A DNA stretch of 64,000 nucleotides from Lophium mytilinum. Taxonomy: Eukaryota. The notes under the pieces were generated by a model. That model had not been told where the DNA came from and did not search any database. It saw only the letters and a list, made by a program, of their open reading frames with translations. A program made the translations under genes and the position numbers. Location: positions 62,001 through 126,000 of the forward strand of contig MU004199.1 of the NCBI GenBank assembly GCA_010093605.1. Direction: 5' to 3'. Of this stretch, positions 1 through 64,000 are shown in pieces (position 1 is the first letter of the stretch; every line of letters starts with the position of its first letter).

Positions 1-304
1 GAGAGATCTAACATAGTATAACCATTATCGAAATATCCTCATGAGATTTAAATTTCTACTCTTCTTAAGCCGTCAAAACTCACCCAACTCACATACACTG
101 TCTCTAAAATGAGAAGCTATGAACTCTCCGTAGTGATTCTTTCAGAAAAACACTTAATCCCTTCCCCCGCACCGCGCCAACTCAGCCAGTTCGATCCATC
201 TTCTTTTGTACGTCCATGTCCTATTTCGTGCCATGGCAAATAGAATTGATGGAGGCGCTCTCAACCAGCCATTTTTAGCCGACCTCGTGCTTCACCCGCT
301 CCTA

Positions 305-532
305 CAGTACTAAGCCATAAGTCTGGGCACATAGATCTTTCTCTGCTTTGCTTTAATGGTACTTACTCGACACAACTGTAGGGGGTAGCCTGGCTGCTAA
401 GCAGCGTGTTAGTCAAGAGGCAGTCTAATCTATAATGCTTGAAACTTGACATCGCCCTTGGATCTTCGAAATCCTTAGGGAGCGCCACAAGTAGTGGCGA
501 ACTAGGGTGCCCAGACTTATGGTCTATTACTG
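305..532. mobile_element. MITE copy 1 (Tc1/mariner-type, ~228 bp)
   Basis: Left TIR CAGTACTAAGCCATAAGTCTGGGCAC (305-330) preceded by TA; right TIR GTGCCCAGACTTATGGTCTATTACTG (507-532). No coding capacity; interior recurs at ~13.5, 24.1 and 27.4 kb. Confidence 0.8.
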
Positions 533-716
533 TGCCATTAAGAAGATGGAAAGCGTCGTTGGCCGCTTCATCGTGAGCGGTACAGTACTATGACATATGT
601 TTGGGCACCTGAAGATACCACTGCTTCGGCTTCACTCTTGCTCAATCAACACCACCGTAAGGGAATACCCTAGCTAGTAGGTGTTTCTTTTGTCAAGAAA
701 TAGCCTGGTACTCACG

Positions 717-1895
717 CTACTGCTTCCTACCCACGCTCCAGCCGACCTTCATTTGAGTCTCGCAACCCAGCTCCACAGAGTTTTTGACGAGGTCTTCATC
801 CAGAACGACCTCTCCCTTGGGGTACAACACAATGACTGTGCTGCCACCGTACAAGAACCTCCCAAGACACTGGCCTCTCTTGACCTCAGCACCAATCTTT
901 GATGCTGGGACGTACTGAATGCTGCCCACCAACATAGCACCGACAGCAATGATGGCAATAGGCGCTCCGGTTGAGGATCGACGCAGCGTCATAACCGACC
1001 GCCTATTCTCGCAAAATACGTCCAACGTCCCGGGCTCGTTGATCGCCTGCGGGTTCACCGTATAATACGTTCCAGGGATCTCGTTGATCTGCTCCACCGT
1101 CCCATCCACCGGCGCATGCCAGCGATGATAGTCCTGCGGCGCCAGCCTCGCAATCACAATCGAGCCGCCATCAAACTGCCTAGCCAGCTCTTCACTCCCC
1201 ACCAACTTAGGAATCGAGAACCCGAACCCCTTGATCCAGTACTTCGTCGCCAGATCCACCGTCTGAAACGCCGTTAGCCTACAATCCGCCACACTACTCG
1301 TGACCCCCTCATCTCCCGGTGCCGCCACCGGCCTCGCCGCCTCTTTGATCTCCCGCGCAAAGAACTCGTTGAACGTCGGATACTGCATAGGGTCCTCTAC
1401 CACCATGTCTTTCATGGAATCCTGCAAGCCGAAGCTGTCAATGAACGGCTGGATATGCGCCTTGCTCTCCGGACTGTCGTACTCCCGCCCCATCTTCTCC
1501 GACTGCTCCTTTAGTAGCTCCAGCGTCCGCGACCAATGCAGCGCCTTCTCCTGTGTCGACCCGTAGTACAGCAGGTGCATGCCGATGCGCACGTACACGC
1601 TCATCGCTTCGAACGTCTTCTGCCCCGTGGCGCGGTCGATCACGTAGTTGCCCATGTGGAACTTGGCCTCGAGCTTCTCAAGCGTCGCGGTAGTTGCTGC
1701 GGTGGGGAAATGCTTTACGAGCCAGGCGTGCGAGGAGGGTTGGTCGCCGGGGGCGTGGAGATGTTGCTCCGGGGGCGACGAGTGGTTGGCGGCGGCGTCG
1801 GTTAGGCCATTGAGGGCGCTGGCTGTCGCGGACCAGCCGGCGTGGTCGAGCGTGGAAGAGTCCTCTTGTGTTGGGTTGGGGGGTTGGGATGCCAT
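717..1895 (-). CDS. Phosphatidylserine decarboxylase family protein (pyruvoyl-dependent), intronless
   Basis: Motifs YPTFNEFFAREIK, SVADCRL, RLAPQDYHRWHAPVDG, AVGAMLVGSI and the autocleavage motif YGGSTV. First ATG at 1895. Confidence 0.9.
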   Translation of the reverse strand: MASQPPNPTQEDSSTLDHAGWSATASALNGLTDAAANHSSPPEQHLHAPGDQPSSHAWLVKHFPTAATTATLEKLEAKFHMGNYVIDRATGQKTFEAMSVYVRIGMHLLYYGSTQEKALHWSRTLELLKEQSEKMGREYDSPESKAHIQPFIDSFGLQDSMKDMVVEDPMQYPTFNEFFAREIKEAARPVAAPGDEGVTSSVADCRLTAFQTVDLATKYWIKGFGFSIPKLVGSEELARQFDGGSIVIARLAPQDYHRWHAPVDGTVEQINEIPGTYYTVNPQAINEPGTLDVFCENRRSVMTLRRSSTGAPIAIIAVGAMLVGSIQYVPASKIGAEVKRGQCLGRFLYGGSTVIVLYPKGEVVLDEDLVKNSVELGCETQMKVGWSVGRKQ

Positions 1896-2944
1896 TGTGA
1901 AGGTAGGTATGCTCTTTAAGCGCGTAGGCGGTGGGGGAAGTATATGGTCAAATCGATTCAATGGCTTCGTCAATGGATGCCAAAGGGGAATTGATAAAGG
2001 TAAAGGTGCCAAGGAGCTTGAGAAGGCTTATATGGTGGAGTCGGCAGGGGAAACTTCCAATGTCGATGATGTTCCAATCTGAACCTGATTTACGCACCGA
2101 ATGCTCTTTGGGTGATTGACGTCAGGCGGGGATGCTGCTAAGCCTTTCCTCACTAAGTTAGATTCCACTGCATTTTAATCACCCTCTGGCCTCTAAGTTT
2201 CCAAATCCGGTACACAGTACATACCTTGGAATCGCCATCTATTGCCCTCACAAAACAAAGACGTGGGAACAAGACGTAGGAATGACGTTTCTTTCATTCC
2301 AGGTTTCTAGTAACCTGTTCCTTCCATCCACTTGCAAAATAAGACTCCACGGCTACGAAAACCATTCTCACTCCCCCTTCCCTTGCAAGTAGTGAGAAAT
2401 GAACGAGTAGAGTGATATTAGTCTATTCATTGATGTACCCGGGAAATAAAAACGTGAAACTTGTTCTGGCCAAAGAAGAGACGAAGCTTTTATCCTTTCG
2501 AAGTGGGCGCAAAGGCAGACGGGTGAGCGATACCCGTTAGTATCAAGACTTCACGATGGGTCGAGGTTTGATTCGTTTTGATGCATCGGTAGGCCGGTGA
2601 GGGTACCCGAGACGGACTAAAGATGAAATCCACAACGATGATGAGATAATTGGATTCTGAGGTTGCGGTAATAGTGCAGCTAGCCCAATCCAATCAAAGG
2701 TGCGGATATCCGGCTTGACGATTGAGAGGATACTACCAGAGTGTCGGTCAGAATGAATGGAACTCGTTTTCCAAGTTTTAAACTTCATTTCCTTAGCGTT
2801 CACTATACTCCAGTAAGTTGGTCTTCCCTTAGATTCTAATCCAATGCCATTACAAATTTGAATACTAACTTCAGAGAATCAAGCGGTAATATCGGAACTA
2901 CTGACCTTCATTACATCCACAACGTAAAGTCACTTAGGGAGATC

Positions 2945-3754
2945 CTAAGCATTAGGAATATCCATGATCTGAAAATGCGCATCCATGGGCTTGCCCCCAT
3001 TAATACTCAACACATCCTGCGGACACGAGCTCATCACAACCACCAAATCCCTCTCCGCCCAAAGCGCCACATAGTCTCCCTCCTTCGTAAGCGGAGCCTC
3101 AAAACTAATACCTCTCTTCGCCCCCTCTCCTTCCTCCGTAACCGGAATATTCATAAACAAATTGAAGGGATCCGGGACCCGCCCACCCCACCGTGCCTGC
3201 AGACCAAGTAACCCATCCACCACCTCTTTCTCCGCATCCGTCTCTTTCGGCAGCGATAGCGCAAGCTTCTCCAACGCGTCCCAGCAATTATCCGTGCATG
3301 ACTCGTGGTACGTCGTCACGCCCAACTCGCTATACCGCCACCGATCGCACGCCGCGATCAGGGTATCGTGCACACCAGGACTCGTGTCCTCCACAAGCGT
3401 CAACATCGGCGCTCGCTTCTGGCTCCGCAGTGTATCTCCGATTTCGGGTGTGAGCTTCAGCAGCGAAGCACGAGTGTGGCACATGGACATGTACTCGGGG
3501 GCGGCAGCGGCTGTGTTGGCGGCAACGGAGTAGGCGGTTGCTGGGGCGGAGAGAGCGGCGGGGAAGATTGGAGCATCGGTGGTTGGGAGGGATGATGAGG
3601 GGAGGGCGAAGGCCCAGGTGTCGACGACTTGGTGGCCGGAGGTGTTAATGACTTTGATGGTTTGGCCGGCGCGGAGGATAGTCGCTGCGCCGCGGCGAGC
3701 GGGAATGAGGTTGAGGGAGGGTTCTTGGGGCTTTTCTTGGGTGGTTTGAGGCAT
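2945..3754 (-). CDS. DUF1989 / urea-carboxylase-associated family protein
   Basis: Motifs GHQVVDTWAF, EDTSPGVHDTLIAACD, HESCTDN, PDPFNLFMNIPV, MSSCPQD. Confidence 0.85.
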   Translation of the reverse strand: MPQTTQEKPQEPSLNLIPARRGAATILRAGQTIKVINTSGHQVVDTWAFALPSSSLPTTDAPIFPAALSAPATAYSVAANTAAAAPEYMSMCHTRASLLKLTPEIGDTLRSQKRAPMLTLVEDTSPGVHDTLIAACDRWRYSELGVTTYHESCTDNCWDALEKLALSLPKETDAEKEVVDGLLGLQARWGGRVPDPFNLFMNIPVTEEGEGAKRGISFEAPLTKEGDYVALWAERDLVVVMSSCPQDVLSINGGKPMDAHFQIMDIPNA

Positions 3755-4355
3755 TTTGGGCGAAAATAGGGAATGTTTGATATATTTGAGGGAGGGAGCG
3801 CGGAGCTTAAGTTGGGAGAGAAATGGCGCTTGGATTTTTTCAGAATACTAGCAAGTAGAGAATATGGTATTATCGAGCACAGGAGTGGGTGTTGATAGAG
3901 ACAAATTGGAAAAGAAATAATGCGTTACCTGAAAAGTGGTGTCTGGAGATAAGCTATAGGATTAGAGACCTTGTACGTGCGAGTCAGTCATGACCCCGCG
4001 ATGCTATGACATAATGAGGGGCAGAACCGCGAGCCTTGCCCTCATTTCTCGTTCACCCTCGTATGTACCGGTCGCGTAGTGATCATTCTTTCCAGGGGAC
4101 ACTTATATCATCGTGAAATACGTGCCGATTGGTCAATCGAATTTCCGAATTAGGACATTCCGCCAAGAGCGGGAGGCTATGATGGGCCAATGTAAACCTC
4201 ACGTCACTAGCTAGTCATGGTGTTGCACTCTTATGCACAAAGTGCTGGCATATATTGAATAGTAACCAGGTTATAAGGCTCAAAGACACTTTCCCAATCA
4301 AAACTTCCATCGTCGCAGTAGTGACCCCCAGATGTAGGAACATACGTCATGTCGT

Positions 4356-5501
4356 TCAGAACATCTCTTCGATGGGCCTCCCCTCCCTCTCGGCACACAG
4401 CTCAAGCCTGACCCCAATGATGTTGATCAATAGCTGCTCCCATCCATACTGGCCCATCAAGTGATCTGCCTCCGCATTCGTAAGACCTCCGAACTGTCTC
4501 TCCTTCTTGATCCAATAGTGAGCTGGGATGAAGGTTTGCCTAAGCTGGGCACGGATGAGGGTGTAGTTGACCGCTGTCTGCAAAAGGTTCTTTAGCTGGG
4601 TGTACCGCTGTGCATCGGCTAATCCTCGAGCATCCTCATATCTCCAATGGATGACGAGATAAGGGTTCAACTCTGACGCGATCTTTGAAAACAGCAGGTC
4701 CCTTACAACGTACGGCCTATCTGTTCTAGCCCCGTGTATAATTGGTGTGCGGCAAAGCTTCGCAAATGTTTCCTTGACTTCGTCGATTACGAGGCGAAAC
4801 TCCTTGAGTGTTTGAGGCCCCGGGATCCCCATTCGTCTACGGATCAACTGGGCCGCCAGTTCGAACTCTGTGTGGAAGTCGTGCAAGAGGATAGCAAGCG
4901 GCTGGTTTCGATTAAGGGGTCGGCCGAGAATATCGTCTACTAGCATGCCGTTGAACCAGCTTTCGCGGATTTCTAGTACGCAGGCGACGAACGGAGACTT
5001 CGTCCACTGCCGCCGACATAATGGACAGTCGTTGAAGCTTTGGAAGTGCGTCTTGATACAACTCCTGCCAAAGACATGTTTGCATGGCGAGGGCAGTCGA
5101 ATGGCGTCGTGGTGCTGCGAAGGATCGTATGATGCTGTGGACGTCCCTGCCTTTGTTTCGTCTTCATTTGACTGTGTATCCCCTTCGTCAATAGGGCCAT
5201 ACCTATCTAGGCAGATGATGCAGGTTCGTTCGTTTTCGGGGAGGTATGTTGGTAGAATGCCGGGAACCCCATCAAGATAACATTGGATTCCTAGCCTAGA
5301 GAATGGTGGCTGCCATGGATGTGGTAAAGGTGTTGCGTCAGTCACCGAGCCGGGCGCTGGAAGCTTTGGAGCAGGCACTTGACGGTGGATGAGGGCATCG
5401 TCAATCCCGGGGCGTAAACCTAGAACAGAGTCCTCGAGGGCGAGCTGTTCTAAAGTCTGGCGGTATTCTAGGTGTCCAGGACAATAATTAGCCATTGTCA
5501 C
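4356..5501 (-). CDS. RING-finger domain protein (putative E3 ligase)
   Basis: 381-aa intronless ORF with CIIC...CKHVFGRSC...CPLCR. Confidence 0.75.
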   Translation of the reverse strand: MTMANYCPGHLEYRQTLEQLALEDSVLGLRPGIDDALIHRQVPAPKLPAPGSVTDATPLPHPWQPPFSRLGIQCYLDGVPGILPTYLPENERTCIICLDRYGPIDEGDTQSNEDETKAGTSTASYDPSQHHDAIRLPSPCKHVFGRSCIKTHFQSFNDCPLCRRQWTKSPFVACVLEIRESWFNGMLVDDILGRPLNRNQPLAILLHDFHTEFELAAQLIRRRMGIPGPQTLKEFRLVIDEVKETFAKLCRTPIIHGARTDRPYVVRDLLFSKIASELNPYLVIHWRYEDARGLADAQRYTQLKNLLQTAVNYTLIRAQLRQTFIPAHYWIKKERQFGGLTNAEADHLMGQYGWEQLLINIIGVRLELCAEREGRPIEEMF

Positions 5502-7073
5502 CCCTGAACAGCCCGACTTCAGTCGCGGAATATAAGATAGGGATAATTTCAGAAATGGTAGTGGTGGTGGTGGTAGACTAAGAATGTTTGAAGAAAGGAA
5601 TAAGTGCCGAGTACGTGCGTTCAGGGAGAATATATAGGCGCGCTGTAGCCGTAGTAGTGAATCTCCGGATCAACTTTTAATTTCGCGATAACTAGAGAAC
5701 GGGTTCAATAGTCCCCGCTACTATGCGAAAGCCCGCAAGCTATCCGCCAACCATCGGATTAACGGATGACTCGGCTAGTAAGGTGGGATATTGGGAGCAT
5801 CTCGGCCTAAGAAAAAGCCTGTGATGAATAGATTAGTAACGGCACAAAACGACCGTTATGTACACCAAGTGTCCATCGTTCTATACTAGATCAGTCATTA
5901 TCGCTCCGAAGTATCTTGAGATAGACCGAATAGTTATTTGGCGACTATGAAGCACTTATATATCGCTAAAATTGATTGCTAATGGTAAAACCGGTTGCTT
6001 GAGAGAGTTGACCAAGGTGGCATTCTTGTCTGGAGTTTGATAGCTGAGTGCCTAATGCACTACTTCTGGACCGAGTGCACAAGGAGTATATCACTACTTG
6101 AGTGCTGATTTTGGAGGCTGAACGGCACTGTCAGGAGAGCTCCAGCTGCCCGGTTCCTGGCTGGCTAAATGGTAACCAGATCTGCACTTCGTGTCTTTCA
6201 CATCGCGGTCAGAAGTTTGAAATTCACTCGGGGCACCCCAAAGCGTGTCAAACAGGGGTGCTCGCCTACCACGGTATCTCAAACGTTCACTATACGTCAT
6301 ATGAACAGGACACCATGTCATGAGTTCATCAGCATACCAATCTAGTGCTGCTATCACTAAGAGGCCCTCCTTTGTATCCTCAGGGCCATTTCTACGGATT
6401 TTCTTCCAGTTTGTAACAGCTATGTGCATTTGAGGGGAATCGCGGGAGCACCTCAACGACTCAAGTACGTTATTGATATAAGCAGTCCCGCGGGCCGCTG
6501 TACCCCTGGCCTCCTTCATAACGATATGATGGAGCTAAGTCAAGTAATGGAAGGAATTGAAATGAGCCATCATTAAACGAGCACGACTGTTCGTCACTAC
6601 TTAGAGAAGTGCGGCGGATCTTGTATGGTAATATGATGTAAAAGAAGACGCGGTGATAGTTAGGCTGCTTCTCAGCTGAACTTGACTGGGAACTCGCTGG
6701 TTAGGCCCCTTCTCACAGTCGCGTTAAGTAAACAAAAGCCGAGCTTCAGTACAGATACCGGTGTACTCAGATCGGTAGTCTGCTCGTGCAGGTACAAGAT
6801 GACCCGAAGCTTCCAGCATAGCTTCTACTAGAATTGTCTTTTTGCTTCCATGAGATCTATTAGACTTGGTATGGTTAGACTGTGCATAAAGCCAAGGTAA
6901 GGACGATGTTGACATCATAGGCTGAGTCGCGGGGGTTTTAGCTAGTGAACATTCACCAACGACTGAAGTCACATCATTTAGCCTCAGAGCGAACTGCTTA
7001 CTTAGCTACAACCCGCAAGCGCACACAACCACCCACAACATTAAGTTCATCTTCCAAACTTACCACCGACACT

Positions 7074-8462
7074 ATGCCTGATCCCAATGGGCCAGCAGCC
7101 GCAACAGATGGCACATTGGCCGAGTCATCATCACTGCCTTTCCGCCAGATTATACCCTCGGTATTTTCTGAGGAGCCGTCCAAGACTCTAGAGAGACCAA
7201 TAGTATCCGCGAAACAACCCGAACCGACCCGTTCGCAGTCTCCCGCAGGTTCGACGCCGGCGAGACCACAGCATGCCGGGAACCAAGCCAAGACGCACGT
7301 CGAGCTAGATCTTGACGGAATAGACAAAGCTCTGGCTTCCATCGGTATCAAGGACAGTGCCACGATAGCTACTACCAACGTCATAACAGGGACGCCTTCC
7401 TCGACCGCGCTCATCATAGTGCCTGGATCTGGGTCCGCCGCTGCAATACCTTGCACTGCGGCAGCGGCTCAAGAAACCAACCAAAGCCATACCCTTAGGG
7501 GAACTCCGGCCACCTTTGTTCCGTATATAGAAGAAGCACTAGAAGGGACCACACAGCATTATCAAACCATCACTATGCACCCTTTCTATCGAAACTCTTC
7601 TCTTGAGGAACTGCGTCTGAGAGACTATTCGAACTCACGTATCTATGGGCCCGGATCATCTACTATCTCCCTGCAACCCCATCCTGGCAACTTCTTCGGC
7701 GGTGCCCGTGTCGCAGAGCCTCTCTTCCCACCAGCGCCTGTGTCTGGCTTTGGCCCATCTCAAACGACACTCTTCGGCCTCTTCCAGGATCCATTTGGTT
7801 CTGGCCGCGGCGTCTCCGGCCCCATAATCACCCTGCAGATTCCGGCTTCGAACCCGTCTGGATCAATCACGGAGCAGCACGTTCATCTGAGTCTGGCACT
7901 ACAGTCTCCATATCTACGTATCATGCTACTTGGCCGCTTGGTACACCCCTCGTCTCCATCCAATTCGACGCTAAAGCTCGACCTAGAGACGCCTGAGATC
8001 GTCGACATGGCGATTCAGTTCCTCTATACTGGATCAGTCACCCTCAAACTTCTCCGTTCTTCTACCGAACTCGAAGCCCTGCGCCGCAAGCTTAGTGTCT
8101 TGGAAACACTCAAACTTTGCCGCCTTTGGCTCCTCGCTGTGAAGTTGAGAATGCCGAAGCTACAGAACGAAGCGATTAGACTGCTCTGGGTCAAGTTAGG
8201 CCTTGATCCGGGCGTGCCAGACTTGCAACAAATGACCCTTAGCTCGGCAACTATAGACTGGGTGTATTCAAAGACGGCGCCTGATGATGCGCTGAGACGG
8301 CTGGTTGTGACGGTGTTCTCGATTAGAACAAAACCTAGTATGGTGAAGCAAGGCTTGAAAGCTGGCGAATATCAAATTCTGAGTCTCGAGTTCTGGAGGG
8401 AAGCATGGATGGTCGACCGGGACGCCGCGTTGGGTGTGAAGGAATTCTACGTAGAGGAATAG
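7074..8462 (+). CDS. BTB/POZ-like protein with Nup98-type GLEBS motif and FG-like motifs
   Basis: ATG at 7074 (MPDPNG). GLEBS-like HYQTITMHPFYRNSSLEELRLRDY; fungal BTB signature HVHLSLALQSPYL...PEIVDMAIQFLYTG...LCRLWLLAVKLRMPKLQNEAI. Confidence 0.8.
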   Translation: MPDPNGPAAATDGTLAESSSLPFRQIIPSVFSEEPSKTLERPIVSAKQPEPTRSQSPAGSTPARPQHAGNQAKTHVELDLDGIDKALASIGIKDSATIATTNVITGTPSSTALIIVPGSGSAAAIPCTAAAAQETNQSHTLRGTPATFVPYIEEALEGTTQHYQTITMHPFYRNSSLEELRLRDYSNSRIYGPGSSTISLQPHPGNFFGGARVAEPLFPPAPVSGFGPSQTTLFGLFQDPFGSGRGVSGPIITLQIPASNPSGSITEQHVHLSLALQSPYLRIMLLGRLVHPSSPSNSTLKLDLETPEIVDMAIQFLYTGSVTLKLLRSSTELEALRRKLSVLETLKLCRLWLLAVKLRMPKLQNEAIRLLWVKLGLDPGVPDLQQMTLSSATIDWVYSKTAPDDALRRLVVTVFSIRTKPSMVKQGLKAGEYQILSLEFWREAWMVDRDAALGVKEFYVEE

Positions 8463-8834
8463 GTAATAGGGAGCAGGGCAATTTTTCAGCGAGTCGGATT
8501 GACTGGTGTAACCCCGATTGTGAGGTGGTAAAGATCGGTTCAGATATGGGTTTCGAAGCCTTTTGTTGCAACCATTTGCGGTGTATCTGTATGAGACTAC
8601 AAAGAGGGTAATGCTAGAACGTAGCCTCGAAACTGGGAGACGACATTCCTCCTTCTGCTGGCAGACACTTAGAGTGAGGATACCTCTGTAAAATATCACC
8701 GTTCGGGTACTAGAACCTGAATTCATAATTGGGCCATGGACGTAAGGGCAGTAGAAATGGGTTTAAATAGATTCTATGACGAAAGCCGAAGAGAATCGTG
8801 CATACACAAGACCTATTCAACATTTTCCACAGGC

Positions 8835-9857
8835 TTACTCCTTAACATAAAAAGACCGAATCTTGATCCCCAATGCCGCAAAGTCCTTTGATGCGATACA
8901 CATATCCTGCCATAGCTCGATAGGCAATTTACCATACCCAGTTCCACCTGCACCTGGTTCCAGGCCTTTCTTCAAGTCCTTCTGCTTCACGCGATCCTGG
9001 AATATAGCACTCATCAACCGGCGTAACGCTGATCCACACTCCGTTTTTTCATACATCCACTTCAACGTCGCAATACTAGGCGTCATCTGATCCATTTCAG
9101 GCAAGTTTTCATAGTAGCCCAGCTTCAGGCACAGGAGCCGGGTAGCCTCATTCTGCAATTTCGGAAGCTGGACTTTGGCTGCCATGACCCAGAGACGACA
9201 GCTCTTCGGTATATCAGGACGCATGAGCCTCGTACGGCTGATCGTCATCAGGTCAGAAGTTCCTGTGGAAATTCGGAGGTTGCGGGTGATGCCGATAGAG
9301 TTACGTTACAGGAATTCCAACATCCACAGCACTATATCTTCGGATTCAAGGTCGAAGTCCAGCACGATCCGACTGGTGGGGTGAACGCCTTCGAGTCGGT
9401 CTCTCAACTTGGCGTGGAGGAAGGGGACTTGTAAAGCGAGGTTAATATGGGTGTGTATCTCCACCGCTTCTGACTTGGGCGACTCTACAGGAACGCGGAG
9501 CATAAGAAATAGGCCGGTCAAAGGGTGATCAGAATCCAAGGCCGGTCGGGTAAAGCCAAAGAGCGTCGGGAGAGGGGTTATTTCGCTTCTAGCTGACGTA
9601 GAGGCGGCCGGAAATAGAAGCCCAAAGGGTGGTAACTGTGTTTCATTAGGCGTCTCGTTGTTCACGAAATAATTGTCTGCCCCAAAGAGGTTGGATCGCG
9701 GTGGCTGAACTGGGCGTGGGTTTGATCCACCACCAAAAGAGAACATTTTGGCACCTTGTTGAGCTACCCCTAGCTCGGGTGATGAAGGATGTGGATCTCC
9801 GGGTGGCGTTTCAGCTGGTGAGTTGGAGACCGCTCCTTGGGATTCGAATTCCGACAC
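8835..9857 (-). pseudogene. Paralogue of the adjacent BTB gene, interrupted by an in-frame TAA (9306-9308)
   Basis: ORFs 9306-9857 and 8835-9248 are in the same frame and align with the 7074-8462 protein (LALQ.P.L, DLE...IV, PKLQNEA.RLL, ALRRL, FYV.E). The stop sits at the Tyr of FLY; the ORF begins at GTG. Confidence 0.7.
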
Positions 9858-10848
9858 ACTAACGGTCTCCCCAGACTCTCACGTGCGGTGAGAATCTGGC
9901 ATACTGGCGCTTGATTGAAGAGACGTACACGAGGAAAATACTTAGGAAACGTCCATGTATTTGAGATCTGTTTGCTCTTTCGAGCAAAGCGTTGCAGAAC
10001 CTTTTCATAAGTTCTCCATGTTTGCCCATGTTATGCAATTCATGCCGTTTGCGAGGTATCTCGCTGACCTCAAGGGTAAGTTCTAGAAGTGATACCATTT
10101 GGCTGCTAGTCAAACGTAATTTGGAATAGTGGGCATAGCAGACACAGAATGAGACGAATTAAGATGCTATAGCGACCCACCCGCTGGGGCAGGGTAATAG
10201 CCCAAGAAGCTGAAATCGTAATTCAGAGCTCTGGCATAAAGGATCGTATGTAGGTGAGCAAGGTTGAGACGCCCCGGACGGTGCTAGAATAGAACAAACA
10301 CGCGATGTAAGTTGATCAATGAAGTAGAGGCACCAGGGGATGTTTTTGGCTGGGCAGCATGAACTAGAGGGCAAGCATCAGAGGACTGCAGTAGTGCTGG
10401 CAAGGCTGAGGTACCTCAGATGGTGTCTGGGCAATGTAAAAACTACGATAAAAGCTTATCAGTGGAAACTACCCGCAGACGTTCTAGCCTACGCCGGCAT
10501 TGTTCATTAAAGACACTACTCCTCGACATAAAAACACCGGATGTCAAATACCTCTTCCTCGAGTATGCCCGGCGTCTCTTCAGTCACTTTTCAAACGGTA
10601 ATGGCTTCCACAGGAGTTCATCGCAAATCGTTGCATTGCGGAACCCACGGTTCATAAAGTTCGGCAAAGCCTGGCCCCTGCCCGTGGCTTGCGGCAGGAA
10701 AGAATATCTAACCCTCTACATGCTGTCCATTTGGCAGTGAAATCCGTCTATAGGCTCGAAATTATATTCTGTCAATTATCTTACTATCATTCCTAGTTAT
10801 TAGAAGCTCGCAGAATAATAAAACGGTACTCAATGCCGCATGTCTCCC

Positions 10849-11490
10849 TCACACAGCCTTCCCCTTATCAACTCTAACTCTGAAAACAGCCCCAGTCCTC
10901 TCCTCCGTAAACCACATCGCCAACGCTCCACCCTTATCCAACATCCAACTGACCTGACCCAGCCCCTTCGCACTATCCGTCCGTTCCTTCGTTCCCTTCT
11001 CAGCAATCTTCTTAGTCTTTCTACTACCCTGCCCCTCCTCCCCACTCCCTCCGCTCTCCTCTTCTCTCACGTCCTCGTCCCTCCCAAACTCCTCGAACTC
11101 AGCGTTTTCCACAACCCCTGAATGAGCCTCCTTCAAGTACTCCAAACACTTCTCGTTCGCCGCTTCAATCCTCTCATACATCCCTACATAATCATCAAAC
11201 TCCTGCTTTCCCTTGGGGACGGTTTTGGTATGCGTGACAACGTAAGCCCGCGACGGGGAGGGCGGCGTATAGCTCTCGTTAAAGGAGAATACAGGGCGGT
11301 AGTCGTAGCCTTCGTTGGCACGCTGGCGGGCGATACGGGCGATGCGTGCGAGGCGGGCGTTGCGGTTTGCGGAGGTCACGGCGTGGAGGAGTGCGGCGGG
11401 GTAGGATGAGTAGATTGGTTCGTGGGATTTGGTTTGCGTCGTTGGTGTCGTGGTAGGGGGTTGGCTGGTATAGACTGTGTGTTGCTCCAT
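10849..11490 (-). CDS. Hypothetical protein (213 aa)
   Basis: ATG-initiated ORF with the same C-rich 5' / G-rich 3' composition as recognisable genes here. No recognised domain. Confidence 0.55.
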   Translation of the reverse strand: MEQHTVYTSQPPTTTPTTQTKSHEPIYSSYPAALLHAVTSANRNARLARIARIARQRANEGYDYRPVFSFNESYTPPSPSRAYVVTHTKTVPKGKQEFDDYVGMYERIEAANEKCLEYLKEAHSGVVENAEFEEFGRDEDVREEESGGSGEEGQGSRKTKKIAEKGTKERTDSAKGLGQVSWMLDKGGALAMWFTEERTGAVFRVRVDKGKAV

Positions 11491-12343
11491 CTGGAGGTTT
11501 TGGGGAAAGGCACGATCCTTTGGCTTGATTCTAGAACTTTATGGAATGATGATGAAGAGTGCGAGGAAGTTGATAAAAGTTGGAGAAGGGTGAGGGAGCT
11601 TGTTGGAGGTACCTAGTCTGCCCCTCTTTAGCTATGTAGTGGTTGAGCGTGGCTGGTTGTGGTCTAGGGTGGTCGAGTGATGAGATGGTACCGTGGAGCG
11701 TGGTTCGGAGCGGAGCGGCTATTTTTAGCGTTTCGATAACGACGAAGTTGGATATAAGACTGCCTCGAGAGGTCTGGACATCTTTTCTTCATATTCGACT
11801 CTGGAACTCATGGGTAATCTGGATTTCTTCGCAGTCTCATCTAGGACAACGAAAGTCTTAGCTGGCTACACAGCGAGGAAAGGCGTTCAGATGAAGACTC
11901 TCCTTCCACCAGCAAAGCGTCCTCCAAGACCGCAACAATTCTGAATCGTACTCACAGCTCATAGCCAAGCTTGAGAAGCGATGGATGGTCGTCAGGATAT
12001 CTTCCTGAGGCATGAGACAAACTACATCCTCCATTCGGCCAATTAAGTGGATCAACCAATCAGAGTGCGGTAGTGACATTTTTGAGCGGTGACATATCGC
12101 CCTCTCCACCTTCCTTCAGCCTTCGTATCTACATCAATCTATAGCACTTCCGTTTTCTACTGAATTCCAATCTCACCCTTTCCTCGTCTTATGCAAGTAA
12201 TCACATCGGGCGCATTCTCCCTCCGCTGTGTCCCTCACCCGGTGACCCTATTCGCATTCACATTATCGCATAGAATCATTCTTCCGCGTGTATGTAAAGT
12301 TAAAAAGACATGAGCATTGCACACCAACTCTCGATTATTTGCT

Positions 12344-13416
12344 ATGGGTGACCTAAATAATACAGGGGCAGCCCGTGCGGTGGTCGAGCTCGAACCGGAG
12401 CTATCGTACCTCGCTACTACCCTCGCCATCCCCGCTTCAGAAGACTCACCAGAGATCCGGAGCACCTACCGCCCTTTCTTACTCTCGCCAGAAGTCGCAG
12501 AAAGTGACTGGGTCTCGAAACTAGAGCTCAGCACCGTGTTGAAGATAGGAGAAGAAGACCTGAAGAAGACTAGGGAGAGATTGAAGGTGCTTGTGCTGTT
12601 TGGCAGTCTGAGAAGCCGGTACGTTACGTCTAATGTATGATAGCCCTATAAGCCTTGCATAGATTTGCATGCTGGTATGATGAGTGATGGCTGATGTCTG
12701 ATTGCTGACGGCTATAGATCTTACTCTAAACTGCTAGCGTTCGAAGCGGCGAGAATTCTATGGAGGCTGGGCTGCGATGTGCGAGTTTTCGATCCCACGG
12801 GATTGCCAGTGAAAGATGATGTCCAACACCAGCATGAGAAAGTACAAGAGTTGGGAAGTTTGAGTCGGTGGAGTGATGGGCATGTCTGGGTGAGCCCCGA
12901 GCAGCACGGCAACTTGGTAAGTCAACGCCCCCTATCTCCCAAATTTTGCAATAAAAGGAGCAGGGAGTAGAAAGGTGTCCGTCTGACGACTTCTAGACCG
13001 CAGTTTTCAAAAACCAAATCGACTGGATCCCCCTTTCTACTGGTAGCGTCCGCCCTACTCAAGGGCGTACTCTCGCTGTTGCCCAAGTCTCTGGTGGCTC
13101 CCAGTCATTCAACACGGTCAACTCGCTCCGGATTCTGGGGCGATGGATGCGTATGTTTGTGATCCCGAATCAGTCGTCGGTTCCAATGGCGTACACGCAG
13201 TTTACTAGCGAGGATGCGGGAGAAGGGGGAAGTAGGATGCTGCCAAGTGGGAACCGGGAGAGGTTGGTCGATTGTATGGAGGAGTTCGTGAAGTATACGG
13301 TTGTGATGAGGCCACACTTTGAGGTATTTGGCGATCGGTATAGTGAGAGGAGGGAGAGAGAGGCAAAGAGGGAGAGGGAGCGGATGATAGTGGAGGAGCA
13401 GGCGAATGTGCCTTGA
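12344..13416 (+). CDS. arsH: Arsenic resistance protein ArsH (NADPH-dependent FMN reductase), 3 exons
   Basis: [86 protein letters not shown]. Introns ~12619-12717 and 12917-12996. Confidence 0.92.
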
Positions 13417-13481
13417 AAGGGACTCGGAGAGTAGAAGCTGGGATGTACCTCCTAGATTTTGATACGCACCATAGTGGGGTA

Positions 13482-13716
13482 TAGCACTGAATCATACGTT
13501 TGAGTACACGGATTATTACTGCTTACCGTCTATCTTGCCTACCTGACACCACTGTAGGGGGTGTCCTGGCTGCTCGGTAGCTAGTTGGTCAAGAGGCAGT
13601 CTAATTCGCACTGCTTGGAACTCGGCCGCAGACTTGCATTCTCGAAATTCTTTAGAGCAATCCCAGCTCAAGCATTGACGAGTGAGTATGCCTAGATGTA
13701 TGGCCTGCCACGGTGT
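13482..13716. mobile_element. MITE copy 2 (degenerate)
   Basis: Collinear with 305-532 (GACACCACTGTAGGGGGTGTCCTGGCTGCT...GTCAAGAGGCAGTCTAAT...CGAAATTCTTTAG); both TIRs decayed. Confidence 0.75.
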
Positions 13717-15596
13717 ATGAGGCCACCTCCAACTCCATGTCATTTATACCACGCACGTGACATGCACGTGACTGAATTGAATTCGATCACTCACAGTTCT
13801 ATGTCGTGTTCAGCCTTGGCTACAAATGCTTTTGTATGAGTCCTCTCTGATTTGGTTAGTCCTCAGATACAACAACGACGGCGACCTAGGTACGAAGGAC
13901 TCTGGGAACAATGATCTACTTCAGACACTTGGTACTAGAGGATAACTTAGTGCATAGCGAATGAAGGGAGGTTGCTTTATCCTGCATATCATTATCAGAC
14001 TTCGAACGGTACTGTTAGTGTCTTTCGTAAGTGCCTATCGTAGAGAATAAGGCCTGGAATTCAAATAGCGGTTGAAACTTGACACTACATCATTCCAAGT
14101 TTACTGACTACTTTCGGCCCCCAAATGAGCATCCATATCGTATCGCGTCATGTCGACCCGAGTCGTACCCATCGCCACGCGTCGATCCCCTAGGTGCACC
14201 TTTGTACTTTGACACACACCACAGCTTCTCTCGCTTCGAACTCGTGGCGCCAAAAGACCCAGCATTCTCCTGGACAGCATCAAACCATATTCGGATTTAG
14301 CAGTATCATTTTGAGTTGGCTTCATCATCCCGGGATAAGATGGCCGTGTATAGCGGCTACGCTAACCTAACGGATTCCCCGAGTGCATGGTTAGCCGCAT
14401 CCTCGTGGCTGGCTCGACGGGTCTGGCGGGTGTCTAGCTGTGCGCTGAGCGGCTGAGGTGCTCGGACCGAAAGTCGCAGAATTGTCTAGCTAGAGCAAAT
14501 GCTCCGGTGCGTGGCAGGCTTTACGAAAATAGTGCTAAGCGCAGGTCTCGGAGAACATGTTGGAGAATCATAAGAGGTGAGCTGGTGAGGTCAATACACG
14601 GCTCAGTAATTCTCTCTCCGTTACCCTCACGGATAAAAAAAGATGCATCTGTCATCTGTGGAACCTCATTAGACGGCACCAGCACACCGGGATCTGCGAC
14701 CAGCTCAGCCTTCAGCCTTATGTACCGCGAGCCAGTTCGGCCAACGCGGCCCCCAAGCGAGTGGGGCGCTAATGTCGTCTAGTAATAACTATCCTTAAGG
14801 TAGTCTAGCATCAATTACGCCCGGTGGATACTGTACAGGGAGATATTTACAGCCGCTTACAACTCCGTCCCAACCTCAAATCCTACTCTCACCACGCCTC
14901 ATGATATTGCACGATTAGGCATCCCGCCATGGGCACTGTGAAGACTGTTCCCAATCCAGTTTACATTAACCACGCCTGAGCCTCCAATCGACAAGACATC
15001 ATGCCTGAAGAAGTTATCGATCTCCCAATCACATCGCCATGCATCTGGGCTGAAGGTGGCTTGCACTATAAATCAACTACTGGTCCTCAGCGCGCCACTC
15101 ACCACACCGGTCACCTACTCTACGGCGGCGCCGGGGTCCTGCTATCAACAGCCACAAGCGCAGCACAGTCCAGCTGAACTGGTCTGGGTAATTCTAAAGA
15201 GGTGGGTCGGTCGGTGGGATATAAGCTTGAGTGAAGGACGTGATGATGGTGATCGTTGGGCGTAGCTGGGCCTGGGCTTCACATTTGACTCTTGAGTCAC
15301 GTAGGGACATTGCGACGACTATATTACCTCCAACTTGTCACTCTAGTCTCTCTCTCACCCTAAATCATCTCTTTGCTCTGTTGCTCTCTGTTGCTGTCTT
15401 CTCTTTCTTTCATCTCGCCCTCTTAGTTGCAGGCGTGAAGCAGCCAAGGCAGTCAGCAGCCCTTTTAAGCCTTGCGTTCTGACATCACTATATCCACCAC
15501 CCTTTCATTCCTAGCTTTTGTTACATTCTTATCCTTATTCTCATCTTCAACCTTATTCACTACCGCCTCATCATCTCCATCTCTGTTCAAGTGGTA

Positions 15597-17476
15597 ATGG
15601 ATACCTCGACAATGGAGTCCACTCCATCTCCACCACCTACCGCCCACCACTCCTACATGTCTTCCGCCAGTTCAGGCGTCCTAAAAGACATAGCCATCGA
15701 ACGCGGCTCGTACATTGCTTCCTCCAACAGCTCTACTACCGAGAAAAGGAGAAGCAATGGAACGAAGGAGGCCCCGCCGTGGAAGCCCAACCCCCACGAA
15801 CTCGCAATCATGCTCTCGCTCGCCCTCATCTCGCTCATGGTATCACTAGATGCCACGATCGTCATCACAAGCCTCAGCGTAAGCCCTCAACTTCCTCGCC
15901 ATTTCCCACGTGCACCTCGGAACACTGGCACTAACACCACCAGACAATCGTCCGTGACCTAGGCGCAAGCTCGACAGGCGGCTTCTGGATCGGGACCTCC
16001 TACCTCCTCACCTGCGCCGCCACCATGCCCTTCACGACCTCCCTCTCCTCCGTCTTCGGCCGACCCCCCCTCCTCCTCTTCTCCCTCGCCCTCTTCACGA
16101 CCGGCACCCTCCTCTGCGCAGTGTCGCACTCCCTCGCACTTCTCCTCGCAGGCCGCTGCGTCCAAGGCATCGGCGGCGGCGGCATCATCTCCCTCTCCCT
16201 CGTCATCTTCACCGACATCGTGCCGCTCCGCTTCCGCTCAAAATACTACGGCATCATCCAAGGCGCGTGGGCGTTCGGGACGTGCATCGGCCCCGTCATC
16301 GGCGGCGTGTTCGTGGAGAAGGCGAGCTGGCGCTGGGTGTTTTACGTCATGTTCCCGTTTTGCGGGATTGGGCTTGCGGCGGTGGGGGGGCTGTTGACGC
16401 TGAAGCCGAAGACTGAGTCTCTGGGGGAGAAGATGGCGAAGGTGGATTGGGCGGGCGGGGTCGTGTTTATCGCGAGCTGTACGAGTTTCCTGGTCGCGGT
16501 GAGCTGGGGCGGGACGCAGGAGCCGTGGGAGTCGTGGCGGACGATTGTGCCGCTGGTGCTCGGTGCGCTGGGGATGCTGGCGACGGGGCTGTGGGAGCGG
16601 TATGGTGCAAAGCAGCCGTTCTTGCCGGGAAGTTTGTTTTACTGCCCGAGTGCTTTTTCGGCGTACTTCGGGGCAACGGTGCAGGGGTTTCTCGTAAGTC
16701 CTGATCCAATTTTCTGCCCCCTTTTTCCTGTCAGGAGATGGGTTGCTAACAAAGCGTGTGGTTAGTTGTATGGCGTCCTCTACTACGGCCCCCTCTACTT
16801 CCTCGCCGTTCATCTCCTGTCCCCGATCTCGGCCGGCGTCTCCATCCTCCCCACCACCCTCGCCCTCGTCCCCGCCTCCGTTGCCGTTGGTGCCATCGTC
16901 TCTCGCGTCGGAAACTTCCGCTGGGCTGTCTGGAGTGGGTGGGTGTTCACCACCCTCGCTCACGGGCTCATGATCTTGTGGGACGTGCATACATCCACTG
17001 CTGTCTGGGTGGTCATCATGATCATACTTGGCTTGGGACACGGACTCGTACTGAACGCGCAGAACTTCGCGACCCAAGCGATCGCGAAGCCGAAGCAGGA
17101 GGGCGAGGCGGCCAGTATGTACGCCTTTCTACGGAGTCTGGGGATGGCACTGGGAGTTGGGGTTGGAGGGAGTGTGTTTCAGAATGTGATGAAGGTGAAG
17201 CTTGGACACTTTCATCTACCGCTGGAGATTGCGAGCAACGCCGAAGCGTATATTGAGACGGTGAAGCGTATGCCGGTCGACTCTGTCATGCGGGTGCAGG
17301 TGTTGGAGAGCTATGTGTACGGCTTGAGGGGGGTGTTTGGACTCTTCTGCGGTATGGCGGGCCTGGCAATGGTGGCGAGTGCTTTTGTCGGGCGGTTCAA
17401 GCTGGACAAGGAGTTGGAGAGTGAGCATAAGCTTGCCGAGAATCGGTGGAGTAGGGGTTTGAACAACATGGCTTGA
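15597..17476 (+). CDS. MFS drug:H+ antiporter (DHA2/14-TMS type), 3 exons
   Basis: SLDATIVITSL, WIGTSYLL, GRCVQGIGGGG, GPVIGGVF...WRWVFY. Introns ~15879-15943 and ~16695-16764. Confidence 0.9.
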
Positions 17477-18638
17477 GATCTTGGAGGCGGCTTACCTTTT
17501 CTTTCATTGCTATACCCTTATGATTTACGATCTGGATCTTGGCAAAGAAAAATTGAGTTATGATAGTTCTAGGTAAACCCAGTTTCTTCAATCATAGTAG
17601 ATATGATTCGAGTATTCGCGGTATCGTTTTCTCTTCGAATATTTCTGCCGGTATGACTCAAATAATGTCTCTTTTTAGACACCAGACCAGTGCGCGTCGT
17701 GATGCAAGTCCTATTGGCGAGGAATTTGCAGGCTGATTGACGGCGTCTGGGGTCCCTCGAGTAGTTATGAAAGCCCAGTAGCAACGACATGGACCACGTC
17801 GTGTGAATTGGGTACGTTCCATCTTTGATCGCGAGAATGACTCTACCGGGCACGTGATCCACAGATATATTGGAAGACTATCGATACTCTCTCATCAGCC
17901 CACTGCAGCAAGCGATTATGAGAGCGCTTGAGTTTCATCAAGGAGCATTCGAATTGAACATGCCAATAAATGCTAAGGGACATACAAACAATTACCTGGC
18001 GTGGGCAGCCTCGTGCTTTCAGGGAGTTCGGGAACAGATATTTTAGCTCTCCGAGAATTTGAGCCCTTCACGCGACGCATCCGAGAGTTCCATGAGGATT
18101 ATAATTTCAAAGTAGATGCCGGCCAAAGCCGTAATTCTAATAGCCTTTCTAGATAGAAGAGGTTTGAGGATTAGAGGAGGTGGGAATAGGAATACGGGTT
18201 TACCGAGTTGGCTGGCGCCACGTCTCAGCCATCTAGACGCCTCATCGTAGCCACCGCGATGCCCCTCATGGCTCGCTCAATCCTCCAAGTCATGGTGTTT
18301 ATAGTTCATGATGTAGAGGTAAGGAGGCAGGACACGGGATGAGCCTTCTCCCCGGTACGACGCTAACCCTGGCCAAGCCAAGCGAAGGATCTGAATTAAC
18401 CTTATAAATAGAGGTTGTGTGATCGACAGGAGTGGAGCGGAAATTCCCTCTTGGCACCTTCTGACCTTGCCGTGTCCGTGTCTTGCCACTCTATTTCTTC
18501 TCTCACCACCACTGTCTCGTTTTCTCCTTCACCACACACTCGTTTGTCAGGTGCAATACCATCACATTCGTTAAGAACACACAAAACAACCAAATAACCC
18601 AAAAAACACCCACAAAGCGCCTCATCCAAACCACAACG

Positions 18639-19373
18639 ATGCGCTCCACTACAGTCACTATCATGGCCACGGCCCTCTCCCTAACCACTTCCACCCTCGC
18701 CCAATCCACCTCCGTAACCGCCCTCTTCATTCCCCAAGGCGGTGACACTCAGGCCCTCGACGCGTCCATTGTGGGCGTCCACGCTGCCACCACGACTTGG
18801 GCCATCAACTGCCCCGTCGGCACCGACAGCAGCGACTGCGGCTACGAAGGCGCATTTACCTTCACCGTCGGCCCCTCCTTCTACGAAGCGCAAACCACCG
18901 AAGCCCCTGTGTTCTCGTACAGCGTGCATTGCGATCTCGACGGCACGTCGACCGCGACCTGTACCGAGAGCGCAGGAGGGGAGAGCGCGAACTTCCCGGG
19001 CATGAGTACCGAGACGTACACCGGGACGGACGTAGGAGGGATACAGACGGTGACGATCACGGGCGGACTGGAGAAACTCGCTGGTGCTACTGGTGCTGCG
19101 TCGGCGAGCGAGACGGGTGCGAGCGCGTCTGCGACTGGGGTGTCTACTCCCAATACTAGACCCGCTGCTGCTACAACTGGATTGCCTTCGCAGTCTGCAT
19201 CTCTCACGTTGCTGACTGGCACGAAGACGACGGTGCATAGGACAGAGGCTGGAGAGGTGACGACGGGTACAGCGGCTCAGGCGACATCGACCGGTGCTGC
19301 TGATGGTCGCGCGGCGATGGGCATGTCGGCTGCTGGTATTGTGGGGGTGGCTTTGGCTGCTTTTGCGCTCTAA
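18639..19373 (+). CDS. Secreted Ser/Thr-rich, probably GPI-anchored cell-wall protein
   Basis: Signal peptide MRSTTVTIMATALSLTTSTLA; small Cys domain (LDASIVG...NCP...DCG...CDL...CT); Thr-rich stalk; hydrophobic tail GIVGVALAAFAL. Confidence 0.8.
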   Translation: MRSTTVTIMATALSLTTSTLAQSTSVTALFIPQGGDTQALDASIVGVHAATTTWAINCPVGTDSSDCGYEGAFTFTVGPSFYEAQTTEAPVFSYSVHCDLDGTSTATCTESAGGESANFPGMSTETYTGTDVGGIQTVTITGGLEKLAGATGAASASETGASASATGVSTPNTRPAAATTGLPSQSASLTLLTGTKTTVHRTEAGEVTTGTAAQATSTGAADGRAAMGMSAAGIVGVALAAFAL

Positions 19374-19980
19374 TCGCTCAAACCAATCGTTGATGAGCTT
19401 AAGGAGCAGAAGAAGTCATGATATGACGACAAAAAGACTGAGTTCCTGGGGAGTTACTGTATAGACAAGAAGCATGACTCTTTGCGGAGAAAAGATAATA
19501 GTAAATTGCATCCATCTTTCAGTTTTCGACTGTTCTATATCTGTTCCATCTTGCATCTAATCCCAAAACTGCTGCTTAGTAAGGTATAGTGACACATAGC
19601 AGTCGGGATCTCTCAGCCTGCGTTTTCATTAGAGCCTTGTACGTGACAATCACGTGATTTTCATCCATCAATCATTTCGGCTGCTCGTATGTGCCCGACT
19701 ATTTCTCAATAGTATTACGAGATTTGGAAGCGTTCATATCTGAACGCTATGTTTTGTTACATTCGGATTTCACGCACTGCAAAAGGCCAGGGATGTCTCG
19801 TAGGGTCCAACACGGCTCCAACAGCACGCATGTCAATTCCGATTTACAAGCCTCTCGCCTCTAGAGGAACTACAAGAGCAAGAGCAGCAGACATAGGTTT
19901 AAAAGGGAAAAATGTGAGATCATGCTTCGTACCAACCACCATTGCGTCCATCCCAATCCGGTTTCGCTATATTTCTTTTC

Positions 19981-21775
19981 TCAAAGGTTGTAAATCCTTA
20001 CTCCCTTCGTCCCGGGATTCTCAACATCAAAATCAAATCGATCCGGAATCGCCAACCCCTCTCTTTTATAACCCTCCCAATTTCTATACCTCCTCACCGC
20101 CGTCCCATCCTTCCACAGCCACAAATCACTCGTCTCCTCCTGCCACTTCTCCAACCTAGCCCTCAAGCTCACCAATAAGTCCGTATGCGCTGGATCGGCT
20201 GCAAGGTTGTTCACCTCCAGCGGATCAGACTCAACGTCATACAATTCCTCCGCAGGGCGTTGTATATACGATTTTAGCGAGCGTTTCCCAATCACAGGCG
20301 GAGTGCTATTCCGCATCCCCTCAAACGACAAACTCGCATACAAATCCATTGCAAACGGGAAATCAAGCTTCCAGCACACATTCCGATGGTACTTCCACCG
20401 CCCCGTCCGCAGATACCGCGTTGGCCAGTAATTCGTAACCTCATGAAACGTATGGCTCCCATACACCTCGTTCCACCCGCTCTCCTCGGCGCTCGAGCCT
20501 AGAATCGGGAGAATCGACCGTCCCCGCCGCGGACCAGCTGCGGCACCGGTATTCAGCTCCTCGTGGCCAGCATACGCAAGCAGCGTCGGCAGCACATCGA
20601 CATACGAAATAAGATTCGGATTCACACCACCTGCTGCTACCCCGAGAACGCGCAGTAGAAACGGAAGATGAATCCCCGCGTCATACAGCGTCGTCTTCGA
20701 ATTAATGAACGGCGGGCCGTTATCACTCAAAAACAGTACCAGCGTGTCCTCCCCCAGCCCGCTCTCCCCCAGCGCCTTCAACACCAACCCGACCGACGTG
20801 TCCAGCCGATGGATTGCGCGGTAGTACTCCGCCAGCTCCTGCCGCACCTCCGGTAGGTCGCTGAGGTACGGCGGCACCTGCACGTCTTTCGGCTCGAAGA
20901 CGCGGTCGGTGAGCTGGGGGGAGTGGTTGCCGGCGACGTTGCCGAAGCCCCCGCGCGAGCCGAGCGCGCGGTGCGGGTCGGTGTAGCCGATGGTGAGGAA
21001 GAAGGACTTTGCTTCTTGTTTGGCGGCGGCGAGAAAGGATTCTGCGCGCGCCGCGATCATGGCGCCGTCGCGGCTTTCGCCGCCCTGGTCTTCGATCGTT
21101 CGGATGCTCCAGGGGTAGACGGAGGGTGGGCCGACGTGGACTTTGTTGATGATGCCGGTTTTGTAGCCGAGGTCGTTGAAGAGCTGGAATGATGGTGTTA
21201 GTCGTGCGTTGCGCCTAAGAGGGGGGCTTGGGGAGCGTACTTTTGGAGCTGTGGCGATGTGTGGCAGAGTTTGAAAACCGTTTGCTTCGCCGACGAGGCC
21301 GTAGGAGCCGGTTTGGTGGGTGTGGAGGCCGGTGTAGATTGTAGTGCGGGAGCCGGAGCAGGATGCTACGGGAGTTTAGTAGGAGGCATGGGGTGGTGGA
21401 TGGGGGTAAATAGCACAAAAGGCTACATTGAGACCACATGATGGTAGAGCAAGAGGAGGTGAGTGGGGAAGACAGAATGATTTAGCGTTTAGTCCATCGT
21501 GACTCGATTGAAAGAAGCAGTAAGGGTTAATGAAAAAGAGGAAGGGAAATGGGAACGTCAAAAACTAGACGAGAAAACCTCGCAAAGCGTGACGAATAAG
21601 ATGTACAGACATGGAAGGAAAGCTTACCAGTACTAGCAAAGGCGTTCGTAAACCGTGTGCCAGATGCGGCGAGGGCGTCAAGGTTTGGCGTAAGCTGGGC
21701 AGGTCCGCCATAGCAGCTCATTTGCTCGCGACCGAGGTCGTCGGCGATGAGAACGAGAATGTTCTTGGGTGCCAT
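19981..21775 (-). CDS. Sulfatase (N-sulfoglucosamine sulfohydrolase-like), 3 exons, no signal peptide
   Basis: KNILVLIADDLG, TPNLDALA, spliced SCSGSRTTIYTGLH, GIINKVHV, DPHR, LFLSDNGPPF..SKTTLYDAG, EELYDVESDPLEVNNLA. Confidence 0.9.
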
Positions 21776-23165
21776 TTTGGGGAGTACTTTCTGCTTGGAA
21801 TCTAATATCGTGATCGCAGTGCCCAGATTTATTCTGGTGATTCTGATAAAAGAGTGGACAAAAGCTTTTGGGCGAGACTCTTCCTTACAACTTCCGATTG
21901 GCTGAGAAAAAGCAGGCAATATCAGACGCTGCATTTCAGAAGAGAGAGAAATTGAGGACATAGGGTAGCAGAGTTGATCGCTTACAATCACGTCACGGAT
22001 TTACTGGATTGCACCATGGGGGTATGTCCTATCCCTGCGCAGATCGTTATTGCATGCAAGCAAAGCACACCATCTCCACAACAGGAATAAAGACACAAAT
22101 GCGTCAACAGGCTGTCTGAAGTCCTTCAGCAAGTTCGTCTTGCTCTACGATGCAAAATCTGATCTGGACACCCCGTTCATCTTTTTGACAAGCCTTAGAC
22201 CTCACTAGACCACCTCAGACAGGGGCGGATCGCAGTACACAAATTAGATGTGTGGCACTCTTCACGTGTTTGATTGACACTGGAAAGAACAGAAACATAA
22301 CATTTGGCTAACGTAATAATGCTATGTCCGATTTCCTCATCTTGTTTTACATCTCACGTGACATAGACGTGACCACTATCCAATCCTGTTGTTGGCCATG
22401 TCTCGCTCGCCGCATCCTGCGAGTATTTGCTCTCTCACATGCATCCCCAGAGCCATCTTTTATACATCTGAGTGCTCGGCCCGGGGTGGCTGGCCCGGGC
22501 ACTGACTGTCCAAAATGCAAGCGGTTCCGGCGAGATTTGAAGGGCGTATGTGCAATCAACAGATTAACCTGCAGTGTTGGTCAGGTGTTTGGTCATTATC
22601 GTAACAGTAACGAATCGGGCGCCAATGATGTGAGTTTGTCTGTATAGAGTTCAGGCCTCACGGCTCTAGAACTTAGTACTTGCTAGGAGCTACAGTCACG
22701 TGAGTATACGTGACTGTAGCGAATACTCCTCTTTTCTTCGTTCCTATGTCGTGTTATCCACTACCTAGCTCCAAGGTATCTTTGCCTCATCCTGTGAGCC
22801 CTCAGCTCTTTTACTTAACTCGCCGCAGCCTCACACATTATGGTGATTTTGAAGTAGGAGAGGGTCAGGGAGCCAGAGTCAACTAGATTAGCAATTTCAG
22901 GTTTTATTCTTTCCAGAACTTTGTATTTGTTTCATCCATTTACGTTTCTTTACTTTCAGCTAGAGGAGTACGGATCATATGCAGCTAGGAGCCAATCACG
23001 AACGAGGTCGGCAGACCCGCCAACTAGACTAAAGCACGTTAGCCCGATTACCAATCTAACTTGACTTATAGGGTTGGATATAGGTATGAGAGACTGTGTC
23101 CTTCCTTCAAGGTTACACGGGTATACTACTCTGTTCTGTAGCTGCTCAAGATCCAAGACGCTAAA

Positions 23166-24545
23166 ATGGCATCTATGTCCTCAAACGCCGGCGACCTCTT
23201 CAGCGTCAATGGCCTCATCGCAGTTGTGACAGGCGGCGGCACGGGTAATTCTTTCCGCTACTACTTCTCAAACTCACTCGAAACGAAGCTATAAATTATG
23301 CTTCATATAGTAACGCGTCATATAGGAATTGGCCTAATGATAGCTAAAGCCCTCGAAGCTAATGGCGCCACTGTCTATATCGTCGGCCGGCGAAAAGAAG
23401 TCCTGGAAAAAGCTGCTGGTGAAGCTGTACGCCCCCTTCATCTTCCTTCTCATCTCCCACGGGCCTCGCACCCCTAGCTCATATTCGACCTAAAAGAAGA
23501 GCGGCAACATCATCCCCCTCGTTGGCGACGTAACATCGAAGTCCGACCTCGATCGCATAGTCTCGATCATCGCCGAGAAAACAGGCTACCTCAATCTTGT
23601 CGTCGCCAACTCCGGCATCTCAGGCCCCAGCATCCATGGCCTGGCACGCGACGCTTCGGTTTCCGCCTTCCGTTCGTTTCTGTGGGAGTCCGATTCTGAC
23701 GCTTTCACGAAGACGTTCGCAGTCAACAATACGGCAGTGTTTTACACGGTAATTGCATTCCTCGAGCTTTTAGATAAGGGAAACAAGAAGGCGAATGTGG
23801 TGCAGAAGAGCCAGGTGAGTAGTGTTCTAGAAGCCCGGAAACAGCTATGAGTGGTATCTTGACTTTAACGCCAGCAGGTGATCGCTACAAGCTCGATTGG
23901 GGCGTTCAATCGGGTACCCTTGGCCGGATATGCGTATGGAAGTAGCAAGGCAGGGGTGGTGCATCTGATGAAGCAATTTGCGACGACTTTGGTGGAGTAT
24001 GACATTAGAAGTAATGTTATTGCGCCAGGATGTGAGTTTGTCCAATCTGTTTATTCTCACAGCACGAGGTCACAAGCATGGGCACACGGAATCATCGCTA
24101 CTTGGCTCCAATCTTGCACACTTGTCACCACTGTGAGGAGCGCCCCAGCTAGCTCAGAGCGCGGGCGTCATGAGGCAGTCTGGATTGCACTCCTTGGGGC
24201 TTGACATCGCGCCTAGGATTTTGAAAATCCATGGGGGTACTCCAGACAGTGGTAAACCCGTGTGCAAAGATCTGTGACTTTCGCGGAATTTCTCTATATC
24301 GAAGTAATTCGATGGTGCTGACGATTTCATGGATAGATTATCCGTCTCAGCTTACGGAAGGAATGCTAAAAGCAAAGGAAGAAACAGGATTCACGAAGGC
24401 TGAAGTGCCGCTACAGCGTGCTGGGAATGAAGATGATATGGCTGGCGTGATTTTGTTCTTAGCGTCGAGGGCTGGGGCGTATATCAATGGGAACGTGGTG
24501 GTTACGGATGGAGGAAGGCTGAGCGTTTTGCCGGCTACTTACTGA
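23166..24545 (+). CDS. Short-chain dehydrogenase/reductase, multi-exon
   Basis: VVTGGGTGIG (spliced), LVVANSG, YGSSK catalytic YxxxK, RSNVIAPG, GAYINGNVVVTDGG. Confidence 0.9.
24060..24287. mobile_element. MITE copy 3, inside the last SDR intron
   Basis: CAGCACGAGGTCACAAGCATGGGCAC...CCAATCTTGCACACTTGTCACCACTGTGAGGAG...GAGGCAGTCT...CTTGACATCGC...GTGCAAAGATCTGTGAC, collinear with copy 1. Confidence 0.7.
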
Positions 24546-25328
24546 TCGCAGAGTTCACGAAGAGGCCGGCAATGTAACCCAAGGCGCAGAAGCATTCGAG
24601 AAGGACGTGTGAACATGCCATGGCACGTTGGCTTACATCGGGAATGGCAAATTCATAGAATCTGAGAATATTACCGTTAGATACTGCTGAATACGGGCGC
24701 AGAGGGGTGCCTGCTCATAGCTGGTGAATAAAGCACTCACGTGTCACTCTAGGGCTTGTGCACGGTGTACGTGTAACCATACTTACGCAAGCCCAGAAAG
24801 GCAATAATACGACAAGCTGGACGCCTTCCCCCTTCCAGTCCACGCTAGCAGTCCACGCTAGCACTCCGCGTATAAGGGCTTTGATATCCGTCTTATAGTA
24901 TTAGAAGTTGGCTCAAAAGAACTGAAGTAAGTTGGTGTCTTAGAAAATGAGCAACGTGTCGCAATACGCGTTCGACCCATGTAAATATCCGAAGAAACTA
25001 GATCCCGCTAGCCATATGCGACTTAGTGTATCCCTTTTCAACCTCATCACAAACACTGTGTCACAAACACTGAAACACGATCTACCGCCTTCCACTTTGC
25101 AAACTCCTCTAAGTCGTGTTTGCAACCGTTCTTTGTCATGTTCCAGTTCGGTGGTTTGCCCCCCCAAAAGGGCAATGGACCGTCTGAAGCCCGGGCTTCG
25201 TTCATCAGCTTCTTTGGCAATCAACCCCCCCTGTAAGCTCTTCGTATAACTTCTCCCATCTGTTCCTATCCATTCGGCTTGGAGCCATCTATTTTTGACT
25301 CCCCATTCGCTCTTCCAGCTTTCTAATC

Positions 25329-27165
25329 ATGAAGTCGGTCAGGAACACCACCGGCACCTCCAAACTTCCGTCAATGGCCGAAGATGATTTTGAGTTTGGC
25401 ATCTACAAAGCCCATTTCCGTAGTGGCAATGTAGCGTCTGGCCCACATGATGCTGCCGAAGAACAATTGCGGATGACACCGCTATTTTCTTGGCCCGTTA
25501 AAGACTTGATGAAGAAGCGTGCTTCGTCCCGACCGTTCAAATTCGGCGCCGCTCCGGCGAAAACCGCATTCGCCGACTTTGCCCAGTACGCGTACATGGG
25601 AAGTGTTGTCTCCAACACTATCTTAAAGACCGTTTCCGTGCCAGTGGGGTTAGATACGCCTGACGACTCTCAGAATGGCGACGCTGTAGAGGACTTGGAG
25701 GCTCCCATGAGAGCTGTATCCTTGCAAGCGGCCCACACGGACGTACTAAAGCCGTCTGTAAAAGAGCTTTTCAATCCTCTCTTCCTGAATACGAATACCC
25801 CATGGTCAGCCTTCATTTGTGGCTCTCAAGGAAGCGGCAAGAGCCATACTCTAGGCTGCATGCTCGAGGGCTGTCTCAGCAATAACTCAAAGATCGGAAA
25901 ATTGCCTCATCCATTAGCGGGAATGGTGTTTCATTACACCAAATCAGCTGGCGCTCCATGCGAGGCGGCGGGGGTTCATTCCGGGAATGTTAAGACTACC
26001 GTGCTGTGCTCCCCAACCAATCTAGCGGCAATGAAGAGCTTGTACCGAGCTCAGCCTGGAGCAAGTGCTCACTTGACCGTTGAGCCTCTGTATCTCGAAT
26101 CAAGTCACCTAAACATCCAGCGCATGGAGAGGCTGATGGCGTTTTCTGATAATGAAAAGGACCCGCCATTGTATATGCAGGTATGAATTCATTCACATAA
26201 AAATCCAGTGACTCGGTGTCATACCTCAACGATACTAACGTCTTCTAGACCGTTCGAAAGATCCTCAGGGGTATGGCTGCGCGCATCAACGCTGGGCTGG
26301 GAGAATTTGACTATGATGACTTTTCCAAACTTATCGACGACGAGGACTTTGACAATAAGCAGAAAGGTCCTCTCCGTCTTCGTCTAGACATCCTCGAGAG
26401 CTTCATGGCTCCGAGTCCTAAGCCAAAGAAGACCACAGGTCCTTCCGGAGGTTCGAAAAAGGGACAGACGGGGAGCGTTCCTCCACCTCCGCCACCAAAA
26501 GCCACGACGATGGCTACAAAGAACATCTTTGTAGGGAGCCCGGGTACTTTGACTGTGATCGATCTTACGGATCCGTTCCTTGATACAGATACCGCATGCC
26601 GGCTCTTCGAAATCTGTCTCTCGGAGTTCCTCGACAAGACGGACTGCGGCAAGGTGGTCGCTTTAGATGAAGCCCATAATGTAAGATTCAGCCCTACATA
26701 CGTCAAGTGTTCATACTAACCCTTGAGTAGTATATGTCCACCAGCGCACCTGGGGCAGATATCTTCACCGAGAAGCTTCTTCACACCATCCGCGAACAGC
26801 GTCACAATGGGGCCCGTACCATAATATCGACACAAGAACCAACAATATCTTCCAAACTGCTTGACTTGTGTTCTATGACATTCGTCCACCGCTTCACATC
26901 TCCCGCTTGGTTCGCGACCATCAAAGCTCACATTGGCGGAACTTCGGCCGCGGCTATCGGCAGCGAGGGACAGAACAGAATGTTCGAGGAGATTATGGCA
27001 CTCAAGCTTGGAGAGTCTTTACTTTTCTCACCGACCGCGGCGATTAGGGTCGAGAATGACGAGGTCGAGACCATGAAGGGTGGTCGTGTGAAGTTCAAGA
27101 CGAGGCCCAGGATTAGCCATGATGCGGGAACCAGTGTCTTGGCCAGCAATTCGAGACAGAAATAG
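25329..27165 (+). CDS. P-loop ATPase of HerA/FtsK/VirB4-like type, 3 exons
   Basis: Walker A GSQGSGKS; Walker B VVALDEAH; REQRHNGARTIISTQEP. Introns 26181-26248 and 26681-26730. Alternative start at 25374. Confidence 0.8.
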
Positions 27166-27404
27166 TGGTTCCGATTGGACAGCATGGGGCTACAAAGCAC
27201 GAAACACAGAATGTACATACTTTAGTCTCGGTTAGCTTTGGGGCGGAAACTTGTCAGTATGGACCTTCAATGATTGGTTGAAAGCCGCATAAAGCTAAGC
27301 AACTAGCTCAATATTCACACAGAGCTCCGGTTCTATTTGGAATTGCTAAAAATGTGCAAATTCATCAATGCTTGAGGCCGTTAACTAGTCCTATACCTTG
27401 TAAT

Positions 27405-27540
27405 CGTTCACAGATCCGGGCACACGAACTCGTTACTGCTCAGCTCCAATCTTGCTCACTTAACACCACTGTGAGGGGTGGCCCGGCTGATTAGTAGCCA
27501 GTGAGCCAAGGAGTAGTCTAATGCTTACTGCCTGGAAAGT
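27405..27540. mobile_element. MITE copy 4 (right-truncated)
   Basis: GATCCGGGCACACGAACTCGTTACTGCT...CACCACTGTGAGGGGTGGCCCGGCTG...GTAGTCTAAT matches the left part of copy 1. Confidence 0.7.
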
Positions 27541-28014
27541 ATCATTGCACACAGTCACGTAAAACCTCATGGCGTAACAGGAGAGAACTGTGGAAATAAA
27601 AACTAATTTTAGAAGCAGCCACAGACTTCCTCCGCAAGGCTAAGTCGTTGGCAACGCAGATTCGCGATGCATGTCTACCTCAACAATTCTACGTATGTAA
27701 GTACAAGCACCCCAGCCCATTTCAGGAGACCACTTGCATTTAAACTAAACCCTTCGCACGCTTCCCCCTACAATATTTTCCGTATCTTTTCGTGTATGCC
27801 TGCGAGTCAATTTCGGCCTCGGATCAACGAGGCTGAACTACGCTACGGCCTCTTCTCGAGCAAGATTGGCCGCCTTTGTCCTGCCGCCTGCAAGCCACAT
27901 CCAGAAAACACACAGACCCTACGAGCTCAGCCCCGCGCCACTAAATACATGTTGTCATAAGAGCTACCGTCTCCCACCTCGAGCGAGCAGCAGCCTTGGT
28001 CCTCCGAAGACACC

Positions 28015-29185
28015 ATGGCGGCGGCGACTACGGTATCCGGAATCCAAATCGTAACAGATCCAGGCTCCATCAGCGCCTATAATCGAGGCCCGATCACGAC
28101 GGCCTTCGTCCCTCCGCCTTCATGTCTTGCAACGCTCACACTAGCTAGCGCAGGGGCGGATTTGTACGTCGGACATAATGGCGCTTCCTATATTGATCTG
28201 TCGTGCTATCCTCACGGAACTATGGCCGCTGCGGATTTAGTGACTGATAGCTCTTGGAACATATACTACTGTAAGTGATTCACGTATCCCTCCTATGTTC
28301 CCATTCCTAAAAGCTAACACAAGCAAAGACAGCCCTGCGATCTGCCCTTCTGGTTGGACCGAAGCAACCACTTTCTCTTCTCTTAGTCAAGCTAACCCCA
28401 GCAGTGTTTGGTTCTCCATCGAATCAAACACAAACGTTGCGTTATGCTGCCCCAGGTCTGGACCCTCCTTCCGTCGTCAATTATACATATATGCGCTTAC
28501 ATTTTAACGCAGTGAATACAACTACTTCTCTGGTCTCGGCCACCAATGCACCTCCCAGATAACCCAGAATCAAATAGTTCAGTACGTCTTCGCCACCTTC
28601 AACGGCGCGAGCGGGTACGACCGCGGGACTGTGTCGACGAGCACGTTCGCCTCGGATGCTACCGCCTGGGGCGATGGGGTGCCGATCTGGTGGCAGAATT
28701 CGGATGATGCCCTGCTTGCTGCGGCTTCTACGATGCTTCCTTCGGCTTCTTCGTCAACAGTTCCTACTACTGGTCTCGCAAGTACTGGTGGCACAGCTCG
28801 ACCATCCGCCACGACGTCCATCCCATCTTCTACGGCCGCCACTAGCGCTAGCTCGACAGCTGTCCCAGGCGTGGGTGGACTTTCGACTGGTGCGAAGGTC
28901 GGGCTTGGTGTCGGGATACCAGTGGCTATTATAGCTGGGCTAGCGTTGGGGTATCTGCTCTTCCGCAGGCGGCAAGGGAGAGGAACACCCTATGGTGGCG
29001 CCACAGACGTGCAGTTGGGAAAGTATAGGCACAATGCGCCCCCTGGACCCTATTATGACGGCCAGCAGCCGCCGAATCAACCTACGCATGAGATATACTC
29101 GCAACCGGAGCCGTATCATAGTATGCATGAGCTTCCTTCGACGACTCAGCAGCGGAGTGGAGATGTAGGGTTTCAATATCGGTGA
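28015..29185 (+). CDS. Single-pass membrane protein (Cys-rich N-domain, Ser/Thr stalk, Mid2-like TM), 3 exons
   Basis: GPITTAFVPPPSC...SCYP...SPAICPSGW...LCCP; TM LSTGAKVGLGVGIPVAIIAGLALGYLLF followed by RRR; cytosolic HEI/HELP motifs. Confidence 0.8.
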
Positions 29186-29405
29186 TTTGCGGTGAGGATA
29201 GCTAGAGTCATGTTGGAGGCAGTAATAGGATGCTCTAGAAGAACCAATGAAAAGCAAGATATTGGGTTGAAAAGAACGATTCCTTGACGGAGGTCAGAAA
29301 GGTCATGTGATCAGTTACTTGCACGACCTCATTGCCGACTCTTTCCGTTTTCAAAGTATGTTAGAAGCTCCCTCCTCCTACTCATACACACGCCCCTTCC
29401 CATGC

Positions 29406-31954
29406 TTAACAATCCACACCCGCCGGCCCACCCGCACTCTCAATGGCCCGCCCCACACACCCCTTCTTGAACAGCAAATCAATATTGAACTTCGCCAGAT
29501 ATTCGGTATCGTATTGCCCCAGATTCGCAGCCGAGCCGTCGCCCTGCACGCTGTGGTTCTCCCCAAAGCCCCAGCTAGTCACGCTCGTCGGCGTGCACCC
29601 ATTGATCTCATCGTGCAGTTTCTTGCCGCCGTCAGTGATCCACCCGTTGCTGTAGATCTCGAAATGCACGAAGCCGATTCCGGGCGTGCGTTGGCAGGAG
29701 GCGGCGACCTTTTCGTAGGGATTGGAGATCTGGTCGGTTGTGCTCGATGTACAGCATTCATCCCAAATCTTGGAGTCTGGGGCAACGTTAGTTGTTGTGT
29801 ATGGAGAACGCGGAATAGGGGATGTGGAATCTCACTGCCAGAGTCGTAGAGGCACCCGTCGCTGACGTCGAAGTACACGTCGCCATAGTTGGCGGGCCAT
29901 TGTGCCTGAAGCTTACAGCCTGGTTGGACATTTCCAGCCATCGAGTTAGTCTTGTCGAAGTTGCCGTAGATGGCGGCGTTTGCGTAGGGCTGGTTCGTGT
30001 CTGCGACGTCTGGAGAAGGCTACTGTTAGGCTCGCTTCTTAAGATGGATGCTGAAGACAGCACTTACTATACTTGGAGTCAAAGGTAGAGTCGCTATCAC
30101 ATCGTGGGCTTCCGTTGATGCTTGCACAGCCGTTTTTCACGTGCTTGACTGGGTGTTAGTAATTGCGAGTGGGAAGAGAACCAAGGGGGACTTACGACAG
30201 CCGTTCCAGCTGGGTTCGGTATTGGCGTGCTCGTAGGTTGGCAGTTCACATCGTTCGAGCAACCATTTTTGATACAGATCGCACCATTCCGAGTAACGGT
30301 GGTTGGGGGCTCTGAGCAGGTAGGTATGCAAGCTTTACCGTCGCCGAGAACATCCATGCCGTAGGTCTGCTTGCCGAGGCCCTTGTTGAATAAGAGCTCG
30401 ATGAAAGTGTTCTCTGCCAGACAAATCAGCACTAACGTTCTTCCTTGATATCTCACGCTTCGCAGTGGACGACTTACTTGCTCCGGCCGGTGCGGTCCAT
30501 TTGATCGCATCCCCAGTCTTGCCACTGGAAACGATGTTTGTAAAGCCTCCGTTCCCTTGCGGGTCAATAACGACCTGCCAATTCTGTACATTCTGACCGG
30601 GATCTCCACCGAAACCAGAGTCAAACACTGCATTCCAATTCGTCCCGGCATTGTCGGCAGCGGGGACATAAATTCTGATGGAAGGGGCCTTTGCATCGGC
30701 AGACACTATTGCATGGGCCGTTGGAGTCGCATAGCCTTGAACACATGACGGAGTGATTGTCGGGATAATGGCAGTAACATCAGGTGCCGCTCCCTCTGCA
30801 GACTTTGAAGGTGACGGTGAACTGGAGTGAGATGTTTTCTTGGTCGAAGACAGGGGAGGCAAAGTTTTCGTCCCAGTTGGCGTATGACTAGGCGAGCTAG
30901 ATGAATGTGATGACGAGTGAGATGATTTTGACGAATGCGTTGTCTTTGATTGCGTGGTAGAGACTGGCGAGGAAACAGACGAAGAGGAGGATTTGGTCGA
31001 TCGAGAACTGCTGGAAGATACTGAGCTACTGGACGCTGATCCCGTCGAACTTGTACTGCTCATGGATCCAGTCTCTGTCTCGTCGGTAATGATTATGGTG
31101 GTGGCAAAGAAGTTCTGGTCCATGGTGATATATGATTCGGATTGAGTCCCGATATCTGCCTCCTTGGAGGAGAGCATGATAGTGACAGTCTCGGTGATAG
31201 TCGGGATCGAGTTAGATTTAGTAGAAGATGATGAAGAGGATCTCGAGGAAGATTTTCGGGACTTTGAAGAGCTGGGCTTGTCAGAAGGCTTGCTCGTTGG
31301 CTTATCATGATTATCCTCATCCACTTCGTCAGGTTCCGGATATGCCTCCCTGTTTACGTTAGTACTTAAACCATGCTTGTATTTCGACAAGTTAGACACT
31401 CACAAGACGAGCCAGGCAGCAGCGGAAGCCAGAACAGCTTCCGAAGCAAACGGGAAAACGACCACACCACCACCGAAGAGAAGAACGGGAAGGTCGAGTG
31501 GTGCTCCAAGGAAGAGTAGACCCAAAAGCGCAAGAGGGGCTAAGTCAGTCGCATCAGGGTAGTCAGATCTGTGGGCTGCCGGAAGTTTGGTAGTTGTGAA
31601 CCCGACAGACTCGGTAGGGTTGGCCGGATTAACAACGACGAACCCGCCACTACCGCCGCTGGACGTTGGTTTCGGTGAAGGAGATACCACTCCAAAGCTG
31701 AAAGGGATCGTCGAGGTGACCGTCGGAACAATGAAGTGAACGGAGCTGCTGGTAGTTGTGATTACTGCGCTGCTAGACCTGCTCCTGGTTCGACTAGACG
31801 ATAAGGATGTGCTCAAAATGGTACTCGAGTTCGTTCGGGAGAAGGAGGGGCTAGAACTCGAGGAAGATGAAGCGCCGGAGGGCGAGAAAGAAAATGAGGC
31901 GGCATGAGTGATAGCTGGAAGAGCTAGCAATGCGTAGGAGATAAATGTCTTCAT
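29406..31954 (-). CDS. Large secreted multi-domain protein (~750 aa, ~6 exons), function unknown
   Basis: Signal peptide MKTFISYALLALPAITHA; Ser/Thr tracts; internal hydrophobic segment; Cys-rich modules; C-terminal GW...GC...W.F...GCVGRAIESAGGP module. Five introns splice into a continuous frame. Confidence 0.75.
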
Positions 31955-32982
31955 GATGAGTTTCGGAATAGGAAAAGCAAGACAATCTGAGAGAAGTGAT
32001 TGAGGACTTCCGTGGCAGTCGTTACTTATATCACTGCTCTCGAGGTGATGCTCTAATGTAATACAGCCTTACGCCAAGCTTACGCAGCGAGAGACAAAAC
32101 ATATGAATTTCTATATTGGGGTCTACTTTCTCACATCATGCGGATACGGCTGAAGTGTTGCTTTGCTTCTCGTGCTTGATTTGGGTGTGGATCTGAAGTG
32201 TGGAGAGGTCGCAAGGGAAACGGAACGATGCGGAGCTTAGACCCTTGAGATGAAATTGTTGGCTAACCCGAAATGAGCACTCAGTAATCCGGGGCCCACA
32301 GGATCGTGAAACGTTCCCTTCAGCCTCAACCCAGATCAAGCATACTCCATGATCGGTCATTTGAGACAGTGGGGCCACGAAGTATGAAATGCGGCAGAGG
32401 CGTGATGGGGGCCGCCCTCCCGCTGCAAGGGGCACATCTCCTCGCGCTTATTCACCAGCTTGCATCTGCGTTAGCCAATTATGGTAAGTTACAGCGGCGA
32501 ACGAACCACAAACCGGCCAAAGCGGCATGCTATTCCAAGACCACGAGGCTTGGATGCTGATTGACCAGTCAAGTACAACATGGTACACGCCCATTTTTAT
32601 CTCGTACCTGCATCCGCGTAATTAATCGTGCCTACGAGATCTCCAGGGACTGGCCGTCGTAACCAATGACAATGGAACAGTCAACACACAATACTCGATT
32701 TGAAATGCTAAACTCCACCTAACAGTCAGCCTTGCGGGACTTTGGGGCGGTGGTACTGTCATTTCCCACTCGTGTCACCGTCCAGGTTCTGCATCAATCA
32801 TCATCACGTTAATGGGGCCATGAGTGAGATGTCTCTGCCGATGTAAAAAATAGGTAAATATGGTTGGAAGAGTTCAGTGAACACTTTCAACCTCGTAGGC
32901 GCATGATAAATAGAAAGAGCCGCTCACTGCACTTCAATCTTTCATTCTAGCATTATTGGGCCTTCCGTCTCTTGTCTTCACT

Positions 32983-34513
32983 ATGATTTCTTCCTTAATT
33001 TTACTTCCTGTCTTCTTTTGGCATGTTACCTCTCATCCCCATTACGTCCCACGCGAGAACAAAGAAACCGGGAAACCTACCACTCTCGCCGGAAGTCTAT
33101 GTGCCTCGCCATCTTGCACAGTCACTCCAACCTCCCTTTCTTCCCTAGTCTTCACCGCTTCTCCAGTCACTGTAAAGCCGCCTGGTGCCGAATCCTCCAT
33201 CACCGTCTCTTTTGACCCGGTTACTACAAAATCATTCCAGCCAGAGACAACCGTACTTGCCAACACTGATACCAAAGGAACCCTCACCCTCGGTAAAGCT
33301 ACTGTCACAGGTCTTAAGGCAACTGCTACAGCAACATACAACCTCTCCCCAACAGAAACATCCCGAGTGGTAGTCGTCGCTGAAGTCGAGGCCACCACCC
33401 AGCTCTATTTCGGCACCTCCGACGACGATAGCACCGGTGGCTCTTGTCCGATCGACGGGCCTTTCTCCCACAACGAAAGACGCGATCTCAACTTCCACCG
33501 ATCTCTCAGCAAGCGAAGCGTTCGAATCGCCGACGTGACTAACAGCGACGGTAGCAATCGCGGGCCGCTAATTCAGAGCATGATAGCCGACGCTTTAACT
33601 GTTCTCCATGCTGTTGATGAGAAGTTGGATAGCTATAACGGGAACTATGCTGGCGTTACCGACCTTGGGTAAGCTCAGCTTCACACCCGAAAGTTGGACA
33701 ACTCCACGGCCGACTAACATCGTGAACATAGGTTGACGAGATGGTTCCCTATAAGCCAATTCGGCCGCCTCCACAACATGGTCAAAGCAGAGCTGCGTGC
33801 GCTAACTAACACCAACACCATCGACCCCGACAACATCCTCACGACCTGGACGACCATGGAGTCGCGGCCCGGCTCGCGCGACCGCAACTGCCGCAGCGAA
33901 GACGGCGCCGAGGGCATCCAAGCCGAAACCAGTCACCGAGAGCTCTCGCTCCCCCCAGCGCCCGGCCAGTCGGATTCGGAAGTGTGTCCCGGGGCTTGGG
34001 TTCTCGTCTGCCCCAAGATCATTAAGAACTACCATTCGCTGGCTATGCCGAAAGACTTTTGCACCAAGAAGAATCCACTAACACGGCAGACGGTGAACAA
34101 GAAGCTGCTCAACACCGACCAGTACAACTTCGATATTGGGATCGGCACTGGCGCGCGCATGGTCATTCACGAGCTCACTCACTTCAGGGACTTGTGCAAA
34201 ACGGTGCCGGGGTGGGATTTGGGGGACAATGATAAGCCTGTCGCGTACGTTATACACCGCGTCTCTTGAACGAAAGTAACTTTGCTAATGGAGGGTTCAA
34301 TTTAGATGCAACTCAGGCGGGGACTACACCTCGGAAGTCTACAAATACGACGAGTTGAAAGCGCTCAAAGCTTGCTATGAGACTAACCCGGCTGCGGATT
34401 GCGGCGGGCATCCAGGGGATATGGCGATCTTCAATGCGGAGAACTACACTCTGGCTATCATGGAGTGGTACATCAGGAACCTATGTGGCTGGAATACAGG
34501 CAAGAATACTTAG
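32983..34513 (+). CDS. Secreted zincin metalloprotease-like protein (M35/aspzincin-like), 3 exons
   Basis: Signal peptide; Thr-rich pro region; dibasic LSKR site; VIHELTH (HExxH), downstream Asp (GDND) and NAENY motif. Introns ~33669-33731 and ~34245-34305. Confidence 0.75.
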
Positions 34514-34670
34514 AGGATTAGTCGCTGGATGGGATGGTAGGTGATACTGTATTTTAGTCGGGAGGAAATTTAGGACTGCGTCGTACTCCGCGGTATGCCT
34601 GAGCCAATGGAGATCTTTGACGTAGACTATACTCAATTTTTTGGATCCAAGTCCCATGTATGCTTTTCCT

Positions 34671-36109
34671 TCATGTACTCGCCATCAACTCCTTCATCAC
34701 CTCTGGATTGATAGCAAACCCCTCAAACCCCTCCAACTTCGTCTCATCACTCCCCCCGTGCTCAAAGTCCGGCGGCGGCATCCCCTTGACCATCTTAGCA
34801 TACTGCCGCTGCATATACTCCTTATTGATCCGCGTCGTCGGTGTAGCTGCAATATACGTGACACTAGCATCCTCGGTGCCGATATGTTCCGCATCCACCG
34901 CATGGCACATCTGCATTCGTCAGTGACATCCCCTCCACACAGCGCTATACCAACAAAACGGGGTCAACTCACATCCGCATGCCACCAAACCGTATCCCCC
35001 GCCTCAATCGCCGGCGCATGCACCAACGTCTCCCTCAGCCTCAAATGCGGATGCGACGTCGCGCTCAAATACTGCGAATCATTCTTAAACGTGCCCGGAA
35101 ACCAACTCCCCTCCGCATCAAACGTCCAAGCCTCCGCATCCATCACCTTCCCGCTATCCGCCGGCGGACTGAAAAACGGCCGCAGCAACACGTACGCAAC
35201 CTGCCACTTCACGTTCGGGAATAGCCTGATGGTCCCCTCACGCGGCGCGGTCCTCGTCAGTGCCGTCCACCCCTGGAACGCGCGCAGGACGGTTGATTGC
35301 CCGTCGCCGGGGTACAGCATCTGGTTTGCGTCTTTCCGCGCGTCGAGATCGTAGCAGTCGTGCTCTTCTGGGGCTCCCCCGAAGATCTTTGCGTATGTGC
35401 GACGGTAGTCGGGGTCTGCCCACCGGCACAAGCTTCCAGCGTCGACGTGCGGGCCCAGTCCGAGGAATTGAGACTTCGGGGGCCGGATTCGCACGCCGTC
35501 GACGTATAGTAAAGGGTCTGCGGAGACGTCGGGGTCAGGGGTCCAGTGCCAGAGGTTATTGATCCAGCGCATGAGGGCGATCTGGTTGGGGTGGGTGCGA
35601 AGGGCGTTTTGGGGGGTGGAGTTGTAGAGGTTTAAGATCGAGGGGGGGTCGTCTGGCCAGCCTTTGATGAGGGATTTGTTTGTTGCGACAAAGGTCTTTA
35701 GGTTGGCGAATTGGGCGTCAACTTCGGATTTGGGGATAACGCCTGAGAATATGTTAGATTTTTGAATGCTCTTCGATTTGTATAGAACAACGTGAGGCAT
35801 ACCCTTGACAACGAAACACCCAACCCTCCGGATTTCACTCTTCGCATCCTCCGAAACGGATCCCGAAAGCACATCTTGAATGTTTAGTATTGGAATGACT
35901 GCATTCCCCTTCTCTTCCAGTTCCGCCGTCACTTTCTCAAGCGCCGCACACGTCTTCACCCAGCTCTTTCGTAAAGCGTTCTCGCCATACTCTGCGATAA
36001 TCGCCTTTTTAGCAGCACCATAATCCCCATCAGCATCATAAATCTCCGCAACCTTCTTATCAAGCACGTACTCTTTCCACGCCGGCCATTCAGTCGTAAG
36101 TCCAGGCAT
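34671..36109 (-). CDS. DUF1479 (Gig2/YbiU-like) putative Fe(II)/2-oxoglutarate oxygenase, 3 exons
   Basis: YVDGVRIRPP, LGPHVDAGSLCRW (HxD), RAFQGWTAL, AYVLLRPFF, GDTVWWHADMCHAV (distal His). Confidence 0.88.
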
Positions 36110-36276
36110 CGCAGTTGGTGATAGACCTATTCTTCGTCTTGCAGCAGAAGCGTCTCGAGGGTTACGTCTCGCCCTTATCCAAACCGCGCCACCTTTTGAT
36201 GGACATCTCCTCTAGCCATACAGTAGCTCACACGGTAGCTCATAGCTCTCGGCGCTCCCCGCCGTAGGGATTTGGT

Positions 36277-36370
36277 GCGGAGTACTACGATGGGAACTAT
36301 TGGGCGGAGTAATACGATCGACTATCGTGCGGAGCACTACAATTATTAACTATCACGCGGAGTACTACGG
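36277..36370 (+). promoter_or_regulatory. Four direct repeats of GCGGAGYAMTAC in the divergent promoter
   Basis: GCGGAGTACTAC at 36277, GCGGAGTAATAC at 36304, GCGGAGCACTAC at 36329, GCGGAGTACTAC at 36357. The last three are each preceded by ACTAT+3 nt. Regulatory role is inferred. Confidence 0.6.
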
Positions 36371-36847
36371 CCCACTAGCAATTCAGCGAACAATGGGGTC
36401 ACTGGGGGTAAAGTAGGTTGGCGACGGGATTGGAAGGGTGCTTCCGGAGATCTTCACTAGAGCGCCCAATCACGAAACAGAAGAACACGGACTTGTCCGC
36501 TAGCCATGTAATAGGTGCAAAAAGTTCCGAATGTAGCAGTTCGTGATAGCGGCGGTGGCCAATCATGTAGCAGGTGTTTACGCGACGGGTTTAGAGGGTT
36601 TGGGGGGTTTAGGCTGTTATGAAGCTGAGATATCGCAATCGATAGCGGTGACCTGGAGGGTCGCGATCTTCGGGACGATAGCAGACGCTGGGGATGGAGA
36701 TATCCGTTTCGGACTACCAATGCATAATCTGGATAGGCACGATGTTTGGGATCCATAAAAAGATCAAAGGATGGCCTTAACCTACTGAAAGCTGCAACAC
36801 CAATTCCTGGGAACGACTTACGAATTCTCTATTCTCCTACAATCACC

Positions 36848-38536
36848 ATGGCGTCTTCTGACCGACAACATGTCTCTCGGCTGGTGCCTCGCAGCTCCTC
36901 AACCCTCACAGTACTGCTCATAGTAGTAGCTGTGGTGAACTCCGCGGTGAGATCAACCACTCGTGGCACCCTTCTTGATGCAAGCTAAACCCTCAAAAAG
37001 ACACTGGGTTTCGACAGCTCCATGATGAACGGCCTCAACATCCTACCCCAGTACAAAGACTACTTCCATCTGAACGCGTCTACCAGAGGCCTCCTGACCG
37101 CTGGGTCCTGGCTCGGCGGCGTCATCGCCACCTTCTTCATGCAATGGGTGCCCGACCGCTTCGGCCGCAAGCCCACTATCCTCATCGCCGCTTGCATCGG
37201 CGTCGTCGCTGCCATCATCCAAGGCGCCGCCCAGAACACCGGCATGTTCGTCATCGGCCGCATTCTCTCTGGCATCGCGGGCCAGCTCTCCGGCGGCGCG
37301 GCCCCTACTCTGATCGGCGAGACCATCAAGCCGCGGTATCGAGGCACCATTCTCGGCATCTTCTTCTCGTGCTACTATGTTGGTAGTCTGATTGCTTCAG
37401 CGGTAAACTATCGCACCGTTGACATCGCAACAACATGGGCGTGGCGCATCCCTTCAATCCTCCAGTGCGTGCCAAGTTTGCTATCGCTCGCATGCTTGCC
37501 TTTCGTGCCTGAGTCCCCTCGATGGCTAGTTGCGAACGGGAAACCGGAGCACGCACGGGAGGTGCTTGCGATTGTTTATGAAAACAATGTTTCAGAAACG
37601 ACGGAGGTGCTTGAAGAGATCAAAACTACTCTGAAGTATGAAGAGGAGCAGTATCCCGCCAACCCCTGGAAAGAGCTGATCACCGGGACCCCGAATCTGC
37701 GGCGGCTGGTTATTATCGTGTCGTTCGGGCTACTGATCGAGACGCTGGGGAACTTTGTGATCAGCTTTTATCTAGGGACGATGTTGACGCAGGCGGGAAT
37801 CACAAACCCAACAACGCAACTGCAGATCAATGTGATTTTGAACTGCTGGTGCTTCGTTGTGGCCGTGGTCGGTAGCTTCTTGCTGGACGTTGTGGGTCGG
37901 AGAAAGCAGACCCTGTGGTGTATGGTGGGAATGATTGCGACGTTTTATATTGCCGGAGGTCTCACAAAGTGTCAGTATCCATTCCTCTTAGGTGCGAGGG
38001 CAGTACTTACGCATAATAGCTTTTGGCGAGAGCACCAACACAAGCGGCATCTACGCCACTATTGCCTTCATCTTCCTCTTCCAAGGCTTCTACTCCGCAT
38101 CCATCACGCCAATGACTACCGCGTACCCCCCGGAAATCATGCCGTATCATACGCGGAATGCTGGTATCGCTGTCTTCCGATTCCTTGACTGCAGCACTGG
38201 TACGTTTGACTCCTTCCACACTCCTTTTCCTGATTCATATTGACGCTTCTTGCAGGAATGATGTACAGCTTCCTCATGTCGTATGCCATGGACAACCTCG
38301 GATGGAAGTTCTTCATGGTCAACGCATCGTACGACATAATCTTTCTCGTGGTAATGTACTATTTCTGGATTGAGACCAAGGGTATCCCGCTGGAGGAAAT
38401 TGCGGTAAAGTTCGGTGACATGGATCTGAGGGAGCTGATTGTGGGAGAAGGGAGCGAGACGATGAGTGACGGAGGTGATGGCAACGCTACGTTTGTGGAT
38501 AAGGGAGGCGTTGATATCGGGGTGAAGCAGGCGTAG
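36848..38536 (+). CDS. MFS sugar porter (lactose-permease/hexose-transporter-like), 4 exons
   Basis: LGFDSSMMNGLNILPQY, DRFGRK, IGRILSG, WAWRIPS, PESPRWL, DVVGRR, YPPEI, ETKGIPLEEI. Confidence 0.92.
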
Positions 38537-38819
38537 AGGATGATGAGTTGAAACTCAGCGCTAGTATTGCACTGTTGCTAAGAATAGTAGGCAGCCTATA
38601 AATCCTCCATCCTTGACTTTTGATATGTTTCTCATGTAGCGAAGGCCTCGAACGTGATGACTTGATGGATGCAGGGTTTCTCTGCGCCCCGTGAGACCTT
38701 GAAAGGTGATATTAGCAAAATGGACGTTACTACTTCGGTTGAGTGCAGAATATATGCAGACAGAAACGCCACGAGAAGGGCATCTCTAATACGGGGATAC
38801 AGTGAAGAGCTCATTACCT

Positions 38820-40985
38820 TCAGTCTGTGAATAGGCAGTAAGAAAAACATGCCCCCACACAACAAAGGACAAAAAACCACCAACACAGGAAAAAGTTGGA
38901 GAGAAATACGTTCGGTGCCCATTTCCCAAGAGGCATAAAGAAACACAAACTAAAACTGAGACCCAAGCACAAAAGCTGCCATCTCATGCGTACCAGCCTG
39001 TATGCTAAGTTCCCTTCCCGCCCTGCACGCTTCTCAAACAACTCCCTCCACACAAAATGCCAGAAGAAGTCGACCCTGTTCGCCGTAACGACCGAGTTCC
39101 ATCTTTTCTCTCGAGTCTCATAATCATCTAACTTCTCCCCACTTTTCGGTCTTGCCATATAATCCAACCTCTCTTTCCACATGGTGCCTAGCCTACCTTG
39201 TCCATCATACGGTTGCATCCTCATAAATCCAGTCCATCTCCTCACCGTACGCTTCGCCACTTCTTCGCCCACTTCAAACCACTCGTGATGCCTCCTCCCA
39301 CACTTTGAACACACAAACGTAATTCGACGATGAGCAAGCTCGTCGTGCACCAGCTTCTCCGCCCGCTTGTAGTTAGCAACTGGGAGCTGCTCCTTGCCAT
39401 CTTCGTCATCCAGGTACACGACATCGAGGCGACGTTTGCATGATCTTTCGTGGCCCAGGCGGCGATTGGTGATGGTGCCTGCTGTCATACCGATCTTTAA
39501 ATGCCTAGGTTTGAGTGGGTCGCGCATGATGTAGACGAACCCTTTGTCGGGGCTAGGGGTGGGGAGGGACCTGCAGAGGGTGCCTAGAATCATCTCGTCG
39601 ACAACGCGAGGGGTTGAGGCTTTGGGGGTTGCTAGCTTCTCGAGTGACTTTTCGTTTGGAGTCGCAGGCGCTTTTGTTGAAGCAGCTTTCTTTGGCCTAC
39701 CTCTCGATCGCTTAGTTGGTGTGAGGGAAGAGAGTGAAGGATCTGTAGCTACTTCCGGGGTCCTTTCCCGGGATTCGGTAGATTCAGACCCGTCGGTCTC
39801 AGATTCGTCAACTGATGATGAATCGCTGCAAGATGGGATTTCATTGTAGAAGTTGGAGCTGGGCGAGTTGCGGATGTCTGTGGTAGTGCTGATAGGCTCT
39901 ACATCGAGCCCCAGGTAGGAGGTACCAGTAGCTGCTGCAGAAGGCTGTTTTGTTGGCTCAGCATCGCTTTTACAGAGGGCAAATCCTCCTGGTGGCCGTG
40001 GTGCAGGTGTAGGCTGAGAACGTCTTCTCAGGGTATTTGCCGTTGATGACTGATTGCCCGATTGTTCTCGAAAGGCTATAATATTGCCTTGGTCCCTATT
40101 CGAAGAACCCCTTCTCCGTTCTTTTCGCCCACCATGAGGCGAGCGGTCCGCCGTGAGAGTGGCGTTTTCTCGCAATGGCAAGTATGGTTCGCTGACGGAA
40201 GAGTGGACGTGTGGTATCTGCAACGGGGGTTCGTCTTGCTGCGTCTTCGGTGGATTAGCTATAGAGTTCCACCTCGGGCGATTATAGCTTTCTAACGGTG
40301 GGCAGTCGTATACTATTTTAGGCGGAGGTGGAGGAATTGGAGATGGTCTTCTGGGCGGTACGGCCCTCGCCGAGCGGTTGTTCGGAACAAGGAAGGAACC
40401 TTGTGAGAATGGTGATCTTGGCGGTATGCTGGCCTGAATGGCAGATCTTGCTCTTGGAGATGGTGAGCCGGTATCAGAGGTCGTTCGAAGTCCCGTCGTG
40501 TCGTCGAATGATGCACCTAGAGAGCTACGAGAGGGCTTCCGTTTTCTATTCTGGCTCACAGACGGAGCCCTTTCGACATTTCCTTCTGATTCGGGTCTCG
40601 TTGAGAACAAGGAGTCGTAATCGTGGTTTGCTGGTAGTGGCGAAGGGCCAGGGCCCCCCGGAAGATGATTGATTGTAGTATCTAGATCATCAATTGATGG
40701 CAGTGCCTCAGCACGAGAAGCATCAACATAGTCTTGCTCCGTTTTCCAAGTTTGTACCCTTTCTTTCAGCATGTAAATTACGGTTTGATTCTGATGCAGA
40801 CCACAAAGCCATTGGCAGATTACTTGTTCCTCGGGTACGTTGGAGATCTTTTCGAGTATTGACTGGGCGTCTGATTGGTTTTGAGTGGCGCCATCGCAGG
40901 ACTCGTGTCCTAAGAACGAGTAGAAGCATTTGTTTACCCCCAAACCAAGAATAAGCTCATCGACAAGCTCATTGAATGTGGCCAT
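38820..40985 (-). CDS. T5orf172/MUG113-type GIY-YIG domain protein, intronless
   Basis: KGFVYIMRD...LKIGMT...RR...RAEKLVHDEL...CSKCGRRHHEWFEV; AT-hook KRSRGRPKK; hydrophobic C-terminus. Confidence 0.82.
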   Translation of the reverse strand: MATFNELVDELILGLGVNKCFYSFLGHESCDGATQNQSDAQSILEKISNVPEEQVICQWLCGLHQNQTVIYMLKERVQTWKTEQDYVDASRAEALPSIDDLDTTINHLPGGPGPSPLPANHDYDSLFSTRPESEGNVERAPSVSQNRKRKPSRSSLGASFDDTTGLRTTSDTGSPSPRARSAIQASIPPRSPFSQGSFLVPNNRSARAVPPRRPSPIPPPPPKIVYDCPPLESYNRPRWNSIANPPKTQQDEPPLQIPHVHSSVSEPYLPLRENATLTADRSPHGGRKERRRGSSNRDQGNIIAFREQSGNQSSTANTLRRRSQPTPAPRPPGGFALCKSDAEPTKQPSAAATGTSYLGLDVEPISTTTDIRNSPSSNFYNEIPSCSDSSSVDESETDGSESTESRERTPEVATDPSLSSLTPTKRSRGRPKKAASTKAPATPNEKSLEKLATPKASTPRVVDEMILGTLCRSLPTPSPDKGFVYIMRDPLKPRHLKIGMTAGTITNRRLGHERSCKRRLDVVYLDDEDGKEQLPVANYKRAEKLVHDELAHRRITFVCSKCGRRHHEWFEVGEEVAKRTVRRWTGFMRMQPYDGQGRLGTMWKERLDYMARPKSGEKLDDYETREKRWNSVVTANRVDFFWHFVWRELFEKRAGREGNLAYRLVRMRWQLLCLGLSFSLCFFMPLGKWAPNVFLSNFFLCWWFFVLCCVGACFSYCLFTD

Positions 40986-42834
40986 TTTGCAAAGAAGTGT
41001 TCGAAAGAACCAGGAAATGTCCGAGTAATGGGTGCACCAATGTCTGTACTAACCATCTGCAAGTCTCATCTCTACAGGCAGAGACGTACCGTGAGGCTGG
41101 GGCTTGGAAGGCAGTGCTCGGGCTGTACTCCAACAACTAGACCGGGGAACGGCAACTCGACCTTCCTCTTCCTTCCGCCACAGCGTGTCGCATTAGTTGA
41201 TTACCAGGCACGTCAGGCAGCCTCGCTCGTTGGAGTTCGAGGGGTTGCTGTGCCGCACGCGCAACCCCTGTTAGCCAGCACCGCCTCAAGTTCGGCATCC
41301 CTCAACTGGAAGTGTGTGCATGAAATTCGACGCAGCTGAAAGGTCAGGTGGAACAAGTTGAAGGGAAGAATTTCTATCGCCGTGTAGCTGCCCAGTTGTG
41401 GTGGTTGCTGATGATGCAGCAAATCCTCTGCTTGGCGCGCGGTAATTGCGTGAAACGTTGAGCGTGAGATCATCATGCAGGTACTGTGCTGCCCAAATTT
41501 AGAATCTGTCGTTCAGTAGCTCAAGTGTAGCAGCAAGACGCTCTCGGGGCTGCTTCAAGCGTTTCCCATGGTGACGCTGCCGTATTCTCTCTATGGGGCA
41601 TGATTTAGATTCTTCGCCTGGGCCATGCACCAATCTCAAAGGGACAAGAGCAGAAGTTAGTGCCAATTTGATGAATCAACGCGTATAAATGAAAATGATG
41701 TCGAGCCGGATGGAATAGAAGGAAGTGAGGGTACGAAGATGGAAACAACATACCACTAGCTAAATGCCACTAAAACGTGTCAAAAGTGGCAAGCCCATGT
41801 AACCAGCAAGCGATTTTGCATTTTTACTCTCACACGAACAACTATCATAGCGCGATCAATGGCTCTCATAGCAGTAATCTATATCTTCATTCTATTCTAC
41901 TACATAGCCGCAAAGCACTACGCTGGTTCTCAGGGCCTAGCACTGATTGAGATCGTTGCGCGCTCTTCCGATAGCAGCCCCTGAAACAGCACCACCCACA
42001 CCACCCACACCTCCTTCACCCTCCTTGTCCATGGGAGATTAAGAGATATCGACGATACGATAGAATTCGAAGCTGTTAAAGGAGGCTCGACAAGCAGGTA
42101 GACCCATCATTTCAGTTATTTCACATCCTTGACGCCTTAGAGAGCTTGCAAAGCCCTAAGTCGGCACTCATATAGTTTGAATCTCCTAGTCTGACAACTA
42201 AAGAACCAGACCCAAGGTCTATTACTACAAGATCTTACATTGACCAACCGAGGTCTCTTTGATGGCCTTTGTGGGACTAGAGATGACCTTTATAGAACCT
42301 ACAGCAATAGATAATTACTCTAGCAGATCTTTGAGCTTTCACAACTTTGATAGAAGACTGAGAGGTTGTGACTGGCAAATGGATTTCACGCCCCCACGTT
42401 CGTCGAGCGAGTGCTACTGCAGCGACACATACAAAGGAGAAATGCTGGTCCAAAAAGTCTACCGTCATAGAATTCGGAATAATCGCTTTCCATGAGAATA
42501 GTGTTGCTCAACAAATATGATGGAGTGAAAATCACGTAGCGTAGCCAGGAACCAACAACCATGGGCGGCACGCCACGAATCACATCAAAAACAGCCATCT
42601 AGCAGAAGTCAAAGTAAAGGGTTCCCACAAATGGGGAACCCCAATTCCATTAGCCATCAAGGGCCTATCAGAAGTAGTAGTCCAGGACCATCGTGTTACA
42701 CAGAGCCCCGAGCCAATTCCCGAGAAACCGTATCCCATTTGAGAGCCACCGGTCCCAGCAACCTTTTTACTCCCATCGCAGTAATTAGCAACAGGCTCCC
42801 CACAACACCGATCTAGCCCCCGTCGACCTAAGGT

Positions 42835-45299
42835 CTATAGGGGGTTCGCAGCCAGCGCCGGGCCGTGGCGTTGGTCCAGGTCGTCGTAGTTGAGGTCGTA
42901 TTCCTTCTGTTAACGAGGTCAGTGGCGAGAAGTTTGTTGGGTGGGGAATGTGGAACGTACCCGCTCCCGCCGCCAATTCATCACGTCGAAGAAGAGGTAC
43001 CAACCGCGCTCCTCGCGCTGCGAGATGCGGATTGGCTGCGGCAGCTCGGGGTCCTTCATCATCCACTGCTGCAGGACTTTGTGCCATCGCCAGTCGCGTT
43101 GGTAGCTGTAGAATTTGTTAGCTTTCTAGATATACGTTGGCAAGGAGAGGGAGCACATACAGCTCGCCCGCAGCAATCTCCTGCATGATGTCTCGCGGAT
43201 ATTGGTAGAAGATCGCAAGCAGGGTCTCGGTGGAGAAGCTGTTCATCTTAGTGTGCAATTCCGGCACATTCGTGACCGTGTAAGCAGCAGGTAGAGTAAA
43301 GTCTGGTGGAATGACTGGCTTGGACATTGATTCGACAAAGGGAGAGCCGAATGTGGGATGCAAGGGAGAACCGCTGCTCAGTGTCAGTCTGTTAACATCA
43401 TTGCAGTAAGAGTCTATGCAACTTACTCGGGGCGGCTTAGGTCGAGGCCCAAGACTGTGAGGTCCTGTCCAACAGCAAGGGTAGAATGATCGGGGCTTTC
43501 GAGTGGGATCATGGCCAATAGACCAGGGAGACCGAAGCGTTCCTTCTCGGTCATCTCCGACAAACGCTTGTGCTGCGGTGCCTGCTGACTTGGAGACTGG
43601 ACGGCGTCTGAGCCAAAGCTCTGATCCCACTGTGTCTGTTGTGTCCGCTGGGGCTGTCCTGCGATACTTCCTGATCTCATGGGTAGTTGTGAGCCGATCA
43701 AAGACATGTTGCCTAGTCCTTGCGCGCCCCGGCCAAGACCCTACAGGAGTTTAGTATATTTCTCAAAACCTGGTCAATGGGTTTTGGCTTACGTTTCTGT
43801 CTGTATCTTGAAAGGCCCCTCGCAAACCATCGTACTGTGCACGAGAGACTAAAATTGCCGAATTAGAACGTTTCCATTGAAAAGACGCAGGGCAAGACTT
43901 ACCTCCCGCACCAGCCCCACCAGCATGCATGCTTCTGTCGCCCACTGCTGTTCCTATTGACCGGTCCTGTTGGCCGTCTGTTGGGCTCGATAGTCCGTTC
44001 CTAGTCTGACCGAGACCGGGGAAGGCACCAGTGTTTGCGTTCGCTCCGTACGCCGCGTTCTGTATCATTCCTGTCCGCCGGTCTGGTCCCGCTTCTCCCC
44101 CGGCACCGCCTAATGGAGGGAACTCCTCAATATTGCCCGTCTGGGGCTGAGTCGAGCCAGAGAGTTGTCCTACGCCTGCTTGTCCACCAAATCGGTAGTC
44201 ATCTGCCCCGCTCGGATATTGTCCTTGGGTAGCGCCTGCTCCATCTTCATGTATCGGGGTCTGAAGTTGTTGGTGTTGATTCGAAGGTTGGGCGGCTTGG
44301 CCTTGTGGTGGATTCTGACCTTGCGGTCGCTGGATGGTGGAGTGCTGGGCTTGAGCTTGCACTTGGGCTTGTATGTTCTGGCGAGCCCAAATCTGTTGCG
44401 CGGAGGTGTTCTGCTGTGCTTGTGGGGCGCCGGAGAGCGATGGAAACTCCCTGGAGTCATGTAAGTTTAGTACTGGTTGCTCTTCTACGTCTTCTGTAGA
44501 CCACATGGTGGCGTTGTATTCGCAAGTGGAGTGATGGTGGAGTGATGGTGGAGTGATGGTGGAGTGATGATGGTTTGAACTTGGTGTTTGAGGGTGGAGA
44601 GCGGTTGAAGAGCAGGCAGAAGTGAATGTAGACACGCGGGAACGCCTTCCTGTGAGGTAGACTTATAGAACTTACGATGGATCCAGCGGGGTGTGTGGTT
44701 GTGAGCTTCCTATTGTCTGCGCGAAGCTGGACAGGCCGCCGCCGTTTGTTCTTGCTTGCGCTGTCGCAAGGCCTGGTGCACCTCCCATAGGTCCTCCAAA
44801 TCCCCATTGAGATCCACTGCCTAGAACCAACACCTCAGTTAGCTCCAGACAACAAGTATACACAGTTCAGGCAGTCATCCGTACCGATCTTGCCATTCTG
44901 CAGTCTTCCCGTCGCCAGTGGTGTTCCGCGCGCCGCGGGTGCTTGCTGGTTTTGGAACATGCCGGAGGGAATTGTTCGTAGGGGCTGAGGGCCAGGTCCT
45001 GATAGAATTCCAGGTTAGCTATGTCCTGCTCATTCGATGCAAGTTTGGCGCGGCACGGCCGTGGGAGTCCAGGTAGAAAAGACAGGCGTTTGACGGAGGT
45101 TGGCGAATCGCATTGCTGTGGGTTGTATTATGGATGTCTGTGGTCGCCGGGTCCGGACCTTCTATTCTCCAAGACAGACCACACAAGTTCCTTGCAGCGA
45201 TATTTGACAGACCAGGGCGAAACTGTCTTCGATGTCGGAGGACTATGCGAGCTGGCGGCGTAATATAAGGTTGAAGGGGAACTAACCTGGACGATTCAT
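42835..45299 (-). CDS. NOT2: CCR4-NOT complex subunit Not2, multi-exon
   Basis: MNRPG start at 45299; EFPSL/EEFPPL motifs; ERFGLPGLL, GQDLTVLGLDL; NOT box FSTETLLAIFYQYPRDIMQEIAAGELYQRDWRWHK. Stop TAG at 42835. Confidence 0.9.
44526..44569 (+). repeat. 11-bp tandem repeat (GTGGAGTGATG)x4 in a NOT2 intron
   Basis: Read directly from the sequence. Confidence 0.9.
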
Positions 45300-46335
45300 A
45301 TTCTGCCAACGCAGGAACGTGCTTCACCAGTTGCAAGTAGCAGAAATGGCCAGGAGAGGTGTTTCCTGGGGGTTGTGGTCGAGATTGTTTCCAGTGGAGC
45401 TGTCCAGGTGAGGTTCCATGGGTGATCGACGAGCTCTAGTCCGGGGTGGTTCAGGCCCGCTTTATCGCTTGGCACACGTGCCTGAGGCCTTGGGCGCAAG
45501 CTGCAGCTTAGACTCGGAACGATAGAAGAGCTGTGTATCTACACCACGCATTTGATTGGCACTAATATAGATATAAAGAGCAAGTCCTGTGTTATTATAT
45601 ATCCTCTATTATATGCTTCCTCTCTTATGTTTTTTTAGCAGTGGCCGCATGGTACCGTCCTTAATTGACCCTTTCCCAACCTCCTTATAAACAACCGTCA
45701 TCAGCTCGACAGCCCCCCAGCGCTGTAGTTAGATGTCCAAATTAGGGAACGAGATTCTGATAAAGCAGTGTGATATTCGCGTGGGATTTCTATCTGGCTA
45801 CTTAGTCGAGTTTCGCATTCCAACAATTCTCATAGATTTAGAACGGTAGAAGGGATCTCTAGTAGACTAGTATATTCCTACCAATCATACAAACCAGGTA
45901 GTATCTACCAACAGTGGTCGAGTATACCTTTGTACAGCGTCACAGCGTACGCCTCGTCAAAATTTGCACTTCAATAAGCTTGTTCTTCCATTACTTCACC
46001 GTCAGGTTTTAGACTCTGCGTTAGTGACTAGGGTTCACGTGGACCTCATAGTGATTTAAAGCGAATGGAGTGTGTAGCGCAATTCGCTGTGTGTTTAGGA
46101 AATGGTCGTTGAAAAAAGATTATATTGGAATAACAGAGACAATCGAGGACTGTCCAGCGTAAAACCAACAGTACAAAAAAAACAAGGTGCGCAAATCCCC
46201 CTCAAACTTCTGGTGAAGCTCTTGAACGAATAGTCTGAGATAGAATCTTGTGCAAATACAAGTTCGAACAAACCAAATTAGCAAAGATGGAAAAGCATAT
46301 TGCGAAAGAATGGCGCGCGAAGTAGCGATTCTCAA

Positions 46336-47155
46336 CTACCGCCGGGCTTGAAGCATGTTCTTCAAGGTTTCCGTCTCCCCTTCTAGCCTAGCGACTCGAA
46401 CTTTTAGGGCATCTCGTTCACGTTCAGTCTCCCTCAGCGCATCCTCGAGCTGCTTCATTTGATCGACCCGTTTCTGGCGATAACGACGGGCCGCAAGTGT
46501 ATTTTGCTTGCGCTTTTCTATGCGGGAGGGATTGGCCGAGGTGCTGGAGTGCGTAGGGCTAGGTGTTCCGGAAGGAACGGGTTTATCGGAGAGCTCAAGT
46601 GGCGGTTGAGGAAGAGGTTGTTGATCATGTGCAAATATACTGTCTGTGCGATTGTTAGAGTACATTCATTTCGAAAGAGGTGATACACTTACCCTGATTG
46701 ATATCGGGGTAAAAGCCACCATCACGCTGAGGTATTGTTTCACTATGTCCCGTATTGGCGGTACTGAAATTAAAGAAAGTGGAGTCATCGAGCAATGAAT
46801 CTTCGGCCCCATGGCTAAATCCTAGATCAAGATTGTAGAGGGCATTGGCGGGTAAGGGGAGCGGTTGAGAGGTAGGGTTGAGGAGCCAGTCTGAGGAATT
46901 GTCGAAGGCGGCAGAGGAGGCAGCGGAGAGGGATTGGGATGAAAGAAGCGGTGCTTGAGAGAAGGTAGCGAATTGGTCTGGATTGATTGCATTGTCTCCC
47001 GAGGGCCAGCACTCGGGTTCGGCGGAGTAACTGGAGGAAGAACTATCGTGGGTCGGCGGGGTTACAGTGTTGTCGTGGCGAGTAGAAGATGTTGAAGACC
47101 ATTCGTGAGGCAGCGGCGCTGGAACATGCGGCGGCACCCATCTTTGTATTGTTTG
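46336..47155 (-). CDS. bZIP transcription factor, JlbA/IDI-4-like (Gcn4/Jun-related); start codon unresolved
   Basis: Basic region IEKRKQNTLAARRYRQKR plus leucine zipper. Intron 46692-46644 (GTAAGT...CTAAC...CAG) joins an upstream stop-free frame open to 47155. Confidence 0.8.
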
Positions 47156-47366
47156 TTACGGGCCTGGCGACCCGTTTGAGGCTCTTTGGGATGGGTTGGA
47201 GATGGAGGATGAAGAGTTGGAGGGGGCTGAGCGGTTTCATTCTTAAGTAGTAAGCACGGAACTTGCCGGTCGCTTCTATTTTCGTGGCATTCCATTTTCC
47301 CCGATCACGAAACACCAGGAACATCAACTATCTATCACCGCCAATTCGATACCCTAGATCCCAGAG

Positions 47367-48339
47367 ATGGCCACCGCGCCTTTATCCCGTTTTCCCAAAC
47401 GCAATTGCGCCATTTCGACCCCCGATTCGGTCCTCTTCTTCCTCGCACCCGCCCTCCCAGCTTCTCGATCTACGCCGCGCTCCTCTATCTCTCGGTTCTC
47501 AACCTCCTCGTCGCAATGGGCTCGGGATAACAACAAGAACCGTGGTGTCTCCGCAGTGAGGGCCACAGGTTTGCGGAAGCGACAGACTCTGCATGTCACG
47601 GTGGACGACTTACCGATACCAATCCCAAAGGAGAAATTCACTACGAAAATACCCGTCGACGAGGACCACGCCCTGTGGGGCTTCTTCAATAAAGAGAAGC
47701 GGCTTCTAGCTACACCAGAGGAAGATGCGGCGCATGGTATGGTTTGACATGGATTCAGCGGACGAAGCTAATGGAGCATGCTTCAGGGCGCGCGTGGACC
47801 GTTCAGGAGCTGCGACAAAAGTCATGGGAAGACCTGCACAGCCTATGGTGGGTATGTGTGAAGGACCGCAACCGCCTCGCGACTGAGCAGATTATACGCG
47901 ACACAAGAAAGCTTGGATATGGCGCGTATGAGTCGGACACGAGAGACCAGACGGTATGCCACATCTTTTTACTCGGGCGAGATCGCACTCACACGTTACA
48001 GATCAGGGCTACCCAGCGTGCTATTCGACACACGCTGACCGAGCGATGGTACACATGGGAGGAGGCGAGGAAAGCAGCGAGGAGCGATCCGGAGATCGAC
48101 TTGAATGCAGCCGTTGGAGAAGCATATGTGCCGATGGATTATGATGTACGCAGCTTTTGTCACTCCCACTATTGATAAATACTAACGCAGTCCAGCTTGA
48201 AATCGAATCAGACCCTCCCGAAGCCGAGGTGGAAGCGGAGACTGTTGAGCCTGAGATCGTAGAAGAGCAGCCCGAATCAGAACGGTCCGAGAACCGATCG
48301 AGGAAAGAACGCAGAGCAGCTCGAGAAGTAGTCGCGTAG
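47367..48339 (+). CDS. MRPL4: Mitochondrial ribosomal protein uL29m (MRP-L47 domain), 4 exons
   Basis: Arg/Ser-rich presequence; RGVSAVRATG; HALWGFF; GRAWTVQELRQKSWEDLHSLWWVCVKDRNRLAT. Confidence 0.9.
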
Positions 48340-48694
48340 TCGTGCGAGGCTATGGATGTATTATAAGTTGCGGTGTCGTGGTATGTCGAGCCTCTCGCGA
48401 GGTCTGGACTCTATGTAGAGCTGTAGAATATGCGTGTATCAACAGTAGAAGCACTACGTTGAATTTAGTCGCAGTCCGGACGTATCAGAAGGGTTAGTTT
48501 CGCATTTATTGAGTGAATGCTGTATTGAGCCGTAGATCTTCGACACCAGGCGCCACGATGACGCTAGCGAACTCCCAAAGCCTCCGCGCGCTTGCTGTCA
48601 CACCGCAACAATCAAAGAGCCACCTTCATCTGCGCCCCATTCTGCTTCGCTTTTGCCCCCTCTCTGCCTTCGTTCAATCAGACCGTCTCTCACC

Positions 48695-50473
48695 ATGGCT
48701 GACGAGATCGCTCAAGAATACGACGTTGTAGTCCTCGGCACAGGTGCGATTCTACCCCGCTAGAGACATGCTCAAAGAGATAGCTGACCTGATCTTGCAG
48801 GTCTCACCGAATGCGTTCTCTCGGGGTACGCCCGTGATACTCGACCGCTCAGAAAGCCAAGCTAATCCATTTTACAGAGTCTTGAGCGTCAAGGGAAAGA
48901 AGGTGCTCCATATCGACCGGAATGACCATTATGGCGGGTCAGAGCTCGCCCCTCCCCAGCTACAGACAGAGCTAATTTTCAACAGCGAATCGGCCTCTAT
49001 CAACATAGAAGCGGTATATACCTCCTCTCCGTCTCGACTCTGACCGTGTACTCACTCTACCTAGCTCTTCAAAAAGTACGGAAACTACACCAAGGGCGAG
49101 GAGCCATGGAAGAAGTACGGACGGGTGAACGACTGGAACATCGATCTAGTCTCGAAGCTACTGATGTCGAACGGCGAATTGATAAACATTCTGGTGTCGA
49201 CCGATGTGACGAGATACTTGGAGTTCAAGCAGATTGCGGGAAGCTACGTGCAACAAGGGAGCGGTGCGAAGGCGACTGTGGCGAAGGTGCCCTCGGACGC
49301 CGGCGAGGCTCTCAGGTCGTCTTTGATGGGACTGTTTGAGAAGCGCCGCGCCCGCAACTTTCTTGAGTGGGTTGGCAGCTACAAGGACGATGATCCAGCA
49401 ACGCACAAAGGTTGGTTGGCAGAACCTCGTCCTCGAGACCCGGGATCTAACATCTTCGAGCAGGGCTGGACCTCCGAAGCTGTACGATGAAGGACGTCTT
49501 CGACAAGTTCGGATTGGAGGCTACGACTCGTGATTTTATCGGCCATTCCATGGCTCTTTACCAGTCCGACGACTACATCACCGAGAAGGGCATGGCGGAA
49601 GATGCTGTTTCCAGGATCCGACTCTACGTCAACTCGATGGCGAGATATGGAAAGTCTCCGTACATCTACCCCTTGTACGGTCTGGGCGAGCTGCCGCAAG
49701 GCTTCGCTCGTCTTTCTGCTATCTATGGAGGCACATACATGCTCAACACCGAAGTGGAAGAGATCCTGTACGACGGCTCGAAGGTCGCCGGTATCAAGGC
49801 TACCATGAAGGAGCGTGGCGAGGAAGGCGAGGGCATGAAGTTCACGACAAAGTGCAAGAAGATCCTGGCAGACCCGTCCTACTTCCCCGGAAAGGCGACA
49901 GTCACTGGCCATCTCCTCAAGGCAATCTGCATTCTCAACCACCCTATCGCCAGCACCGACAACAGCGACTCTCTGCAACTCATTATCCCACAGTCCCAAG
50001 TTGGCCGGAAACACGGTAAGGCTTTTGCTCTTTCTGTGAATCATCAGTTTACTAATGTGACCACACAGACATCTACATTGCCGTCGTCTCCTCGGCCCAC
50101 AATGTATGCCCCAAGGGCTATTACATCGCCATTGTCTCTACCATTGCGGAAGGTGACAGCAACCACCATCTCGAGCTCCAGCCCGGTCTTGATAGACTCG
50201 GTCGCATCGAGGAGAAGTTCATGGGCCCGCCTATTCCGCTTTACGAGCCTCTGGAGAGCGGCGTTAACGACAGCATTTACCTCTCAAAGAGCTACGACGC
50301 AACGAGCCACTTTGAGACGACCACAGGTATGTATCATGGTTGGCACATGTTAATTAAACAAGTCACTAACACGTCCTACAGACGACATCAAGGACATCTA
50401 CAGGCGAGCAGAGGGTCACGAGCTGGTAGTTGAGGGCCTACGGGATGGACAGAATCTGGTGGCAGAGGAGTAA
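48695..50473 (+). CDS. GDI1: Rab GDP-dissociation inhibitor, multi-exon
   Basis: EYDVVVLGTGLTECVLSG, KKVLHIDRNDHYGG, DWNIDL, RYGKSPYIYPLYGLGELPQGFARLSAIYGGTYML, SYDATSHFETT. Confidence 0.97.
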
Positions 50474-50853
50474 TGCTTAGTATGACATGGTCAGCTTAGT
50501 TAGGACGAGTTGGCGTACAGTTGAAGTTCAGGACACAATACCTGAGGTGAGATGGTGCCGTCGAATTAGGAGGAGTCTAGAAACTCCACGCTCAAATTGA
50601 ACTATGAAGACAAATATGAGAAATAATACTACGATACCTTTGAGGATGCTTATATTTCCGTTCTCATTATGTCTAGCCTACTGTTTTGCAGTACTGATGA
50701 ATCTTCTATTGAGGACCTTGATGGGGGGTTGATATTTCCTTAGCGCAGACCCCTGTCGGCCTCCTCGTTCCCAAATCGCGAGAGACATCAACCGCGTCAC
50801 CCCGTACAGTCCCCCCGTCTCGATGAGACAGCCGCTCCTTTGACTCTTCAATC

Positions 50854-53800
50854 ATGGCGAGACTCAGTCGCGGTGGCTTCCTGGCCATTGCCATAGTCTT
50901 CCATCTGATTTATGCCTACAGGTACGCCCTCCGTGGCTAATTGTCCCCGCATCTACTGATTCCGCCCAGCATCTTCTCAATATACTTTGTGAGCCCCATC
51001 GTACGTGGCATGCGCGAATATAGCGTCGAGAACACCGAAGCACCCGCGAAACGCCTTTTCCTGTTCGTTGGTGAGTGAGAAACACAATTGGGGCTCAATC
51101 TACGCCTTGGAGGACATATGCTGAGAGACGACATAGGGGACGGCCTCCGCGCCGACAAAGCCTTCCAGTCTTTCCCAGACCCCTCGCCCTCGATCGACGA
51201 CCTCGAAGCCGCCAAAGAGCCCCGCCCACTGGCGCCATTCCTCCGCTCCAGAGTCCTCTCCCACGGCACTTTTGGCGTGTCTCACACCCGCGTCCCCACC
51301 GAGTCCCGCCCCGGGCATGTCGCCTTGATCGCTGGATTATACGAGGATGTGTCTGCCGTGACAACAGGATGGAAGCTGAACCCCGTCAACTTCGATAGTG
51401 TCTTCAATCGCAGTAGACACACCTGGAGTTGGGGAAGCCCGGATATCCTACCCATGTTCCAACACGGCGCCGTTCCTGGGAGAGTAGACGCAGACATGTA
51501 CGGCCACGAGGCAGAAGATTTCACGCAAGATGCTGTGCAGTTGGATATCTGGGTGTTCGACAAGGTGAAGCAGCTGTTCGCGGATGCGAAGACGAATGCG
51601 ACGCTGGATGCGGAACTTCGGAAGGAGAAGAATGTATTTTTCCTTCATCTTCTGGGCTTGGATACCTCGGGACATGCGTACCGGCCGTACTCGAAGGAGT
51701 ATTTGCATAATATCAAAGTGGTGGACCAGGGCGTGCAGGAGATCTCGCAGCTGGTCGAGGAGTTTTACGCGGATGGGAAGACGGCGTTTGTGTTTACTGC
51801 TGATCACGGGATGAGTGATTGGGGCAGTCACGGGGATGGGCATCCGGATAATACGAGGACGCCGCTGATTGTGTGGGGATCTGGAGTTGCTCCGCCGGTG
51901 GTTAGTTCGAAGGGGACGGCTACGGGACATGAGGATGGATTGTCTTCGGACTGGGGCCTCGATCAGATCCGAAGGAATGACGTCGCGCAGGCCGATGTTG
52001 CTGCTCTCATGGCGTATCTGGTCGGTCTGGCTTTCCCGGTCAACTCCGTTGGAGAACTTCCCCTGGCCTATCTGGATGGAGATGCCAAGAGCAAGGCGGA
52101 AGCACTTCTGGTAAATGCGAAAGAAATCCTGGAGATGTACCATGTCAAGGAGGAGCAAAAAATCTCTACACAACTACGGTACAAGCCATATCCTAAATTA
52201 GGGGATGAAGAGCATTCCGTTGAACACCGCATCGCTCAGATCAGGCATTCCATTGATAGCGGAGATGCTGAAAAAGCCATCGAACTTGGCAACGACTTGA
52301 TCAAGACCGGGCTGGAAGGTCTTCGGTATCTACAAACTTACGACTGGCTCTTCCTCCGAACACTCATCACCACAGGCTATCTTGGATGGATAGCATTTGC
52401 CCTTACCACAGTAATCGACTCCCACGTTCTCCATGGGGAGCTAGATACCCTACGGACTACGCCGAGCGTAATTGTATTCTCTTCCATTCTTGTCACACTA
52501 TACTCTGTATTATACATTCAGCAATCTTCCTGGGTCTACTACGCATACGCGTTTTTCCCTGTCATGTTTTGGGAAGAAGTTTATGCACGGAGGGCATCTT
52601 TGGCAAAGGGGAAAGAGGTGTTGTTGGGGCATATTACATCACCTTGGGATCGGATAAGTTTGGTGCTCAAAAGTCTGGCAGTTTTGGGCGTTATTGAAGC
52701 TTTAGTGAGTCCTGCGTCGGGCTTCTTTTGTGAAGGAAAGCTAACAAGATGACAGGTTCAAAGCTACTTTTACAGGGAAGTCTACACGGTTATCTATTTG
52801 TTGGCTAGCCCTTGGCCGGCATTCTACGGCCTGGAGTTTGTTAAACGGAATGCCCTTCTCGTGCTTACCTGGGTGCTTTCTTGCTTCATGATGAGCATAT
52901 TTACTTTACTTCCGGCAATGAAAACGGAGAACTTGAACCTAATGTACGCTCTTCCCCTTTTCCCCACAGAACAAAATAACGAGCACAGACTAACACGATT
53001 CTCAGTTTACTCGGCGGCTTCCTCATGTTCGCGCTTGGGGCCGCATACCTACTCTTTGAAAAGAGCATAATCGGCTCTGCTCCTAATTCCAAGGCTGATC
53101 CTGCTTCACGATCAAACGACGGCCTCTCCAAAACCATCCTAGGCGCACAGGCAAGTCCCCCAGCCCTCTCTTATACCAATCCCAGCTAACACCCCATCAG
53201 ATCGGCCTGGTCCTCCTCGCCATGATCGTAACCAGCTCAAGCGTCACCTCCATCCAATCCCGCGCCGGCCTTCCCCTCGGCACCCAAATCGTCGGCTGGT
53301 TCACCCTCAGTAAGCCCCCTGCCCTTTCCCACCAAAAAGGCCCCCATCATCTTTCATCTCAAGTCTAATTAAACCACAGTCGCCTCCCTCACAACGCCCT
53401 TCCTCCACTCCCTCGCCCCGAACCCGCACTACATCCACCGCCTCATCATCATCTTCCTCGCCTTCAGCCCCACCTTCATCATCCTCACCATCTCGTACGA
53501 AGGGCTCTTCTACTTCGCCTTCTGCGTGCTGCTCTTCTGCTGGGTGCGGCTGGAGCGCGAGGTCTACGCGCAACACCGCACTGCGCCTCAGCCCCTGACT
53601 CCCACTAAAGCGGCCAACGGAGGCGCGCCGGGTGGGCGGCGTCCTACCAAAGACGCGGTTTATCGTTCGCTGACCCTCGCCGACGCCCGCACCGCCCTCT
53701 TCTTCCTCGCCCTCCTCCAATCCGCCTTCTTCTCCACCGGCAACATCGCCTCCGTTTCCAGCTTCTCCCTCGACGCCGTCTACCGCCTCATCCCGGTCTT

Positions 53801-54185
53801 CGACCCCTTCAGCCAGGGCGCGCTGCTCATCCTCAAACTCCTCGCGCCGTTCGCGGTCATGAGCGCCGCGCTGGCTATCTTGAATAAGAGGATCGGGGTT
53901 GCGCCGAGCGCGCTGTTTGGGGTGGTCACGGCGATGAGCGATGTCATGACGGTGAGGTTCTTTTATATGGTTAGGGATGAGGGGAGTTGGTTGGATATTG
54001 GGACGAGTATTAGCCAGTTTTGTATTGCGAGTGGGTTGGGGTTGTGGGTTGCGGGGTTGGAGGGGGTGGGCGGGGGGATGGTGGCGGGGGTGGGGTTGGG
54101 AGGGGAGGAGGAGGAGAGCGCGGGGGAGGGGGTTGTGAATGGGAAGGCGAAGGCGAAGGTGCAGGGGAAGGGGAAGGAGGCATAG
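50854..54185 (+). CDS. MCD4: GPI ethanolamine-phosphate transferase 1 (PIG-N), multi-exon
   Basis: IYFVSPIV, FVGDGLRADK, SHTRVPTESRPGHVALIAGLYEDVSAV, FTADHGMSDWGSHGDG, GLRYLQTYDWLFLR, VRDEGSWLDIGTSISQF. Confidence 0.96.
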
Positions 54186-54681
54186 GTGGGATAAGGGGAG
54201 AGAGGGCGTTGTATTATATTGCATGTGGGTTTGAAAAAGGCGGGTCTCTGTATATCGAAAATGTATCACTCGCGCATCTGGACCACGGAAATGAAGTAAA
54301 GTGAAGTGCCGCCAAACTGTTATTATTTCAAGGCCCGCCGCTCGCTATCTAAGTTTTCATCCCCGACAGGAGATCCGGGGTCCGCCAAAAAGGAGATTCG
54401 TGTCGTTATTAGGTACAGTACAAGTCGTTACCCCCGGGCGGTCCAGTCCGTTCGCAGACATACACATTGTCCTCTGCTTGCGCTCCGACGAGCCCGTGGT
54501 CGAGGGCCGGTGTATACAGCCAAACCTGTCCGGCCTAGTTGGCTGGTCCAAACCGTTCCATCCCGCTGCCCTCACTCCCACCCGAAAGCACAAAAACCCA
54601 CCCAACCTGATTATGACATACAAGAAAGTTACGCTCGAGAGAGGCACCGCCGTCCTATCTAGTCCTGGAAGCGGTCTCACC

Positions 54682-55808
54682 TCACTGATACCGCGGCGGC
54701 GTCCCCGCGCCCCCCTGCGTCGAAAGCCGATGGCTCGACCCATTCAGATTCTGCTGCTGCTGCACCGGCGCCCCCGCAGCCCCCATCTCCACCTCCCGCC
54801 GCATCAGCTCCAACGTCGCCGCGAAATACGGCTCGATCCCCATCGCCTTGAGATACGCCGCCGTCTTCTCGATCCGCTTGATCTCGCGCCCGACGGCCCA
54901 CTCCTCGCCCTCCTGGAAGCGCCGCCCGACGCACTCGACCATGGCGCCGTCCAGGCGGCCGTAGAAGTCGCGCCGCGCGGCCAGGTCCTCCGGGTCGCCG
55001 GGGTCGATGCCGCCGTGCGAGTTGAGGTTGCCGCCCAGCTTGAGGATGAGGTCGAAGGCGAGTTTTGGGCCGCCCGGGAGCGAGGCCAGGCGCGCGATGT
55101 CGGGGAGGAATTTGAGCATGGCGGAGGCGAAGTGGGCGGAGGAGATGGAGTCGTTGAGGTCGTCTTGCAGGCGGTGCAGGTCGAAGTTCACGATTGTGAT
55201 TTTGCGGTCGAGTTGGCCGTTGAGCGTGAGGGAGGCGTCGGGGGTGGTGGCGTCCATGATTTTCGCGATGGTTGGGGGGACGTCTGTGGTGGTGTTAGTT
55301 GGGGAAAAGGGGTTGATGGGGTGGGTGTTTATTTACCTGGTCGTAGTCCGCGTTTGTCGATCCAGGCGTGTAGTTCTGTGCGCTCGCGCTCCATCTGCTC
55401 GATCCAGGATTGCATGTCGGCGACTTGTGCTTCGAGGTTGTCGATTTTCTCGGTGTAGGGGCGCACGGCGGCGTTGAAGGCTTGCGCGAGGAGGTCGGGC
55501 ATCGGCTCGGCCTTCGCGTTCATGGTCGGCGGTGGGCCATTGTGTAGGGGCAGTGCGTTGTGGCCGCCGTTCGCCAGGTAGGGCTCCTGGGGCTGCTGCT
55601 GGTGCTGGCGGGAGTACATGTCTTTCTCCGTCGGCGACGCGATATCTCGAGTGTTGGGCTGCTGATTGTGCTGCGAGTCGGGGCGGCTGTCGTACTTGTC
55701 GTAGCTGTCGTAGTTGGCGTTGTCCTTTGAGCGCGGCGGCGACTGGTCCTGGTCTTGGTCGACGTAGCTGTTGGCGCGGGAGCGGGAGTTGCGGCGTTTG
55801 AAGAACAT
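54682..55808 (-). CDS. Hypothetical protein with coiled-coil, 2 exons
   Basis: ORFs 55329-55808 and 54682-55257 are joined by an intron at ~55337-55285 (GTAAAT...CTAAC...CAG); heptad-like segment YTEKIDNLEAQVADMQSWIEQME. Confidence 0.75.
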
Positions 55809-57067
55809 GTCGGAGAGAGAAGAGCGGATGGGGAGGTTGGAGAGAGAAGGAGGTTATAAGTGCGGAGTGGAAGCGGCCGGAGATTGAGCTATGGTCTAGA
55901 TGGGCGCCAGCTAGGGGTTGTGGTGTTGTGGGTGGGCAGCAATTGGGGGGGCTGTCGAGCTGATGACGGTCGTATATGAGGAGGTTGGGAGAAGGACAAT
56001 CGAGGACGGTGCCGCGCGGCGACTGCTGAAACGCGGGAGAGAGAGTGTGTGCGACGGAGGAGATAGAGTGATGCAGGACTCGCTGTTTATATCTGCATTG
56101 GCGGCAATTGAGTGGTGTGTGTAGATAGACAGCTCTTCTATCGCTCCGAGTCGAAGCTGCAGCTTGCGCCCAATGGGGCACGTGCGGCGGCTCTCCGCCA
56201 TCTCAATTGTTGAAACTTGCCCAACCTCCTCGACGCCATCACACCGCTAGGGAATTCCTCCGGATACGACGAGGATTAATATTAGCTGGCTTGCCCGGTA
56301 CCGACTTACGGCGCCTAACTACACGATATCTGACTGTAAGGCCATCAACAGGCCACCGTCGGGTCCCCAGACCTCCTGCCGACCAATGCAGTGTTGCGTG
56401 TCGAGTCTTTCCACAGCAGTCAGAACCTCCCACACCGAATTTGAATCCTCAATCCGCTCGGTCGTATTCAATCTAGATATCTTCGCTTCATCGAATGATC
56501 CATCTGTTGCTACATCCCCTATTCTTGGACGTCGAGGGCTAGAATTTAGCACTCGTCAATTCACTAACATAACGATGAGTGTGTACTAATCTGACCTTTC
56601 ATGGCATGAAACTCCACTCGTTCAGAAGCAGTCAATTCAGCACATCAATCTAGATACTCTTGGAGGATCGCTACAGATCAAAGGCAGATTACGGCTCCAT
56701 GCATCTTTCCGGGCGCCTGCAGCATTATTTCACCCTCTACGTTCCACTAATTTCAGTTCTTTGTGTCACCCTCTTATCATCATTGGCTCAGATGCTTCAT
56801 CCTGTAGCTTTGTATTTCACGAATGACATTTCGAAAGGAACGAAATCAGCCTCGTGAGTTTGGGTATCTGATTGGCAGCGGTTAGAGGCGTCGAATCAGC
56901 CTTTCGACGTATGCGCAGATAGCTGCAGGTGCGAAGGCCTCATCTTGAAGCAACCAGGCAGCACCCCGCCCGGACTCCAACTCTCATCAACTTTCCCCCA
57001 TTCCTATCATCCGAGTCCATCTCTTTGCGTCTCGCTTCACGCCTTCTAAGCTGCGCGAGGTGCCGTT

Positions 57068-59700
57068 ATGGCGGATCCACTGACTGCCATCGGCGCTGCC
57101 GCCAGCGTCGCTCAGCTTGCTGACGTAGCCTTGCGCTTGATCAAGGAACTGTACGGATTCTTTTGGGAGCTCAAAGACTCCAAGGAGCAGGTCAGGCAGC
57201 ACGTTATCAGTGAGTGCTCTCACTTTATTCAATATTCATGATCACTGATACGACAGTGACGCTTAGCACTGCAAGATGTCCATGCTGCTATACAGGTCTT
57301 GAGGGACCACATCTATCGAGTCAACAGATCTTCGAATCCTAATATACCAGCCAGCCTAATCGAATGCCTACGCGGGCTATTTGAGGAAATGTCTGCAGCA
57401 CGAAAGCTACTTCCTCACAATGCTTTGAGTGTTTCGGCTAAAATCAAATGGGTTCTTAACAAGAAGCGAATTATTGACATCCATCTCAAAGCTTTAGAGA
57501 CTCGTAAGGGAACGTTAGTGATGCATCTCGAAATTCTAAGCCTGTAAGTCTGCTTACTCTTAGCCGTGGAATCACGCTGTCCACAACGGCTGGCTTACAA
57601 TGCGTCAGTACGAGCCAATTCGATATTCAGAATACGAGCAAAGATATCGAAAGCTCCGTTGGACGACTTCACAACCAACTCGACCTTCAATCGACCTCCC
57701 TTCACGCAGTGCAAGATACCATCGATTCGGTGCAAAATCACGTGATACTCAGCAGCGACGCACTTCTTCAAAATCAACAGACTATAGGAGAAGTGAGAAA
57801 CACTGTGCGAGCAGCTGAGATCAACCTTGCGACAAAGCTAGACGCCCTTACAGGGCTTTTTTCGCAGATACCCGTATCTCCTGGCCTCACAACGACAACT
57901 TCATTTGTGCACTGCTCAGAAGAGGTCTTGGCACGAGTTCTGCGATATGAATTAAGAAGGGTGCTGACGCCTATCGTGGAGCGAAGCTTTTCGAAAACCC
58001 AATACTGGAATGATTCTCTTCTCCAAGACGTCAAAGAAGTCATCGAAAAATCCGCCGCTGCAATGTCGTACGACATAGCGTCTAGGGATTCGGAGCCCGA
58101 AGCTCGTCAGGATTCGCCACGATCAAAGTGCCATTGCGAGACTGCAAGCACGAGTCTAGAAGTTGAATCTTTCGACTTTTGTGTGCCTTCGGCTGACGAA
58201 GACATACAAGCCAACTCAACACGCCACTCGATGCAAGTATCTCAAATCACTCGACATCTCAAACCCAAGAGTGCCCCGATAATCTGGTGCTATCGAGCGA
58301 CTTCACTCTTTGGCAGCCTTCGTATCGAAATTCGCGCAAGCTTCGACAGGGCTAAATCCAGCATGGCAATGACTCGCACGTATGACATCACTGTTCACTT
58401 CTGGCCGTCTTGGTCGCTTCTCAAGCGAGGTAGTATCTCTATGCGCTATAACACGAAGCCGAACAGCCAGGGCTACTACCAGATATGTCCGACTCTTGCC
58501 ATATATCCTATAATATCGCCCGTCGCGCCTGTTTGGGATGCAGTGGAGCGCGGGGATTTAGTGATGCTCCGGCAGCTTTTTTCTAGCAACCTTGCGAGCC
58601 CAGATGACCAAGATGATCTTGGATATACACTGTTACACGTAAGTGATCTTCTCATCTAGCGGGAAAGATTACAGTTGCCTCTTCCGTTGCAACATGCTGA
58701 CTAACAAATTATGCAGGTTGCCGCTACTAGCGGTAACTTCACTACTTGCAAGTTCCTCCTAGAACAAGGTGCCGATCCCAACAGGGCTACATTGTAAACT
58801 CATTCCTGTTCTCATCACAACAGCTCTCAATGTGCTAACATTTGCAGTGCCGGAGAAACACCGTTCCTGCGTTTTGTTCGCGTCTTCTCCGAGCAGCTAA
58901 TGGGCATACGAAACATTAGAAGACGACGGGAGTACTGGCTCTCGGAAGGAGTAGACCAAGCTGCCAAGATCCTTTATACTCTAGAGTCAGCCGGTTCTGA
59001 CCCTGAAGAGTGCACTTTCGACATCAAGAGGTTTTTCAATCGAGTTTCTGAAGTCTCATATAACCCGGACTGGATCTCTAATTCTCCTTCAGACCTGGGC
59101 TTGCTTCAGCAATGGGCGGATTTTCTGCGCTCTCGCGGAATAGACATCCTTCAGCATGCCCGCAGCTCACGATATAGCTGGTGGTGCCCTGAGCGGCCGA
59201 TACTATCCAACGTCGAGATCCTATTGGCTTGTGGCCTCGACCCCAACCGGACCTTGGATAGCACCGAGTCTTTGACGCCACTCTTTTATGCGCTACGCGG
59301 CATCCATAACTCGTCTCGGCAAGATCATGACCCTTTGAAAGCCCTGCGCCACAACATTGCCATTTCCCTGATCCGTGCTGGCGCCGACATCTTCCACATC
59401 GAATGGTACAGGTGTGAAGAGGAAGTCTACATGGGCATATATTACGCGGCATATGGTCCACTACTTACACCTACGACTTACGCGCAGTCATGCAATATCG
59501 AAAGTGACTGGGTGCAAGTGTTGAAGATTTGCGGGTTCGATCCTGCAAAGGTCTTTGCAGAGGATAAGCTTCGCCGCCGAGCTTTCCTGCATAATCAAGG
59601 CGCTCAACGGACAGGCGTCGAGGGATTCGAACCCGGGTCTGGTGGGAACGACTCGTCCTTTCTGAGGCATCGATCAGGATTCCGCCGCGAGGTCTGCTAG
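57068..59700 (+). CDS. HeLo-like (fungal STAND N-terminal) domain plus ankyrin-repeat protein, 5 exons, no NACHT
   Basis: MADPLTAIGAAASVAQLAD N-terminus and KIKWVL motif; ankyrin repeats DDLGYTLLHVAATSGN...LLEQGADPN, LTPLFYAL...LIRAGADI. Confidence 0.8.
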
Positions 59701-61283
59701 AGGGATCCTCTTCCCGTGGGTAAAGAATGTCATGACGCAGGATCAGTCACGTATGAATGGCAGTGGTTTTCTAGGATGGATGTAACTTGAACTGACTTTA
59801 CATGTAACTTCTCTTTGAAACTTCACTTTCATTTACATTCTAAGGTGGCCTCCTGAAAAGACTATAGGCACGAATGTTCATACCATCATTACATGAGGCT
59901 GAGGATATACGGGCTGAATCTGTGCGGGCTGAGTTGCGTGAACGATGATCTTTCGTATCACTCTCCAAATTCTCGTCGTAGCGCCCTGGATCTGACCTAG
60001 AGTATTCATGAAATAGTTTAATGCTTTTTATTAGGCTTCTTTTCACAAGCTAGTGATTTCCGAGAGGCCTCTCTTGCCTCTCGGTACCATGAGACCCTCT
60101 TCGTTGGCTCTCATACAAAAGCGCCTCAGACAGTCTCGCCCAGCCTTTCGCATCTATCTCTACGTCAACGACGTCAGCTAGGTACATCGAAACGGGCCGC
60201 GCAAGCTCCACTCGCACCCGCCCATCCACCGCCGCGCACGACCATGATAGCGTGCGATACGCGATTTGATGCGTCTTGATAGATCTAGTACTCTATAGGC
60301 AACTATTTTGACTCGTCTGCCGAGTCTAGCAGATTTACGAGAGCTTTGGAGTCGATCCGCAATACTTCGACACAGTCGCCGAAGACTCCATACCCGAAAA
60401 CTGGTGCTGCAAAAACTGATGCGAGTAAATCGTCACAGTCTCGCAAGGGGAGCAGCATTCATCGAAGCTCAAAGGGGGCATGCCCTAACTGTTCGGCAGC
60501 GGACAAAGCTAGAGCTGAGTCTGCCAGCAGAGCCAAAGTGAAACCTGGGAGACAGACGGCCAAGGCAGTGAGGAAGCTTCAGCGTACGCGGTCGCAGCGA
60601 CGACAGGCTTCTAGATGAGACGTAGGAGAGTGCGACAATCCATATTTACCTTGCAAGGTCGCCCTCATCCCCAAAACTCCGGGCTTTCTGAATCCAATAC
60701 ACAATGCCTCGTCATTAGTTTGTGTACAGCTCTTCGCTGTTCTTTAGGGCGCTCAGCCCGTCTGCACGAATGTTTTCCCCCATGTGGATGTTGAGAGGAG
60801 AAGTCAGCCTTCGAGCGACGTTCAAGTCGAAGTTGAAGTTGCTCGTAAAGGTTACGCGTGCCGGACGACTCTATAGCGTTAGATCTACAAGGCCTTTCTT
60901 GGCGTAGCTCATAGATGAAACATGTCCCACGAGTGACAACAGGCCATCAGACCTAAGCGAAAGGGCGTTTCGTTTATCGTCAAGATGTCTACTTAAACTG
61001 CCTCTTAAACCATGGATTCAAATTGAAGCAAATTAAATCTAAGAAACAGTCAACCGACCACGTTTTTTCGCCGGAAATAAGTTACAGCGACAATATTTCC
61101 GACTTTCATCGCATCATTTCGCACCTCCTGCATTCGGCTAGTGATCAACTCGCTTACGAGGGATCGGATGCTACACCTCTCCAACTGCAAACCAATCACG
61201 CCATTCTTCGCGACCTCATCGCACCCTTCAACTTTTCCTAACGGCGCATTCCATATCCACGAGCACTGGATCTCAAGTGCAAA

Positions 61284-62993
61284 ATGGATAGCCGTTCGAG
61301 CGTCGAAGCGATCGAGTTAAGCAATATCCAGCTTCGCAACAGCGTTGAAGATGACGCGCAAAACGAATCGCAGAACATCTCCTCCCCACCTCCTGCAATG
61401 GAGTACCCAGGCGGTATCAAATTCGTTCTTATTACCATTGGCCTAGTGCTGAGCATCTTCCTCTCCGCCCTCGACAGCACGATCATTGCAACCGCCATCC
61501 CCAGTATTACAGACGAGTTCGGCAGTATCGGCAACATTGCTTGGTACGGCAGCGCCTACATCATCACAAACACAGCCTTTCAGTCCTCATGGGGAAAGGG
61601 GTATTCATATTTCCCTCTCAAACACACCTTCTTACTAGCTATCGCACTCTTCGAAGTTGGGAACATCATCTGCGCTCTTGCACCTAACAGCTCCACGCTG
61701 ATTCTTGGGCGCGTGGTTGCTGGAATCGGTGGAGGGGGGATCATGACCGGCGCGTTCATTATCATTGCGCTGACGGTAAAGCCAGACCATAGAGCAGCCT
61801 ACATGGGTGTTCTAGGCGTCACGTTCGGCGTCTCAAGCGTAGTGGGCCCGCTGATGGGCGGTCTGCTCACGGATGGTCCTGGATGGAGATGGTGCTTCTG
61901 TACGTCTATTATATTTCCTTCTTCCTTTCGAACACAGACTGATATCTTTGCACTCTAAGGGATCAGCCTCCCACTCGGCTTCTCCGCAGCCGCAACCATG
62001 TTCTTCTTCTTCATGCCCCCAATACCCCCCAGAGAAGCCTCCCTCCGCGAAAGAATCGTTCAGATAGACCTCCTCGGCAGCATCCTCGTCACCGGCGCGC
62101 TTTCCTGCTTCGTTCTCTGCATGCACTGGAGCGGAATCTACCACTGGTCCAGTCCTCGCGCGATCCTCGCCATGGTCTCCTTTGTCGTGCTCATGCTAGC
62201 GTTTTTCGCCAACGAAGGGTTCATGGGCCCCAAAGCAATGATCCAACACCACCTCCTCAAGAACTCTGCTGTCCTCCCCAACCTCATCTACATCTTCTTC
62301 CTGGCCGGCGTCTACTTCCCCCTCCTCTACACCCTCCCCGTGCAGCTCCAGTCCGTGCACAACGAATCCGCCTCCCAGAGCGGCGTCCGCCTCATCCCCC
62401 TCGTCCTCGGCATCTCCCTCGTCACCATGCTTTCCAACGCCCTACTCACCTGGACACGCCGCTACGCCCTCTTCCTCGCCGCCGGGGCGATCCTCGGCAC
62501 CGCCGGCCTGGCGAAAATCCACTCACTGGGCGCAGACGCCACCACCAGTGACTGGATCCGCTACGAGATCCTCGCCGCCGTCGGCGTCGGGCTCGCGCTA
62601 CAGATCCCCATGATCGCTAACCAGACCGTTGTGGCCGCCACGGACGTCCCGGCTGTCACGTCCCTCACTCTCTTCGTCGAGAACATCGGGACCGCGCTGT
62701 TTGTGGCCGCGGGCGAGGCGGCGTTTGCGCAGGGCCTGATGGCCAGCATTGCGAAGAACGTGCCGTCGGTGGAACCGAACAAGGTGCTCGATGTTGGCGC
62801 AACGCAGATTCGAAATGTGTTTCACGGAAGCGAGCTGCAAGGGGTGTTGGGGAGTTATCTGGATGGGTGCAAGATTAGTCATGTCATTGGGGTTGCGTGT
62901 GGGGCGGCGGCGTGTGTGGTATCGTTTGGGAGTGTGGGGACGATCGGGGTTAGGGAGGTTAGGATGAGGTTGAAGAAGGTGCATGCGCCTTGA
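61284..62993 (+). CDS. MFS drug:H+ antiporter (DHA2/14-TMS type), 2 exons
   Basis: LSALDSTIIATAIPSITDEF, WYGSAY, GRVVAGIGGGG, GPLMGGLLT...WRWCF; intron ~61900-61959. Confidence 0.92.
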
Positions 62994-64000
62994 GTGGTCG
63001 TGGTAGACCGACCTTTTCGGCGTGAGGTTCAGAGTGGATAGGTGTGATATCTCGTTGATGTGGTAGGTTCAGTGAGATTCTTGCCGGAGCAGTTGTTTGG
63101 GGAGTATCTATCTAGACCGCATCTTGTTCTTGTAGGTTCCCGGATTTTTGATCTTTAGAAAGCCTCAATTATCATGGTTGTTCATTTTCTTCAGCGAGAA
63201 CGAATAGTACTTTCCTTATCATTGACGAAGATACATTGGCGAGTCTTCTCATCCACAAAAGCTGTCGCTTGCCCTCGCGATGGCTTCGATTGTCTAACCT
63301 TCGGTTACTTGGACTAGCTTTGCAGCGTCGATTACTTTGCTGGTGGTGTGTAAATCTCTGGTTTTCGCAGAGATAAGACGTCATAAGATTAGGAAAGAGA
63401 TGCAGCTAAAGTTAGTGGCTATTTCGTCGTAGATTCCTATTCGAGAAATCTGGGTAAGCAATATTCTAAAAGCAAGGCTACAGCCTCCCTATGTCCATCA
63501 CCACCAGAAGAATTAGACAGCCTAGCGCTCTCCACCACCAGCTCCAGCTCACAGCAGCTCATAATACTCCCCATTACTAGATTACCCCAAAGAGCCGCAT
63601 TCCGATTTTCCAGTCATCGCAGCACGACTCGGTATAAACCACTCATAAACTTCCAACCAAATCCCCAGCCAAAACATAACCCCGAAAAGAACCCGTCCAT
63701 CTTAACCCTATTTGCTTGGCCCTCAACCCATCATCCGATCCTAACACGACCCTCTCGCCACACCTCCCGCAACCCCATCGCCACAGGGTCCGCCTTCACC
63801 GATCGGCAGCGCACTAACACCCATCGCACTGGACCCTTTCTCCACCATCGACCCACCTCGAAGCCCCGGAACGGTGGCCTCAGGCACGTGCCGAACCGTC
63901 GCATACCCGCTCCCGCAACCATCCCCTCGCGGGCGGATATTAATAATGCTGGTATTTTCCCGGGTGGGGGCGAGAGAACGGGAGGAAGGCGCGGCTGTTA

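Follow-up and report, generated by a model that had tools for sequence, protein, structure and literature searches.

Where does translation begin on an mRNA whose main reading frame lacks an AUG? This question is raised by a bZIP gene on the minus strand of the 64-kb stretch of Lophium mytilinum DNA analyzed here (the window), in which an earlier note on the sequence had described a frame with no in-frame AUG before the DNA-binding domain. In the explanation that we favor, with slightly better than even confidence, the bZIP frame begins at a near-cognate AUA codon, and initiation is partitioned, and probably tuned, by a stalling upstream ORF (uORF).

A bZIP frame without an AUG

The AUG-less frame was borne out. 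Counted from the ATA, the coding part of bZIP exon 1 spans 46693–47149 (minus strand; 152 codons plus 1 nt), is Ser/Pro-rich with acidic/aromatic patches, and belongs to a frame, 47155–46693 (154 codons plus 1 nt), that contains no stop and no ATG and is closed upstream by an in-frame TAA at 47158–47156. A 49-nt intron (46644–46692, GTAAGT..CACAG) joins it in frame to exon 2 (46336–46643), which encodes the basic region, the leucine zipper and the stop codon (TAG, 46338–46336). In exon 2, residues 42 to 88 of 101 (roughly positions 46518–46378) match Pfam bZIP_2, with an E value of 2.4e-7 and a score of 31.2 bits where the cut-off is 22.3; the E value for bZIP_1 is 1.1e-5. The spliced frame from the ATA is 254 codons long with the bZIP domain at its extreme C terminus, and its earliest in-frame Met (RVDQ-M-KQLE) lies downstream of the basic region. 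Several ATGs are out of frame, namely 47141 (acaaagATGg; 32 codons, TAG 47045–47043), 47127 (21 codons), 47102 (in the frame of 47141), 47240 and 47295, while GTG 47137–47135 and CTG 47113–47111 are near-cognates in the bZIP frame and ATG 46665, within the intron, is in frame with exon 2.

On sequence grounds, the AUG-less frame is real coding sequence. In protein alignments it shows 76% identity to P0001 over 125 aa (E 2e-53) and 48% identity to P0002 over 113 aa (E 8e-28), and the N-terminal 150 codons must be translated because they are conserved as protein. Named homologs among the 120 matches listed were all from Pezizomycotina (Leotiomycetes, Dothideomycetes and one Aspergillus); the Aspergillus hancockii homolog P0043 matched with an E value of 2.9e-18. 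A homolog search set to "longer" lengths returned no match, and an Atlas search returned generic bZIP clusters only. The gene displays three features of the IDI-4/JlbA/ZIP-1 family: a C-terminal bZIP, a filamentous-ascomycete range and an AUG-less main ORF. Table 2 of PMC1325252 places this family in filamentous ascomycetes only. Similarly, Podospora anserina IDI-4, Neurospora crassa ZIP-1 (NCU08055) and Aspergillus JlbA have a C-terminal bZIP, about 250 residues and no usable AUG; A. nidulans JlbA is annotated as 258 aa with the bZIP at 194–257 (PMC8396895), compared with 254 codons in the window. Reverse-complemented, a jlbA primer for A. fumigatus listed in PMC3943501 translates as LKMRVSKL, where the window has LKVRVARL.

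RNA contigs delimit the transcript. Contig X1 (1573 nt, word depth 3416), which is identical to the window, is colinear and unspliced along 46693–47203, with 0 other letters and 0 gaps, and continues as Illumina adapter. Because the first four adapter letters coincide with the genome, the 5′ end of the dominant bZIP mRNA is placed at 47199–47203, with an uncertainty of 4 nt. The 49-nt intron is removed in contigs of three runs, X1 (identical) and X2 and X3 (relatives), and X15, a relative from a fourth run, shows the splice 46641|46693 with 2 other letters; X2 and X3 stop short of the 5′ module described below and X15 reaches only to 47080. Since X1 is colinear to ∼47203 and then runs into adapter, it leaves room for neither an upstream AUG exon nor an indel, and the main mRNA does not include AUG 47295. 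Specifically, both an upstream AUG exon and an indel framing AUG 47141, the two observations named in the earlier note as fatal to its claim, were looked for in X1 and neither was seen. The same contigs lend no support to two alternative starts that it had listed, the intronic AUG 46665 and a GC-AG intron from AUG 47295. The dominant mRNA, having no in-frame AUG, upstream exon or indel, thus needs a non-AUG start for its main frame, as had been proposed. Inspection by eye also turned up no conventional intron capable of bringing AUG 47141 into frame, and the RNA contig is unspliced there.

For comparison we fetched 64 related loci, 48 of which had enough upstream sequence, giving 36 distinct 5′ elements including that of the window. 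These loci are related to each other, so that the counts given here are of nonindependent events. They bear, together with the RNA, on the idea that a minor isoform supplies an AUG, by an upstream start at ATG 47240 or 47295, by unconventional splicing or by retention of the intron such that ATG 46665 opens a 109-residue bZIP-only protein, the abundant mRNA being silent for the bZIP. RNA contigs drop rare isoforms and cannot show them, ATG 46665 has the frame of exon 2, and a bZIP-only product from Met175 has been proposed for A. nidulans jlbA (PMC8396895). Nevertheless, we hold this explanation to be very improbable. X1 has no cover at 47228–47321 and runs into adapter near 47203, contigs of three runs lack the intron, ATGs 47295 and 47240 are outside the bZIP frame, and the N-terminal 150 codons are conserved as protein, hence translated. 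Moreover, counting from the Ile codon that corresponds to the ATA of the window (ATH, that is, ATA, ATT or ATC), the first in-frame ATG comes 46 to 159 codons later in all 14 loci, mRNA-like or intron-less contigs, whose ATH frame continues without interruption to the bZIP. Upstream of the ATH, as far as the preceding stop or the edge of the contig, an in-frame ATG occurs in 0 of the 36 distinct elements.

A conserved leader of hairpin, AUH codon and out-of-frame AUG

A fixed 5′ module is present in 44 of the 48 loci with enough upstream sequence. Its order is a 7-bp G+C-rich hairpin, 7 to 9 nt (mostly 8), the ATH in the bZIP frame, and an out-of-frame ATG. In the window the hairpin occupies 47158–47175 (minus strand; ACGGGTC, loop GCCA, GGCCCGT) and is part of the MFE fold; its last base is the T of the TAA that closes the bZIP frame. 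The ATA, our proposed near-cognate start, follows at 47147–47149, with an A at −3, 8 nt after the hairpin and 8 nt before the uORF ATG. Across the family, 93.9% of 231 hairpin cells are paired, against 21 to 45% in slid controls, and the closing pair covaries (GC in 19, AU in 14, unpaired in 0). A model built from 28 loci, the window excluded, found a sole match in the 64 kb, at 47177–47138 (40.6 bits, E 6e-11; the next scored 11.1 bits), and the module pattern matched the window once against 0.01 expected. No Rfam family matched the leader at its gathering score: the two best hits reached 15.1 and 12.9 bits (E about 0.9), where 60 and 55 are required. A bacterial promoter/terminator scan of the intergenic region returned nothing; such signals are irrelevant to a fungus. 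We rejected, as a main reading, that the inverted repeat is a CGG-N-CCG DNA site for a zinc-cluster factor, because its loop, and with it the distance between half-sites, differs by several nt among loci and the closing pair shows covariation. A pairing of the leader with the uORF AUG (ACCCAUC/GAUGGGU) in the window fold was dropped as well, being absent in 9 other 5′ ends.

The ATH is present in 43 of 43 hairpin-bearing sequences (36 distinct). Among the 36 distinct elements, 32 have a spacer of 8 nt after the hairpin, 2 one of 7 nt and 2 one of 9 nt, and the codon is ATA in 13, ATT in 13 and ATC in 10; since ATT and ATC occur as often as ATA, we rejected A-to-I editing of AUA to AUG. The out-of-frame ATG is equally constant: in 36/36 the next ATG downstream of the ATH falls in the −1 frame (offset 8 nt in 30, 11 nt in 4 and 29 nt in 2), and 35/36 have a purine at −3. 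In the window, this ATG (47141) has A at −3 and G at +4. A subset of 15 loci with GCGGG-type stems, probably Dothideomycete-like, shows a coding pattern in the bZIP frame upstream of the hairpin (entropy 0.57/0.42/0.87; exchanges E/D, Y/F and L/F), again with no AUG. These GCGGG-type loci have a second conserved ATT, preceded two codons earlier by a TAG in L023, L034, L045, L048 and L056 (and in the near-identical L049 and L057).

Between the TAA and ATG 47141, no near-cognate codon other than the ATA at 47149–47147 occurs, and the earlier note had not listed this ATA. The GTG at 47137 and the CTG that it did list are indeed present in frame, but they are not conserved, so that as conserved candidates they give way to the ATA. 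They could still act as starts if ribosomes leaked past the uORF AUG to CUG 47113–47111 or GUG 47137–47135, or to several such codons together. A CUG start has been proposed for IDI-4 and is said to be conserved in N. crassa, according to PMC5487733, which bears out what the earlier note says of non-AUG initiation for IDI-4; a "poor CUG start codon" of zip-1 is mentioned in a passage of PMC10241597; and an in-frame CTG lies 8 to 13 codons after the ATH in the window, L001 and L004. We nonetheless judge starts downstream of the uORF AUG unlikely. Both codons lie behind a strong-context AUG and a second AUG of the same frame, both have C or T at −3, and neither is positionally conserved in the 36 elements, in which the position of the ATH is invariant. 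In addition, the frame is open from the ATH in 35/35 loci and an in-frame stop lies ≤5 codons before it in 15/36 distinct elements; the constrained frame thus begins at the ATH.

The overlapping uORF and the bZIP frame beneath it

The uORF opened by ATG 47141 (47043–47141, minus strand, −1 frame) comprises 32 codons plus a TAG and encodes the peptide MGAAACSSAAASRMVFNIFYSPRQHCNPADPR. A second ATG in its frame, at 47100–47102, lies 13 codons after the first, and 19 of the other 35 elements likewise have a second same-frame ATG within the first 130 nt. At the family level, the peptide follows the pattern ..IF[FWY]xPxQ..KPPW, of which the window keeps the central IFYSPRQ. Among 35 sequences, P21 is kept in 31, P30 in 29, P31 in 28, W32 in 23 and F18 in 25, and the three Pro codons have entropies of 0.3 to 0.5 bits at positions 1 and 2 compared to 1.2 to 1.6 bits at position 3. 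Taken as a family, the uORF peptide is, by these substitution patterns, under purifying selection. The 32-codon uORF of the earlier note thus stands in length and overlap and is more than incidental, belonging to a family of conserved-peptide uORFs.

The end of the peptide keeps a fixed distance from the ATH. From the ATH to the second Pro codon the distance is 101 nt in 25 of 27 Pro-Pro loci, including 6 loci with a shifted ATG. PPW is found at the homologous offset in 19/36 elements, followed by a tail of 0 to 11 residues before the stop. The window reads CCA CGA TAG at +98/+101/+104 from the ATA, that is P-R-stop rather than PPW, with the TAG at the Trp position of the family. Because the window uORF does not contain PPW and the L001 and L004 uORFs are shorter, a stall in Lophium mytilinum itself is uncertain.

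Throughout the overlap the bZIP frame is stop-free in 35/35 loci, against 18.7 expected from shuffles of the uORF codons (joint P about 8e-7 for 19 divergent lineages, if these are independent); because the third frame is also open in 27/35 loci, this openness is moderate evidence only. Mean entropies in the overlap at the family level are 1.30/1.28/1.35 for uORF codon positions 1/2/3 (bZIP-frame positions 3/1/2), with no bZIP codon-position signature, and synonymous/nonsynonymous counts are 87/234 in the bZIP frame and 100/221 in the uORF frame.

It is known that +1 frameshifting can be stimulated by pauses and by stop codons, as in antizyme. Conceivably, then, ribosomes start at AUG 47141 and undergo a programmed +1 shift into the bZIP frame before the uORF stop, promoted by the PPW pause or the stop codon, so that the uORF peptide is the N terminus of the factor. 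The AUG is conserved, in strong context and in the −1 frame in 36/36, and the uORF peptide is under purifying selection up to the PPW, with bZIP-frame conservation resuming right after it. However, a shift site or heptamer of the kind conserved in antizyme-type genes is not shared by these loci: the codon before TGG is CCA, CCT or CCC, and only CCC-T could re-pair. The tail of 0 to 11 residues between PPW and stop is variable, and a late shift does not need a frame that is open across the whole overlap. A shift would also leave no role for the invariant, hairpin-tied ATH or for a 101-nt distance that is fixed relative to the ATH and not to the AUG, and the GCGGG-type loci have coding-type bZIP-frame conservation upstream of the AUG. 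Frameshift-dependent translation, which the earlier note had entertained, is thus disfavored, and we think it quite improbable.

A candidate start mechanism and known systems

In the favored explanation, an AUA start coupled to the uORF, scanning ribosomes would enter a short leader (about 27 to 31 nt before the hairpin), pass the 7-bp hairpin and meet, 8 nt on, the conserved AUA with its A at −3. AUA is among the weaker near-cognate start codons, which speaks against this step. A minority would start at this AUA with initiator tRNA, yielding the full factor, and the majority would reach the strong out-of-frame AUG 47141 8 nt further and translate the 32-codon uORF over the first 35 codons of the bZIP frame. 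In most relatives the uORF ends in KPPW, with its second Pro codon 101 nt from the AUH wherever the uORF AUG lies. Ribosomes pausing at the uORF end, in elongation or termination, could back up their followers over about three ribosome lengths, and the queue could keep a scanning complex positioned on the AUH, the hairpin having refolded at the exit side of the complex. Output of the bZIP factor would then be set by uORF pausing and by start-codon stringency in general. A further point against this explanation is that we know of no precedent for an upstream hairpin that aids start selection. The leader hairpin, the AUA and the overlapping peptide uORF together probably set the amount of factor made.

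The IDI-4/JlbA/ZIP-1 family is described as translationally regulated in PMC3943501 and PMC10241597, and it is from the homologs jlbA and zip-1 that we infer the "stress-gated" translation of the earlier note: jlbA shows a polysome shift (PMC3943501), and zip-1 depends on the eIF2-alpha kinase (PMC10241597). The latter paper also gives higher ribosome-footprint coverage of N. crassa zip-1 when the kinase is absent, which counts against a simple model in which stress raises near-cognate use, since such a model predicts otherwise.

The closest parallel to the proposed queue is the AZIN1/ODC uCC, as presented in PMC11058473. There, too, a conserved uORF peptide has Pro-Pro-Trp near its end and a near-cognate AUU-type codon lies upstream of the pause, and a queue is proposed to couple the pause to the weak start. 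In that system, however, the near-cognate starts the uCC itself, the uCC lies wholly upstream and queuing represses the main ORF, whereas in our loci a strong AUG opens the uORF, which runs into the main ORF in another frame, and the main ORF is what the near-cognate would start; the predicted effect of a queue is therefore activation, not repression. The P-R-stop of the window uORF also differs from the PPW of AZIN1/ODC. The same paper describes human ATF4, likewise a bZIP mRNA with an overlapping out-of-frame uORF2, a stem-loop (SL3), an in-frame near-cognate CUG at fixed spacing and a queuing proposal. The ATF4 stem-loop is a roadblock 20 nt downstream of the CUG. In our loci, by contrast, the hairpin precedes the AUH by 8 nt, and the role of roadblock would fall to a pause, caused by the peptide or by termination, 101 nt past the AUH.

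Other bZIP mRNAs share parts of this arrangement. N. crassa cpc-1 (PMC5487733) has conserved in-frame AUU, CUG and ACG codons and a coding overlap with an out-of-frame uORF, but also a normal main AUG, so that its near-cognates add an extension only, together with two uORFs and a leader of >700 nt; the leader before the ATA here is only about 50 to 54 nt, with one overlapping uORF and a frame lacking AUG. C/EBP alpha/beta, as summarized in the same paper, have an in-frame near-cognate followed by a good-context out-of-frame AUG that opens a short ORF, but reinitiation at in-frame AUGs further downstream yields their main isoforms; in the window no such AUG precedes the basic region. Delayed reinitiation of the GCN4/CPC1 type does not describe the window, which has no leader AUG upstream of 47141, a single overlapping uORF frame and a main frame with no AUG. 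With the conserved-peptide (arrest-type) uORF regulators the family shares an AUG uORF with a selected peptide, its stalling being putative.

Non-AUG (CUG) initiation had already been proposed for IDI-4/ZIP-1, and until now the start of the AUG-less main ORF rested on that 2004 proposal; new here is the module of hairpin, AUH and peptide uORF. The published start candidate is a CUG and the conserved candidate here an AUH, a difference that counts against the AUA reading. In the passages searched we found neither the module nor the 101-nt ruler; "uORF" has 0 occurrences in PMC10241597, and we found no paper holding both jlbA and uORF. More tentatively, and with appreciable doubt, we suggest that Pezizomycotina IDI-4/JlbA/ZIP-1 mRNAs may carry a previously undescribed switch of fixed geometry, in which the hairpin, at the mRNA-exit side of a scanning complex, would mark the AUH as the sole start of the transcription-factor frame, a strong out-of-frame AUG close behind would send ribosomes into an arrest-type peptide uORF, and a pause at the Pro-Pro(-Trp or stop) site of this uORF, exactly 101 nt (about three ribosome lengths) from the AUH, would queue ribosomes onto the AUH, turning the factor ON. 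If so, the switch would be an activating counterpart of the AZIN1 uCC mechanism and would link stress in elongation or termination (polyamines/eIF5A, Pro/Trp supply) to a regulator of cell death and starvation. Were queuing true, these mRNAs would be a natural case in which an upstream hairpin and a distant pause site jointly license a near-cognate main-ORF start. The module offers concrete elements to mutate: the hairpin, the AUH, the uORF AUG, the Pro-Pro-Trp and the 101-nt spacing. Finally, the module accounts for recurrent annotation failures in this bZIP family: at least eight public gene models among the homolog matches listed are labeled "partial," and at least one model, that of A. nidulans jlbA, needs a first intron that RNA-seq does not show (PMC8396895).

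A bZIP gene without an in-frame AUG and its transcript

The minus-strand bZIP gene is arranged as the earlier note had described, with no in-frame AUG before the DNA-binding domain. The bZIP frame is closed upstream by a TAA (47158-47156, -), after which exon 1 runs from 47155 to 46693 (-) for 154 codons with neither a stop nor an ATG. A 49-nt intron with GTAAGT..CACAG ends (46692-46644, -) separates it from exon 2, which terminates in a TAG (46338-46336, -) and matches Pfam bZIP_2 with an E-value of 2.4e-7, better than the curated cut-off. The earliest in-frame Met lies downstream of the basic region. An upstream ORF (uORF) of 32 codons overlaps exon 1, extending from ATG 47141 to a TAG at 47045-47043 (-), with A at -3 and G at +4; ATG 47102 (-) shares its frame and ATG 47127 (-) lies in the third frame.

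RNA evidence consisted of contigs from four sequencing runs (X1, X2, X3 and X15), so statements on the mRNA refer to the dominant transcript, rare isoforms being beyond the reach of contigs. Run X1 is identical in sequence to the window and is RNA-derived, as its contig lacks the intron. The X1 bZIP contig (1573 nt, word depth 3416) joins 46643 to 46693 and then follows the window up to 47203 with zero differences or gaps. Illumina adapter letters come directly after 47203, and since the first four of these equal the genome letters, the mRNA end is placed at 47199-47203; X1 gave no cover of 47228-47321. An upstream AUG exon and an indel bringing AUG 47141 into frame, outcomes that the earlier note had set against its own reading, were looked for in the X1 contig and not seen, and AUG 47295, put forward as an alternative start, falls outside the dominant mRNA. 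The AUG-less bZIP observation is real and no artefact. The 49-nt intron is also spliced in the X2 and X3 contigs, from relatives. In X15, a relative with 90-95% similarity, the splice lies 2 nt deeper into exon 2 (46641-46693, -) and the junction carries two other letters; thus, the intron boundary varies slightly among close relatives. The X1 contig extends 497 nt past 46100 (window about 45603-46335, -), which means either that the 3' UTR measures about 730 nt or that the contig takes in a neighbouring transcript.

The divergent neighbour (47344-48175, +) encodes an MRP-L47-family mitochondrial ribosomal protein (Pfam E 1e-13), which we take to be the counterpart of yeast Mrpl4/uL29m. Its X1 RNA contig starts at 47344, preceded by adapter letters. 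Only about 140 nt lie between the two RNA 5' ends, pointing to a very compact bidirectional promoter common to both genes.

The translated AUG-less frame matched two homologous proteins, P0001 (76% over 125 aa, E 2e-53) and P0002 (48% over 113 aa, E 8e-28), both called without the intron from contigs of ~1 kb; judged by sequence, the frame is coding. Among the 120 homologs listed, the eight JGI proteins inspected start with V or L in place of M and at least 8 NCBI models are labelled 'partial', a first hint of a family-wide start problem. Three annotated homologs (P0008, P0009 and P0013) start with Met and continue in residues resembling bZIP-frame sequence located before, or fused to, the 5' module described below, for example ..KKTIQQC.. 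in Monilinia fructigena. These models may have been rescued by invented introns or upstream ATGs. Such a case is documented for Aspergillus nidulans jlbA, whose predicted first intron is missing in RNA-seq and for which Met175 was assumed to be the start (PMC8396895).

A 5' module of fixed geometry

What is new here is a module of fixed geometry, in which a hairpin is followed by an ATA, ATT or ATC codon in the bZIP frame (ATH; AUH in RNA), an out-of-frame AUG and a uORF with a conserved peptide and a pause-type ending. A profile of 16 homologs yielded 64 related loci from metagenome contigs. A hairpin-only pattern matched 43 sequences including the window (36 distinct elements), and ATA, ATT or ATC lay 7-9 nt past the hairpin in 43/43; L060 and L061 also fit, with a C-G pair replacing U-G in the stem. 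Leaving aside 13 loci with too little upstream sequence and three cut at or near the module (L030, L032 and L051), the module was found in 44/48 loci. The four lacking it (L012, L019-21) belong to a single lineage, in which L012 keeps the ATT and an ATG at +8, though its hairpin is degenerate and its uORF peptide divergent.

Among the 36 distinct elements, 32 have a hairpin-ATH spacer of 8 nt, two of 7 nt and two of 9 nt; ATA and ATT each serve as the ATH in 13, and ATC does so in 10. Past the ATH, the first ATG is always in the -1 frame (36/36), at a distance of 8 nt in 30, 11 nt in four and 29 nt in two, and 35 of these ATGs have a purine at -3; the uORFs span 25-58 codons. In 15 elements an in-frame stop precedes the ATH by no more than 5 codons, and in none of the 36 does the stretch from the upstream stop (or contig edge) to the ATH contain an in-frame ATG. 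Displacement of the ATG leaves the hairpin-ATH distance unchanged; thus, the ATH goes with the hairpin and not with the ATG context. In 14 of the 64 loci an unbroken frame leads from the ATH into the bZIP motif, and in each the first in-frame ATG comes 46-159 codons past the ATH, downstream of the uORF stop. The length from ATH to basic region varies widely (182-334 codons). The bZIP start in the window is likely ATA 47149-47147 (-). No other near-cognate codon stands between the TAA and the first AUG, and the position of the ATH is invariant across the family. In the mRNA-like contig L010 (29-450), unlike all other loci, the uORF AUG shares the frame of the downstream bZIP ORF, with a TAG between them, and the ATH frame is open for 130 codons; the change of frame is due to a contig error or is a genuine variant.

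Of the 231 cells that the 7-pair helix occupies in alignment A2 (37 sequences with 33 distinct rows), 93.9% are paired, versus 21-45% with slid partners. Nineteen rows close the helix with G-C, the other 14 with A-U, and none is unpaired there; the sixth pair is U-G in 21, U-A in nine and C-G in one. The closing-pair covariation may represent few events, since the G-C/A-U split mostly tracks two clades. A fixed-spacing DNA site was considered instead of a hairpin; the variable loop length speaks against it. The hairpin appeared in the minimum-energy fold of 10/10 tested 5' ends, among which no other pairing recurred. A pairing of leader ACCCAUC (47190-47196, -) with GAUGGGU around the uORF AUG (47136-47142, -) was predicted in the window fold and missing in the 9 other 5' ends. 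A covariance model built from 28 of the 36 non-window elements, with six that have a displaced ATG and two near-duplicates set aside, gave a single match in the whole window (47177-47138; 40.6 bits, E about 6e-11; runner-up 11.1 bits). No Rfam family corresponds to the hairpin.

In the searchable literature on jlbA/idi-4, which did not include the possibly relevant IDI-4 papers of 2004 and 2005 or supplements, the module was not described. No paper there combined jlbA with a uORF, and upstream open reading frames came up alongside idi-4 only in PMC5487733 and PMC10241597, in another context. IDI-4 and JlbA are described as single-copy orthologs limited to filamentous fungi (PMC1325252). PMC10241597 treats zip-1 (NCU08055) as the idi-4 homolog, makes its translation dependent on the eIF2-alpha kinase CPC-3 and attributes to it a 'poor CUG start codon', with no occurrence of the word uORF. 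Translational efficiency of A. fumigatus jlbA/IDI-4 is reported to rise about 3-fold in ER stress (PMC3943501).

The uORF peptide and the frame read in the overlap

An almost gap-free alignment of 35 uORF peptides (L053 was excluded for an internal insertion) revealed conserved F18 (25 peptides), P21 (31), P30 (29), P31 (28) and W32 (23); the window uORF keeps the central IFYSPRQ motif. The three Pro codons have an entropy of 0.3-0.5 bits at their first two positions and of 1.2-1.6 bits at the third, and the same changes read H/L/P in the bZIP frame; on this substitution pattern, selection at these codons is on the uORF frame. The second Pro codon lies 101 nt from the A of the ATH in 25/27 Pro-Pro loci, the remaining two having 98 and 95 nt. 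The six loci in which 11 or 29 nt separate the ATG from the ATH keep the 101 nt, so the reference point of this distance is the ATH/hairpin rather than the AUG. Codons at +98/+101/+104 read PPW in 19 of the 36 elements, PP-stop in three, PPN in two, RLW in two, and PPQ, SPW and PSQ in one each. The window reads P-R-stop, its TAG thus occupying the Trp position. A queuing model involving PPW in AZIN1 and a stem-loop/CUG case in ATF4 are presented in PMC11058473; for the module, both queuing and the sense in which it would regulate bZIP output are inferred.

The earlier note had proposed stress-gated translation that was either non-AUG or frameshift-dependent. Its first branch is supported, and initiation of the bZIP frame appears to take place on a non-AUG codon, either in the module or above it, the reading favoured by the patterns that follow. 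The second, a late +1 frameshift from the uORF into the bZIP frame, is disfavoured: there is no common shift site, the bZIP frame is kept stop-free through the overlap, and GCGGG-type loci carry a coding pattern upstream of it. Specifically, the bZIP frame is stop-free in 35/35 loci versus 18.7 expected from uORF codon-order shuffles, and in 19 hand-picked divergent lineages 10.1 would be expected (joint P about 8e-7 if independent); the third frame is open in 27/35 versus 20.6. Family-wide entropy in the overlap is flat (1.30/1.28/1.35 at uORF codon positions 1/2/3). Synonymous/non-synonymous counts from 13 hand-picked pairs are 87/234 in the bZIP frame and 100/221 in the uORF frame within the overlap, and 148/264 versus 93/323 downstream of it; the counts in the overlap do not separate the two frames, as expected under dual coding or weak constraint.

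The GCGGG-type stem occurs in 22 elements, and in 15 of these (L005, L007-L009, L011, L013, L016, L023, L025, L031, L034, L045, L048, L053 and L056) the bZIP frame above the hairpin shows a third-position excess (entropy 0.57/0.42/0.87), with E/D, Y/F and L/F exchanges and no AUG. The frame is prolonged there by 19-20 codons above the module and bears the acidic/aromatic motif F-[DE]-[DE]-[YF]-[LF]-D-F-T-S-G. This extension, placed about 26 codons ahead of the ATH, also holds a second conserved ATT. In the five representative loci L023, L034, L045, L048 and L056, together with near-identical copies L049 and L057, a TAG stands two codons ahead of it, which suggests a second AUU-type start in this clade. 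In L053 (558-760), an insertion of about 21 codons in the uORF/bZIP overlap contains two bZIP-frame stops and is probably a small intron within the dual-coding stretch.
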